Shown here: positions 1 to 44,053 of the stretch, piece by piece | Layout: each line of letters begins with the position of its first letter | Numbering within the stretch: the stretch's first letter is position 1 | Virus record (IMG/VR): IMGVR_UViG_3300022745_000008 | Span: 1 to 44,053 of that record | Strand: one strand, 5' to 3' | Source of the DNA: a virus | Length of the DNA stretch: 44,053 nucleotides | Translations under genes and position numbers: made by a program | The notes under the pieces: model-generated | Told to the model about the DNA's origin: nothing | Databases searched by the model: none | What the model saw: the letters and a program-made list of their open reading frames with translations, nothing else

Positions 1-127
1 AGCACAGGAGAAGCATTGCCGGAAAGGGTTGTGGGTAATTAGTTCTTACCAATTTCATTACTATTCTCGTCGATGAGAGGATCGTAGGCAGGTTCTTCGG
101 GGAAGGTCTCGGTGTCAATTTCGTCTT
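1..127. repeat. Terminal direct repeat, left copy (identical to 43927..44053)
   Basis: Read directly: bases 1-127 match the last 127 bases of the window base for base. The unique unit is therefore 43,926 bp. Confidence 0.95.
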
Positions 128-284
128 CGACAGGGAAGGGTGTGATGTCGTGTTCACCAGAGGGGCCAGAGAGACACTTTTTATTGGTGATGTCGATGAC
201 GTCGCAGTCCTCGGTGTAGCAAGGATCAGGGAGAATGTCGGAGTGGTAGTATTTTTCGGTCTGGGTGTTGAAGATAAGGAACAT
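39..284 (-). CDS. Hypothetical hyper-acidic small protein (81 aa)
   Basis: ATG ORF on the leftward arm with 10 Asp + 10 Glu against 4 Lys and 0 Arg. G-poor leader ACCCACACCCATCATCACCTAT-ATG. No family recognised. Confidence 0.55.
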   Translation of the reverse strand: MFLIFNTQTEKYYHSDILPDPCYTEDCDVIDITNKKCLSGPSGEHDITPFPVEDEIDTETFPEEPAYDPLIDENSNEIGKN

Positions 285-726
285 ATAGGTGATGATGGGT
301 GTGGGTTAAGTGCCCGTCGTTACAGTGACGGAGCCGAGGCTGGGTTTTTTCTTTGGACAGAGACCATTCTGATCTGACTTGCCTTTGCGAGGCTCCTAAC
401 CGGCGTCAGTCTTAACCAGCTTCCGCTTACCGGGAGCCACCACATTGTCAGCAGGTTGCTCAGTCTCTGGAGGATTAAGATTAGTTTAGAAAGCTAATCC
501 TACCCTCAAATCAACACACTGGTCAGGTCGCTCACGCTGTTCCTTGGCTTCCTCGGATTGTTGTGCTGTGAACACTTGATCTGTAAAGCTGTGTGAATCA
601 GTGTCGCATTTCATTTCTGCCTTGGACTTTCGTGCCCTCACTGCAATGTGTTGATTTGAAAGTGCTGGATTCAGTCAGTGATACCAGCTAGCGGAAGCGT
701 TTTCTAGTGATGCTTAGCACAGTGAG
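285..726. other. ORF-free, highly self-complementary intergenic region (candidate structured ncRNA / long structured UTR / origin-like element)
   Basis: No ORF of 60 aa or more in any frame. Perfect 13-bp pairing 506-518/647-659 is nested inside perfect 9-bp pairing 419-427/690-698. Local hairpins at 471-477/495-501, 572-580/597-604 and 664-668/684-688. Strand and function unknown. Confidence 0.4.
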
Positions 727-1374
727 TTAGACCAAACCGCCACCGACAGCAAGCTGGCGATTGAGGTTGATTTCGATCGCGCGAGCAACGCCGAGCTGAG
801 TCCAGCCGCCGAGAGCTTCGAAGTTGTGGCCTGGGTTGAGCGAGGACCAATTGGCAACGAAGGATTCTTCGGTGACGACTTCGCCGTTGGTACCAGCGAG
901 ACCCTGTTCCGCCATGCCGATGATGGAAGCGGCAGCGTCCATGAACTTCTTGGCAGGGGTTTTTTCCTCTTCAGCCTTGGAGACTTCGAAGACGATGGTG
1001 GCACCGATTTCCTGTCCGATGCGCTGATAGTCTTCGGGGGAGATCAGCTTTTCGTCCTGGAGGTAGTCCATGTAGGACTGTTCGGATTCGACTTCGGTGA
1101 CGAGTTCTCCGTTGCGAGCCTTGCGCTGGATGGGGTTCTTGGCAGCGTCGAGCTTGGGGCGACGAGCGATCTTGGTGTGCTCGATCAGGGCTTCAACGAA
1201 GTTCTTGCGGAACTTGTTGTTGATCTTCTGATAGCAGGAGTGACGGATGATCGCGTTGATTAGGTCTGCTTCGGAAGCGATCTGGAGAAAGCCTTCGAGG
1301 GTCGAAGGGACAGTCAGCGGAAACGCGATGCCGAGAGACTTATTGATGACGGTGGTTGTTGCGTAGGATGCCAT
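727..1374 (-). CDS. Hypothetical protein, 215 aa, probably highly expressed
   Basis: ATG ORF with an A/C-rich leader (AACAAAACAAACAAGCAACAAAACCAAACAAA-ATG). No in-phase TTA/CTA/TCA codons across 826-1263, shown by the codon-aligned antisense ORF 826..1263. No family recognised. Confidence 0.75.
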   Translation of the reverse strand: MASYATTTVINKSLGIAFPLTVPSTLEGFLQIASEADLINAIIRHSCYQKINNKFRKNFVEALIEHTKIARRPKLDAAKNPIQRKARNGELVTEVESEQSYMDYLQDEKLISPEDYQRIGQEIGATIVFEVSKAEEEKTPAKKFMDAAASIIGMAEQGLAGTNGEVVTEESFVANWSSLNPGHNFEALGGWTQLGVARAIEINLNRQLAVGGGLV

Positions 1375-1410
1375 TTTGTTTGGTTTTGTTGCTTGTTTGT
1401 TTTGTTAATC

Positions 1411-1496
1411 CCCGAAGGTTTTCGGGAAGGAGGAAAGGTAGCATAACGGGGCAAAAGCGCAAAGGGTTTTTTGGGATGTTTTGCGGTTTTGCTACC
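1411..1496 (-). promoter_or_regulatory. Stem-loops in the leader / intercistronic region upstream of 727..1374
   Basis: Hairpin CCCGAA-GGTT-TTCGGG (1411-1426). A larger hairpin pairs 1451-1463 with 1480-1492 (13 bp, 1 mismatch) and extends by GGTA/TACC (1437-1440/1493-1496). Confidence 0.4.
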
Positions 1497-1515
1497 TTAA
1501 AATGGGTAAAAGGGT

Positions 1516-1914
1516 TTAACCGATTTTGAAAGGGAAGGGTGTGCTGGAAGGGGCTAGCGGAGTGAGGGAGTTGCGGATGGTGTAGAGGAGACGGAGGATG
1601 GAGTCGTTGGCTTTGTGGAGGCCCGCCATAGCGGCGTCGAAGGGGGTGAAGTAGATGTGTTCGAGGGAGGCTTGGAAGGGTGAGGAGAGTTCTTTTACGG
1701 TGACGAGGTAGGAGTAGCGAGAAGCGAGTTGAAAGGGTTCGACGGTGAGGATGGTGAGAACAGAGAGGGATTCTGTAAGGAGGTAGAGTGGGGAGCCGGT
1801 GTGGGTGAGGATGAGATGTTCGCGCTCGCAGTCGGCACAGCGAAAATGTTCGTTGAGGATGGAGGATTGATTGCAGATGGAGCAGGGGGAGCGGGTGGGT
1901 TCGGCGGGGTGCAT
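1516..1914 (-). CDS. Hypothetical protein with N-terminal CxxC...CxxC zinc-ribbon-like motif (132 aa)
   Basis: ATG ORF; N-terminus reads CSICNQ-x11-CADCE. Tightly packed after the helicase gene. Confidence 0.6.
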   Translation of the reverse strand: MHPAEPTRSPCSICNQSSILNEHFRCADCEREHLILTHTGSPLYLLTESLSVLTILTVEPFQLASRYSYLVTVKELSSPFQASLEHIYFTPFDAAMAGLHKANDSILRLLYTIRNSLTPLAPSSTPFPFKIG

Positions 1915-1918
1915 AGGT

Positions 1919-3475
1919 TTATTCGGTGATGTGGATTGAGGTTAGGGTGTATTGAGCGCGGGTGCGAGCGACGTAGATGAGGTTGTTTTCTTGTTGGATG
2001 GCGGTGGGGGTTTTGGCGAGGGGAGAGGGCATCCAGAGGTTTTCACCGAGGATGTAGACTGTTGGCCATTCGAGACCTTTGGATTTGTGGATAGAGGAGA
2101 GGGTTAACTTGGGGGTAGGGTTGTCGGTGGAATCGGAGAAGATGTCTTTGATGTAGGAGAAGAGTTGCTTGAGGGAGGTGGTTTGGAGGCAGCCTTCGAT
2201 AAGGCAGTTGCACTTGTCACGGAGGGTTTCGAGGGCGTAGGGGGAGAGCTTGGAGGATTGTTCGGAGATGTGGCGGGAGAGGAGGGTGGCGAGTTCGGAT
2301 GGTGAGTTGGAGGGGAACTTTTTGGCGAAGAAGATGAGGGAGTTGCCGATGTCGCGCCCTTCCATGCGGCATGGGATTTTTTTGGAGGAGAGTTTGAAGG
2401 CGAGTCGCATGAGAGGGGCATTCTTGCGACAGAGGATGGCGTGAGATTGGAGATCGCAGGGAGGGCCAGTGAATAATAGTTCTTCGAATTTATCGTAGGT
2501 CAAGGAGTTGACAGTTCCTTCGCCGGCGTCGGAGCGCGGGCGGATGTGTGGGACGAGGTGATTGACGTGACGAATGATGGCCTTGTCGCAACGGAAGCAG
2601 GTTGTGAGGGAGAGCTCGGAAGCGGAGAAGCGGGTTTTGATCTTGTCGAGAGAGGCGGAGTCAGCGCCGGTGAAGGCGTAGATGGATTGATGGCGGTCAC
2701 CGACTGCGATGAGGCGGCCAGTGGAGGGTTTAAGAATTCGTGAGATGGCTTCAAGGCGAGAGGCGTTGATGTCCTGGGCTTCGTCAACGAGGACGAAGTC
2801 GTATTGACGAAATGGGTAGGAGTGGTAGAGAGGGAGCGCAATCATGTCGGAGAAGTCGACAGAGGATACGTCGGAGATAGTGGTGTGAAGTAGGTCTTGT
2901 GCGAAGGAGAAGACTTTTGACATGGAAATGTCTTTGTCTTTGAAAGAGATTTCATAGTCGTTGATAAGGGAGCGCCAGTCGTCGAGAGAGGGGATGGCGG
3001 AGTCGGAGAGGGAGAGGCAGAGGCCAGTGTCTTTGGCGAGAGAGACTATTTTGATAATGGAGTTTACGTCGTCGAAGGTAAAGCGGTAGCGCTTGTTGAG
3101 AACGGTGGCCGCGTCGGAGGCTTTGTCTCGATTAACTTGGCAAGGTCCGTGCTTGGATTTATAAGCGTCAAATCCGAATTTATGGACAGTGCCGATGGTG
3201 GTTTTGAGAACTCCGCGTCGGGTAATGCGGGCCTGCATTTCGGGGACGTTCTTGGAATTGAACATCACGAGCGCGATGGTGGCGGAAGGGAAGTGGTGAT
3301 TGATGGCTACGCATTGTTCGACGAGGGTAAAGGATTTACCAGAACCCGCGACGGAGTCGATGACAAGATGGCCGGTGGAGGATTTGATGAAGTTGATGCA
3401 GGCGAGTTGCTCTGGTGTGCAGTTGGGGGAGAGCGGTGGAGGGGTGGGAGTGGGGAGGGAGAGGTCGATGTTCAT
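1919..3475 (-). CDS. SF1 UvrD/PcrA-like DNA helicase (518 aa)
   Basis: Motifs read in translation: Walker A DSVAGSGKSFTL, motif II VLVDEAQD, motif III IAVGDRHQSIYAFTGA, motif V IHKSKGLEWPTVYIL, motif VI YVARTRA. Confidence 0.85.
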   Translation of the reverse strand: MNIDLSLPTPTPPPLSPNCTPEQLACINFIKSSTGHLVIDSVAGSGKSFTLVEQCVAINHHFPSATIALVMFNSKNVPEMQARITRRGVLKTTIGTVHKFGFDAYKSKHGPCQVNRDKASDAATVLNKRYRFTFDDVNSIIKIVSLAKDTGLCLSLSDSAIPSLDDWRSLINDYEISFKDKDISMSKVFSFAQDLLHTTISDVSSVDFSDMIALPLYHSYPFRQYDFVLVDEAQDINASRLEAISRILKPSTGRLIAVGDRHQSIYAFTGADSASLDKIKTRFSASELSLTTCFRCDKAIIRHVNHLVPHIRPRSDAGEGTVNSLTYDKFEELLFTGPPCDLQSHAILCRKNAPLMRLAFKLSSKKIPCRMEGRDIGNSLIFFAKKFPSNSPSELATLLSRHISEQSSKLSPYALETLRDKCNCLIEGCLQTTSLKQLFSYIKDIFSDSTDNPTPKLTLSSIHKSKGLEWPTVYILGENLWMPSPLAKTPTAIQQENNLIYVARTRAQYTLTSIHITE

Positions 3476-3497
3476 AGGATGATCTTTGAAGGTGAGT

Positions 3498-3532
3498 GCC
3501 GCGTGATGGGATTGTAGGTTCCATCACGCGGC
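3498..3532 (-). promoter_or_regulatory. Perfect 12-bp GC-rich stem-loop between genes
   Basis: GCCGCGTGATGG (3498-3509) pairs with CCATCACGCGGC (3521-3532) around an 11-nt loop. It sits 22 nt upstream of the helicase ATG, with no U-tract on either strand. Confidence 0.5.
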
Positions 3533-3542
3533 GGAGTTGAGG

Positions 3543-3857
3543 TTATTCTTCGTCAGAGGTTTCGACTACATCGTCGCTAGTTTCGTAGGATGAATCCGTG
3601 TCTTCGATGATCTTTCCTGCGGCGGGTGGGCGCATGTAAAGGATGAGTGGACGTCTGACGGTGGGAGCTTGTTGTTGGAGTGTGCGCTCTGGATCGTGGA
3701 ATTGATAGAAGCGCACTTCACCTTCGTTGAAATCGACTTCGATTTTTTCGTAGAGAATGCCGTTGTGGAGGATGTTAGAGTATTCTGCAACACCCCAATC
3801 GAAAGAATCGGGTTCGGTGTTGAGAGTAGTGGGGAGAATGGAGGAGATGAATTTCAT
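3543..3857 (-). CDS. Hypothetical protein with acidic C-terminal tail (104 aa)
   Basis: ATG ORF whose start overlaps the stop of 3854..4162. C-terminus reads DTDSSYETSDDVVETSDEE. Confidence 0.6.
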   Translation of the reverse strand: MKFISSILPTTLNTEPDSFDWGVAEYSNILHNGILYEKIEVDFNEGEVRFYQFHDPERTLQQQAPTVRRPLILYMRPPAAGKIIEDTDSSYETSDDVVETSDEE

Positions 3858-4162
3858 GGCAGTGGGAAGTCAAGGGTGGAAAGAAGGCGGTTAGCACGGT
3901 TGATTGTTTTTTGTGAGACAGAGTTGGCAGAGTCGAGAAACTCATGCCACATGAGGTGAGCGGCTTCGCGGGATTCGCAGGTTTGAATGCGATCGAGGAT
4001 GCCGGGACGGCGGTGAATTGCAACTTCATCAAGAACCTTCTGGCGGCGCTTGAGAAACCAGGCTTTATAGCGCTCGTATTGCGCTTGAAGTTCTTGTTGG
4101 AATTTGTCTTGATGGCTCTGCATTTTCTGCAAAAGCTCTTCTTTTGTCGTGTCTGTATTCAT
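3854..4162 (-). CDS. Hypothetical helical protein (102 aa)
   Basis: ATG ORF with A/C-rich leader GAGATAACAACAAATAACATCGACGACA-ATG. Confidence 0.6.
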   Translation of the reverse strand: MNTDTTKEELLQKMQSHQDKFQQELQAQYERYKAWFLKRRQKVLDEVAIHRRPGILDRIQTCESREAAHLMWHEFLDSANSVSQKTINRANRLLSTLDFPLP

Positions 4163-4210
4163 TGTCGTCGATGTTATTTGTTGTTATCTCAAATGGAGCT
4201 ATCTCATCAG

Positions 4211-4249
4211 GAGTGGTTGCTCAAGCCACTCGACCGCCTGGGTGGCGGT
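4211..4249 (-). promoter_or_regulatory. Two adjacent 6-bp stem-loops downstream of 4266..4652
   Basis: GAGTGG/CCACTC (4211-4216/4226-4231) and ACCGCC/GGCGGT (4233-4238/4244-4249). No clear U-tract. Confidence 0.35.
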
Positions 4250-4265
4250 TTCGATTCAATTTGTG

Positions 4266-4652
4266 TTACAAGCATCCTTCTTTTAGGATGGCTTCTCCGA
4301 CTTTGAAGCCGAAGCCGTGGCCGTAGTAGCCATTGTGACAGTTGAATAGGTGGATGAATTTCTCCGCACCGTTTTTCACAATGCGGAAGATTACCATGCC
4401 GCCCGCGTCGAACTCCGATTCACCGTTCACGAGGTGAAAGTAGGTCGTATCAAAATTCCATCCGGGCATTTCTTCCGGCGTGTCATCAAGAGTGTCTTTG
4501 CGGTTGATACACTTCTCGGTCGGCGCGTCCGCGATGAACCAATCAGCATGTTCGCAGCACGATTGGACGGTGTCATATCCGAGCACTACGTTGTTATCAT
4601 CTACGAAGTTAACCTTCGAGGACCAAGTTTCAGTTTTATTGAATATACGCAT
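4266..4652 (-). CDS. Hypothetical phage protein (128 aa), Cys/His-rich with NCHNGYYGHGFGF motif
   Basis: ATG ORF. The sequence looks like a conserved globular domain, but I cannot name the family with confidence. Confidence 0.65.
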   Translation of the reverse strand: MRIFNKTETWSSKVNFVDDNNVVLGYDTVQSCCEHADWFIADAPTEKCINRKDTLDDTPEEMPGWNFDTTYFHLVNGESEFDAGGMVIFRIVKNGAEKFIHLFNCHNGYYGHGFGFKVGEAILKEGCL

Positions 4653-4693
4653 AAGGGTTAGTAGGAGGGTTTTGAATTATGGGTAAGAAGGTT

Positions 4694-5377
4694 TTACACT
4701 CCACAGGAGTTCTTTTCGAGAGTGGAGAGGCGGAGGTGGATGCGGTGGAGTTCTTCGCGAAGGAGGTGGATTTCGGACTTGGGGTTGTCGGCGTAGCGCC
4801 AGCCGATGATAATTGCCGGCGCTGATGAGGGTGGTGAGTCCCATGGGAATAATTTTGCTGGCCGCGAAGGAAGTAATGATTGTTTCTCATCAGCCCACAA
4901 AACATGGACCATGCTCATTCCATCGCACGGCATCGGATCACCGTTGCGGTGCCAAGTCCATTCATGGCGGAGAAGGGTGAATTTAAGAGGGCGACGGGTG
5001 CGGTAAAATTGAGTACTTGGATTAAGTGGTTCACTGCCTGCGATGCTGATTACCTCTTCAAAGGTTTCTCTTGGAAATGCTGTGAAAGAATCGCCAACTT
5101 CCATCACTTCTCCCTTTATTAAGGGCCTCCATCCCTGCGGAAGCATCTCCGCAGTCCAGCCATCTTCGCGGTGCCATTGCATCCCCGGAGGTGGCGGAGG
5201 AAGCTGGAATGGAGGCTTAGGGTCTTTGTAGCCAATGGCGGAGAGGATGTTACGGGCGACGGCAAGGCGAAGCAATTCCTGCGACCGTTGCTCGCCGAAG
5301 TTGTAGCTTACAATGGACAGATTATTAAACGCCGTGTCAGCGATTTCTTGGAGGTTGGATGGGAAGGTGGGGTTCAT
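4694..5377 (-). CDS. Hypothetical protein (227 aa from Met11; ORF extends to 5407)
   Basis: Starting at the ATG at 5375-5377 removes the overlap with 5379..5564. Contains a PPPPP linker. No family recognised. Confidence 0.6.
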   Translation of the reverse strand: MNPTFPSNLQEIADTAFNNLSIVSYNFGEQRSQELLRLAVARNILSAIGYKDPKPPFQLPPPPPGMQWHREDGWTAEMLPQGWRPLIKGEVMEVGDSFTAFPRETFEEVISIAGSEPLNPSTQFYRTRRPLKFTLLRHEWTWHRNGDPMPCDGMSMVHVLWADEKQSLLPSRPAKLFPWDSPPSSAPAIIIGWRYADNPKSEIHLLREELHRIHLRLSTLEKNSCGV

Positions 5378-5378
5378 G

Positions 5379-5564
5379 TTACTGATAGGTTGAGAGGCAG
5401 AGGCCAAATTTAACGAGAAGCATGGCTGCCATTACCGCTACTCCAAACAGGCCAGTTGAGGCTTCTTCGTGGTCTAAAGTTTTATTGGTTAGTATTATTG
5501 AGCATAATACAAAACCAAGGCCAACGGCGGCAACAATGGATAAGGTTGCGTTGATAGGATTCAT
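5379..5564 (-). CDS. Small membrane protein, two hydrophobic helices (61 aa)
   Basis: Hydrophobic stretches LSIVAAVGLGFVLCSIIL and LFGVAVMAAMLLVKFGL. Start is coupled to the upstream small ORF. Confidence 0.5.
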   Translation of the reverse strand: MNPINATLSIVAAVGLGFVLCSIILTNKTLDHEEASTGLFGVAVMAAMLLVKFGLCLSTYQ

Positions 5565-5656
5565 TCGTCAATCTTTCTAAGTTGGGTCATCAAGTTGTGG
5601 CAAGCGTCTTCCTTTCCGTCTTGATCTTGGGATGGGTTGCTTGAAAAAGGGCTCAT
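5561..5656 (-). CDS. Possible 31-aa ORF (MSPFSSNPSQDQDGKEDACHNLMTQLRKIDE), below the ORF-track cutoff
   Basis: Translated by hand. The ATG lies 1 nt after the stop of 5658..6164, and the TGA overlaps the ATG of 5379..5564 (ATGA). It fills an otherwise empty 93-nt gap. Confidence 0.3.
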   Translation of the reverse strand: MSPFSSNPSQDQDGKEDACHNLMTQLRKIDE

Positions 5657-5657
5657 A

Positions 5658-6164
5658 TTACTTCATCAACGCCTCCACAAAGGTTTTCATCAGCACCTTC
5701 CCTTGGGACTTCCTCACAAAATCGGGAATTCCCTCCAACGCGCCGAGCTTGGCTTTTTCAAGCGAGGCTTTCAACCCGCCGGAAAGGAGAATGAGTTTGA
5801 TAATATGTCGCTCTGCTGGGATAAAAAACAACCCACGAATCTGGTGTTGGATCTTCTCAACCTCTGCTGCCTGTCTCGCGGTGAGTTTATCCCAGTCCCA
5901 GGTTTCGACTGCTTCGCGCTTGCCGAGATTCGAGATCGCGCGCATTGCACTTTTAATGGGGACATTCTTATCCCGCGGTGCGAGCTGAGGAATTTCCGGT
6001 GGAATCTGAGAGGAGACTCTTGAATATTCCGCCCATTTCGCTTGAAGCGCTGTCACCGCGATTTTATGCGCAGTGGAATCGGGTTCAAGCGTTGAAATAT
6101 GTGCTCGAATCTCTGAAATCTCCGCCTTGATGCGGGTAAGTGTGGCTTTGGATACTTCGTTCAT
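5658..6164 (-). CDS. Hypothetical protein (168 aa)
   Basis: ATG ORF on the leftward arm. No family recognised. Confidence 0.6.
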   Translation of the reverse strand: MNEVSKATLTRIKAEISEIRAHISTLEPDSTAHKIAVTALQAKWAEYSRVSSQIPPEIPQLAPRDKNVPIKSAMRAISNLGKREAVETWDWDKLTARQAAEVEKIQHQIRGLFFIPAERHIIKLILLSGGLKASLEKAKLGALEGIPDFVRKSQGKVLMKTFVEALMK

Positions 6165-6168
6165 AAAC

Positions 6169-6252
6169 TTAGTCTTTCATTATTTTGTTAACTATCTTCA
6201 CAAAACTCACCACAATAAGTGCAAGTCCTACGATAAAAGCGATAACGTGCAT
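6169..6252 (-). CDS. Possible 27-aa hydrophobic peptide (MHVIAFIVGLALIVVSFVKIVNKIMKD)
   Basis: Translated by hand; a single TM-like stretch. Not on the ORF track because it is under 60 aa. Confidence 0.25.
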   Translation of the reverse strand: MHVIAFIVGLALIVVSFVKIVNKIMKD

Positions 6253-6273
6253 TTGGTTGTGGGGAAAGGGTTT

Positions 6274-6414
6274 TTACCGAGGGCTCAAGGAGAAGATGTT
6301 CCAAAGGACGAACCAGCCGAGGGAGACGGAGGTGGCGAAGCAGAGGAGTTTAGCTCCGAGATAGAGGGTGCGTTTGAAGCAGGAGAGGAGGAGAGTGCGT
6401 TCGGATTTAGACAT
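6274..6414 (-). CDS. Possible 46-aa hydrophobic peptide (MSKSERTLLLSCFKRTLYLGAKLLCFATSVSLGWFVLWNIFSLSPR)
   Basis: Translated by hand. Together with 6169..6252 it fills the gap that the implausible + strand ORF 6073..6507 otherwise occupies. Confidence 0.25.
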   Translation of the reverse strand: MSKSERTLLLSCFKRTLYLGAKLLCFATSVSLGWFVLWNIFSLSPR

Positions 6415-6460
6415 AAAGGACTGGTTTATACGGAGAGCCAGTGTCCGGGTTTTGGGTGGG

Positions 6461-6838
6461 TTAGCTTAGGCGGGAGACGCGACGCTGAGCGGTGGCGAGG
6501 AGTTTGATTGTGGTGGAGAGCAGGGAGCGGAGATGCTGCTCGTCTTTGAGATGCTCGGCGAGTTCTTTGGAATCATGGGGCACGGGAAGCGAGAGGTGAT
6601 GGGCAAGGAGGTTCTCGAGTTTCTCGATTTTAGAGGGGAGAACGATGAGGTTCTCCTTGGCTTCGCGGAGACGCTTGGCTCTACGGCGGGCTTTGTGGGC
6701 GATCTCGGTGGGAGTGAGAGCGCCTGGGATGGGGGAGCCACGAGGCCCGATGGGGGACTCGGAGATTCTTTCGCGGTTGTTAAGGCGGCGGAGGAAGCGG
6801 TTTTGTGCGTGGGTGCGAGTGGATGGGTCGATGGTCAT
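6461..6838 (-). CDS. Hypothetical basic coiled-coil protein (125 aa from the first ATG; TTG-extended ORF runs to 6883)
   Basis: The ATG at 6836-6838 is preceded by the A/C-rich leader CCCCAAAAGCAAACACCAAACATAGCAAT. Arg/Lys-rich. Confidence 0.55.
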   Translation of the reverse strand: MTIDPSTRTHAQNRFLRRLNNRERISESPIGPRGSPIPGALTPTEIAHKARRRAKRLREAKENLIVLPSKIEKLENLLAHHLSLPVPHDSKELAEHLKDEQHLRSLLSTTIKLLATAQRRVSRLS

Positions 6839-6959
6839 ATTGCTATGTTTGGTGTTTGCTTTTGGGGAGCGTTTGCCGCTCAAATTAGTCGGAAAGTTTC
6901 GATTGCTGTGCCGTCGGTGAGGCGGATTGTGAAGATGCCTTTGTCGAAACAGTCAAGGT

Positions 6960-7475
6960 TCATGGGAGTTGCTGCGGGATGGTGGAGGATTCAAAAGGGA
7001 CGTGGGAGTAGATTTTACCACGACATATATTGAGGATGGTTGCGGGGGTTGTGAAGAAGCGATCCGCTATGGTTTGAAGGGTGGAGCCCGCAATCCTATC
7101 GCGGCGGATGCGGAGGATTTGATCTGGGGTGAATTTAAGGGCTCGCTGCTTGGTGGGGAGTGGCGTTTTGCGGACGGGATTAGGTGAAAGATAAAGGTGC
7201 TCTTTTGTGAGGCAAAGGGGATTTTTGCAGGTCTGGAGAATTTGGTGATCCGGTGGAATAGGGCCGTAGTGATATTCATAGGCGACACGATGAGCGCGGC
7301 GGGTTTTGTTTTCAATGGAAAGAATGCCTGCGTTTTCGTCGCGTGCTCCAGTCCATAGGCGACAGCCGGAAGGGGTAGGCGGCGAGTGGCGGGAGAGAAA
7401 GCGCTCTTCTTGGCCTAGTTTGGTGAATGGGTAGGGGAGGGTTACGAGGCGGGGGGATGGGAGTGGGGTGGGCAT
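6960..7475 (-). CDS. HNH homing-type endonuclease with C-terminal HTH (171 aa from Met50; ORF extends to 7622)
   Basis: GCRLWTGARDENAG...RRAHRVAYEYHYGPIPPDHQILQTCKNPLCLTKEHL matches the CxxWxG...AHR...H.C.N..C..P.HL pattern of phage HNH nucleases. It is followed by FTPDQILRIRRDRIAGSTLQTIADRF (HTH-like). The upstream 49 codons are low-complexity Pro/Ser. Confidence 0.8.
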   Translation of the reverse strand: MPTPLPSPRLVTLPYPFTKLGQEERFLSRHSPPTPSGCRLWTGARDENAGILSIENKTRRAHRVAYEYHYGPIPPDHQILQTCKNPLCLTKEHLYLSPNPVRKTPLPTKQRALKFTPDQILRIRRDRIAGSTLQTIADRFFTTPATILNICRGKIYSHVPFESSTIPQQLP

Positions 7476-7540
7476 GGGAAGGGATTTTAGGGGGGATGAG
7501 GGGGATGGCAAGGAAAATTTTCTGTATCTGAAAATGAGGC

Positions 7541-7551
7541 GGGGGGGGGGG
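7541..7551. repeat. G11 (C11 on the minus strand) homopolymer
   Basis: Counted directly. It is part of GAGGCGGGGGG, which also occurs at 7446-7456. Confidence 0.9.
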
Positions 7552-7584
7552 TATGTTTTATAGAAAAAATTAGAAACAACTTGA

Positions 7585-7599
7585 CCCCCCTCAGGGGGG
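7585..7599. other. CCCCCC-TCA-GGGGGG hairpin
   Basis: Read directly: 6-bp all-G:C stem with a 3-nt loop, inside the low-complexity region upstream of the HNH domain. Confidence 0.5.
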
Positions 7600-7695
7600 C
7601 CCATTCCGATACTCGACATCATTTACGAATATAATCCCAAGAGGGGGAAAGAGCAAAATTTCAAGTTTGCCATCATGACCTGTATAAACACGCTT

Positions 7696-7727
7696 GCGCG
7701 CAGGATGCTTTTACACACCCTGCTCGC
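7696..7727 (-). terminator. Possible stem-loop after 7737..8249
   Basis: 9-bp stem with 1 mismatch (7696-7704/7719-7727) and a 14-nt loop. On the minus strand only a weak T-rich stretch follows (AAGCGTGTTTAT). Confidence 0.3.
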
Positions 7728-7736
7728 CTTGCGTAT

Positions 7737-8249
7737 TTATTCCCCTGCGAGCTTGGCTTTATAAGCGTTCAGGTCATCTTCGGAGATGTCAGGGAATCCC
7801 GCTTTCACCACGTCCCATTTCACCCCGGTAGACAGGATAGTAAGAATCGTGTCCATCTTGATTTCCTTCGCGCTCTTACGGTTTCCACCGTTACGAGGTG
7901 CTTTGAACTCCAGAATCTCTAGCCACGCATCCATATTATCCCCTCCAAACTCCCCGCCCTTTGCAGGGAAGGGGTCACGGCCCGCCTTTTCCATCCTATC
8001 CGCCGTCACGCCGTAGGAGTGAAGGAACTGGCTCACCGCTCCGCCGCTCTTGGCATTCTCTGCTTTGGAGTTCTCAACCTCCTTGTCGAAAACCTCCCCT
8101 ACTAGCGCCATAAACGCCGCCTTCGGCAGTGAATAGCTATACTGCTTCCCACTGCCTTCTTTCCCCCGCTCGCCACCGCTTGTGACGCGGATGGCAAGCA
8201 TGGTATCCAGTCCCTTACCTTGACCTTGAGTTTCGTTATTTGTGCTCAT
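7737..8249 (-). CDS. Hypothetical Gly/Lys-rich protein (170 aa), first gene of the leftward arm
   Basis: ATG ORF next to the divergent control region. No family recognised. Confidence 0.65.
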   Translation of the reverse strand: MSTNNETQGQGKGLDTMLAIRVTSGGERGKEGSGKQYSYSLPKAAFMALVGEVFDKEVENSKAENAKSGGAVSQFLHSYGVTADRMEKAGRDPFPAKGGEFGGDNMDAWLEILEFKAPRNGGNRKSAKEIKMDTILTILSTGVKWDVVKAGFPDISEDDLNAYKAKLAGE

Positions 8250-8646
8250 ATCTCTATGCTTCTATTTGTTCTTAGGTTTCTTGCGAGTCGGCAATGCGCG
8301 CCTCCTGTCACCCTATACCGAAAAGCCGAGCACTTTGCCCAGCCGGGGTGTGTGGCGCTATTTATATCCCTCCCCCGCGGGTGAGAGAAACCAAGTCCTT
8401 CCTCAAATCTCAAAATCCCTCCCTTTGGAATTTAGCCACTACAACGAATTTCCCAAATTTCCTTTGAAATTCCGCCGCGCCGCCGCGATCATTACCGCCA
8501 TGAGAGCGAATCCCACTCCATCCTCCGGGCCAGTAACCATCAAACACGTCCGCAACAACGTCCCTCCCACCGTGCCAGCGGCCAGTGTCAACACACTAAA
8601 AGCGCCTTCCAAGCCCTAATACAGGTAAACCTACATTCTCCCTCCC
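8250..8646. promoter_or_regulatory. Divergent control region between the two arms
   Basis: 397 bp between oppositely oriented first genes. Exact 8-mer TCCCTCCC at 8367, 8416, 8561 and 8639, the last abutting the ATG at 8647. GGAATTT/AAATTCC inverted repeat at 8428-8434/8467-8473. No canonical promoter hexamers identified. Confidence 0.5.
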
Positions 8647-9201
8647 ATGTCTTTCACAATCCTCCCCCTAACCACCCCTCAGGGGCAAAATGGGTCAAAG
8701 GGTTTAACCCATTCTGACAGAGGGAAGGTCGTGGACTTGGGTTTGGGAGACTTGGTTGGTGGGTATGTTCCTATGGTAAGAGAGGACGCGCCGAAGGTGT
8801 TGGATAGTAAGTTGGATGTGAAGAGAATTGCCGCGTTATGGGCGAGGGGAGTGCCACCGAATGAGATATCGGAAGTCCTTGGGATGAGCGATGTGTTGTT
8901 GAGTGAGCTCATGCGATCTGAAGAGTTCTCCTTGGCGGTGAACGCCTTGTTGGCGACACGGGAGATTTTGAGTATTGAGAAGGCTCTGGAGAGTTCCGCC
9001 GTAGAGGCGTTGCTTACTCTCAGAGACCTGGCTACGAATGGGGAGAACGAGGCGGTAAAAGCCAAGTGCGCGATGTATTTGGTGGATCAGTTCCGTGGGA
9101 AGGCTCCGCAGCATATCAAGCTTAGCCAAGGAAAAGTTGTCGAAGACCCCGTGGCTGAGGCAGAAAGGCTTAGAAAGAAAATTGGATACAAACAACTATG
9201 A
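8647..9201 (+). CDS. HTH DNA-binding protein, possible small terminase subunit (184 aa)
   Basis: First gene of the rightward arm. HTH-like GVPPNEISEVLGMSDVLLSEL is followed by a helical region ending KCAMYLVDQFRGKAPQH, a pattern I associate with TerS-type proteins. It is not adjacent to TerL. Confidence 0.4.
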   Translation: MSFTILPLTTPQGQNGSKGLTHSDRGKVVDLGLGDLVGGYVPMVREDAPKVLDSKLDVKRIAALWARGVPPNEISEVLGMSDVLLSELMRSEEFSLAVNALLATREILSIEKALESSAVEALLTLRDLATNGENEAVKAKCAMYLVDQFRGKAPQHIKLSQGKVVEDPVAEAERLRKKIGYKQL

Positions 9202-9503
9202 CTATTACAATCCCAGACAGCACTGTCACCACACTCATCGAGCGCAACACCGATCGACTTCCTAAGAAGTTTTTGTGGATGCAGAATTTCGACCTCTCTA
9301 ACGGGGTGTGTATAAAAGCAATTCCAGGCAGCAACGTCGAGGAAGAGGATATCGAAGTCGGTGCGGAGTTTTTTATTCCACCTGCTCAAAGCGAATCGCT
9401 GCCTGCGACTTTCGCCACAGATGTCGAAGCCCTGGTAAACACCAAATGGATTGCCAAACAGACCTCAGGTTCCTCAGTTAACCTCAACGTCGGACGATAC
9501 TAG
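9198..9503 (+). CDS. Hypothetical virion-module protein (101 aa)
   Basis: ATG overlaps the upstream stop (ATGA). Confidence 0.55.
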   Translation: MTITIPDSTVTTLIERNTDRLPKKFLWMQNFDLSNGVCIKAIPGSNVEEEDIEVGAEFFIPPAQSESLPATFATDVEALVNTKWIAKQTSGSSVNLNVGRY

Positions 9504-9511
9504 ACTCCACT

Positions 9512-10153
9512 ATGATCTTTCTCGCTCCTTCCCAACTAGAGTCCGCTGATCAGATAGTTCTTTCTGGAGGAACCAGGCTGCTTGTTCCCACTAGCGGAGG
9601 TTCAGGTCCAACTCAGCCCGATAGTCCTACGGGTCTATTGACAATGAGTAGTGGTTACAAAGCCGTGACGCTGGATTGGGACAACCAAGGAGGAGTGACA
9701 TTCTCAGTCTTCAGGAACGGCTCGTTGGTCGCAAGCGGTTTAACGGAATCGACTTATATCGACAACCCGCCAGCGGCAGGGACAACTTACAGCTACACAT
9801 TGACGGCCACTGATAACATGACGAGTTTGGAGTCTGCTCCTTGCTCTCCTGTAGATGGCACGAGCGGGGCAGGAAGCACTCCGAGCAACGACATCGCGCC
9901 GAGTATTTCCCAAGGGTTTAATGGGCTACTCTCTCTCGACACGACCGGATCGTGGTCGGGGGACCCGAACAGCTTTACCTTTACCAGGCAGTGGCAGTTT
10001 TCCCCCAGCGCAAGCTGGAGCGACATTGCTGGCGAGATTGGTGACACTTACCTCATGCAACAGGGGCCTGGGCATTACCGCTGCGTGGTGACAGCCACAA
10101 ACGCTGTGGGCAGCACGTCCGTCGCGAGCAACGAAATTTTCTACGACCCATGA
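9512..10153 (+). CDS. FN3 + Ig-like domain protein (213 aa), probable surface/adhesin or fibre component
   Basis: FN3-like segment: KAVTLDWDNQGGVTFSVFRNGSLVASGLTESTYIDNPPAAGTTYSYTLTATD. Ig-like segment: GDTYLMQQGPGHYRCVVTATNAVGSTSVAS. Confidence 0.7.
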   Translation: MIFLAPSQLESADQIVLSGGTRLLVPTSGGSGPTQPDSPTGLLTMSSGYKAVTLDWDNQGGVTFSVFRNGSLVASGLTESTYIDNPPAAGTTYSYTLTATDNMTSLESAPCSPVDGTSGAGSTPSNDIAPSISQGFNGLLSLDTTGSWSGDPNSFTFTRQWQFSPSASWSDIAGEIGDTYLMQQGPGHYRCVVTATNAVGSTSVASNEIFYDP

Positions 10154-10464
10154 GCGACGCCAATCTCTCCCAACCGGATGCAGTAGGAAAGGCCCTAGCG
10201 CCAGTGATCGACGGCGTGGGTTCCGCCATCAAAGCTGAAGGCTCCAAAGTTCTATGGGCAATCGTTTGTCTGTTCTGCGCCCTTATGGTTAAGGCGTGGC
10301 TAGAATACGAAAAGTATATCGAACTCCGTGCTGACGTAGCGGCGATCATGAAACGAGTAGAGCGAATCGAGAACAAAATAACAACGGACCACGATCGCAT
10401 TACGTCCTTGGAAGCACGGCGTTCCACGGTAAGCACAAAAATATCTTCCCCTTTCGAGCCATGA
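10150..10464 (+). CDS. Single-pass membrane protein with coiled coil (104 aa), holin/spanin-like candidate
   Basis: TM stretch VLWAIVCLFCALMVKAWL followed by heptad-like IMKRVERIENKITTDHDRITSLEARR. Sits upstream of the DUF1353-like and amidase genes. Confidence 0.4.
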   Translation: MSDANLSQPDAVGKALAPVIDGVGSAIKAEGSKVLWAIVCLFCALMVKAWLEYEKYIELRADVAAIMKRVERIENKITTDHDRITSLEARRSTVSTKISSPFEP

Positions 10465-10916
10465 ATACAATTACCGTCAACGAGGCCGAATGGCCGTTCC
10501 TGTCTGACTTCCGCGTATGGGAAAAGGCGGAAGGAACGCAGGTGCATGCTTATGAGCTGGCAGAGGATTTTCTGGTATTCAGCCAGGTGCTGAAAGCACG
10601 CATCACGGTCCCAAAGGGATTTCCTTTTGATGGTGAAAGTATCCCTCCCGAAATCGCCTGGCTGGTGAAACCTATGGGTGAGAGCCGCCGTGGAGCCTGT
10701 GTGCACGATTACCTTTACCGTTATGCCGGCTACAAGAACAGCATGGGCGTCTTTGTTCCTGTAACGCGAGCACAAGCTGACGCTGTTTACAAAGAGCTGG
10801 TAATTGCCAAAGGTCTCCCCGCGTGGCGGGCCATGGTGCGCTGGGCTGTTCTACGACTAGTTGGCGGCGCTGCGTGGAACGACAATAGTGCAACCCATCA
10901 CACGCAACCAGCATGA
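10461..10916 (+). CDS. DUF1353-like protein (151 aa)
   Basis: VPKGFPFDGESIPP...GACVHDYLY matches the FDG.S.P ... HD.LY signature as I recall it. Confidence 0.6.
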   Translation: MNTITVNEAEWPFLSDFRVWEKAEGTQVHAYELAEDFLVFSQVLKARITVPKGFPFDGESIPPEIAWLVKPMGESRRGACVHDYLYRYAGYKNSMGVFVPVTRAQADAVYKELVIAKGLPAWRAMVRWAVLRLVGGAAWNDNSATHHTQPA

Positions 10917-11431
10917 TCCCAAAGCTCTCAGAACTTATCGTTAAGCACGCACTGACTCAAGTCGGCGTCGAAGAACACCCACGCGGAAGCAATCGTGGTC
11001 CTAAGATCGACGAATACCAGCGTTCTACCTGGCTCGAACCTAAAGATTGGGGCGCTTGGTGTGCTGCTTTTGTGTGCTGGTGCGTGCGAGAAGCAATGCG
11101 CGAAGGTGAGCTCTTGGGAGCCAGTTACACCTTTCACCGCCCACAAACTGCTGGCGCTTTTGACTTCTCCAATTGGAGCCTCAAACAAGACAAGAGCACG
11201 CAAACTAAGCTTAATCCTGGGACTGACATCCAACGTGGGGACATCGTAATCTTCAAGTTCTCCCACATCGGCATTGCCACAAGCTCCGTTGGCGCTAATG
11301 GCCGCTTCGATTGCGTTGAGGGCAATACAAACGAAGACGGCGGGAGAGAGGGCTACAAAGTTTGTCATAAAATCAACGAACACGGTCGCCTAACTACTCA
11401 AGTCGCCACAAGAATTCGCATCACTGTTTAA
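10913..11431 (+). CDS. CHAP/NlpC-P60-like peptidoglycan amidase (172 aa), endolysin or virion lysin
   Basis: Catalytic-Cys context WGAWCAAFVCWCV, His context IFKFSHIGIAT, and CVEGNTNEDGG (EGNT motif). Confidence 0.7.
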   Translation: MIPKLSELIVKHALTQVGVEEHPRGSNRGPKIDEYQRSTWLEPKDWGAWCAAFVCWCVREAMREGELLGASYTFHRPQTAGAFDFSNWSLKQDKSTQTKLNPGTDIQRGDIVIFKFSHIGIATSSVGANGRFDCVEGNTNEDGGREGYKVCHKINEHGRLTTQVATRIRITV

Positions 11432-11437
11432 TCATCC

Positions 11438-12079
11438 ATGAGCACTGCCACTTACGCCTACAAGAATAAAAGCCGTCTGCTACAAACCATCCCCGGTGTG
11501 CTAACGCCAGTCGTTCTCGCTGACTTGGAGACAACAAGCAACAGCCCTATCATCACCATCTCCGACACAACAGGTCTCTTCCCTGGCATGGCGATCCACG
11601 CGCCTAATATCCCTCGCGGTGCGTTCATCCATGCGGTGCTTTCTTCCACTCAGCTTGAGCTTTGGGCTAGTAACTTCGATCGCAGCACAGGCGTTCTCAG
11701 CACTAGCAGCGACAATGCAAAAGCCACCGCTTCCGCCAGCGGTCTAACCGGACACGCATCTGGCATAAACATGGTGCCAGTAACAGACATCTACGCTCTC
11801 GGCACCTGGACAAACAGCTTCCTCAACGGCATCGGCTACGGCATTGGCACTTATTCCGATACCAAAATGTGGGGTATCGTCCCCGGTGGCGTCAGTGGCG
11901 GGGTCTACACTGACCCAACCCGTATCGCTATGTCCGACGAACTGCGCGACGAACCTAACCTACGTCGTCACAACGCGGAGCCTTGGGGCTTTTGGACTCT
12001 GGTAAGCACGGGCGGTTTCATCAGCTCCGTGCCAGCCAACGAGCAGTGCAGTCTCTGCTTGGTTTCTATCCAATCTTAA
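11438..12079 (+). CDS. Hypothetical protein (213 aa), possible fibre/receptor-binding component
   Basis: Ser/Thr/Gly-rich ORF in the fibre module. Assigned on synteny only. Confidence 0.5.
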   Translation: MSTATYAYKNKSRLLQTIPGVLTPVVLADLETTSNSPIITISDTTGLFPGMAIHAPNIPRGAFIHAVLSSTQLELWASNFDRSTGVLSTSSDNAKATASASGLTGHASGINMVPVTDIYALGTWTNSFLNGIGYGIGTYSDTKMWGIVPGGVSGGVYTDPTRIAMSDELRDEPNLRRHNAEPWGFWTLVSTGGFISSVPANEQCSLCLVSIQS

Positions 12080-12083
12080 CTCT

Positions 12084-12914
12084 ATGCACGAGCAGGCCAA
12101 AAAGTTCCAAATAAGAGCCATTCGAACTCCTAATCCTAAGGAGCGCGTAGTAGCCCTCTACGTTCCTGAGCACTTGTTCGAAAGCTCAACTGAGACTCTT
12201 CCAGGAACTACTCTATCAACATTTTTGACCCAGTTCAAGACAAACGGAGTGATCAACGAGCGGGGTTTCGGGGATTACGTTTTCACCGACACTGCAGAGG
12301 CTCCGGCTACTTATTTGGGGTTCTACTTCGCGAAACCTCTAGTAATCACACCTGGAGTGCCTTTGGTTCCTTTTAAGTCCTCCCTAATCAGGGAACCTTT
12401 TCTCTGGCGTCCGTGGTTGGTTTCTTTGTACGGCTGGGTGAGCACAAAGTATGCTCAGCAGATAATCACAAGCGGCGGGCCTTTATACAAACCACGCTTC
12501 TACGACAGACCTGATGTAATCCCTGGTGGGCAGTATGAAAGCGAGATTCTTGTAGAAGAGTTTGTAAGCCCTACTCCGTTCACGTCAGAAGATCTTAACA
12601 GTGAAAGTCAGATACCCACTACGGTATTCTATAACTACCTAGGAGTTCAGAACTCTATCGACTGTTTGCATGATGACGTATTTGTGCCTGAAGATGCTGA
12701 CGATTCTGGCTATGTGCATCCTAGCTTCGGTATGAAAGGCAGCCGCCCACATAAGATAGGCGGCAGACCAGGTCGTATCTTCCCAGCCACTGGCATGACA
12801 GGATGGGAGGATCATGTGTTTTCTTGTCGTCCTCAGTTTGTAGACGGTGTATACTATCTAGTTCGCAAAACAGTTCGCGTGCCTGATAACATTCCAGACC
12901 CTGTTCCTCAATGA
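12084..12914 (+). CDS. Hypothetical virion-module protein (276 aa)
   Basis: ATG ORF whose stop overlaps the next start. Confidence 0.55.
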   Translation: MHEQAKKFQIRAIRTPNPKERVVALYVPEHLFESSTETLPGTTLSTFLTQFKTNGVINERGFGDYVFTDTAEAPATYLGFYFAKPLVITPGVPLVPFKSSLIREPFLWRPWLVSLYGWVSTKYAQQIITSGGPLYKPRFYDRPDVIPGGQYESEILVEEFVSPTPFTSEDLNSESQIPTTVFYNYLGVQNSIDCLHDDVFVPEDADDSGYVHPSFGMKGSRPHKIGGRPGRIFPATGMTGWEDHVFSCRPQFVDGVYYLVRKTVRVPDNIPDPVPQ

Positions 12915-13726
12915 GCCAAGACCCATTACACTCTCTACGCAATAACGCTTTCTACTCTTCTCAGATTACTGGAGGTAGCGGGGTCACGGCTGGTGAGAAC
13001 TTTGTCCAATTTGCACCTACCATGCACCGTCGTCAGGAGGCTCCTGTTTTGACCCGTGGTGAGAAAGGAGATACTGGCTCGCAAGGAGCGACTGGAAACC
13101 AGGGAATCCAGGGCGAGAAAGGAGATCCTGGAGATCCTGGCGAGCAAGGCATCCAAGGGGAACAAGGAATACAAGGCGATAAAGGAGATAAAGGTGACAA
13201 GGGAGATAAAGGTGATAAAGGAGATAAAGGTGATAAAGGAGACCCAGGATTGCCTGGGTCTAACGGAATAGACGGTGCTGATGGCGCTCCTGGTATTGAT
13301 GGCGTTGATGGCGCAACCGGCGCAACCGGCGCAACTGGACCTAAGGGAGATAAAGGTGATAAGGGCGACCAAGGAGACCCCGGTCCAAAAGCTGGTGACT
13401 CTATCCGCACCAACCGCTTTGGCACTCGTGCTGTCGGTATCTGTGAGGGCACTCAAGGTCAGTGGTTCGATCTTATTCCAGCTAACGATCCAATCCACCC
13501 CTGGTTCGAAGAATGCCTAATTAAACCCATTCGATTCCGTTCTGTTTGCGGAGACTTCGATCTAATCTGCGGCATCCCAAAACACTGCACCTCCTGGCGT
13601 ATGCCAGAGAAATCCATAGAGCAAAAAACAAACGCTCAGGCTCTCTGGCAAAGTATTTCCCAAGCCACACTATTGCAGCGCATCGAGGAGCTAGAACGTA
13701 AACTGGAGCAATTTTGTTCTCGGTAA
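12911..13726 (+). CDS. Collagen-like triple-helix repeat protein (271 aa), probable tail fibre
   Basis: 37 uninterrupted Gly-X-Y triplets (aa 50-160, nt 13058-13390), including (GDK)x7. Cys-rich globular C-terminus with a terminal coiled coil. Confidence 0.8.
   Translation: MSQDPLHSLRNNAFYSSQITGGSGVTAGENFVQFAPTMHRRQEAPVLTRGEKGDTGSQGATGNQGIQGEKGDPGDPGEQGIQGEQGIQGDKGDKGDKGDKGDKGDKGDKGDPGLPGSNGIDGADGAPGIDGVDGATGATGATGPKGDKGDKGDQGDPGPKAGDSIRTNRFGTRAVGICEGTQGQWFDLIPANDPIHPWFEECLIKPIRFRSVCGDFDLICGIPKHCTSWRMPEKSIEQKTNAQALWQSISQATLLQRIEELERKLEQFCSR
13175..13237 (+). repeat. 9-bp tandem repeat x7 encoding (Gly-Asp-Lys)7
   Basis: GGNGAYAAR units read directly, in frame with the collagen-like gene. 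Confidence 0.9.
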
Positions 13727-13728
13727 AT

Positions 13729-15273
13729 ATGTTTAACCCATCTATACGAGAAGAGCTCGAAGCATTGAGGCAACTGGAAAAGTTGCAGAATGATTATGCA
13801 CTTTTTTACTACAAACCCAGCACTAAGCAAAATATTTTTCATCGGAACGGAGATAAGAAGAGGCGCTATTTGAGAACTGGAAATCGCTTTGGGAAGTCTA
13901 CGTGTGGGAGTGCGGAGGATGCTTCGTTTGCTATGGGCGAACGTCCCTGGATGGAGAAGAACGATCCGGATAGGTTTAAGGGGATTCCTCAGCGCCCGAC
14001 TAAGGGGTTGATCTTGGTTGCTGACTGGGACAAGGCGAGGGAAGTATTCACCTGTATGGAGGAGGGGCAAAAAGGGAAGTTGATGCAGTGGATTCCTGTG
14101 GATAGGCTTCTTCCGCCTAAGAAAAACCAGAGTGGGGAGATTGACTGTGTGCCTGTGAAATCTATTTGGGGTGGAGTTAGTTTGATTTACATCGACACCG
14201 TGGCGTCGTTTAAGCATAATCCGTTGAGTCAAGAATCGTCACAGTGGGATTGGATTCATGTGGACGAACCTATTCCTAAGGACATGTGGGTTGCAGCAAG
14301 CCGCGGTTTGATCGACACTGGCGGAAGTGCATGGTTTACTTGCACACCTATTGCAGAGCAGTGGATCAATGAGTATTTCTTGCCTCCGAGTAAGATGCGC
14401 AAGCGGTTTGATGACGGTGCGGTGCATGATGACTATCCTGAGCGGTGGGTTATGACCGGGTCGACGTATGACAACGAGACACTGTCGAAAGAGAATATTG
14501 AGATCTTTGCTAATAGTCTGGACCCTAAAGAACGTCAGTCTCGAATTGAAGGTATACCTAAAGCTTCGGCTGGGTTGATCTATTCAAACTTTGAGATGGA
14601 TAAGCATGTGTATTCTGATGTTCCTATTGGATGGAAGGATTTTGACGCACCGCCTAAAGATTATACTATCCGTGTAGTGATTGACACCCATGTGCGCACA
14701 GAACAAACGGTGCAGTTTTGGGCTACAGCTCCGACGGGTGAAGCGTTTTGCTGGGCTGAGATTTTTGCTGACTGCTTAATAAGCACGTTCTGTGAGGCAA
14801 TCTTAGAAACTCTTAGTGGGAGAATTCCATATCTTTGTGTCATTGATCCTAGTGCGTTTATTGCAAATCCGGTAGATGGAAGATGTTTGGCTGATATTTT
14901 TTGGGAATATGGCATCCCGGTGCAGAGAGCTACTAAGGAGCTTAAGACAGGCATCATGCGAGCCAAGCAAGCGTTGGATCAAAAGAAAACATACCTCATC
15001 AACGGGAGGGAAGTTACTCTTGGGACAGTGCGTTTTTGTTCTTCGTGCAGTGAAACAATCCGCGAGTTCTATCTTTACACGTGGCAAAAAGATAAAGAAA
15101 AGCCCGTTGACAAAGAGGATCACATGATGGAGTGTTTCTATAGGGCGGTATCGCATGGTTTGCATTGGGTTAGTCCTGAGAGCGAACCGATTAGCGAGGA
15201 GCTTGTAAAAGTCTCAGACCGCGCACTTGATCTCACTCCTTTCGCTGATGGAGATTTAACTCACTTTAACTGA
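13729..15273 (+). CDS. terL: Terminase large subunit (514 aa from the first ATG; TTG-extended ORF from 13714)
   Basis: Walker A LRTGNRFGKSTCG and Walker B WIHVDEP. Size and position immediately upstream of the portal gene fit (ATGA overlap). Confidence 0.8.
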   Translation: MFNPSIREELEALRQLEKLQNDYALFYYKPSTKQNIFHRNGDKKRRYLRTGNRFGKSTCGSAEDASFAMGERPWMEKNDPDRFKGIPQRPTKGLILVADWDKAREVFTCMEEGQKGKLMQWIPVDRLLPPKKNQSGEIDCVPVKSIWGGVSLIYIDTVASFKHNPLSQESSQWDWIHVDEPIPKDMWVAASRGLIDTGGSAWFTCTPIAEQWINEYFLPPSKMRKRFDDGAVHDDYPERWVMTGSTYDNETLSKENIEIFANSLDPKERQSRIEGIPKASAGLIYSNFEMDKHVYSDVPIGWKDFDAPPKDYTIRVVIDTHVRTEQTVQFWATAPTGEAFCWAEIFADCLISTFCEAILETLSGRIPYLCVIDPSAFIANPVDGRCLADIFWEYGIPVQRATKELKTGIMRAKQALDQKKTYLINGREVTLGTVRFCSSCSETIREFYLYTWQKDKEKPVDKEDHMMECFYRAVSHGLHWVSPESEPISEELVKVSDRALDLTPFADGDLTHFN

Positions 15274-17153
15274 TGACACCGGAAATAATTGAAATGCTCG
15301 AAGAAGAGGAGCATCCAGAAAATATCCAAAACCTTCTTGAAGAGGTTGTGGGTGCGGTGAATCATGCTCGGACTTTCATCTCGAGAAGTTACACACAGTG
15401 GGACAAAGCGCTGGAAACTTACAAGAGGAAACGTGTCGTTGACGCAAATGACGCCCGTGCTAAGCAGAAGGGTGAACCGGGGAAAATGGTTGTTCCTCTT
15501 ACCTACGCCCAGTGCAATACGTTGGTAACCTTCCTGTTCATTTCCCTCACATCTAAGGATAGCGTCTTCGAGCTCGACGCCACCGGGGATGAAGACTATG
15601 CCATTCGCGATGTGGCTCAGGCGGTTCTTGATCGTGAAGTTCGTCAAACTGGCTACCATATGCGGCTTGTTGAAGCCTTGTTGGATATGGTTCGCTTCTC
15701 AATGGGCATATTGAAGACCAGCTGGGATTACGAGTCCATCTTCGTCTCGACCGCTCCAACCGAACAAGATGTCTCTTTCATCTTTGATCCGACTGACCTG
15801 ACGGTTCCTGTCGACCAAGAATCCGAGGAGGAAGAGGTCATTCTCCGTGAAGGCTGCCGCATTGACAACATTTCTCCATATCACTTCATCTACGATACTC
15901 GTGTCCCGCTTCCGCGCTGGAAAGAAGGACGCTTTGCCGCAGATGAGCAGAGTGTGAACCTCAAAGACCTCAAGCGCCTCGACAAGCAGGGCATGCTTGC
16001 TGGCACTAAATACATCAAAGACTTTGATCGTGAAATCTGGACCGCTCGCGGAGGCAAAGACACTACTCGTCTTGAGGGCGTGGAGCCAGCTAATTTCGTA
16101 GGCAAGCAGGCGAAAGGTGATAGAATGGTGGCTCGCACGTGCGTGCAATATAAGCTCATTCCTTCAGAACACGGACTCGGAGACTCCGAAGACGAAGAGA
16201 TTTGGGTCATTACAATCGCCAACGATAGTCGCGTTATCGGTCTGCAGCCTCTGAACTCTCCTGTTAACGAGTTCCAATATGACCTTCTCCTGCTCCTTCC
16301 AGACCAACACGCGGAACTTCACGATTCCCTTTGCAAGTTAATCGACCCAATTCAAGAAGTCATCACCTGGCTCATCAACGCCCGCGTGGCCTCCGTTCGC
16401 CGTAACATCGACGGTCGCTTGGTTGTTGACCAGCAACACGTGGATATGTCCACGCTGAATACAAGTTCCCCGTTCATTCTCCTAAAGAAGTCCGCTCCTC
16501 GCATGGGGACTTCTCGTTTCATCGAGCAGCTTCGCACAACCGATCCTACCGCCTCTCACTTCAATGACTCCGAGGCTCTTATCCGTATCCTCTACATGGT
16601 ATCCGGAGTCAACGAGAACTCAATGGGAGCCTTTGCCCCAGGTCGCCGCTCGGCTACTGAGAACCGCACTGCCAATGCAGGCGCTTCTGCGCGCATGAAA
16701 CTCATCGGAGCCTCTTGCTGGTATGGTGGTCTTGCCTCTTTAGGACGAAAGCTTCTCCTTTCTTGCCGTCAGGACATGTCTTACAAGACATTTTCCAAGA
16801 TTGTTGGCGAATCTAAAGCCCAGCAATTCTACGATCTCTTCCACCCGGCGAATCCTTACGAGCTCTACTCCTCCGAAGACTTCTTTACCTACGACGCTAC
16901 TGTCGAGTCTGAGCGCAATTACGTCGCTCAATCTCTCCAAGAACTCTTCCTGGGCCTCGTATCCAATCCTGAAGTCGCCGCTTCCATGGGTCTTGACCTC
17001 CCTGCGATGCTGAAAGAAATCTATGCCCTTCGTGGTGTGAAAAACCTCTCCCGCTTTGAGCTTAAGGGCCAACAGGCACCAGGACAACCCCTAGCCCCTC
17101 CAGCAGCCCAAGTCCCAGCTGCTCCTCCTGCACCTGAACTCCCACTTCCATGA
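15273..17153 (+). CDS. Portal protein (626 aa)
   Basis: Assigned on synteny (directly after TerL) and size. Pro/Ala-rich C-terminus. No motif verified. Confidence 0.6.
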   Translation: MTPEIIEMLEEEEHPENIQNLLEEVVGAVNHARTFISRSYTQWDKALETYKRKRVVDANDARAKQKGEPGKMVVPLTYAQCNTLVTFLFISLTSKDSVFELDATGDEDYAIRDVAQAVLDREVRQTGYHMRLVEALLDMVRFSMGILKTSWDYESIFVSTAPTEQDVSFIFDPTDLTVPVDQESEEEEVILREGCRIDNISPYHFIYDTRVPLPRWKEGRFAADEQSVNLKDLKRLDKQGMLAGTKYIKDFDREIWTARGGKDTTRLEGVEPANFVGKQAKGDRMVARTCVQYKLIPSEHGLGDSEDEEIWVITIANDSRVIGLQPLNSPVNEFQYDLLLLLPDQHAELHDSLCKLIDPIQEVITWLINARVASVRRNIDGRLVVDQQHVDMSTLNTSSPFILLKKSAPRMGTSRFIEQLRTTDPTASHFNDSEALIRILYMVSGVNENSMGAFAPGRRSATENRTANAGASARMKLIGASCWYGGLASLGRKLLLSCRQDMSYKTFSKIVGESKAQQFYDLFHPANPYELYSSEDFFTYDATVESERNYVAQSLQELFLGLVSNPEVAASMGLDLPAMLKEIYALRGVKNLSRFELKGQQAPGQPLAPPAAQVPAAPPAPELPLP

Positions 17154-17470
17154 GCGAACCTGTCGACGACTTACCACTAAACAGCAAGGACTTCGCGCGT
17201 CGCCTAGACGCTTTAGAGTCGTTGTCGGTAAACCCTATTTACCAAGAGCTGATGGGGTATGTTAAATCTCAACACGAGTCGATTCTTAAGAACGTGTTTG
17301 TGACTCCTACGACTATGGAAGGTGTGCTTGCAAGAGAGCGCTGCTTTGGTGTGGGAGAGGAGTATGAAGTTTTACTTTCGTGGCTGGATAATCAGAAGCT
17401 AGACGCGAAAGAACAATTCGAGCGGTTAAAGCTCGAAGAAGCAGAAGAAAAACTAAACAAACCAGTATGA
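17150..17470 (+). CDS. Hypothetical head-module protein (106 aa)
   Basis: Overlapping start and stop codons with both neighbours. Confidence 0.55.
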   Translation: MSEPVDDLPLNSKDFARRLDALESLSVNPIYQELMGYVKSQHESILKNVFVTPTTMEGVLARERCFGVGEEYEVLLSWLDNQKLDAKEQFERLKLEEAEEKLNKPV

Positions 17471-18339
17471 TAAACAGTTGGTCCATAACCAATAGTCTTG
17501 GCCTCCGTCAGGAGGAAGACGAATTTGCTCGCTTCGCCGGAAACGGTGGTGGAGCAGCCGCCCCGCGCGGTAACGAAGACGATGACCCTCAGAATCTTGA
17601 TGATGATGAGGAGTCGTTTGATGACGATGAGGATGAGGAAGAGGAAGATGATGAGCCTATTCAGCCGGGTGCAAAGCCTCCTGCGCGTAAGGCTCTCGCT
17701 CCTACCCTTGACACCGACGCTATGGTGCGTCAGATTGCTGAGGTTACTGCTCGTACGATGCAGGGACAGCAGCCAGGTCAAGCTCAACTCACTGAGGCTG
17801 AAATTCAGAAGCGTCTGGGACGACCAGAGGTTACTGAAGAGCTCATTGCTCAGCTCCGTAATCCGGAGATTACTCCAAAACAGGTGGCCGAAGTTTTGCA
17901 GCAATTGCAGGACGGCACTTATCGCTACGCGATGACCACCACACAGCACCTTCTTCAGCATCAACTTGCACCGTTGCTTGAAATGCAGCAGCAGTTTGTT
18001 GAGCAACAACGCCAACAGCGAGAAGTGGCTTTCAAGAATAACCTGATCCGTAGCTATCCTGCGCTTCGCAAGTATGACGCAGCAGTTGGACAGGCAATGG
18101 CGGAGCTTATAGCTGAAGGATTCAGCGCTAAAGGGCTTCAGCCAGAGCAAATTTACAAAACCGTTGCTCAACGGGCCAAGAAGGTGATTCGCAAGATTTT
18201 GCCTGACTTCCAGTTGAAGCAACAGCAAGCGCCAGGACAACACCGCCAAGCGGGGTCGTTCCGAGCAACGCGACAGGGTCACGGAAACGGTGGTTCTTCG
18301 CAGAGCTCTGGGGCTGCTTCGTTTGCACACATCATATAA
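17467..18339 (+). CDS. Scaffolding-like protein (290 aa)
   Basis: Acidic run DDDEESFDDDEDEEEEDDE plus a Gln-rich helical body. Lies between the portal and capsid genes. Confidence 0.5.
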   Translation: MINSWSITNSLGLRQEEDEFARFAGNGGGAAAPRGNEDDDPQNLDDDEESFDDDEDEEEEDDEPIQPGAKPPARKALAPTLDTDAMVRQIAEVTARTMQGQQPGQAQLTEAEIQKRLGRPEVTEELIAQLRNPEITPKQVAEVLQQLQDGTYRYAMTTTQHLLQHQLAPLLEMQQQFVEQQRQQREVAFKNNLIRSYPALRKYDAAVGQAMAELIAEGFSAKGLQPEQIYKTVAQRAKKVIRKILPDFQLKQQQAPGQHRQAGSFRATRQGHGNGGSSQSSGAASFAHII

Positions 18340-18358
18340 CAAATAACAAAGCAAGTCA

Positions 18359-19750
18359 ATGTCTCTCTTCAATCTCATCTCATCCGCCGATCTGGAGTCT
18401 AGCTACTCCGCTCGCGCTATCCGCCAAATTGCGTGGAAATATCCGTGGGGCAATACGCCTCTTCTCTACCTGCTGTCCTTGATGGACAAGAACGAAACCG
18501 ACAAACCCAAGTTCGACTGGTATGAAGGTCGTCAGAAGCAAGTCTCTACAACGACTGCGACTTCTGGTGGCCTTGGTTCTGGTGGTAACGGCCCGTTTGC
18601 GAACGCCGCCAACGACACGTCGAGTGCCGCTAGTGGGTTCACCTGGACGGAAAACACAGAATACAATGTTTACGTGGCCGATTCCAGTCGCTTCCGCGTG
18701 GATGATGTTATCTGGATTCGTCGTGTGCCTAATGGCGCTGCAAGTGCGTATTTGGAAATCAAGGGCATCGTCACTGCGGTTCCTGCTTCTGATCGCCTGA
18801 AAGTCCTGTCTGTGCAGACTGTGGCTTCTGTGAGCAACGACACTGATGCCAACAGCATCGACATCGTTCTCATCGGCAAGGCTGCTCCCGAAGGCGATAC
18901 TGCTCGCTCTGGTGGTTTGGAGCTTCCGCTTGAACCTGAGAACTACACTCAGATCTTCCGCGAAGCTTTCGACAGCACCGGCACGGCTCTCAAAGCCGGT
19001 ATGGAGTGGGACGAGACTGGCCATTACAAGACAATGGCTCGTCAGAATATGTTCCGTATCTGCGAAGCCATGGAAGGTGCGATGTATTTCGGTGTTCGCA
19101 AGGTCGACAGTGTGACCAATCAGCGTGGCAAGACGGTTCCTCGCCGTTTCTCCGGTGGTCTGCTTTGGTTCCTGGAACAGTGGGAAAAAGGCAATACTGG
19201 TAACGGTGGCGCCTTTGACTATCGCCCAGGTGGCATTGATCTCACGTCTGTCGACTGGACAACCAACAACGACAAGCGCGTCATCAAGATCAACGGCTCG
19301 ATGACCATTGAGCAGTTTGAACTCATCATCGAGCGCGCGTTCATGGATCAGCTTCCTGGTGCTTCGGAGAAACTCATGCAGTGCGGTAACGGCTTCATGA
19401 GCATCTTCCAGAAGTATTGCAAGGCGATGTCGATTACGACTCGCAACCTGCAGACCAAGGAAGACTCCTACGGCATGAGCATCACACGCTGGACAAGTCC
19501 TTGGGGCGAACTGGTTCTCAAGACGCATCCGATGTGGAACCGCACACAGCACAATCAAAGCGCGTTTGTGGTTGATGTGCCTTGCCTTGCCTGGCGCGAT
19601 CTCACCGACCGTGAGCTTACTCTTCTCGCGAATCGTCAGCTTCCTGATGAAGACTGCCGTCGCGATGAGTGGCTTGCTGAAGGTGGACTTGAGTGCAAGT
19701 TCCCAGAAAACCATCTCTACGTGGAGGGCGTGACATCTCTTACGTTCTAA
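18359..19750 (+). CDS. Major capsid protein (463 aa)
   Basis: Assigned on synteny, the A/C-rich leader ATAACAAATAACAAAGCAAGTCA-ATG, and extreme codon bias (no in-phase TTA/CTA/TCA from 18380 to the stop). Fold not verifiable by eye. Confidence 0.6.
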   Translation: MSLFNLISSADLESSYSARAIRQIAWKYPWGNTPLLYLLSLMDKNETDKPKFDWYEGRQKQVSTTTATSGGLGSGGNGPFANAANDTSSAASGFTWTENTEYNVYVADSSRFRVDDVIWIRRVPNGAASAYLEIKGIVTAVPASDRLKVLSVQTVASVSNDTDANSIDIVLIGKAAPEGDTARSGGLELPLEPENYTQIFREAFDSTGTALKAGMEWDETGHYKTMARQNMFRICEAMEGAMYFGVRKVDSVTNQRGKTVPRRFSGGLLWFLEQWEKGNTGNGGAFDYRPGGIDLTSVDWTTNNDKRVIKINGSMTIEQFELIIERAFMDQLPGASEKLMQCGNGFMSIFQKYCKAMSITTRNLQTKEDSYGMSITRWTSPWGELVLKTHPMWNRTQHNQSAFVVDVPCLAWRDLTDRELTLLANRQLPDEDCRRDEWLAEGGLECKFPENHLYVEGVTSLTF

Positions 19751-19754
19751 TCTT

Positions 19755-20090
19755 ATGGCCGCTTTTGTAAAATCAGCGACCAATTGCATTGTCCGATGGG
19801 GAAGCATGTCTTCCCTGTCGGCACCGCATACTAAGGTCAAACAGCTGGAACTTGTCTTATCGTCGCAGGGTGGAGCTACCAACTACATCGCTGCTTCAGA
19901 ACTCGGATTTCAAAAGATCCTTCGGTCCAGTATTGCTCAGAAAAGTGACAACGCTCTTGCGTGCCCCACTGCTCCGAGCTTTGATGGTTCGAAGCTCTTT
20001 TTCTACAACCTGGCGCAAGCCACAGACGCAAATCGCGACGACCCCGCGGATGTGACTGGAACGTTCAAAGTGGTCGTCGAAGGAACCTAA
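19755..20090 (+). CDS. Hypothetical head protein (111 aa), possible decoration/auxiliary capsid protein
   Basis: Starts 5 nt after the capsid gene. Assigned on synteny only. Confidence 0.5.
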   Translation: MAAFVKSATNCIVRWGSMSSLSAPHTKVKQLELVLSSQGGATNYIAASELGFQKILRSSIAQKSDNALACPTAPSFDGSKLFFYNLAQATDANRDDPADVTGTFKVVVEGT

Positions 20091-20107
20091 ACCCAAACAA
20101 CAAATAT

Positions 20108-20287
20108 ATGGCTATCCCTACCAAAGGCTACGACAGTGATGTTCCACGCGCTGTGGATGTCAAGAACACCAAAATGCTCGATCCCTATGCTCGTGAGCCT
20201 AAAGGCACTCAGAGCAGCACCGAAACCGGCAAAGGCTTCAAAGGAAACAAGAAGTCCTACGGCAAAGGTGGCGCTGATCGCTGCTAA
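20108..20287 (+). CDS. Small basic protein (59 aa), missing from the ORF track
   Basis: Hand translation: MAIPTKGYDSDVPRAVDVKNTKMLDPYAREPKGTQSSTETGKGFKGNKKSYGKGGADRC. Leader is AAACCCAAACAACAAATAT-ATG. Confidence 0.45.
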   Translation: MAIPTKGYDSDVPRAVDVKNTKMLDPYAREPKGTQSSTETGKGFKGNKKSYGKGGADRC

Positions 20288-20313
20288 GTAAACAACTCGT
20301 AGTGGCCCCCCTC

Positions 20314-21072
20314 ATGAAAATAGGTCAATTAAAAACAATGATAGCGGCGTATCTTCACGAAGATGTGTCCGTTTTTGTTAAAGGAACTGGTGACAATCAG
20401 GTTGATTTGTTACTGGTTGCTCTAAACAACGCTCGCAAAACCGCAGAGCGCAGTCATGATTTTGCGATCTGTTCGAAGGGGGGCCACTATTCTGTTAGCG
20501 ATAGTGGAATAAACTGGGTAGAAGATATTACCTGGTGGGACGCAGGTGAGCAGGAAGTCCGAAAAGTGAAGAACTGGTATCTGCGAGGGACTGATGGTAT
20601 TGCTGGCGGAGAATATGGGAATGACACCATTCTTCGTGCCACAGATAAAGATACATTGTCGCGAGCTCAGGCGGCGTTAGATTATTCTGGTTTGCGGAGC
20701 CTGGACCGCTATCCTGGAAGCGCGGTTACAGACCACAGAGACCCGCTTCTAGGCCAGACCTACGTGGTTATAAACGGGCTGAAAGCCGCTCTTCATCCTA
20801 AACCGACAAGTGAAAAGATTCTGACCGTCGATGCCTGCTTCTGGTGGCCCGACTGGACCTCAGATTCGGACGATGATTGGTTCACAAAGAATGGCAGTGA
20901 ATATCTTATGCTTCAAGGGATTATTGAGGCTAATAGGCTGCTTGCAGTTTATGTAGGAAACGTGGAAGGCAATTTGCCACCTCCTACAAAAGATGTCGAA
21001 CGCGCTTTAGAGCAACTGATTTCAACAGACGAAGATTCAACCGATGCAAGTCAATACTTAGAAGCTCTTTAA
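20314..21072 (+). CDS. Hypothetical virion protein (252 aa from the ATG; GTG-extended ORF from 20302)
   Basis: ORF in the head-tail joining position. No family recognised. Confidence 0.55.
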   Translation: MKIGQLKTMIAAYLHEDVSVFVKGTGDNQVDLLLVALNNARKTAERSHDFAICSKGGHYSVSDSGINWVEDITWWDAGEQEVRKVKNWYLRGTDGIAGGEYGNDTILRATDKDTLSRAQAALDYSGLRSLDRYPGSAVTDHRDPLLGQTYVVINGLKAALHPKPTSEKILTVDACFWWPDWTSDSDDDWFTKNGSEYLMLQGIIEANRLLAVYVGNVEGNLPPPTKDVERALEQLISTDEDSTDASQYLEAL

Positions 21073-21076
21073 TTTT

Positions 21077-21424
21077 ATGGACATCAACGACTTTAGTGCA
21101 CTTTTTGATCAATTTAACTCAGCGCCAGGATTAAGGGATAGGTTGCAAAAACAAGCCGCTCTTAATGCTGGTATGCGAGCAGGTAAATTTTACGTGGATC
21201 ATGGGTTAAGTGAGCATGCGCATGACGTGGCTGCTATAAGAGCTAAGGAGACAGCTCTACTTCCTTATCAAGTAGGCCCAGGCAAGGGTCAAGTGTGGCC
21301 AGGCGATCCAAATTATATATATAATACAGAACTTGATCCTATTATGGCAGACGCTATTCATCGCTACGTATCTAGTCTGATTTACCCTTCGTTCAAACTT
21401 CCAATAGCGCCAGACCTACAGTAA
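21077..21424 (+). CDS. Hypothetical virion protein (115 aa)
   Basis: ATG ORF, tightly packed. Confidence 0.55.
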   Translation: MDINDFSALFDQFNSAPGLRDRLQKQAALNAGMRAGKFYVDHGLSEHAHDVAAIRAKETALLPYQVGPGKGQVWPGDPNYIYNTELDPIMADAIHRYVSSLIYPSFKLPIAPDLQ

Positions 21425-21428
21425 TCTT

Positions 21429-21809
21429 ATGACTCTCCAAAGACCTCAACCTCAATACGATCCTATGGCGCAAATGATGCAGATTCTGCAACTCGCGCTT
21501 CAACAAAACCAGCAAAGTGCTCAACAAGCCAATCAAGATCGAGGGTTTCAACTTGATCAGCAACAGCTTGCTCAGCGCGAACAGCAATTTCAGCAAGCTC
21601 AAAAGCAGCAAGAGCAACAGGCTATTATGGCTGCTTTGAGCCGTGCACACAGTCCAGAAGGGTTTAGTGATCCTACTGCGCTTTACAACTACCTTTCTCA
21701 GCTTGGAATACAACTTCCTCAACAGGGGCAAACGCAACAAGAAGACTCTCAGACTGCAGCGGCTAAAGCCAAGTGGGCTGAGATTCAAGCTAAACTTTCT
21801 CAACAATAA
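21429..21809 (+). CDS. Gln-rich hypothetical protein (126 aa)
   Basis: Low-complexity Q-rich helical sequence such as LQQNQQSAQQANQ and QQFQQAQKQQEQQ. Confidence 0.5.
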   Translation: MTLQRPQPQYDPMAQMMQILQLALQQNQQSAQQANQDRGFQLDQQQLAQREQQFQQAQKQQEQQAIMAALSRAHSPEGFSDPTALYNYLSQLGIQLPQQGQTQQEDSQTAAAKAKWAEIQAKLSQQ

Positions 21810-21815
21810 CTTTTT

Positions 21816-23048
21816 ATGAGCTCCATTCTTATTGATTCTAACTCTTTGGCTCCAGATAGCCAATACTCTCTCACTTCCCGCGCTGCTCGTCCTGCTGGAC
21901 CGCGTGGGAAAATGCGTGGTTTGAACAAACGTCGCGGAGGTCAACTCACTGCACAAGACCTAATCTCTTTGTTCCAATCCATGCCTGTGCCAAATCGCGG
22001 ATACAGGAATCCTAACGCAGACCAGCATGAAAAGATGGGCCAGGGAATGAAATGGTTTGACCAAAACAACAGTCCCGATCAAGTAGCCACGCGGTTGGAT
22101 AGGCAAAACCAGGAAGACTGGAAGAGAATTAACCGCGGTTATAATGCCGGCACCGCAGCTGTGGACTTTGTCAAACAAACCAAGGGCTATACCGATGACA
22201 AGGGTAACTTCGTTCCACCCACCATGCCGGCGACACCTAGTTCTAAATACGGAACTGGGTCAGTAACTTTTACCGACAAGCCCACGCGGGGAACGATGAC
22301 TGATCCGGTGACTGGAAAGAAGGTATTTATGGATGAGTACTTGCCTGAACAGTCGAAGGTTCAGGATAGTAAATATGGTGCTATGGATGGTCAGGGTGGT
22401 GGTGGTGCTTTAGCAAAGCCTAGATCAACGGATCTTACAGCTTTGTTCCCTGGGAGCACACAACCAAGTCAACCAAGGCCGGTTGTTAATAACACTCCGG
22501 CAGTCACAACGCAGCCTTCTGCTAATAGCGACTTCTGGGCGTGGGAGCAAGCAAATCGCGCCCCTAACACGGTTGGTGACGTGAATCCTGGAGAGGTTCC
22601 AGTGGTTCCTGCGGCTCCTAGGGATCAGGTTTTTATCGACCCTACGACCAACGCGCCTACCGTCGGAACTATAAGTGAAAAAGAGTTAGCCAGACGAGCC
22701 AATAGGGGGCTCTTTCCTGGAATCGTCGATCAGATAATGCGCCCTACTTCTCGCGCTAACCAAAGGCTTGGCGGTTTTGCTAATTCGATTTGGGAAACTC
22801 TATTCGGTAAAGACGTGAACTACCAGATGCCGATTAGCGCTTATGGTGACTTGGCAGCTCTCTTCCCTGGACAGATACCTAGAGCCGATGCTCAACATTA
22901 TCTACCTCCTGGTAGTATCTCGCCGCAGCCAGATTCTTTGGTTCCCGGTATCAGCAGTTTACCTTCTATGATGAATCCTAAGGGTCAGTTTTTCCCCTCG
23001 TATAACTTTCCTGCTAAGCGAAAAGAATATGTAACTCGTGGTTTTTAA
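21816..23048 (+). CDS. Hypothetical virion protein (410 aa), Pro/Asn/Gly-rich
   Basis: ATG ORF directly upstream of the giant gene. No family recognised. Confidence 0.55.
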   Translation: MSSILIDSNSLAPDSQYSLTSRAARPAGPRGKMRGLNKRRGGQLTAQDLISLFQSMPVPNRGYRNPNADQHEKMGQGMKWFDQNNSPDQVATRLDRQNQEDWKRINRGYNAGTAAVDFVKQTKGYTDDKGNFVPPTMPATPSSKYGTGSVTFTDKPTRGTMTDPVTGKKVFMDEYLPEQSKVQDSKYGAMDGQGGGGALAKPRSTDLTALFPGSTQPSQPRPVVNNTPAVTTQPSANSDFWAWEQANRAPNTVGDVNPGEVPVVPAAPRDQVFIDPTTNAPTVGTISEKELARRANRGLFPGIVDQIMRPTSRANQRLGGFANSIWETLFGKDVNYQMPISAYGDLAALFPGQIPRADAQHYLPPGSISPQPDSLVPGISSLPSMMNPKGQFFPSYNFPAKRKEYVTRGF

Positions 23049-23051
23049 TTT

Positions 23052-26000
23052 ATGCCCGACTTCCTCACAATCCAGCGCCAGCATGAAGCGGCGAAGCTTA
23101 AAGGTCTTATCGACGAGAACAGCTCATTGGCTGATTTCGCCAAGCTAGGTGCTTTGGCTACGAATGACCCTTCTTACAAGGAGGTTGCAGATTCTCCCGC
23201 GTGGAAGAATATGATTCGCAGTTGGAGTGCAAATGCGGATGAAGCGATTCAAAGTGGTCCAGTTGATGACTGGACTGCTAATGCGTTTGGCTGGGCTGGC
23301 GATAAGTTTGGCGTAACGCCAGAGGTTAGTCGCTCCGCTGGTCGGGAGCTTCCTAGACAATTTTTAAATTTTCTGCCTATGATGGCTGGTGGGACTATTG
23401 GTGGTCTATTAGGCTCTCCAGGAGGCCCTGCAGGCATCGTTGCTGGTGCGGCTAAAGGTGGTTCTATCGGACTAGGCCTTACTTCAGCGCTGTCTGCCTT
23501 CGACGCTTATGGTAAATCTGGGAAGCCCTTAGATGCAATCATTGGCGCTGCGTCTCCATACGTAGGTTCTAAGCTAGCTAGTATGGGCACTTCTGCTGTG
23601 CTTAAAAGCGCTGCTACTCCTGGGAGTCTTTTAAGTCGTGCAGGATTTATGAAGGGTAAAGACTTTCTAAACCCAGCAACTCATTTAGTTACTGATCCTT
23701 TGACTGGAGTTGCTAAGGAGGTGCTAGGAACTTCTGTTGAAGGTGCCACTAATAAAGCTCTAGGATATTTGGGCGGTCAGGTTGCGGCTAATGCAGGTTT
23801 TACAGCTTTGAACCTAGCTGAGCAGGGTCCAGACGCTGTTTTGAATAAAGATTACTTATTTGCGAATTTGGCATCTAATCTGGCCTTCGCAGTAGGAGAC
23901 ATTCCTCGTATGCGAGGTGTTCATTTTGTTGCACCTCCCATTGACAAGCCTCTCGTCCCAACTCAAGAGCAGATTAACGCGGAGAAGACTCGTGGTGAAG
24001 TCACGCAAGAATCCCTTGCGGCGATTGATAATAGTCTTGCAAGGTTCCAAAAGGAAGCCGAACTTGGCGTGGATATTGGTCGCTTTATCGACAAGCACAA
24101 TGCAGTGGCTGCGACTATGGAAGGGCATCGTGCTGCGGTTAATCTTGAGGCCGAAAACTTTAAGTCCACATGGAATAAACTCCGCGAAGTCAATAGTGGT
24201 CTCCCAGATGTTCTCACAGGCATCGACCCTAAAGAGCTTCTTCAGAATCCCTCGGTAATTGGCTTTGACCCAGCTAAAGCGGAAGTGCTGCGCTATGCGG
24301 AGGCGCTGAAGCAGATTAATAAGGTGAAGGGTGGGAATTTGAGCCGTATTGCTAAGAGTGATGCGGATTTGAATAAAGTTATGGGTCTTGTTGAGGAGGA
24401 TCTAAAATTGCCTGATACGCTTCTTAACACTCCAGTTGAGCAGCGCACGGTGGAACAATATCAGAGAGCCCTTGGCACGAAGTTGTCGGATAATGCGATT
24501 AAGCTTATTCGGATGAAACATATGGAGATAGCTCAGGGGGAGAAGTTTGTGCCGGAGTTTCCCAAGCTGTGGGAGGAGTATCAAAAAGCACTGACGACTG
24601 GATTTAGCGGTTCGGTTGATGATAGGTATGAGCTTATTACGGCGAGCTTGCTTGCGAATGGAAGGTTTCCAAAAGTGGTTAGGGCGCAGAAGAAGGTCGT
24701 GAAGCAAGTTGCGGTAGAGGGTCAGACGCAGAACGAAGCGGCTGAAACCGCAATAAAAGCGGTTCAGAGCGTGGCTAAAAAGGACGAGTTGGCTAAAGCA
24801 GTTGAGGCGCGGATGGAGGCTGCAAAGAAGGCGGTAGGTAGTTCTGAAGAGGTGTTCAACAGAAAACGGGCGGAATCTCCAGAATTCAGTGATCAGCGAG
24901 GCATAGACATGCCGCGATTCACTGATGCTGTTATTACTCGTGTAGAAAAAGCACTTGCTGTTGGGGCTGAAGTGACTCTTACTACAGATGGGGGTAAAAA
25001 AGTAATTCCTATTGTTGCTGTAAAGCAAGGCATGATGCGCGACGCTGAAGGTAATGGATGGGGCACTTTGGCTGCTATAGCAGATTATAAGGGAGAGATT
25101 AAAATTAAATCAAAAGTGTCCACTAAAACGCCAAAGCTTGGTAGGCCTACTGGACCTTCTAAGGCTATGGTAGATAAAACTACTGCGGTGGAAGAACGGA
25201 TTACTCTAGCCGGTAAGGCATTGAAGCCTACGGATGAGGATCGCTTTTTTCTTATCGCCAGCCAGATGATTGATCCCGCACATCGTGCTAAGGGATTGAG
25301 CTGGATGCATAAAGTGGCTACTGAGCACGCGCCGCTTCCCCTTGCGCAGAAGCTGCTTAAGTTTCAAGCGGGTTTGAAAACTCTTGATGAGCGTGTTGAA
25401 GCCAGTAATCAGCTTAAAACAGTGCCCTTGAAAGAGGAGGTTACTCCAGATGCCGTAGCTGAGATAGAAGCCGCTATGACAAGAGATGAAGAAATTCGCG
25501 TTGCAGCTAGTGAAGAGGCGATGCAAGAATTGATTGTCGATGAGGTTTCTAACGAGCTTGATGAAGTTCCTGAGATTAGTCAGTCGCAGCAGGATCAAAA
25601 GCTGGCTAGTGATTTCATGGTCGCACTGGCGAAAAAAGCTGGCGTGGAAATTAGTCCCGCTGACGCGGCGAGAAGGTTTGCAAACATGCCACTAAGTGTA
25701 CGTGAGAAGAATCTTGCCTTGGCAAAGCAATGGAAAGATAAAGGATTTCCACAGTTGGCGACTAGGGATATTGATCCGTTGACGATTCACTTTACTACTG
25801 GTCAGCCGCTTCCTATTAAGGAATTTGCCACCGCGTGGGCGAGAGAGGCTGGTGTGCCAGAAGCTGAGATTCCAGCCGTTGTGGAGGACTTCGTCAAGAT
25901 CACGCAGTATTTTGCTGCGGGAGAGGCGAGGTTTGGGATTATCGAAGGTTTGGATAAGAACGGGGCTCAGTTCGCGCAAGGCTTCCGTCCAGCAGTGAAA

Positions 26001-29000
26001 CTTGGCGATCGTGTTGTTGAAGCTCCTACGCACCTTCAAGCGTGGGAAAAACTCTTCGGAAAGACCTACGATAAGTTTGGCCCAGCTGAAACTGTGCAGA
26101 TGAAAGACTCTGTGTTGAAGGAAGGGTTTATTACTGAGAATGGATTTAGGAATCGTAAAGAGGCTTTAACTGATTTCCAAGCCAAGGGTGGTAAGATGAA
26201 TCTTACTCCAGGAGAAAAGAGAGACTGGCTCGATTCGAGTGATATTCGTTTTGCTAGAGCTTCTGCTGGTGCGTTTGACTTTGGAATGAGGGAAGTTCTG
26301 AATGGGCAGATTCAGCGCCCTGGTAAGCCTCCGCTTGGGACTAAAGATGGTTGGATGCAGGAGCTTGATTTCCGAAATAATGCAGGTGTGCATAATGGCA
26401 TTCTGCAAAAAGCTGAGGTGGAGTTTTATAAAGAACTTGTGCCGGAGGCGTTTAAGGACGGTAAGGTGCATTTGCAGAAACTTTGGGATGGACTAAATAA
26501 GGTGGGGGAGAGTGTGAAGGTGGGTGTTTATGGGCAAGAAAACAGTGTTCACCCAGATAAGCAAAAACTTGATGCTTTACATCACAGCTGGTGGGAAACA
26601 CTTACCCAGCCTATTAGAGATAGACTAGCTCGTGGAGAGTTTTCAGGTCTCAATGCGGATACCGTTGCTAAATATAAAGAGTTTGACGCACTACGCGAGC
26701 GAGATTATAGAGGTGAGTTTGACGTTAAAAACTCTGGCCCTCGCGCCACTTCCTACTACAACCAAATCTCCGCGAAGCCAAAATTCAAATGGACTGACAA
26801 CCAAGGTCGTGAGTGGGATTCAAGTCCTTTTCGTATAGACATTGTTGGAACACAAGGAGCAGAAGGACCGTCGGATGCCTTGCACACACCACTTGGTGGT
26901 CGCACTTACGGTTGGGCAATGATTCAAATTATTCCTGACCCAAAAACTAATGAGCCTATTTTGTTTGTGGGAGAGCAGCAGAGTAAGTGGGGGCAACAAG
27001 CGCACAAAGAAGGTATAAAACAAGGTTTGCCTCCCGCGCGTAATTTTGATGCTTACGCAACGGAAAAGGGTTTGACTGAAGCTCAGATTGAACAAGCCTG
27101 GGAAAGTCAAAGAACGGACAAGCCAGAACAAGTATTTGTTGATTGGCAAAAAGAACACGAAGATCGTCAGGCCGATAACTACCGTCGTGTTCAAGGCCAC
27201 CCCCTCCTAGATCTCCAACACGCCCTCGTTCTCAAAGCCGTCATCCGCGAAGCTCAAAAGCGCGGAGTGAAGAAGGTTGTGGTGAGTGATGGGGAGAGTG
27301 CGATGATGACGCAGGAGCATGATAAAGCGGCAGAGCCTTCAGAAATAAAAATTGGGCCGCCGATAAAGCTTGCAGGGGCGGGTAGCCAAGCAATTCAAAA
27401 AGCTGGCTATAAACCTACGCACCAGCATTTTTGGTCAACAGATATTTGGAGTAAAGACGGAAAACTTTTTAAAGGCTACTCAACGTTTGATGGAACTTTT
27501 GTTCAGGAAGTTCAGTTAGGCTCACCTAAACCTCTCCAAGAAGGCGGTATGCGTCTCCACTACGACACCACCCTGCCTTCAGTGATGAAGAAGCTCACAG
27601 GCAGTGAAGGAGAAATGTGGGATGGTGGGGTGCATAAGAACGCTCAGCAATGGAATCGCGCAGAGACTCGTGGAGATAACTTTAATGTTCTGGAGAATGA
27701 CGGTTCTTTATGGGCAAGCTTTTCCACACGAGCGGAAGCACAAGCTGAAGTAACCAGAATGAATAATGCTGGGAATAACTTTACTTTACAAGATAATAGA
27801 GGCCAGTTAGGCTCCCCCGTATTTCGCAACCCTGACGGCACTCCCAAATCCTCCGTCACTGGACGCGTCTATGATATCTCAAACCCATCCGATCGAGTTA
27901 ATACTCTATTCGCCCAGGGTGGAACTATCTATGGAGCCGCCTTCAAAAATCTAGCTCAAGCATATTTCTCCACTAAAGCGTTTCAAGGCACGGGTAAAAC
28001 CAAAGCCATGAGCTACGTCCTTGCTCACGAAATGGGCCATATCGCTTTTGGCAAAGCCATGCGTGGGGAGTATGGTCCGGAAACTAAACAACTCTTCGAC
28101 GAAGCTCACGCGTGGGTAAAGACGAATGACCCACAGGTCTTGAAAGACGTGGAAGAAGTAATTCATGACCTTTACTTGCCGAAAGAGTTTAGGAATCTTA
28201 ACGGCGTGAAGGACGTGCTGGGTAATTCTGATCCTGAAGAGTGGCTTGCAAACGCTCACGCAATGATGGTGACTGGGGCGGTTGAGGCGAGGAAGCCGAT
28301 TAAGGCGTTGTTGATTTTGCCTAAGCCGATTCGGGAGATTGTGGAAAATACAATTCGTCGCATCCAGGATGGTTTGAAGTCTGCGCGGATGTATTGGAAA
28401 CTTAGTGGTGATAGCGACAAAATGAATCAGGTTCTTCGTGTGAAGGACATGATGGATTCTGTGCGTCGTCAATTCCGCGAGGCTGAATGGCAGAAAGCTC
28501 AGGCGATGGAGTTCTTGAATGTCGATCCGGCTGGCTTGCTGGATAGGATGGATAATGCTCAGTTTGCGAGAAGCATTTACGGAGCTGATACGATCAAGTC
28601 CAAAGTTGGCGGCTTTTTCAATAACGCAGTTCAAGGATTGTCGGATTTCATGGCGACGTATAAGTCGTTCCAGGAACCTGGACTAAAACTGCTTCATGCT
28701 GAAAGGTCTATTAAAGGACAAGTTGCTGAATCTTTGACACCGATTTTCGGACATCAGGGTGCCACGGGGAATATCGTAGTGGATAAATCCATGCCTTGGT
28801 TCAAGCTGGCTAATAGTAAGCCCTTGTATGAATTAGTCAAGAAGATCAATCTCGAAGCACAGGATTCTAATCAGAGCGTGATTGTTCAAAATCAGGATGG
28901 GACGATCAGCTTTAACTGGGCCGCAATGACTCCAGAATCGCGTGCTACTGTTAAACTACATACTCCAGAAAATCAGAAAGCAATGGCACAGTTTTTGATT

Positions 29001-31607
29001 CAGAAAGAGCAGTCGACTAAGATTACTCAAAGGGATAACGTCCTTCATGAGGAAGCTAGTGCTAGAGGTATGATGGCAAATTTACTGTTAAAAGTGAAAA
29101 GCTTCAACGACAAAGCTACGCCTGAAATCCGCTTTCAAGATGCTCGTGTTGTTTCCGGTCAGATATTTGATGCAATTAAATCAGGGGATCAAGCTGCGCT
29201 GCAGAGTGTTGTGAGCAAGTTTTCTAACCCTTCCGAAGCGCAGAAGGTGATCACTATTGCTCAAGAAAAAGCTAAGAAGCTCGACGAGTTGACTAAGTTC
29301 TACGCTGATCGTCCAAACTTCCAGAGTCTTCGTAGGTTTAAGCCGATTCTCCAGCGGTATATTAATCCTAACGGAGATAAGGTCATGCTGGACTTTAACA
29401 AGGCGGAAGAAGCTTCTGCCAAGAGAAAAGAGCTTGAGGCTAAAGGATGGAAAGTAGAGGGTGATCCGATTATTCGTGATTTGTCTAAGCATAAGGATGA
29501 GATGACTTTAGACTCAAAAATTGTGGAGCTTTTGGATACCAAAGAGCAAAAGCTAAAAGACACAATTGCATCATTGGATATTGATCCTGAAGATCGGCAG
29601 GCTCTGATGGAGGAAAGCTCTTTCCTAGCTGACGTGCTACGGGAATCTAAGAGTAACGACATTTATCTTCCTGGAGTTAAGCGTAGAGTCTCCGGTGGTC
29701 CAGAGCACTTGGACATGCTTGAGCAGCATCTTACTTATACTCAAGCCGCGCATAAGGCAGGATATATGAAAGCCTTAGGACAAGAAATCCGATATTTCAT
29801 GAACAGCCCAGAGCTTGTTAATCAAGTTCGGGAGAAGCAGCAGTTTCTTGAGTTCTACAACCAAGCCAAAACACCTGATCTAAAGTTCTGGAGAATGGTA
29901 AACAAAGCCAATGCAGTATGGCATATTGGCTGGAATCTTCCTGGGCACTTGGCTGAACTTTTCCAACCAATTCAAACTCATATTCATGAGGCTGTCGCTC
30001 AAGGGCATTCAATGCTTACAGCGCTTAGAGCTACTGTTGGTGCAGAGAAATCTGCTATGGCGGCGGTGGGTAAAATGATAAAATCCAAGATTGGTTATCA
30101 AGACTCCGAAGCCATCTGGGAACATTGGAGCGATAAAGATGAGGCAGATATGCTTAAAACCAACTGGCCTCGGAATCTTCAACAACCGCTTCAGGAAGTG
30201 TATCAGCAAGTAGGTGTGAATCAAGAAACCCTCCGCGCCATTGTTGAAGACCGTGAAATGCCTTCTCCGTCAAAGATGTTGACCAAGGCGGCGAATATGT
30301 ATAGCAACGCCGCGATGGGAGTTTACTCGGTGTTTACTCAGCACAACGCGCTAGTGGGATTGTTGACTGGATATAGGCTTGCAAAGAAGAAAGGTCTGAG
30401 TCACGCTGAGGCTGTGAAACAGGCTGAGCTTTTCGAGCTTGCAGTGAATAACTCGGCTGGGAGACTGGAAAGGCCAGCGTATTTTAATAAGCTTGGTGGT
30501 GCTGGATACATGGTCTATGCACTGTCGAGTTATGTGCGTGGGCGGTTTAGCCAGCTTGCGAGGTATTATCGCCACGGGTTTGATAAGGTTAATTTTCCAG
30601 AGTTAAACCAGCAGGATCGTCGCGCTGCAAGACAGGCGTTTGCGTCGATGATTGCAGGGCAGTTAGCTGCGGCTGGGATTCTTGGTTTCCCCTTTGTGGG
30701 AGCTGGGATCGCGCTGATGGAAGATTTGACGGGCGATGAGATTAAAGGTAATGGGTTAAAAGCTCTGAATGAGATTACAGACGACCCATTGCTAACGCAG
30801 GCTATAAGCTATGGAGTGTTCTCCTCGATGGCTGAAAGTTTGGGTATTCCTGCGGATTTGCACTCAAGGTTCGCGCTTGGCGGGTTTATGGGGATCAACT
30901 CGTATGACGGTGTCAGCGCGGCGAGTGTACTTGGGCCAACTGCGAGCATGGTGAATTCGATGTGGAAGATGGGTAAGACCTTGACTCAGGAGCATGACCT
31001 TAATGCTGCGTTCAGAGCTGGAGGCCCTGGTGGAATTAAGCGTATGGCTGAGGCTTTGAGTGAAGACTTCCAAGGGCAGAATCCAGATGTAAACTTGCCT
31101 ATGGCTATGGCAGGGTTTAGGTCTGGAAAGATGTTCAAGGCGAAGGAGATGGAAAGGATCATTAGTAAGACTAACGAAGCCGCACAGAGAGATATGCAGG
31201 TGGCGGCTAAACGTGTGGAGGAAAGCTTGCTCCTTGGGCCGCAGGTTGCGCAGGCAACATTGATGCGCGAGGCGAGCCAGCTGATTGATCAGAAGCTGGA
31301 AGGCAGGGGGAGACAGCTTGCGCTGAGGGATATGATGAATAATCTGCGGCAGAGAATCGCTTTGCAAGAAGTGAAAAAGCAAATGCCGTCTGACTTACGT
31401 GGTAAAGCCACGGGTCAAACGGCATCGAGGATTTCAGAGATTGCAAATGCGGTGGGATATCAACCGCCGCCTGCTGGAACTATGGAGCAGGAGCAGATCA
31501 TGCGCCATGTTTATTCGCAGCTAGGTGGCGTCCGCTCTCCACAAAGTATGTTGACGGCGAGGAGGAGACAAAGCGCTTTGGAGATGAATCCGATAGGGTT
31601 TTATTAA
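23052..31607 (+). CDS. Giant virion-associated multidomain protein (2851 aa) with a zincin HExxH motif; internal/ejection polyvalent-type protein (tape-measure-like role not excluded)
   Basis: Uninterrupted 8,556-nt ORF. Gly/Ala-rich hydrophobic N-terminal region (about aa 100-290). HEMGH at aa 1659-1663 (nt 28026-28040). C-terminal hydrophobic Gly-rich segments (AAGILGFPFVGAGIALMEDL) and LHSRFALGGF, which recalls PLxRFG-type proteins (from memory). Confidence 0.7.
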   Translation: MPDFLTIQRQHEAAKLKGLIDENSSLADFAKLGALATNDPSYKEVADSPAWKNMIRSWSANADEAIQSGPVDDWTANAFGWAGDKFGVTPEVSRSAGRELPRQFLNFLPMMAGGTIGGLLGSPGGPAGIVAGAAKGGSIGLGLTSALSAFDAYGKSGKPLDAIIGAASPYVGSKLASMGTSAVLKSAATPGSLLSRAGFMKGKDFLNPATHLVTDPLTGVAKEVLGTSVEGATNKALGYLGGQVAANAGFTALNLAEQGPDAVLNKDYLFANLASNLAFAVGDIPRMRGVHFVAPPIDKPLVPTQEQINAEKTRGEVTQESLAAIDNSLARFQKEAELGVDIGRFIDKHNAVAATMEGHRAAVNLEAENFKSTWNKLREVNSGLPDVLTGIDPKELLQNPSVIGFDPAKAEVLRYAEALKQINKVKGGNLSRIAKSDADLNKVMGLVEEDLKLPDTLLNTPVEQRTVEQYQRALGTKLSDNAIKLIRMKHMEIAQGEKFVPEFPKLWEEYQKALTTGFSGSVDDRYELITASLLANGRFPKVVRAQKKVVKQVAVEGQTQNEAAETAIKAVQSVAKKDELAKAVEARMEAAKKAVGSSEEVFNRKRAESPEFSDQRGIDMPRFTDAVITRVEKALAVGAEVTLTTDGGKKVIPIVAVKQGMMRDAEGNGWGTLAAIADYKGEIKIKSKVSTKTPKLGRPTGPSKAMVDKTTAVEERITLAGKALKPTDEDRFFLIASQMIDPAHRAKGLSWMHKVATEHAPLPLAQKLLKFQAGLKTLDERVEASNQLKTVPLKEEVTPDAVAEIEAAMTRDEEIRVAASEEAMQELIVDEVSNELDEVPEISQSQQDQKLASDFMVALAKKAGVEISPADAARRFANMPLSVREKNLALAKQWKDKGFPQLATRDIDPLTIHFTTGQPLPIKEFATAWAREAGVPEAEIPAVVEDFVKITQYFAAGEARFGIIEGLDKNGAQFAQGFRPAVKLGDRVVEAPTHLQAWEKLFGKTYDKFGPAETVQMKDSVLKEGFITENGFRNRKEALTDFQAKGGKMNLTPGEKRDWLDSSDIRFARASAGAFDFGMREVLNGQIQRPGKPPLGTKDGWMQELDFRNNAGVHNGILQKAEVEFYKELVPEAFKDGKVHLQKLWDGLNKVGESVKVGVYGQENSVHPDKQKLDALHHSWWETLTQPIRDRLARGEFSGLNADTVAKYKEFDALRERDYRGEFDVKNSGPRATSYYNQISAKPKFKWTDNQGREWDSSPFRIDIVGTQGAEGPSDALHTPLGGRTYGWAMIQIIPDPKTNEPILFVGEQQSKWGQQAHKEGIKQGLPPARNFDAYATEKGLTEAQIEQAWESQRTDKPEQVFVDWQKEHEDRQADNYRRVQGHPLLDLQHALVLKAVIREAQKRGVKKVVVSDGESAMMTQEHDKAAEPSEIKIGPPIKLAGAGSQAIQKAGYKPTHQHFWSTDIWSKDGKLFKGYSTFDGTFVQEVQLGSPKPLQEGGMRLHYDTTLPSVMKKLTGSEGEMWDGGVHKNAQQWNRAETRGDNFNVLENDGSLWASFSTRAEAQAEVTRMNNAGNNFTLQDNRGQLGSPVFRNPDGTPKSSVTGRVYDISNPSDRVNTLFAQGGTIYGAAFKNLAQAYFSTKAFQGTGKTKAMSYVLAHEMGHIAFGKAMRGEYGPETKQLFDEAHAWVKTNDPQVLKDVEEVIHDLYLPKEFRNLNGVKDVLGNSDPEEWLANAHAMMVTGAVEARKPIKALLILPKPIREIVENTIRRIQDGLKSARMYWKLSGDSDKMNQVLRVKDMMDSVRRQFREAEWQKAQAMEFLNVDPAGLLDRMDNAQFARSIYGADTIKSKVGGFFNNAVQGLSDFMATYKSFQEPGLKLLHAERSIKGQVAESLTPIFGHQGATGNIVVDKSMPWFKLANSKPLYELVKKINLEAQDSNQSVIVQNQDGTISFNWAAMTPESRATVKLHTPENQKAMAQFLIQKEQSTKITQRDNVLHEEASARGMMANLLLKVKSFNDKATPEIRFQDARVVSGQIFDAIKSGDQAALQSVVSKFSNPSEAQKVITIAQEKAKKLDELTKFYADRPNFQSLRRFKPILQRYINPNGDKVMLDFNKAEEASAKRKELEAKGWKVEGDPIIRDLSKHKDEMTLDSKIVELLDTKEQKLKDTIASLDIDPEDRQALMEESSFLADVLRESKSNDIYLPGVKRRVSGGPEHLDMLEQHLTYTQAAHKAGYMKALGQEIRYFMNSPELVNQVREKQQFLEFYNQAKTPDLKFWRMVNKANAVWHIGWNLPGHLAELFQPIQTHIHEAVAQGHSMLTALRATVGAEKSAMAAVGKMIKSKIGYQDSEAIWEHWSDKDEADMLKTNWPRNLQQPLQEVYQQVGVNQETLRAIVEDREMPSPSKMLTKAANMYSNAAMGVYSVFTQHNALVGLLTGYRLAKKKGLSHAEAVKQAELFELAVNNSAGRLERPAYFNKLGGAGYMVYALSSYVRGRFSQLARYYRHGFDKVNFPELNQQDRRAARQAFASMIAGQLAAAGILGFPFVGAGIALMEDLTGDEIKGNGLKALNEITDDPLLTQAISYGVFSSMAESLGIPADLHSRFALGGFMGINSYDGVSAASVLGPTASMVNSMWKMGKTLTQEHDLNAAFRAGGPGGIKRMAEALSEDFQGQNPDVNLPMAMAGFRSGKMFKAKEMERIISKTNEAAQRDMQVAAKRVEESLLLGPQVAQATLMREASQLIDQKLEGRGRQLALRDMMNNLRQRIALQEVKKQMPSDLRGKATGQTASRISEIANAVGYQPPPAGTMEQEQIMRHVYSQLGGVRSPQSMLTARRRQSALEMNPIGFY

Positions 31608-31641
31608 AGTGTGTCTATTATTAGTAGCCATGTGCTTGTCG

Positions 31642-32904
31642 TTAGTGGGGTTGACCAGCCAAAAACTTCATGAACTCTTCGTAGCGTTCTGAGGTAGTCA
31701 CACCTTTAAGTGTCCCTGGTAATCCTGGCATTTTGCCGGTTACAAGAACCAACTCACCAATGGAGTCCATCTGTTTCAGGATGGACTCTAATTGTGTCTG
31801 CTCGGCTTGGTTGAGAAAATGAGCATAGACGCGTTTGAGTGTGACGAAGTATGGTGGACGGGAGGAGATTTGGTCAATGAAGACTCTAATGCCAGCCATA
31901 GTGGAGGCGTGAGGATTTTTGCCTACGCCAGCAAAGATCATAGAAACGTGACTTTGGGCTTTGTCAATGAGGGATTTAGCGTGTAGGATTTTGTCTTCTC
32001 CAATTACAAGTTCGTCACTTTCAGAGAGTTGGAGTAGCATGGCGATTTTGATCAGGAAATTGCCATATGATTGCATAAAATTTACCAGCGCCGCGGAGGG
32101 AGCCTCTTGCTTAGCGTGGTGGTTTTTGATATATGCGTCTCGGTAGGCGGCTTCTCCAGCTGGGGAGAATTGGAAGCACCCGGAGAGACGTTGGATTTCT
32201 TGACCACGTTGGATGCAGCGATCCTGCGCACGCTTTTGTTCGGGTGTAAACACAGGGATCGGCACAGGATCGCCGTCTTTGTTGGAATAGATATAGATCG
32301 TTCTACGTGAAAAGCCACCGCTTAATGAGCCGTCGTTGATGAGGGCTTTGGTGATGTCTGTTGTCATGCAACCTAAGAGATTGATATACGGATACGGCAT
32401 TTCCACATGTCCACGAGCGATAGTAGCTGCTTTGAATGACGGACGCGGGAGGTATATTTCTGTGAGAATCTGAATCCATGCCATAGGGTCGCCACCTACG
32501 GAGACTAGGTTTACAAATTCATCAGACCATAGACAGCACTTAGTATAATAACGAGCACTGCCATTGTGATCAAAAACCATTTTACACGGTGAGTCTTTCT
32601 TTGAAAGGAAATCAATAAAGGCTTCCTTGCTAGACGAGTCTGGCGCAATTGGAATTTTGTGTTTGTTTGTATGTATTTTGCGGAGTAGGTCGCGAGAGAT
32701 ATCTTTGGCGGTGGATTTCTTGATTCCTGGTGGTCCGACGAGTAGGACATAGAGATTGGGTTGAATGTTTCCAGCGCCACCCATGTCCATCCAAAGGTTC
32801 GGGCCACAGCATGCGGCGAGAGTTGTGAGCCCTGACCAAAGGTGGAACTCTGGAGGGGCCTCGTTACCAGAGGAATATTCTGCGTAGTCGGTGAGGAAGC
32901 TCAT
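31642..32904 (-). CDS. P-loop NTPase, DUF3987/D5-like replicative helicase candidate (420 aa)
   Basis: Walker A LLVGPPGIKKSTAKD and Walker B-like CCLWSDEF. No primase domain seen in this ORF. Confidence 0.6.
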   Translation of the reverse strand: MSFLTDYAEYSSGNEAPPEFHLWSGLTTLAACCGPNLWMDMGGAGNIQPNLYVLLVGPPGIKKSTAKDISRDLLRKIHTNKHKIPIAPDSSSKEAFIDFLSKKDSPCKMVFDHNGSARYYTKCCLWSDEFVNLVSVGGDPMAWIQILTEIYLPRPSFKAATIARGHVEMPYPYINLLGCMTTDITKALINDGSLSGGFSRRTIYIYSNKDGDPVPIPVFTPEQKRAQDRCIQRGQEIQRLSGCFQFSPAGEAAYRDAYIKNHHAKQEAPSAALVNFMQSYGNFLIKIAMLLQLSESDELVIGEDKILHAKSLIDKAQSHVSMIFAGVGKNPHASTMAGIRVFIDQISSRPPYFVTLKRVYAHFLNQAEQTQLESILKQMDSIGELVLVTGKMPGLPGTLKGVTTSERYEEFMKFLAGQPH

Positions 32905-33752
32905 TCGAGTATGGCTAAAATTGTAGGTTTAAGCGGGACTCCGGTATCTGAATACGTTTCAAATTTAATCTTAGCCCAAAGACCAACTGGAGAATTGTCA
33001 ATGTAGTATTCAAGTTCGTCTTCGGAAAGCCCAGAGCCGACGGAGAATGTATTAGTTGATCCCTCGATTTCGCAGATTACCTGGAATCCTCGCTCGCCCT
33101 TTTTACCCTCAGTAAGCTTGAAGTCAATAACGCGAAACTCTTTATCAAGCCATTCTTTGCGCTTGAGCAGACACTTCCATCGGTTTTCTCTGTTGCCGCA
33201 GTTTTCGCGTAAGCCATACATATGACCCAAGCTGCGATACATAAGACCCTCATACCCACGACGAAGATAGTCTCGATAGAGAGGCTCGGTTAAATCCATT
33301 GACCCATATAGGTGGGTTGGGACTACTTTGATATGAGTGAGGTTGTTGAAGGCGATAAGGGTTCTTATTGCTTCGAGTTGCTCAGCGCGGTAGGAGAAGT
33401 CTTTGGCGGCGTGTTCACAGTCGAGGATGTCGAAGATATGGTATTCGATTGTGGGGGTGATAGATGTGGGTTCACCGCGGTTGACTGCTACAGCTTGGTT
33501 GATTTTTTGGAGGGAGAGCCCGTGGCGGTAGAGTTCTCCGTCGGTGATGAAATGGGGAAAGCGGTTGAATATGGGTTGGATTTGATCGTGAAGATGTTGG
33601 AGAACTTTGTTGTTCCAAAGGTGCTCATCACGAGATTGAAACACAGTCCCGTTGCAAAGAGCGCGAACGCCATTGAGCTTGGGTTGGACGTAAAAAGGCG
33701 TGGAAAGGGTGTGTCCGTATTGTTGGACTTTAAATGCCAGCATCGGTTTCAT
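32901..33752 (-). CDS. ATP-dependent DNA ligase, minimal type (283 aa from Met15; ORF extends to 33794)
   Basis: Nucleotidyltransferase motifs: I QPKLNGVRAL (KxNG instead of KxDG), III FITDGELY, IV YEGLMYR, V CLLKRK. Confidence 0.75.
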   Translation of the reverse strand: MKPMLAFKVQQYGHTLSTPFYVQPKLNGVRALCNGTVFQSRDEHLWNNKVLQHLHDQIQPIFNRFPHFITDGELYRHGLSLQKINQAVAVNRGEPTSITPTIEYHIFDILDCEHAAKDFSYRAEQLEAIRTLIAFNNLTHIKVVPTHLYGSMDLTEPLYRDYLRRGYEGLMYRSLGHMYGLRENCGNRENRWKCLLKRKEWLDKEFRVIDFKLTEGKKGERGFQVICEIEGSTNTFSVGSGLSEDELEYYIDNSPVGLWAKIKFETYSDTGVPLKPTILAILE

Positions 33753-34062
33753 CGGTGAGCTCACTCCTTTCTGGTTCGGTGGTTGTGAGTTCATCTGGTT
33801 CTTCGGTGGTGTCGACCTCCGCGCGGGAGGGCAGGCGCTTGATAGTGCACCAGTAGATAGGGAATTTCATATCGAAGCGTTCGCGCTGAACGAAGCCGGC
33901 TGCGATTGAATAGGTGAGGTTCCAAGAGTCACACCAAGTGGAGAGGAGTTCTTCACTTCCCCAGATCATGGGGATGTATTTGGATTCGATGATGACCTCG
34001 CGGTCGGAGTCGAGGTCGATGAGGACTTGGGCTTTGAGATTGGGAGAGGAGGGTGGTTTCAT
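33730..34062 (-). CDS. Hypothetical protein (110 aa)
   Basis: ATG ORF; its start overlaps the stop of the upstream gene 34059..34325. Confidence 0.5.
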   Translation of the reverse strand: MKPPSSPNLKAQVLIDLDSDREVIIESKYIPMIWGSEELLSTWCDSWNLTYSIAAGFVQRERFDMKFPIYWCTIKRLPSRAEVDTTEEPDELTTTEPERSELTDETDAGI

Positions 34063-34325
34063 GGGAAGACGTGGGACCAGGTGGTAGTGGGTTTTTGTTC
34101 GTTGGTTTTGCTAGTTTCTAGGGATTCCAGGAGAAAGGAAACGATGGGATCAGCAGCGTAGCGAGCTGCGATTGTAGAACGCCATACTTTGAAATCGAAG
34201 TTTTTTATTAGGGTTAGGTCGGCGTTGATAGAGGCTTTGATTTCTTTGGCTTGCTCGGGAGTGACTGTAATTGTGCTATTATTGAAAATGCTTATGTGTC
34301 CAGGAAAGAAGGTAGGCGTTGGCAT
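34059..34325 (-). CDS. Hypothetical protein (88 aa)
   Basis: ATG ORF lying directly downstream of the polymerase gene on the minus strand. Confidence 0.5.
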   Translation of the reverse strand: MPTPTFFPGHISIFNNSTITVTPEQAKEIKASINADLTLIKNFDFKVWRSTIAARYAADPIVSFLLESLETSKTNEQKPTTTWSHVFP

Positions 34326-34342
34326 ATTAGTTGGGTTTGAGG

Positions 34343-36802
34343 TTAGATTTCTCCAATTCGGTTGTCTTCACCAGTGTGATACCAAGAGTGCCCGTAACCA
34401 CCGTCGTAGGGGATTACGATGTTTTCGTTGGCTACTGTGATTCGGTTATCGAAGTAGGAGGCGATTTTGTTGCAGGCCCATTCGGCGAGTTCGATGGGGA
34501 ATTGACCGCAAAGGGCGTCGTGGACAGAGTGGATGGGTTCTATGATGAGGGAGTTGTTGGCACGACGGTTTTCAGGGTCTTGCCATAGGCGTTGCATGGC
34601 GAGGTTAGTGACATAGGTGGTATTGGCTTGGGGTTCATGGGCAAGTGCTGTGCGAATGGTTGTGCCGTCTTCTGGGCGACCAAAAAATTTACGCACGTGA
34701 CCGGAAGCGCATGGGAGCGAGCGGCCGTTTTTGAGTTGGTGTTTGACATAATCTTGATAAGCTCGAACACCGTGATAGCGTTCGAAGTAAAGGGCTTGGA
34801 CGATCTTGCATTCCTGTGGAGGAACGTGCATGAGGGAGAAGCCTTCACTATGGGTGAAGTTCTTTTCAAGTAGGTTTTCAGACATGCGCACTGGTTGCAT
34901 GTCGTAGTTGGAGCCGTGTTGCACGACTTTGCAAACACCGTAGAGGGTATCTGGAATTTTGGTGGATTTAATTAAAGCTTTGATTTCATCGCGGGAAAGT
35001 TTGTTGATGGATTTGGAAACGTGTGGGAGTTTACCTTCACGCTGAAGTTGCATGAGGGCAAGTACTTTGGCGGGCTTGATCTTAGCGTAGTAGTCCTCGA
35101 TCATGGTGGAGTCGCCAAGCGCCGCGCAGTGAGCGGCTACTGTCCAACCGTCTGCACCTTCGAGGTCGCATTGGAAGAAGTATTTTCCTTCGTCAGCGAG
35201 ATAGAATTTGCGGTTCTCTTTAGAGATGGTTTGAAGGTTAGTGCCGGAGCCTGTAGTGGATTGTGCGCAGGACAAGCGGCCAGTGTCAGCACCGACAGGA
35301 TTGTAAGAACAGCGGATGCGACCGTCGGGATCGCGGTAGACTTCAAGTTGTTTGGCCTTGCCTTCGATCTTTTTCCAGGATAGAAGATTGATGAGAAATG
35401 GATGGGCGCGGGTTCCTTGAGAGACAACGAGTTTAAGCAGAGCTCCTTTGTCAGCGGTGAGAGTTGAGGTCTTTCTGCCGGCTTCTTTTTTGAATTGCTT
35501 TTCAAAACCGAACTCGTGGTAAAGCGTTTTGATAAGTTGTGGTGCGGAGTTGAGGTTGACAGGGGCGGAGGTGTGAAGGTTGCAAGCGTCTTGGAGTTCG
35601 TTTTGTTGGGAGCGCAGCTCTGCGAGTCGGTGGTTAGAGCCCTCAATGTCGTAGCGGAAACCACGAAGGGACATGTATTGTAGGGGTTCGATGAGGGAGA
35701 CGTTGAAGTCATAATGTTTGCGTTGGGCAGAATCCATTGCGCGCATGTGGGCTTGATGGATTTCTAGGGTAACCGCGGCATCCTTGCAGCAGTAACGATA
35801 GTGTGTGTCTTTGTCGTCAACGGTGCGCTCGAATTTGTAGTAGGGTTCTTCTGTCCAGATAGATGCTTGAGTGCCAAGACCTTTGGGGAGTTCTGGATAG
35901 ATTTCCCACCCAGAAAACATGGTATCGTGGGCGATGTTATTGATGGGACAGCGGAAGTGCCAGGCTAGAGCGGTGTAGTCGTAGAGTCCGTTCTGGAGGA
36001 CCTTTGGGATGCTGCTGTCTCCCAGGACTTCTGCAAGTCTGTGTAAGACACGTTGCAAAGTGCTGACGTCATATAACTCGAAGGGGATGATGAAAGCACT
36101 GCTGGGGTCGATTGAGATTGAGCAGCACGTGATGCCATTTCTAAATTTATACTCAACTTTGGCAGCACGCTCATTAGGTATTCCACCTTCGATGTCCAAT
36201 GAGACAAGGGGTTTAGTAATAAGAATTTGGTCCAGCCTAGCAATGATCTCGTTTGGTGATAAGTTGATTTCCAACTTTCTCTGCGGGAGACGTAGTTCAG
36301 GGAACTTACTCTGAGCCACAGCGCGGTTGAGATCGTGCATAAAAAGTGGCATGTCATCATAAGATTGGAAGAGGTAGGTGGGATGGAAGGTGGCGACGCA
36401 TTTGTATTTATCGTTGAAACCAGAGAAGATGGAACCTCGGAAAGAGTTGAGGGAGTGATGGATGCCTGCCGCTTTGAGGGCAAGGTCGCCAAGAAGAAGT
36501 ACGCAGTTGGGTTGGAACTGAGCTAGGTCTTGGCGGAGTTGTGCTAAACCGTCCTGAATATCTGGGCCGTCGAACATGAAGAACGAGGACTGACCACCGC
36601 CAGAAGGAGGTTGCGAGCGACAGATGTTAGAGACAAAGCAGTTGGCTCGCATGATGCCAGCACGCGCTAGGGCTTTCTCAAGATACATGAGGTTTGGCCC
36701 CGCGAAGGGACGAGAGGAAGAAGTCTCATGGCTTCGTGGGAAGTCGCCTACAATGGCGAGACGGTGCTCAGATGGAATGGAAGGGAATTCAGCGGAGATC
36801 AT
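34343..36802 (-). CDS. Family A DNA polymerase with 3'-5' exonuclease and an N-terminal family-4 UDG-like domain (819 aa)
   Basis: UDG-like: LAIVGDFPRSHETSSSRPFAGPN...CFVSNICRSQPP and ATFHPTYLF. Exonuclease: LVSLDIEGG, NGLYDYTAL, YCCKDAAV. Polymerase: CDLEGADGW (A), KVVQHGSNYDMQP (B), HSVHDAL (C). Confidence 0.85.
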   Translation of the reverse strand: MISAEFPSIPSEHRLAIVGDFPRSHETSSSRPFAGPNLMYLEKALARAGIMRANCFVSNICRSQPPSGGGQSSFFMFDGPDIQDGLAQLRQDLAQFQPNCVLLLGDLALKAAGIHHSLNSFRGSIFSGFNDKYKCVATFHPTYLFQSYDDMPLFMHDLNRAVAQSKFPELRLPQRKLEINLSPNEIIARLDQILITKPLVSLDIEGGIPNERAAKVEYKFRNGITCCSISIDPSSAFIIPFELYDVSTLQRVLHRLAEVLGDSSIPKVLQNGLYDYTALAWHFRCPINNIAHDTMFSGWEIYPELPKGLGTQASIWTEEPYYKFERTVDDKDTHYRYCCKDAAVTLEIHQAHMRAMDSAQRKHYDFNVSLIEPLQYMSLRGFRYDIEGSNHRLAELRSQQNELQDACNLHTSAPVNLNSAPQLIKTLYHEFGFEKQFKKEAGRKTSTLTADKGALLKLVVSQGTRAHPFLINLLSWKKIEGKAKQLEVYRDPDGRIRCSYNPVGADTGRLSCAQSTTGSGTNLQTISKENRKFYLADEGKYFFQCDLEGADGWTVAAHCAALGDSTMIEDYYAKIKPAKVLALMQLQREGKLPHVSKSINKLSRDEIKALIKSTKIPDTLYGVCKVVQHGSNYDMQPVRMSENLLEKNFTHSEGFSLMHVPPQECKIVQALYFERYHGVRAYQDYVKHQLKNGRSLPCASGHVRKFFGRPEDGTTIRTALAHEPQANTTYVTNLAMQRLWQDPENRRANNSLIIEPIHSVHDALCGQFPIELAEWACNKIASYFDNRITVANENIVIPYDGGYGHSWYHTGEDNRIGEI

Positions 36803-37155
36803 TAGTGCTTAGAGATGATAGTTGCGTAAAAATAAGGATCGACATTTATAATAGGTATACCACTCTCTTGTGCCCATTCGAGTTCTTGCTGAACTCCAGC
36901 CGACCCTTCCCAGCCGTCTAATTCTAAGACCGCTAAGCAACTTGCTAACTGTAACATATGCTTGTTTTGTCGCTCCCAAAATTTCGCACTCGTAGGAAGC
37001 GCGAATCGTTTAGCGGCTTCGTGCCAGTGCACTACGGGTGAATACACCGGTAGTCCCAAACTGGCATAATGAACGACGAATTTCATCGCGGTTAAGTAAC
37101 GTTCTTCACGCAGGTCAGCGCTTGGATGTGAGTAGGGAGAAGCTAGATAAATCAT
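36802..37155 (-). CDS. DUF1937-like (nucleoside 2-deoxyribosyltransferase-like fold) protein (117 aa)
   Basis: MIYLASPYSHP...VYSPVVHWH...LELDGWEGSAGVQQELEWA matches my recollection of the DUF1937 signature. Confidence 0.6.
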   Translation of the reverse strand: MIYLASPYSHPSADLREERYLTAMKFVVHYASLGLPVYSPVVHWHEAAKRFALPTSAKFWERQNKHMLQLASCLAVLELDGWEGSAGVQQELEWAQESGIPIINVDPYFYATIISKH

Positions 37156-37156
37156 A

Positions 37157-38581
37157 TTAGCAGAACTCTACGTTTTTACCTTGGATTTGTGTGTAGACTT
37201 GTTTGATACTTTCTACCGCTTGAACGTAGTGGACTTGTTTCTTCTCGGTGCCAATGACACGCGCGCCTTTAAGGATAGCGCTGCGAACAATAGACCCACC
37301 GCCCATGTATGGATCGTAGATTGTAGTGCCTGGAGAGAGGAGAGGTTTCCAAACCATTTCAGACAACCACTCATGAGGCTTAGCAAATGGATGAGCCTGG
37401 CACATGCGGTCGATTGTGGAGTCGCATTCCATATGACATTTAGTCATAGGCGTGCGAAGGTTTGCTTTGCCCTTACGCATGACCATGACAGGCTCAATGG
37501 ACTTTGTCCAGTTAGCATGAGGAGCATTGTTCTTGCAGCCGTGTGGCTTAGCCCAGATGAGGGGCCAATCTTGAACTTTAAACCCAGCGGCGTTGCCCCA
37601 GTCGCGCATCTTTTCCCAATGTTGGAAGGCGCAGAAGAAGATTAAGAATCCATCAGCTTTGAGAACTCGGTAAGCGCCCTCGATAAAACGCGGAAGCTGA
37701 TCTAGGTTTTCCTCAACCTCGTGCTCATCGGCTGTAGAGTCAAGGTTTTGTATGCCCTCGAGGTTAGCCATGTCGATTGCGTAGGGAGGATCGGTGACGA
37801 TGTGGTCGATGGAGAAGGGTTTCAATTCATTTGCCATGAAGTCGTGGCAGTTGGCGTGGAACAGCATCGTGGAAATCGGAATCCTAGAGACCAGATTTGC
37901 AGGAAGATGGTCTTTCTTCTTGGGGGCCTCAACTGGAGTAGAACCTGGAGTTCCTAGAGTGATGTTGATTATGCCTGAGGCTGCTGGTTTTGCGGTGGGT
38001 TTTACTTTGAACGCGTCTTGTTGAATCTGCGCGAGGGAAGTAACGACCGCGGCTTCACGGCGCTTAAGAAGAAGCTCACGTCCCGCCATTGCGGTATCGC
38101 ATTCCCAGAGTTCGCGGTCTCCGCGGATGAGTTCCTTGGCAAAGAGAATGGCTTGCGCGACGGAAGCGTGAGAGATTTTGAAAAGAGACCCCGTAGCACG
38201 GGTGCTCCACTCACCGTATTTAGCTTCAGCGGCGGTATGGATTTTGAAAATACCAACAGCTTTTTCCTGCCACGTTAGCGGGGAACGTTGATCGTTGGCT
38301 TCCATCTCCATGACGAGTTTGGTAGCGTCGTCGATGTTGACGGCTACGACGGTAGGAACATCAGTCTCGCCGAGGAGTTTATACGCTTCGAGACGTGTGC
38401 CACCGTCGATGAGATTGTTGTTTTCGTCAATAAGAAGTGGTTGCAGGGGTCCGATTTCCTGAAGCGATTTCATCTTAGCCTCAACGGCTGCTTGGAAATT
38501 TGCATCACGGCGGCGTAGGCGCTCTCCGACGATGATGGAAGAAATGGGTGTGTATCCGATGTTTTCGAGACGAGAGATCAT
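37157..38581 (-). CDS. ParB-like N-terminal domain fused to a beta-class N6A/N4C DNA methyltransferase (474 aa)
   Basis: ParB-like: LLIDENNNLIDGGTRLEAYKLLG. Motif IV IVTDPPYAIDM precedes motif I TIYDPYMGGGS, which is the beta-class order. Confidence 0.85.
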   Translation of the reverse strand: MISRLENIGYTPISSIIVGERLRRRDANFQAAVEAKMKSLQEIGPLQPLLIDENNNLIDGGTRLEAYKLLGETDVPTVVAVNIDDATKLVMEMEANDQRSPLTWQEKAVGIFKIHTAAEAKYGEWSTRATGSLFKISHASVAQAILFAKELIRGDRELWECDTAMAGRELLLKRREAAVVTSLAQIQQDAFKVKPTAKPAASGIINITLGTPGSTPVEAPKKKDHLPANLVSRIPISTMLFHANCHDFMANELKPFSIDHIVTDPPYAIDMANLEGIQNLDSTADEHEVEENLDQLPRFIEGAYRVLKADGFLIFFCAFQHWEKMRDWGNAAGFKVQDWPLIWAKPHGCKNNAPHANWTKSIEPVMVMRKGKANLRTPMTKCHMECDSTIDRMCQAHPFAKPHEWLSEMVWKPLLSPGTTIYDPYMGGGSIVRSAILKGARVIGTEKKQVHYVQAVESIKQVYTQIQGKNVEFC

Positions 38582-38585
38582 AAAG

Positions 38586-38629
38586 AGAAAAGAAAAAATT
38601 AGGTGCCCCGAGTATAAAGCCCTCGGGGC
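38586..38629 (-). terminator. Intrinsic terminator after 38643..38945
   Basis: 8-bp stem GCCCCGAG/CTCGGGGC (38605-38612/38622-38629). On the minus strand it is followed by ACCTAATTTTTTCTTTTCTCTTT. Confidence 0.65.
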
Positions 38630-38642
38630 GGAGGCTGGTTAC

Positions 38643-38945
38643 TTACACTTCGTCGAAATCCAGCTTGCGTGCGATCTCCTTATTCAAGGAGGCAAGATTT
38701 TGTTCGAGTCCTTTGCGCGCGAGTTTGAGATTGTGAATGAGGTTTTCGTAATGTTCGAGTTCGTTCTCATTCTCTTCTATCATGCGAAGGATGTCCTTAC
38801 GCTCGTTGTAGATTGTGCGTTCCTTCTGGATATCAGCCCTGAATTTATCGATCAGTTCGTTGACTTCATCCACAGGGATGGACTTGCGAGGTTTGATTTC
38901 TTGACCCGCAGCAAGATGGATTTGGTGTGCTTTCTTTTTAGCCAT
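38643..38945 (-). CDS. Hypothetical coiled-coil protein (100 aa from the second Met; ORF extends to 38957)
   Basis: A start at 38945 places the upstream hairpin and T8 outside the coding sequence. Helical, Lys/Glu-rich. Confidence 0.55.
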   Translation of the reverse strand: MAKKKAHQIHLAAGQEIKPRKSIPVDEVNELIDKFRADIQKERTIYNERKDILRMIEENENELEHYENLIHNLKLARKGLEQNLASLNKEIARKLDFDEV

Positions 38946-38973
38946 AAAAAAAAGCATACTTTACACGGTATGC
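38946..38973 (-). terminator. Intrinsic terminator after the SSB-like gene
   Basis: GCATAC/GTATGC stem (38954-38959/38968-38973), followed on the minus strand by T8 (A-run 38946-38953 on the + strand). Confidence 0.6.
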
Positions 38974-38989
38974 CAGCGTGGGTTAGTTG

Positions 38990-39505
38990 TTATTCAGAAG
39001 GAAGGTTGGCCTTGAACCCAGAAATTTGGGAACGGATGCCAAAGTCATCACCGCCTTCGCCGTCCTTTTTCTTCGGAGGGTTGTTGTTGGTGGTGGCGAT
39101 GACATACTTGCCAGGCAGTTCCGCGATATAGACGTTATTGAAACGCGGAACCTCCGGAGCGGTGTCACCCTTAGCCACGAGGCCAGCAACGGCCACTTGG
39201 AACAAAGTGAGCTTTTTGATAAACATATCCTTGTTCGGACCTTCACCGTATTCAGTGCCCGGAACGGGAACCTGAAGATAGGAGGTGAGCTTAAACCCAG
39301 GAGCGACCTTTTTGCCGGAAGGGTCTTCGGTTTCGTCAACGGTTTCGACGTTGATTTTGAGGTTCCAAGAATCAGGAGTGTTCTTGGATTTGACGAGTTC
39401 TGCGTTAGTGATCTTGACCAGGTGGTTACCTGGGGCAATCAGCGGCATGGAGATATCGGCTCCAGAGAAGTCGAGATCGAGAGGGAGGTTAGTGTTGTCG
39501 GACAT
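38990..39505 (-). CDS. DUF669-like protein, candidate ssDNA-binding protein (171 aa from Met14; ORF extends to 39544)
   Basis: Sits in the recombination module next to the AAA_24-like ATPase. N-terminus reads DLDFSGADISMPLIAPGNHLVKITNAELV. (ACAAACAAA)n leader. No in-phase TTA/CTA/TCA codons. Confidence 0.5.
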   Translation of the reverse strand: MSDNTNLPLDLDFSGADISMPLIAPGNHLVKITNAELVKSKNTPDSWNLKINVETVDETEDPSGKKVAPGFKLTSYLQVPVPGTEYGEGPNKDMFIKKLTLFQVAVAGLVAKGDTAPEVPRFNNVYIAELPGKYVIATTNNNPPKKKDGEGGDDFGIRSQISGFKANLPSE

Positions 39506-39607
39506 AGCGTGTTGTTTGTTTTGTTTGTTTTGTTTGTTTTTCAAGAAGCCACACTTGTGGCGAGAAATTTATTCTGCATTTCGTCTGATTGCATGGTGTT
39601 AGTTTGG

Positions 39608-39856
39608 TTAATTACCCGGTAGCCACGGATCAGTAGTAACCGACTGGAAAGCATCAGGTTGATTTACTTCCGGAGCTATGGGTAAAGGGCTTTGACCGAG
39701 GTATCCTTCGTCAACTTGGGAGGAGACTTGGCCCCAAGGAAGGACGGTGAGGACTGGGATGGATTCGGATTGGAGAATGTCGAGGATTTCGTCGGCGTAT
39801 TCCTGGAGGGAGGAAGTATCGGGGAGATTGAGGGTGACTAGGAGGGTGCGTTTCAT
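39608..39856 (-). CDS. Hypothetical protein (82 aa)
   Basis: ATG overlaps the stop of the upstream gene. Confidence 0.5.
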   Translation of the reverse strand: MKRTLLVTLNLPDTSSLQEYADEILDILQSESIPVLTVLPWGQVSSQVDEGYLGQSPLPIAPEVNQPDAFQSVTTDPWLPGN

Positions 39857-40635
39857 TTTCCAAGGAGTTTAGAGATGATGGCATTTGCGTCGGCGTTGAT
39901 ATAAGCGCCGATCTGGCCGGCGGATTTAAGGCCGAGCGCTTCAGAACGTGCGTCGCCGACGGTGCGAACTTTATATTCAGCTTTGAGGGAGGCGTCTGCG
40001 CCGGAGGCTTTGACCTCAGTTTGCCAGACTTCTTCGAAGAGGCCGGAGATAATGTTGCCCATCTGGCCTGGGCAGGCGATGAAGTTGAGGATGAGTTTGG
40101 AAAGCTCGTCTTTATCGGAGGTGATATGGCCGATGAAGACGATGCGTTTGGAGGAGGCTTTGAGAGTGAAGATGAGTTGCTTGAGGATAGAAGCGAAGAC
40201 ACCCCAGTCTTGGATTCGGAGAGGATCGTCTTGAGTTTTCTTGCCGTCGCCAAAGCGGGGAGCATTGGTGCCGGTGGCGGTGGCGCGGATTTTATCGAAG
40301 ATGAAGTCGATGAGGGTGGTGAGGGAGTCAATGATGATGGTCTCGATTTCAGGGTCGGCGAGGGCTTCATTGAGAAGTTCTTGCACGCGGTCCATGCGGA
40401 TTTGACGTGGGAGAGCAACGCCGAGTTTGTCGATGAGGGGAGTGTCGTATTTGAACCAAGGGGTGGTGCCGGTTTTGTTGGAAAGGTAGCGAACTGGGCC
40501 TTTCATGTTTTCGTCACAGTCGAGGACGAAAGGTTTGGGGAACTGGAGGGCGAGAGTAGTTTTGCCGGAACCTGGGCGACCGAGGATGAGGATGGATTTG
40601 GGGAGAGAAGGGACGAAGTCGGAGGAGGATTTCAT
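39853..40635 (-). CDS. AAA_24 / Sak4-like RecA-fold ATPase (260 aa)
   Basis: Walker A ILILGRPGSGKTTLAL and Walker B IIIDSLTTL. Size and neighbourhood are typical of phage single-strand-annealing helper ATPases. Confidence 0.7.
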   Translation of the reverse strand: MKSSSDFVPSLPKSILILGRPGSGKTTLALQFPKPFVLDCDENMKGPVRYLSNKTGTTPWFKYDTPLIDKLGVALPRQIRMDRVQELLNEALADPEIETIIIDSLTTLIDFIFDKIRATATGTNAPRFGDGKKTQDDPLRIQDWGVFASILKQLIFTLKASSKRIVFIGHITSDKDELSKLILNFIACPGQMGNIISGLFEEVWQTEVKASGADASLKAEYKVRTVGDARSEALGLKSAGQIGAYINADANAIISKLLGK

Positions 40636-40919
40636 TGGATGGTGTGGTTGATTAGAGTGCGATGGAGGAGTTCGAGGCGCTGTTTGGCGGCGACAGGGTT
40701 GGTGGAAAGGAGGGCTATAGACTTGGCGAGTTCATCTTGGATGGGTCCATAGAGGCGGTTGAAGATCGCACGGGAGAGCTTGGGTTTGTTAGGGGTGGGA
40801 GAGAGGGAGCCTTCGGAATGTTGCTGGACGAGGACTGCGGTGTGCTGGTAGGCGGGGTTGGTGTCGGTTCCGCGCCGGAGAGTAGAGAAGGCTATGGCGG
40901 GAAGGTGGGAGGTGATCAT
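40632..40919 (-). CDS. Hypothetical protein (95 aa)
   Basis: ATG ORF with overlapping start and stop codons on both sides. Confidence 0.5.
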   Translation of the reverse strand: MITSHLPAIAFSTLRRGTDTNPAYQHTAVLVQQHSEGSLSPTPNKPKLSRAIFNRLYGPIQDELAKSIALLSTNPVAAKQRLELLHRTLINHTIQ

Positions 40920-42097
40920 GTTCCTGGTTTCCAGGTGTTGTCGGAATACATTCCTGAATTCAGGATCATAGCCCTTTGGCTAGACGGTGCGGAACATACG
41001 TCGAGATAGGGGCATGCACCGTATTTTCCTGCGCACCAATTGGTCTTCTTGGGAAAGTTCTTTGATGCGAGGTTATGAAGTAGTTCTCCGATGAGGGCGA
41101 GGAGGTCTTGTTTCCACTCGGTGCACTGTTCGGGGGAGTAGTCGTAGGGTCGGCGGTAGGATTCATATGAGATTCCGGTTCGAGTTGGAGGGCGGCAGAT
41201 GACGGAGTTGAGAAGGAAGCCTTTGATGGTGAGATCAGGAAACGCAGCTCGCATAGCAGTGACATATCCGATCGGTTGCATAGAAACGGCATAGGAGTCG
41301 AAGAGTGCGTTGGTTTTTATGGAAGAGGTTTTGTGGTCGCAGACGCGGAGGGTTTCTCCGTCACCCATGAGCATGAGAGCGTCGATGATACCAGACCATT
41401 CGATACGGCAGGGGATGAATTCCGTAGTATCATAGTCGCGCTCGCGAGAGGCGTCATTAGTAAGCTTACCAAAACCCCAAGAGGAGAAGATGCTAGCTTC
41501 AACGTCTGTCATTCCAACTGGCATGTTGAAGGTGAACTCGATAAGGGGTTTGCCTTCGTGAACAAAGGGAGTAAGGCTTTCGTTGAAATACTGGTTGGCA
41601 TAATGAACAAAGGTCGAGAAGCAGAAGTCCGCCGTGCGGTAGTCGTCGATAGCGTTAGGAGGGTATTTAGCATATTCGGCTTGAATTGCGCGTCCTCCAA
41701 GTTCGAGGATGGATTCAAGAGAATCGGAAGCGTTGCGCTTATAGTAGCACTCAAGCGCCGCGTGAAAGGCCGCGCCGAAGATGAGGGCGGATTTGGTGTG
41801 CGTGGTGCGGGAGTGGACAAGTTTATATTCTGCGCTGCGATTGCAGGCGAGGAGAGATTCCAAAGAGGACCAGTCCATTGTGAGGACTAGAGGACAGGAA
41901 GGGTTGTCGGTCCAGTGGAAGAGCTTGCGGATAGGGAGGGAGGCTGGAGCGGAAGTGTCTTCGGAGGAGGGGCCGAGAAGAAAGTCCATCGCAGAGCCAG
42001 CGAGATTGAGGTCGAGGGACGGGAGTGGGGTGCTCATGAGGTCCAAAGGTTGAGGGTTCGGCGCGTTGGGAGGCGGTGGGGTTTTACTATTCTTCAT
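40916..42097 (-). CDS. PD-(D/E)XK Cas4/RecB-like exonuclease with C-terminal Cys cluster (393 aa; alternative start Met21 at 42037)
   Basis: IIDALML...RVCDHKTSS (D...D-x-K) and NWCAGKYGACPYLDVC. The first 20 codons lie in direct-repeat copy A, so the start is ambiguous. Confidence 0.75.
   Translation of the reverse strand: MKNSKTPPPPNAPNPQPLDLMSTPLPSLDLNLAGSAMDFLLGPSSEDTSAPASLPIRKLFHWTDNPSCPLVLTMDWSSLESLLACNRSAEYKLVHSRTTHTKSALIFGAAFHAALECYYKRNASDSLESILELGGRAIQAEYAKYPPNAIDDYRTADFCFSTFVHYANQYFNESLTPFVHEGKPLIEFTFNMPVGMTDVEASIFSSWGFGKLTNDASRERDYDTTEFIPCRIEWSGIIDALMLMGDGETLRVCDHKTSSIKTNALFDSYAVSMQPIGYVTAMRAAFPDLTIKGFLLNSVICRPPTRTGISYESYRRPYDYSPEQCTEWKQDLLALIGELLHNLASKNFPKKTNWCAGKYGACPYLDVCSAPSSQRAMILNSGMYSDNTWKPGT
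42043..42079. repeat. Direct repeat copy A (degenerate copy of the 3' end of 42440..42772)
   Basis: CCAAAGGTTGAGGGTTCGG+CGCGTTGGGAGGCGGTGG. Matches copy B except for 1 mismatch and a 13-nt gap. Confidence 0.85.
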
Positions 42098-42131
42098 AGG
42101 TATTGGTTAGTCGCGCGGTTGCTGGACTGGT

Positions 42132-42344
42132 TTACAGGCGCTCGATGCCCTCCATGCTTTCGAGCATCACGCACGGCACGTTGAGCGGGTGATTCTCGGT
42201 TTGGTCGAGCGGCTTGAGTCCGTAGCTGCTCTCCTGGTGCAGGGCTCCGAGGTTGTGAGAGATTACTTTCCACAGCCGGAAACCTCCTGCGGTTGGGTAG
42301 TTTTTCATTCTGAGTGTGTCGCCGATTTGGAAGTGCGTTGTCAT
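42132..42344 (-). CDS. Hypothetical small protein (70 aa from Met37; ORF extends to 42452)
   Basis: The ATG at 42342-42344 is preceded by A/C-rich AACCAATACCACAACACCAAGAACGGACACA. The gene is bracketed by repeat copies A and B. Confidence 0.5.
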   Translation of the reverse strand: MTTHFQIGDTLRMKNYPTAGGFRLWKVISHNLGALHQESSYGLKPLDQTENHPLNVPCVMLESMEGIERL

Positions 42345-42439
42345 TGTGTCCGTTCTTGGTGTTGTGGTATTGGTTATCATGGGTAAATTCGTTCGTCGCG
42401 TTTTGTGGCTTCGGTATGTAAATGCCAAAGAACATAGAG

Positions 42440-42772
42440 TTAAGATTCCCAAAGGTTAAGGGTTCGGAGGAAGGCTTCGGCGCGTTGGGAGGCGGTGGCA
42501 AAACATGATGTAAGCCACCTATCATGAGAATCTTCTAAGTAATTAATGTAATTAGTTACCAATTCACCCGCGTTTGGATGGTTCATTAGCACCTTCTCCG
42601 CCTCGTGCATGGCGTTGAGGTCGTTGAGGTAGTCGGGGACATTTCCGCGTCTGTCTTCGTTGGTGTTAAATCCGACAACCTGAGTCGGGCGGCACTTCAT
42701 ACTAGGAAGAATTTCGATGCGCGTCCATCCACACGCTTCCGCAATCGCGATTCGTTGTTCTTCCGGGCTCAT
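42440..42772 (-). CDS. DUF2591-like phage protein (110 aa)
   Basis: IAIAEACGW...VPDYLNDLNAMHEAEKVL...ASQRAEAFLRTLNLW matches my recollection of that family. Confidence 0.5.
   Translation of the reverse strand: MSPEEQRIAIAEACGWTRIEILPSMKCRPTQVVGFNTNEDRRGNVPDYLNDLNAMHEAEKVLMNHPNAGELVTNYINYLEDSHDRWLTSCFATASQRAEAFLRTLNLWES
42449..42498. repeat. Direct repeat copy B (within the 3' end of 42440..42772)
   Basis: CCAAAGGTTAAGGGTTCGG[AGGAAGGCTTCGG]CGCGTTGGGAGGCGGTGG. Encodes ...TASQRAEAFLRTLNLW on the minus strand. Confidence 0.85.
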
Positions 42773-43065
42773 ATCAAACCTCCAAGAAGTGTTGATTTAT
42801 CTGAGCCTTTTCCTTTGTTCTTAACTCCAGTGGATTTCTCTACTTTCTTATGTCCGGGATTAGCGCGGGCAGAGTGCAAGCCGCGGAGGTAGGCAGCTTG
42901 ATCTTCAGGAGACATAGACTTGTAATCCATCGCAAGGAGCTCGTCGAAGGGGACTCCATAGTAAACACGATCACTGAACGACTCGGGGCGTTCTGAGTTC
43001 GGGAGTGACGTTGCCGGCTTCGTCGATGGTGAATTTGATTCTTGAGTCTTTTGTTCCTGGGACAT
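42769..43065 (-). CDS. Hypothetical protein (98 aa; alternative start Met46 at 42930)
   Basis: The first 95 nt overlap 42971..43345 in another frame, and the N-terminal 45 aa are low-complexity polar. Confidence 0.45.
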   Translation of the reverse strand: MSQEQKTQESNSPSTKPATSLPNSERPESFSDRVYYGVPFDELLAMDYKSMSPEDQAAYLRGLHSARANPGHKKVEKSTGVKNKGKGSDKSTLLGGLI

Positions 43066-43345
43066 ATTGGTTGAGTAGGGTGAGAAGAATTTGTTCGTTT
43101 TTGTGGAAGGCGTTGGCTTGTGCTTTGAGACCGAGAGAGTTTACATGAAGAAGGAAACCGCGAAAGAGATGCGCGAGGATGGAGTCTAATACGCCTTTTC
43201 TAGGGAAGTAAGAGCGAAGTTCCAAGAGATCGTTCTCTTCAATAAAGACATAGGCTCGGCTTTTGTTTTCGTGAGGGACTTCGTGGTAAGGTGATTCCAG
43301 AGATTCAACTGGAACTAGATGTGCGAGGGGCGAAGGAGGGGTCAT
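42971..43345 (-). CDS. Hypothetical protein (124 aa)
   Basis: ATG overlaps the upstream stop. Confidence 0.55.
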   Translation of the reverse strand: MTPPSPLAHLVPVESLESPYHEVPHENKSRAYVFIEENDLLELRSYFPRKGVLDSILAHLFRGFLLHVNSLGLKAQANAFHKNEQILLTLLNQYVPGTKDSRIKFTIDEAGNVTPELRTPRVVQ

Positions 43346-43836
43346 ATAATGGTGTAGTGGTTTTCATGAATGGAGTCTGCAACTTCGGTATTGGAGTAGG
43401 GCCAGTTGGCCTTTAGTTCGTGGATAGGAAGTGCTGTGTGGATTTTGATTGGGAAGGGGATGTGGTCGTAATTCTTGAGAAGGAACAAAGCCTTTAGGAC
43501 CTCGGGATCGTCGGTTGTGATTTCAGGAAGTTCGAAGGCAGCAACAGGGACAATGGGAACTCGTGTGCGCCGTGGAAGTCCGACGTAGAGGGAGGTTTTG
43601 GAATCTGCAACAAAGGTGTATTGCTGGAGGATTTTGAAAGCCTGCTGGCGGGAGATGGAAGAGGGCCAGAGGGGGTTGAGAACGAAGTTGCGCAAGGCTC
43701 TACGAAGGCGCTGGCGCAGAGCGGTAGCACCACCGGAGGGGATGGAGAAAACCACAGGTTCTGGATACGCGTTGCAGAGTTCTAGAATGCGGTGTTCTTC
43801 AGTTTGGAATTCGATTTCTTCAGGGGTGGTGTCCAT
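43342..43836 (-). CDS. Hypothetical protein (164 aa from the first ATG; GTG-extended ORF runs to 43923)
   Basis: The ATG at 43834-43836 is preceded by the C/T-rich leader ACATTCTTTCCTTCCT and an 11-bp hairpin. Confidence 0.55.
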   Translation of the reverse strand: MDTTPEEIEFQTEEHRILELCNAYPEPVVFSIPSGGATALRQRLRRALRNFVLNPLWPSSISRQQAFKILQQYTFVADSKTSLYVGLPRRTRVPIVPVAAFELPEITTDDPEVLKALFLLKNYDHIPFPIKIHTALPIHELKANWPYSNTEVADSIHENHYTII

Positions 43837-43853
43837 AGGAAGGAAAGAATGTT

Positions 43854-43895
43854 GGTGCCAGCCGCAACAGAGGACCGTCCGAAACGGCTGGCACC
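43854..43895 (-). promoter_or_regulatory. Perfect 11-bp stem-loop upstream of 43342..43836
   Basis: GGTGCCAGCCG (43854-43864) pairs with CGGCTGGCACC (43885-43895) around a 20-nt loop. Confidence 0.5.
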
Positions 43896-43926
43896 GCCTA
43901 ATACCGGATGCTTTCTTTTGCACATT

Positions 43927-44053
43927 AGCACAGGAGAAGCATTGCCGGAAAGGGTTGTGGGTAATTAGTTCTTACCAATTTCATTACTATTCTCGTCGAT
44001 GAGAGGATCGTAGGCAGGTTCTTCGGGGAAGGTCTCGGTGTCAATTTCGTCTT
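43927..44053. repeat. Terminal direct repeat, right copy (identical to 1..127)
   Basis: Same observation. It duplicates the 3' part of the minus-strand ORF 39..284. Confidence 0.95.

Follow-up and report, generated by a model that had tools for sequence, protein, structure and literature searches.

A 162-nt minus-strand segment in a noncoding gap of the window (the whole 44,053-nt stretch analyzed) probably specifies a structured RNA of a widespread phage family, carried within a leftward early/replication transcript. This family is not catalogued in Rfam 15. We regard its structure, strand, family membership, and phage and tRNA-cluster context as established, and we infer its function. On the minus strand, the segment reads as an arm, a CA bulge, two covarying pairs, GAGGGCAC, an apical domain, GUGAGCGACCUG, and a second arm (Table 1). 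It carries every feature of what we propose as the "CA-bulge / GAGGGCAC-GUGAGCGACCUG" hairpin RNA family, defined by a 5' arm, the CA bulge, two pairs, GAGGGCAC, an insert, GUGAGCGACCUG, the partners of the two pairs, and a complementary 3' arm, in the same orientation as the flanking genes. The motif is single copy in the window, and this segment is its sole member there. The preliminary description of the gap had suggested a structured RNA of no known family, a suggestion that is supported and made more precise here, with its size, strand, and modularity revised.

Table 1. Features of the gap and its flanks (positions in the window)
Feature	Position	Strand	Remarks
Complete structured-RNA element	502..663	-	162 nt; closing helix, internal-loop core, variable apical domain
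5' arm of closing helix P2 (ACUUUCAAAUCAACACAUUG)	644..663	-	Pairs with 502-521
"CA" bulge, 5' strand	642..643	-	2 nt; invariant in all 38 aligned members
Two covarying pairs, GU here	640..641	-	Pair with 522-523 (AC)
5' core half GAGGGCAC	632..639	-	Identical throughout clade
Variable apical domain	536..631	-	96 nt; includes 42-codon ORF
3' core half GUGAGCGACCUG	524..535	-	Conserved core
3' arm of closing helix P2 (CAGUGUGUUGAUUUGAGGGU)	502..521	-	Pairs with 644-663
P1, extended hairpin GCUGG..CCAGC	664..688	-	Abuts 5' arm; 38 nt past stop of 215-aa gene
P3 hairpin GGAUUAG-CUUUCUAAA-CUAAUC	472..500	-	Directly past 3' arm; energy prediction only
Block B' CCAGAGACUGAGCAACCUGCUGACAAUGUGGUGGCUC	433..472	-	Near-identical in 9 clade loci
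B' hairpin GAGCAACC/GGUGGCUC	434-461	-	12-nt loop
Block A' CAGCCUCGGCUCCGUCACUGUAACGACGGGCAC	310..343	-	Near-identical in 8 clade loci; ends 25 nt before ATG of 81-aa gene
A' hairpin CCGUC/GACGG	314-331	-	8-nt loop; candidate stem, all variants in loop
Upstream neighbor	727..1374	-	215-aa protein, function without assignment; linked to element in window's phage clade only
Downstream neighbor	39..284	-	81-aa small ORF; variable "cargo" gene of intergenic island
Short ORF in gap	320..445	-	41 aa
Short ORF in gap	486..641	-	51 aa, GTG start; 42 codons from ATG at 614
Short ORF in gap	593..691	+	32 aa

The helix that closes the element was first seen as a perfect 13-bp pairing of 506-518 with 647-659, for which a chance expectation of about 1e-3 had been estimated. 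The pairing is present, and none of 3,000 shuffles of the region contained a perfect 13-bp inverted repeat, in agreement with that estimate. A repeat search extended the match to 16 nt at 94%, and with G·U pairs included the 13 bp form the center of a 20-bp helix (644-663 with 502-521) that is fully paired on the minus strand only. Every non-Watson-Crick state in the helix is a G·U on the minus strand and would be an A·C on the plus strand, which places the RNA on the minus strand only. Positions 502 to 688 folded at -60.1 kcal/mol on the minus strand (z = -3.85; 0 of 200 shuffles) and gave a z of -1.68 on the plus strand, and z values for the whole 442 nt were modest (-1.81 on the minus strand and -0.80 on the plus strand). 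The minimum-free-energy fold of the minus strand over 502-688 is the same structure that covariation supports. An RNA on either strand had been allowed for; the signal is found only on the minus strand, that of the flanking genes. A single RNA of ~290 nt, closed by a 9-bp pairing of 419-427 with 690-698, had also been drawn. This outer pairing is present but at chance level, since 19% of shuffles hold a perfect 9-bp inverted repeat, and neither of its arms has a counterpart in any related locus; the unit is instead the 162-nt element plus a separate hairpin.

Compensatory substitutions in the closing helix are abundant in relatives, both within the phage clade of the window and across the family. 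The preliminary description had named their absence, or an intact protein gene in homologues, as grounds against an RNA; neither was found, an outcome that favors an RNA. Among 15 distinct clade sequences, 98.7% of helix cells are paired, three pairs are doubly compensated (A-U/G·U/G-C, C-G/U·G/U-A, and U-A/C-G), and the covariation score was matched by 1 of 500 shuffles. Beyond the clade, 34 unrelated family members have arms that are wholly different in sequence and still complementary. The outer arms of the clade are kept even where the inner RNA is of another type (L004, L006/L080, and L105/L109/L121), which suggests that the arms are under some further constraint. Breaks in several assemblies fall at the arms of the element.

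Family members were sought by an exact match to the two core halves, GAGGGCAC and GUGAGCGACCUG, whose invariance beyond the clade is therefore by construction, followed by a strict test for the CA prefix and paired xy positions. The exact core was found in at least 119 metagenome stretches, with 37 of the 119 checked passing the strict test, and in 64 IMG/VR stretches, where at least 37 of 54 new loci passed; a relaxed scan of 0.5 Mb of shuffled sequence returned no match. Closing stems of the members are mutually unrelated in sequence and range from 5 to 26 bp, most from 5 to 13 bp, compared with 20 bp in the window. In an alignment of 38 distinct members, all 10 variable pairs change on both sides and 97.0% of cells are paired, versus 69% in shuffled alignments and at most 44% with partners slid, and the covariation score (0.716 versus 0.166) was reached by none of 500 shuffles. 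On the core strand, 34 independent stems hold 335 Watson-Crick pairs, 34 G·U, 5 A·C, and 1 other. L105 has two copies in one genome; their cores are identical, whereas the second differs in its apical domain and has a wholly different 20-bp stem. A covariance model with a shortened apical loop (R1) was discarded, as it was unable to span long inserts and gave only noise in the window.

The CA bulge, invariant in all 38 aligned members, lay outside the search pattern. The two pairs that follow it occur as GU/AC, GC/GC, UC/GA, UU/AA, and AU/AU, with counts of 21 GC, 14 UA, 2 AU, and 1 UG at the first position and 23 CG, 12 UA, and 3 UG at the second. The inner pairing had first been read as CAG/CUG with AC bulged out; covariation in the family overturned this, showing y'x' to be the partner of xy and CA to be the bulge. 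Within the clade, GAGGGCAC is unchanged even where the neighboring protein is at 35 to 44% identity. RNAalifold independently recovered the same core; it predicts pairs of AGG with CCU and CAC with GUG, invariant in all members, and a G opposite AGCGA in an asymmetric purine-rich loop. Altogether, ~22 nucleotides of the element are invariant. Inserts across the family span 35 to 202 nt and are unrelated in sequence even between close relatives, and the apical domain of the window has no homologue in any fetched locus. The hairpin at 572-580/597-604 and the short direct repeats described earlier lie inside this domain and accordingly lack comparative support. In one subfamily (L020/L111/L118/L119/L297), RNAalifold placed 10 compensatory pairs within a shared apical domain.

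Family-bearing contigs are 4 to 97 kb long, sometimes with two copies per genome, and most members have same-strand ORFs close by, both upstream and downstream. Nine of 13 flanking ORFs scanned match PHROG families (exonuclease, TerL, primase, HNH, methyltransferase, and RecE-like); the scanned ORFs share no homology with one another, and neighbors are unrelated across the family. Same-strand tRNA genes lie near 7 of 37 metagenome members (within 600 nt) and 6 of 37 IMG/VR members (within 300 nt). The element forms the whole spacer between two tRNAs in L187, a tRNA begins 0 to 19 nt past it in L265 and L234, and a tRNA-like gene starts at the last four bases (GGGU) of its 3' arm in L112 and L119. 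In relatives, tRNAs flank the element and never overlap its core; neither ARAGORN nor the Rfam tRNA model detected a tRNA or tmRNA in the window itself. In L180 the element lies between split TerL ORFs, which raised the idea of an intron; a separate 84-aa ORF follows, however, and no intron model matches, and we dropped it.

The gap at 285-726 lies in the replication-gene arm, flanked on the minus strand by the 215-aa gene 727..1374 and the 81-aa gene 39..284. It had been described as free of ORFs, and we likewise found no credible gene, only short ORFs (Table 1), and no homologue with an intact gene at this position. Taken literally, the statement that no frame holds an ORF of 60 aa or more fails, since a 75-aa ORF with a GTG start, 150..377(+), crosses the left edge; it starts outside the gap and is antisense to the 81-aa gene. 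The 215-aa protein had no match in Pfam, PHROG, or PDB, and its AlphaFold model (pLDDT 80) returned no informative Foldseek match. The element follows its homologues (33 to 81% identity) in all loci except L110; outside the clade the gene and the element are not linked, and the idea of a partner protein was dropped. In L003 and L006, homologues of the 81-aa protein (MKYLLY...) are encoded between blocks A' and B'; in L004, the homologue is flanked by the hairpin element and B'. Several relatives lack the gene. Neither a sigma-70-type promoter nor an intrinsic terminator was found in positions 1 to 1600, consistent with an internal operon position of the element. BLAST searches of window positions 1 to 1500 and of three other family members against GenBank phages gave no match, and the PolA of the window is at most 26% identical to that of cultured phages. 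An attempt to link the window to a host or prophage through a 17-mer of the 3' arm was abandoned: 58 genome-contig matches, against ~140 expected by chance, included none with the partner arm near.

Judged by comparison of related loci, the gap is a set of several independent modules, with P1, P3, A', and B' separate from the core element. Both hairpins noted earlier, at 664-668/684-688 and about 471-477/495-501, are present. All clade members have a hairpin where P1 lies, and its stem changes in a compensatory manner among them (GGAAGG/CCUUCC, GGUGG/CCACC, GAGCA/UGCUC, GGGC/GCCC, and GCAGG/CCUGC); two subgroups have a predicted H-type pseudoknot with an A-rich loop 3, and the window and L085 have a plain extended hairpin. 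This hairpin or pseudoknot stays with the 215-aa gene even in L110, which is without the long helix. The earlier suggestion of a long structured 3' untranslated region of 727..1374 therefore holds in part, for this post-gene structure. A general rule of a hairpin abutting the 5' arm was rejected, as one was seen in 27% of members and 35% of control positions. At the P3 position, a hairpin is predicted in most relatives, with differing stems and a loop that is often YUNNUAAA(C).

Blocks A' and B' are each conserved over ~35 nt, occur alone as well as together, and vary in their order with the other gap modules of relatives (ABCD, BACD, ACD, and BCD), where the same noncoding island also carries tRNA genes. 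Exact 18-mers recovered 21 IMG/VR stretches for A' and 31 for B'. It is possible, if rather doubtful, that these two blocks act as double-stranded DNA signals (promoters or operators) driving the small ORFs and tRNA genes that follow, and not as RNA structures. They are near-perfect over ~35 nt across phages whose proteins are at 35 to 44% identity; unrelated small ORFs (window, L003/L006, L015, and L020) have their start codons 7 to ~25 nt past A', and B' is followed by a tRNA gene within 5 to 52 nt in at least seven loci (5 to 9 nt in several). B' stem variants show no consistent strand preference, so that this block may act as RNA or as DNA. However, neither block matches a sigma-70 consensus, and each is present in a single copy in the 44-kb window, where it precedes no other gene. 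The ORFs scanned include no identified phage RNA polymerase, compensatory changes preserve a perfect 8-bp stem (GGACAACC/GGUUGUCC) in the B'-like copy of L105, and A' is similar to the 5' half of the RNA core and B' to its 3' half. A repeated genome-wide phage promoter was rejected because the block motifs are confined to the gap region of the window, and a virion RNA polymerase using hairpin promoters was rejected after the 2,851-aa ORF showed no PHROG, Pfam, or PDB similarity. The blocks do not form a second closed copy of the fold either: no A'-B' pairing is supported by variants, and the relaxed scan misses both.

For the core element, we favor an RNA-processing or punctuation module or a stable noncoding RNA. 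Within the reading of the element as a structured phage RNA, a processing or punctuation signal is a tentative choice. In such a scheme, the closing helix would place the 3' terminus of the RNA that lies upstream (an mRNA with P1 at its end here, a tRNA in other phages) beside the 5' terminus of the next cistron or tRNA. The invariant loop would either cleave the RNA itself or recruit a universal host RNA enzyme, the transcript would be cut at the base of the helix, and the products would be a hairpin-protected upstream mRNA and a released hairpin RNA. Since hairpins abutting the 5' arm are not generally enriched, the protected 3' end would apply to some clades only. More speculatively, and with a low likelihood, the CA bulge and the GAGGGCAC/GUGAGCGACCUG loop might form the active site of small RNAs of a new class, able to cleave themselves or to catalyze another reaction, with which phages punctuate tRNA arrays and polycistronic transcripts; the apical domain would then be dispensable periphery or released cargo.

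Alternatively, though we think it unlikely, the element may act in trans as a stable small RNA of ~100 to 170 nt, excised by RNase P at the downstream tRNA or by other nucleases, whose loop binds a conserved host protein or complex and whose apical domain tunes or targets it (e.g., as a decoy or sponge). A constant core beside differing genes would suit such an RNA, as would its place among tRNA genes, which bound it exactly in some phages, the structural selection on the apical domain of one subfamily, the two L105 copies that differ in stem and apical domain, and the precedent of stable RNAs in the tRNA cluster of phage T4. Nevertheless, we saw no promoter or terminator of its own in the window and no co-occurring partner protein gene, and apical domains that are unrelated in close relatives, two of them with ORFs (L085 and the window), would be odd for a specificity domain. 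Less probable still is a cis-regulatory leader (a riboswitch, operator, or processive antiterminator) that would bind a protein or small ligand and control translation or transcription elongation of the next cistron. Members in L149, L180, L184, L194, L220, and L225 do end ~20 to 70 nt before the next start codon, and the element is co-oriented with the next ORF; the downstream genes are nonetheless unrelated (primase, exonuclease, HNH, methyltransferase, unknown proteins, and tRNAs), no conserved expression platform (a terminator or sequestered ribosome-binding site) is present, and in the window the next ORF is 217 nt on, behind two other modules.

We consider it very improbable that the element acts as DNA, whether as an origin of replication or packaging, as a 20-bp inverted-repeat site for recombination or inversion, or as an insertion resembling a miniature inverted-repeat transposable element (MITE). 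Near-identical clade arms around unrelated inserts, together with the assembly breaks at the arms, would fit frequent recombination, and the gap lies in the replication-gene arm. Yet the stems hold 34 G·U and only 5 A·C states, and every clade polymorphism passes through G·U on one strand, an asymmetry that double-stranded DNA sites do not have. Family members keep the internal core and differ in their arms, the opposite of what terminal inverted repeats (TIRs) or recombinase sites would show, and the inner segment has the same orientation in 26 of 26 clade sequences. The earlier suggestion of a MITE with 13-bp TIRs fails on these grounds and on its single copy, and no direct repeat (target-site duplication) flanks 502-663. 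Nor does an origin with iterons find support: the direct repeats are weak, two-copy, and not conserved in relatives, no A+T-rich stretch suited to unwinding was noted, and cumulative GC skew rises monotonically through the region without a turn. No recombinase, integrase, transposase, or reverse transcriptase was identified among ~30 ORFs scanned, a set that leaves out several of at least 90 aa, and retron, diversity-generating retroelement, integron, inversion, and integration models were set aside on the same scan. Finally, a decayed or unannotated small protein gene (the 42/51-codon ORF 486..641) is hardly credible, despite an ATG 17 nt past the 5' core and a 70-codon ORF in the same slot of L085, as the shortest members have inserts of 35 to 43 nt without a start codon, the window and L085 ORFs cross the 3' core in different frames (sequences read by eye), conservation is at the nucleotide level with compensatory pairs and not in a pattern of third-codon-position variation, and no homologue carries an intact gene at the same position.

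To our knowledge, very few RNA folds are common to soil, sediment, freshwater, and marine phages and yet independent of any gene. Known ones, such as tRNAs and small ribozymes, proved functionally important and useful as tools. Dozens of verified members came from one exact-match query here, and a profile search would probably yield many more. If the element does process RNA, it would account for the separation of mRNAs and tRNAs in these phages without the usual signals and would offer a processing tag that is both compact and programmable; binding to a universal host factor would instead point to a new route of host takeover. The clade pattern of identical arms and blocks around unrelated inserts and small ORFs is a concrete case of cassette exchange in phage noncoding DNA.

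The preliminary description had recognized no known RNA family in the gap, and comparison with Rfam 15 (4,227 covariance models) agrees: the whole window gave no match at gathering thresholds, and 39 related or family loci gave only tRNAs and one Hammerhead_II (type II hammerhead), located elsewhere in the relative L019. Permissive searches at an E value of 10 or less (window 250-760, five loci, and the shortest member, with a 35-nt insert) returned chance-level matches only, none with E under ~0.08 and all scoring far short of gathering, and a literature search for the core sequence string found only unrelated primers. Among phage structured RNAs that are not tRNAs, T4 species 1 and 2 RNAs are stable, co-transcribed with tRNAs in the tRNA cluster, and unassigned in function, and phi29 pRNA joins its two ends in a helix that bears a functionally essential small bulge. 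The element resembles these in its kind and in its size range of ~120 to 170 nt but shares no sequence or model similarity with them, the Rfam pRNA model included, and contigs of 4 to 97 kb with sometimes two copies are a poor fit to the packaging RNA of one phage group. PeSLs of T4-type phages, each an early promoter plus a stem-loop, are mobile regulatory cassettes: short, strongly conserved noncoding blocks that flank unrelated cargo ORFs in a hyperplastic region of related phages, a pattern that implies shuffling of cassettes through recombination at the blocks. The window clade is similar in that its arms and A'/B' blocks stay constant around changing inserts and ORFs, and it differs in having no promoter consensus and in an element that is defined by RNA covariation and extends far beyond one phage group.

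Long helices with an internal loop also join the flanks of looped-out segments in the RNase III hairpins of phage T7 early mRNA and in the stalks of rRNA operons. The 20-bp helix of the window, 98.7% paired in the clade, is long enough to be such a substrate (about two turns, at least 20 bp, of mostly Watson-Crick pairs). However, RNase III sites need no sequence-specific core, and stems as short as 5 bp (5 to 11 bp in other members) exclude RNase III as the general enzyme of the family. A kink-turn consists of a C stem, a 3-nt bulge 5' of tandem sheared G·A/A·G pairs on the same strand, and an NC stem. We rejected this assignment after inspecting the consensus by eye: the sole tandem GA option (GAGGG/GCGAC) has its unpaired nucleotides 3' of the GA, the opposite polarity.

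HDV-like ribozymes run from a cleavage site 5' of P1 through P2, P3, P1.1, and P4, with the catalytic C in J4/2. Their fold, a nested double pseudoknot, needs P1 at the very 5' terminus, whereas the outermost helix of our element joins both ends. In L187, L181, and L265 this helix begins or ends at a tRNA, with no upstream P1 strand, and no HDV-family model matched at an E value of 10 or less, and an HDV-like or theta ribozyme was rejected. Even so, the theta and minimal HDV-like ribozymes of phages offer a likeness: they are small structured RNAs of uncultivated phages, often beside same-strand tRNAs, whose helices covary, whose invariant nucleotides are few, and whose peripheral helix varies in length, and a role in tRNA and transcript end processing has been proposed for them (Nat Commun 2024, PMC10879173). 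Our family is likewise found in uncultivated phages and next to tRNAs, with an invariant core, covarying helices, and a variable periphery. Similarly, it shares with the hammerhead, twister, hatchet, and pistol classes, which are enriched in phage and metagenome data, some 20 invariant nucleotides in a loop or bulge, helices kept in pairing and not in sequence, and a wide spread over unrelated phages with no fixed protein partner. It differs from these small ribozyme classes in giving no Rfam match and in its core, which has, for example, no CUGANGA...GAAA. Overall, an invariant loop, covarying helices, and a variable periphery make a design that appears compatible with a self-cleaving ribozyme.

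The intergenic gap between the genes for the 215-aa and 81-aa proteins (window 285-726) contains a structured RNA element on the minus strand (502-663), a member of a widespread, previously uncatalogued phage RNA family. As the preliminary description held, the gap has no credible gene, only short ORFs, and its 13-bp inverted repeat (506-518/647-659) is present; a perfect 13-bp repeat arose in 0 of 3000 shuffles. The 9-bp pairing around it (419-427/690-698) also exists, but one of that length was found in 19% of shuffles. The fold of the whole 442 nt is ordinary (z of -1.81 on the minus and -0.80 on the plus strand), whereas positions 502-688 fold on the minus strand at -60.1 kcal/mol (z of -3.85, 0/200 shuffles) and reach a z of only -1.68 on the opposite strand. 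The observation was essentially right, and so was the idea that the region encodes a structured RNA.

IMG/VR and other assemblies contain homologues of the 215-aa protein (33 to 81% identity). BLAST of the gap against these loci returned four blocks of ~35 nt, A to D, that are 90 to 100% identical, while proteins fall to 35 to 44%. Blocks C and D always occur together, directly after the 215-aa gene, with 35 to 202 nt of unrelated sequence between them; A and B are optional and differ in order. In the gene direction, D′ pairs with C′ in a helix of 20 bp, ACYYUCAAAUCARCAYAYUG with CAGURUGYUGAUUUGARGGU, in which 98.7% of cells are paired across 15 distinct clade sequences. Three positions show two-sided changes (A-U/G.U/G-C, C-G/U.G/U-A, and U-A/C-G), and a fourth varies among U.G, U-A, and C-G. 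All 29 wobble cells are G.U on the minus strand and would be A.C on the plus strand, where, by arithmetic from the clade counts, pairing would drop to ~89%. This comparative evidence identifies the C/D pair as a minus-strand RNA helix. Given five clade members, RNAalifold recovered the same architecture unaided, with 10 compensatory pairs in their shared apical domain. The apical domain of the window has no relative in any fetched locus, so the inner hairpins, direct repeats, and 42-codon ORF listed earlier are without comparative support; the ORF is not conserved, since the shortest family inserts are 35 to 43 nt and lack a start codon.

A second copy in one relative, L105, retains the inner sequences within a completely different, perfect 20-bp stem; the inner sequences alone were therefore used as the search query (GAGGGCAC, a gap of 37 to 97 nt, GTGAGCGACCTG). 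A metagenome scan returned at least 119 stretches, against an estimated ~100 chance matches in such a collection, and many are G+C-rich coding DNA without pairing. Among the matches listed, however, 37 share three features outside the query: an invariant CA immediately upstream, a dinucleotide that pairs with the two nucleotides after CCUG (GU/AC, GC/GC, UC/GA, UU/AA, or AU/AU), and complementary arms of 5 to 26 bp with unrelated sequences. The same pattern found 64 stretches in IMG/VR; 37 of the 54 new loci passed the strict test, and most of the remainder also have the CA prefix. The relaxed test gave 0 matches in 0.5 Mb of shuffled sequence. When 38 distinct members were aligned over the core and 8 bp of arm, each of the 10 variable pairs showed two-sided changes, and 97.0% of cells were paired, compared with 69% after shuffling and at most 44% with partners slid. 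The covariation score was 0.716 versus 0.166, with 0/500 shuffles reaching 0.716. The 34 independent stems contain 335 Watson-Crick, 34 G.U, 5 A.C, and 1 other pair, a result that fixes the functional strand as the one carrying GAGGGCAC...GUGAGCGACCUG, the window minus strand.

Features of the element, its flanking modules, and neighboring genes (window coordinates; primes denote blocks read in the gene direction)
Feature	Position	Strand	Remark
215-aa gene	727..1374	-	upstream neighbor of gap; no assigned function
P1 hairpin	664-688	-	plain extended hairpin, abuts 5′ arm
Block D	632-664
5′ arm	644-663	-	pairs with 3′ arm
CA bulge	642-643	-	invariant in family
GU pair positions	640-641	-	pair with AC at 522-523
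5′ core half GAGGGCAC	632-639	-
Apical domain	536-631	-
3′ core half GUGAGCGACCUG	524-535	-
Block C	498-538
3′ arm	502-521	-
P3 hairpin	472-500	-
Block B (B′)	433-472	-
Block A (A′)	310-343	-
81-aa gene	39..284	-	downstream neighbor of gap; ATG at 284

Within the core, AGG is predicted by energy models to pair with CCU, and CAC with GUG, so that G faces AGCGA in an asymmetric loop rich in purines; these predicted pairs do not vary across members. Every clade member has the P1 hairpin directly next to the 5′ arm, and its stem sequences show many compensatory differences; in two subgroups P1 takes the form of an H-type pseudoknot, the third loop of which is A-rich. Such pseudoknots (S1 and S2 covarying), for example [ACAG]UUUC{GGUGGG}UU[CUGU]AAAAA{CCCACC}, lie just after the 215-aa gene in L007, L013, L015, L019, L110, L111, L118, and L119 and also in L003, L004, L105, L120, and L121; L110 has one without the long hairpin, and none matched Rfam.

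Block B′ contains a hairpin (GAGCAACC/GGUGGCUC) whose loop is 12 nt and whose stem has one purine-purine mismatch; a copy of the hairpin is retained in L105 with a different, perfect stem; the A′ hairpin has 5 bp and an 8-nt loop. Further IMG/VR contigs carry B′ in 31 stretches and A′ in 21. A tRNA follows B′ by 5 to 52 nt in at least seven loci, and A′ ends 7 to ~25 nt before start codons of unrelated small ORFs. B′ resembles the 3′ half of the main core and A′ its 5′ half; no evidence of pairing between the two was found, and B′ stem variants disagree on strand. The two blocks may function either as RNA hairpins or as signals in the DNA. Another block, CCAGAGAUUUGCUGAUCCCACUGGNCAAAGGGACUGCC, lies downstream of the element in L111, L298, L105, and L085 and is absent from the window; like B′, it begins CCAGAGA.

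Most members have same-strand ORFs close on both sides; 9 of 13 scanned match PHROG phage families (exonuclease, terminase, primase, HNH, methyltransferase, and RecE-like) and are unrelated to one another. A same-strand tRNA lies near about one-sixth of members: in L187 the element occupies the whole interval separating two tRNAs, and a tRNA starts 0 to 19 nt past the 3′ arm in L265 and L234. In relatives from the window's own clade, the same intergenic island, which follows the 215-aa gene, holds tRNA genes, tRNA-like sequences, and more conserved blocks (L003 6240-6319; L007 2736-2820; L105 4047-4132 and ~4427-4592; L112 3863-3934; L298 after B′). Island tRNAs measure 80 to 90 nt, and their anticodon calls are odd; a gene scored as tRNA-like at 29.6 bits begins within the element's 3′ arm, and a ~166-nt tRNA-like RNA in L105 includes a B′-like hairpin. 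Variable cargo genes nearby (L298 1991-2362; L119 3992-4570; P0018 contig) include a Tad4-family protein (PF25186) and an RNase_T/DEDD exonuclease. Two ORFs encode the large terminase subunit in L180 (2866-4801): one of 280 aa for the N-terminal ATPase and one of 226 aa that matches phrog_27743. Between them sit the RNA element and a further ORF of 84 aa, and intron models gave no match.

One conserved stem appears to have received different RNAs by exchange: the same outer 19- to 20-bp stem encloses wholly different inner RNAs in L105 (3737-3887), L109 (3744-3935), L121 (2990-3136), L006/L080, and L004, one type combining a GCCC-GAAA-GGGU tetraloop hairpin with a GACCU/AGGUC hairpin. Since clade arms are kept even where the inner RNA is of another type, and inserts differ among close relatives, the arms probably serve as recombination handles for cassette exchange as well. 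Contigs L005, L012, L081, and L085 stop at conserved arms or only a few bases away from them, probably as assembly breakpoints at blocks common to co-occurring strains rather than genome termini.

The window represents the 44-kb genome of a lytic-type phage. A plus-strand block encodes small and large terminase subunits, portal, major capsid protein, tail-fiber protein, and, downstream of the head and tail-fiber genes, a 2851-aa ORF (23052-31607) without a match in PHROG families, Pfam families, or PDB sequences. The minus-strand arms encode replication genes: primase, ATP-dependent ligase, a ParB/methylase fusion, AAA_24 ATPase, PD-(D/E)XK nuclease, HNH endonuclease, UvrD-like helicase, and PolA, a single 819-aa ORF (34343-36802, minus strand) joining a family A DNA polymerase to an N-terminal uracil-DNA-glycosylase (UDG)-superfamily domain. 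Scans of ~30 window ORFs, a set that excludes several ORFs of at least 90 aa, revealed no reverse transcriptase, integrase, or RNA polymerase. Unlike the islands of its relatives, the window contains no tRNA, all of them having been lost. The PolA sequence shares at most 26% identity with those of cultured phages, and the window DNA matches none of them; judged by sequence, this phage is remote from cultured phages. Neither a sigma-70-type promoter nor an intrinsic terminator was seen in window 1-1600, consistent with an element that lies inside an operon.

Given an invariant core, no conserved protein neighbor, phages of many environments, and placement between cistrons or tRNAs, we infer that the core loop either has catalytic activity or interacts with a universal RNA enzyme or factor of the host. 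We favor a role in RNA processing or punctuation, in which cleavage at the helix base would part upstream RNA from the downstream cistron; the main rival reading is a small, stable RNA directed at a host target. An RNase III site as a general role is ruled out by the many stems of 5 to 11 bp. Strand asymmetry, a constant core with variable arms, and the lack of iterons or of a GC-skew change conflict with an inversion site and with the origin and MITE alternatives raised earlier. As for known RNAs, Rfam 15 returned no family match at gathering or permissive thresholds, even for the shortest member, in agreement with the preliminary description; an HDV-like fold is ruled out by the lack of room for a 5′ P1, and a kink-turn, on inspection, by the wrong polarity. 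Elsewhere in its genome, one relative of the window phage carries a type II hammerhead ribozyme (L019 8813-8877, minus strand; 40 bits, gathering score 37), so self-cleaving RNAs do occur in this phage group.
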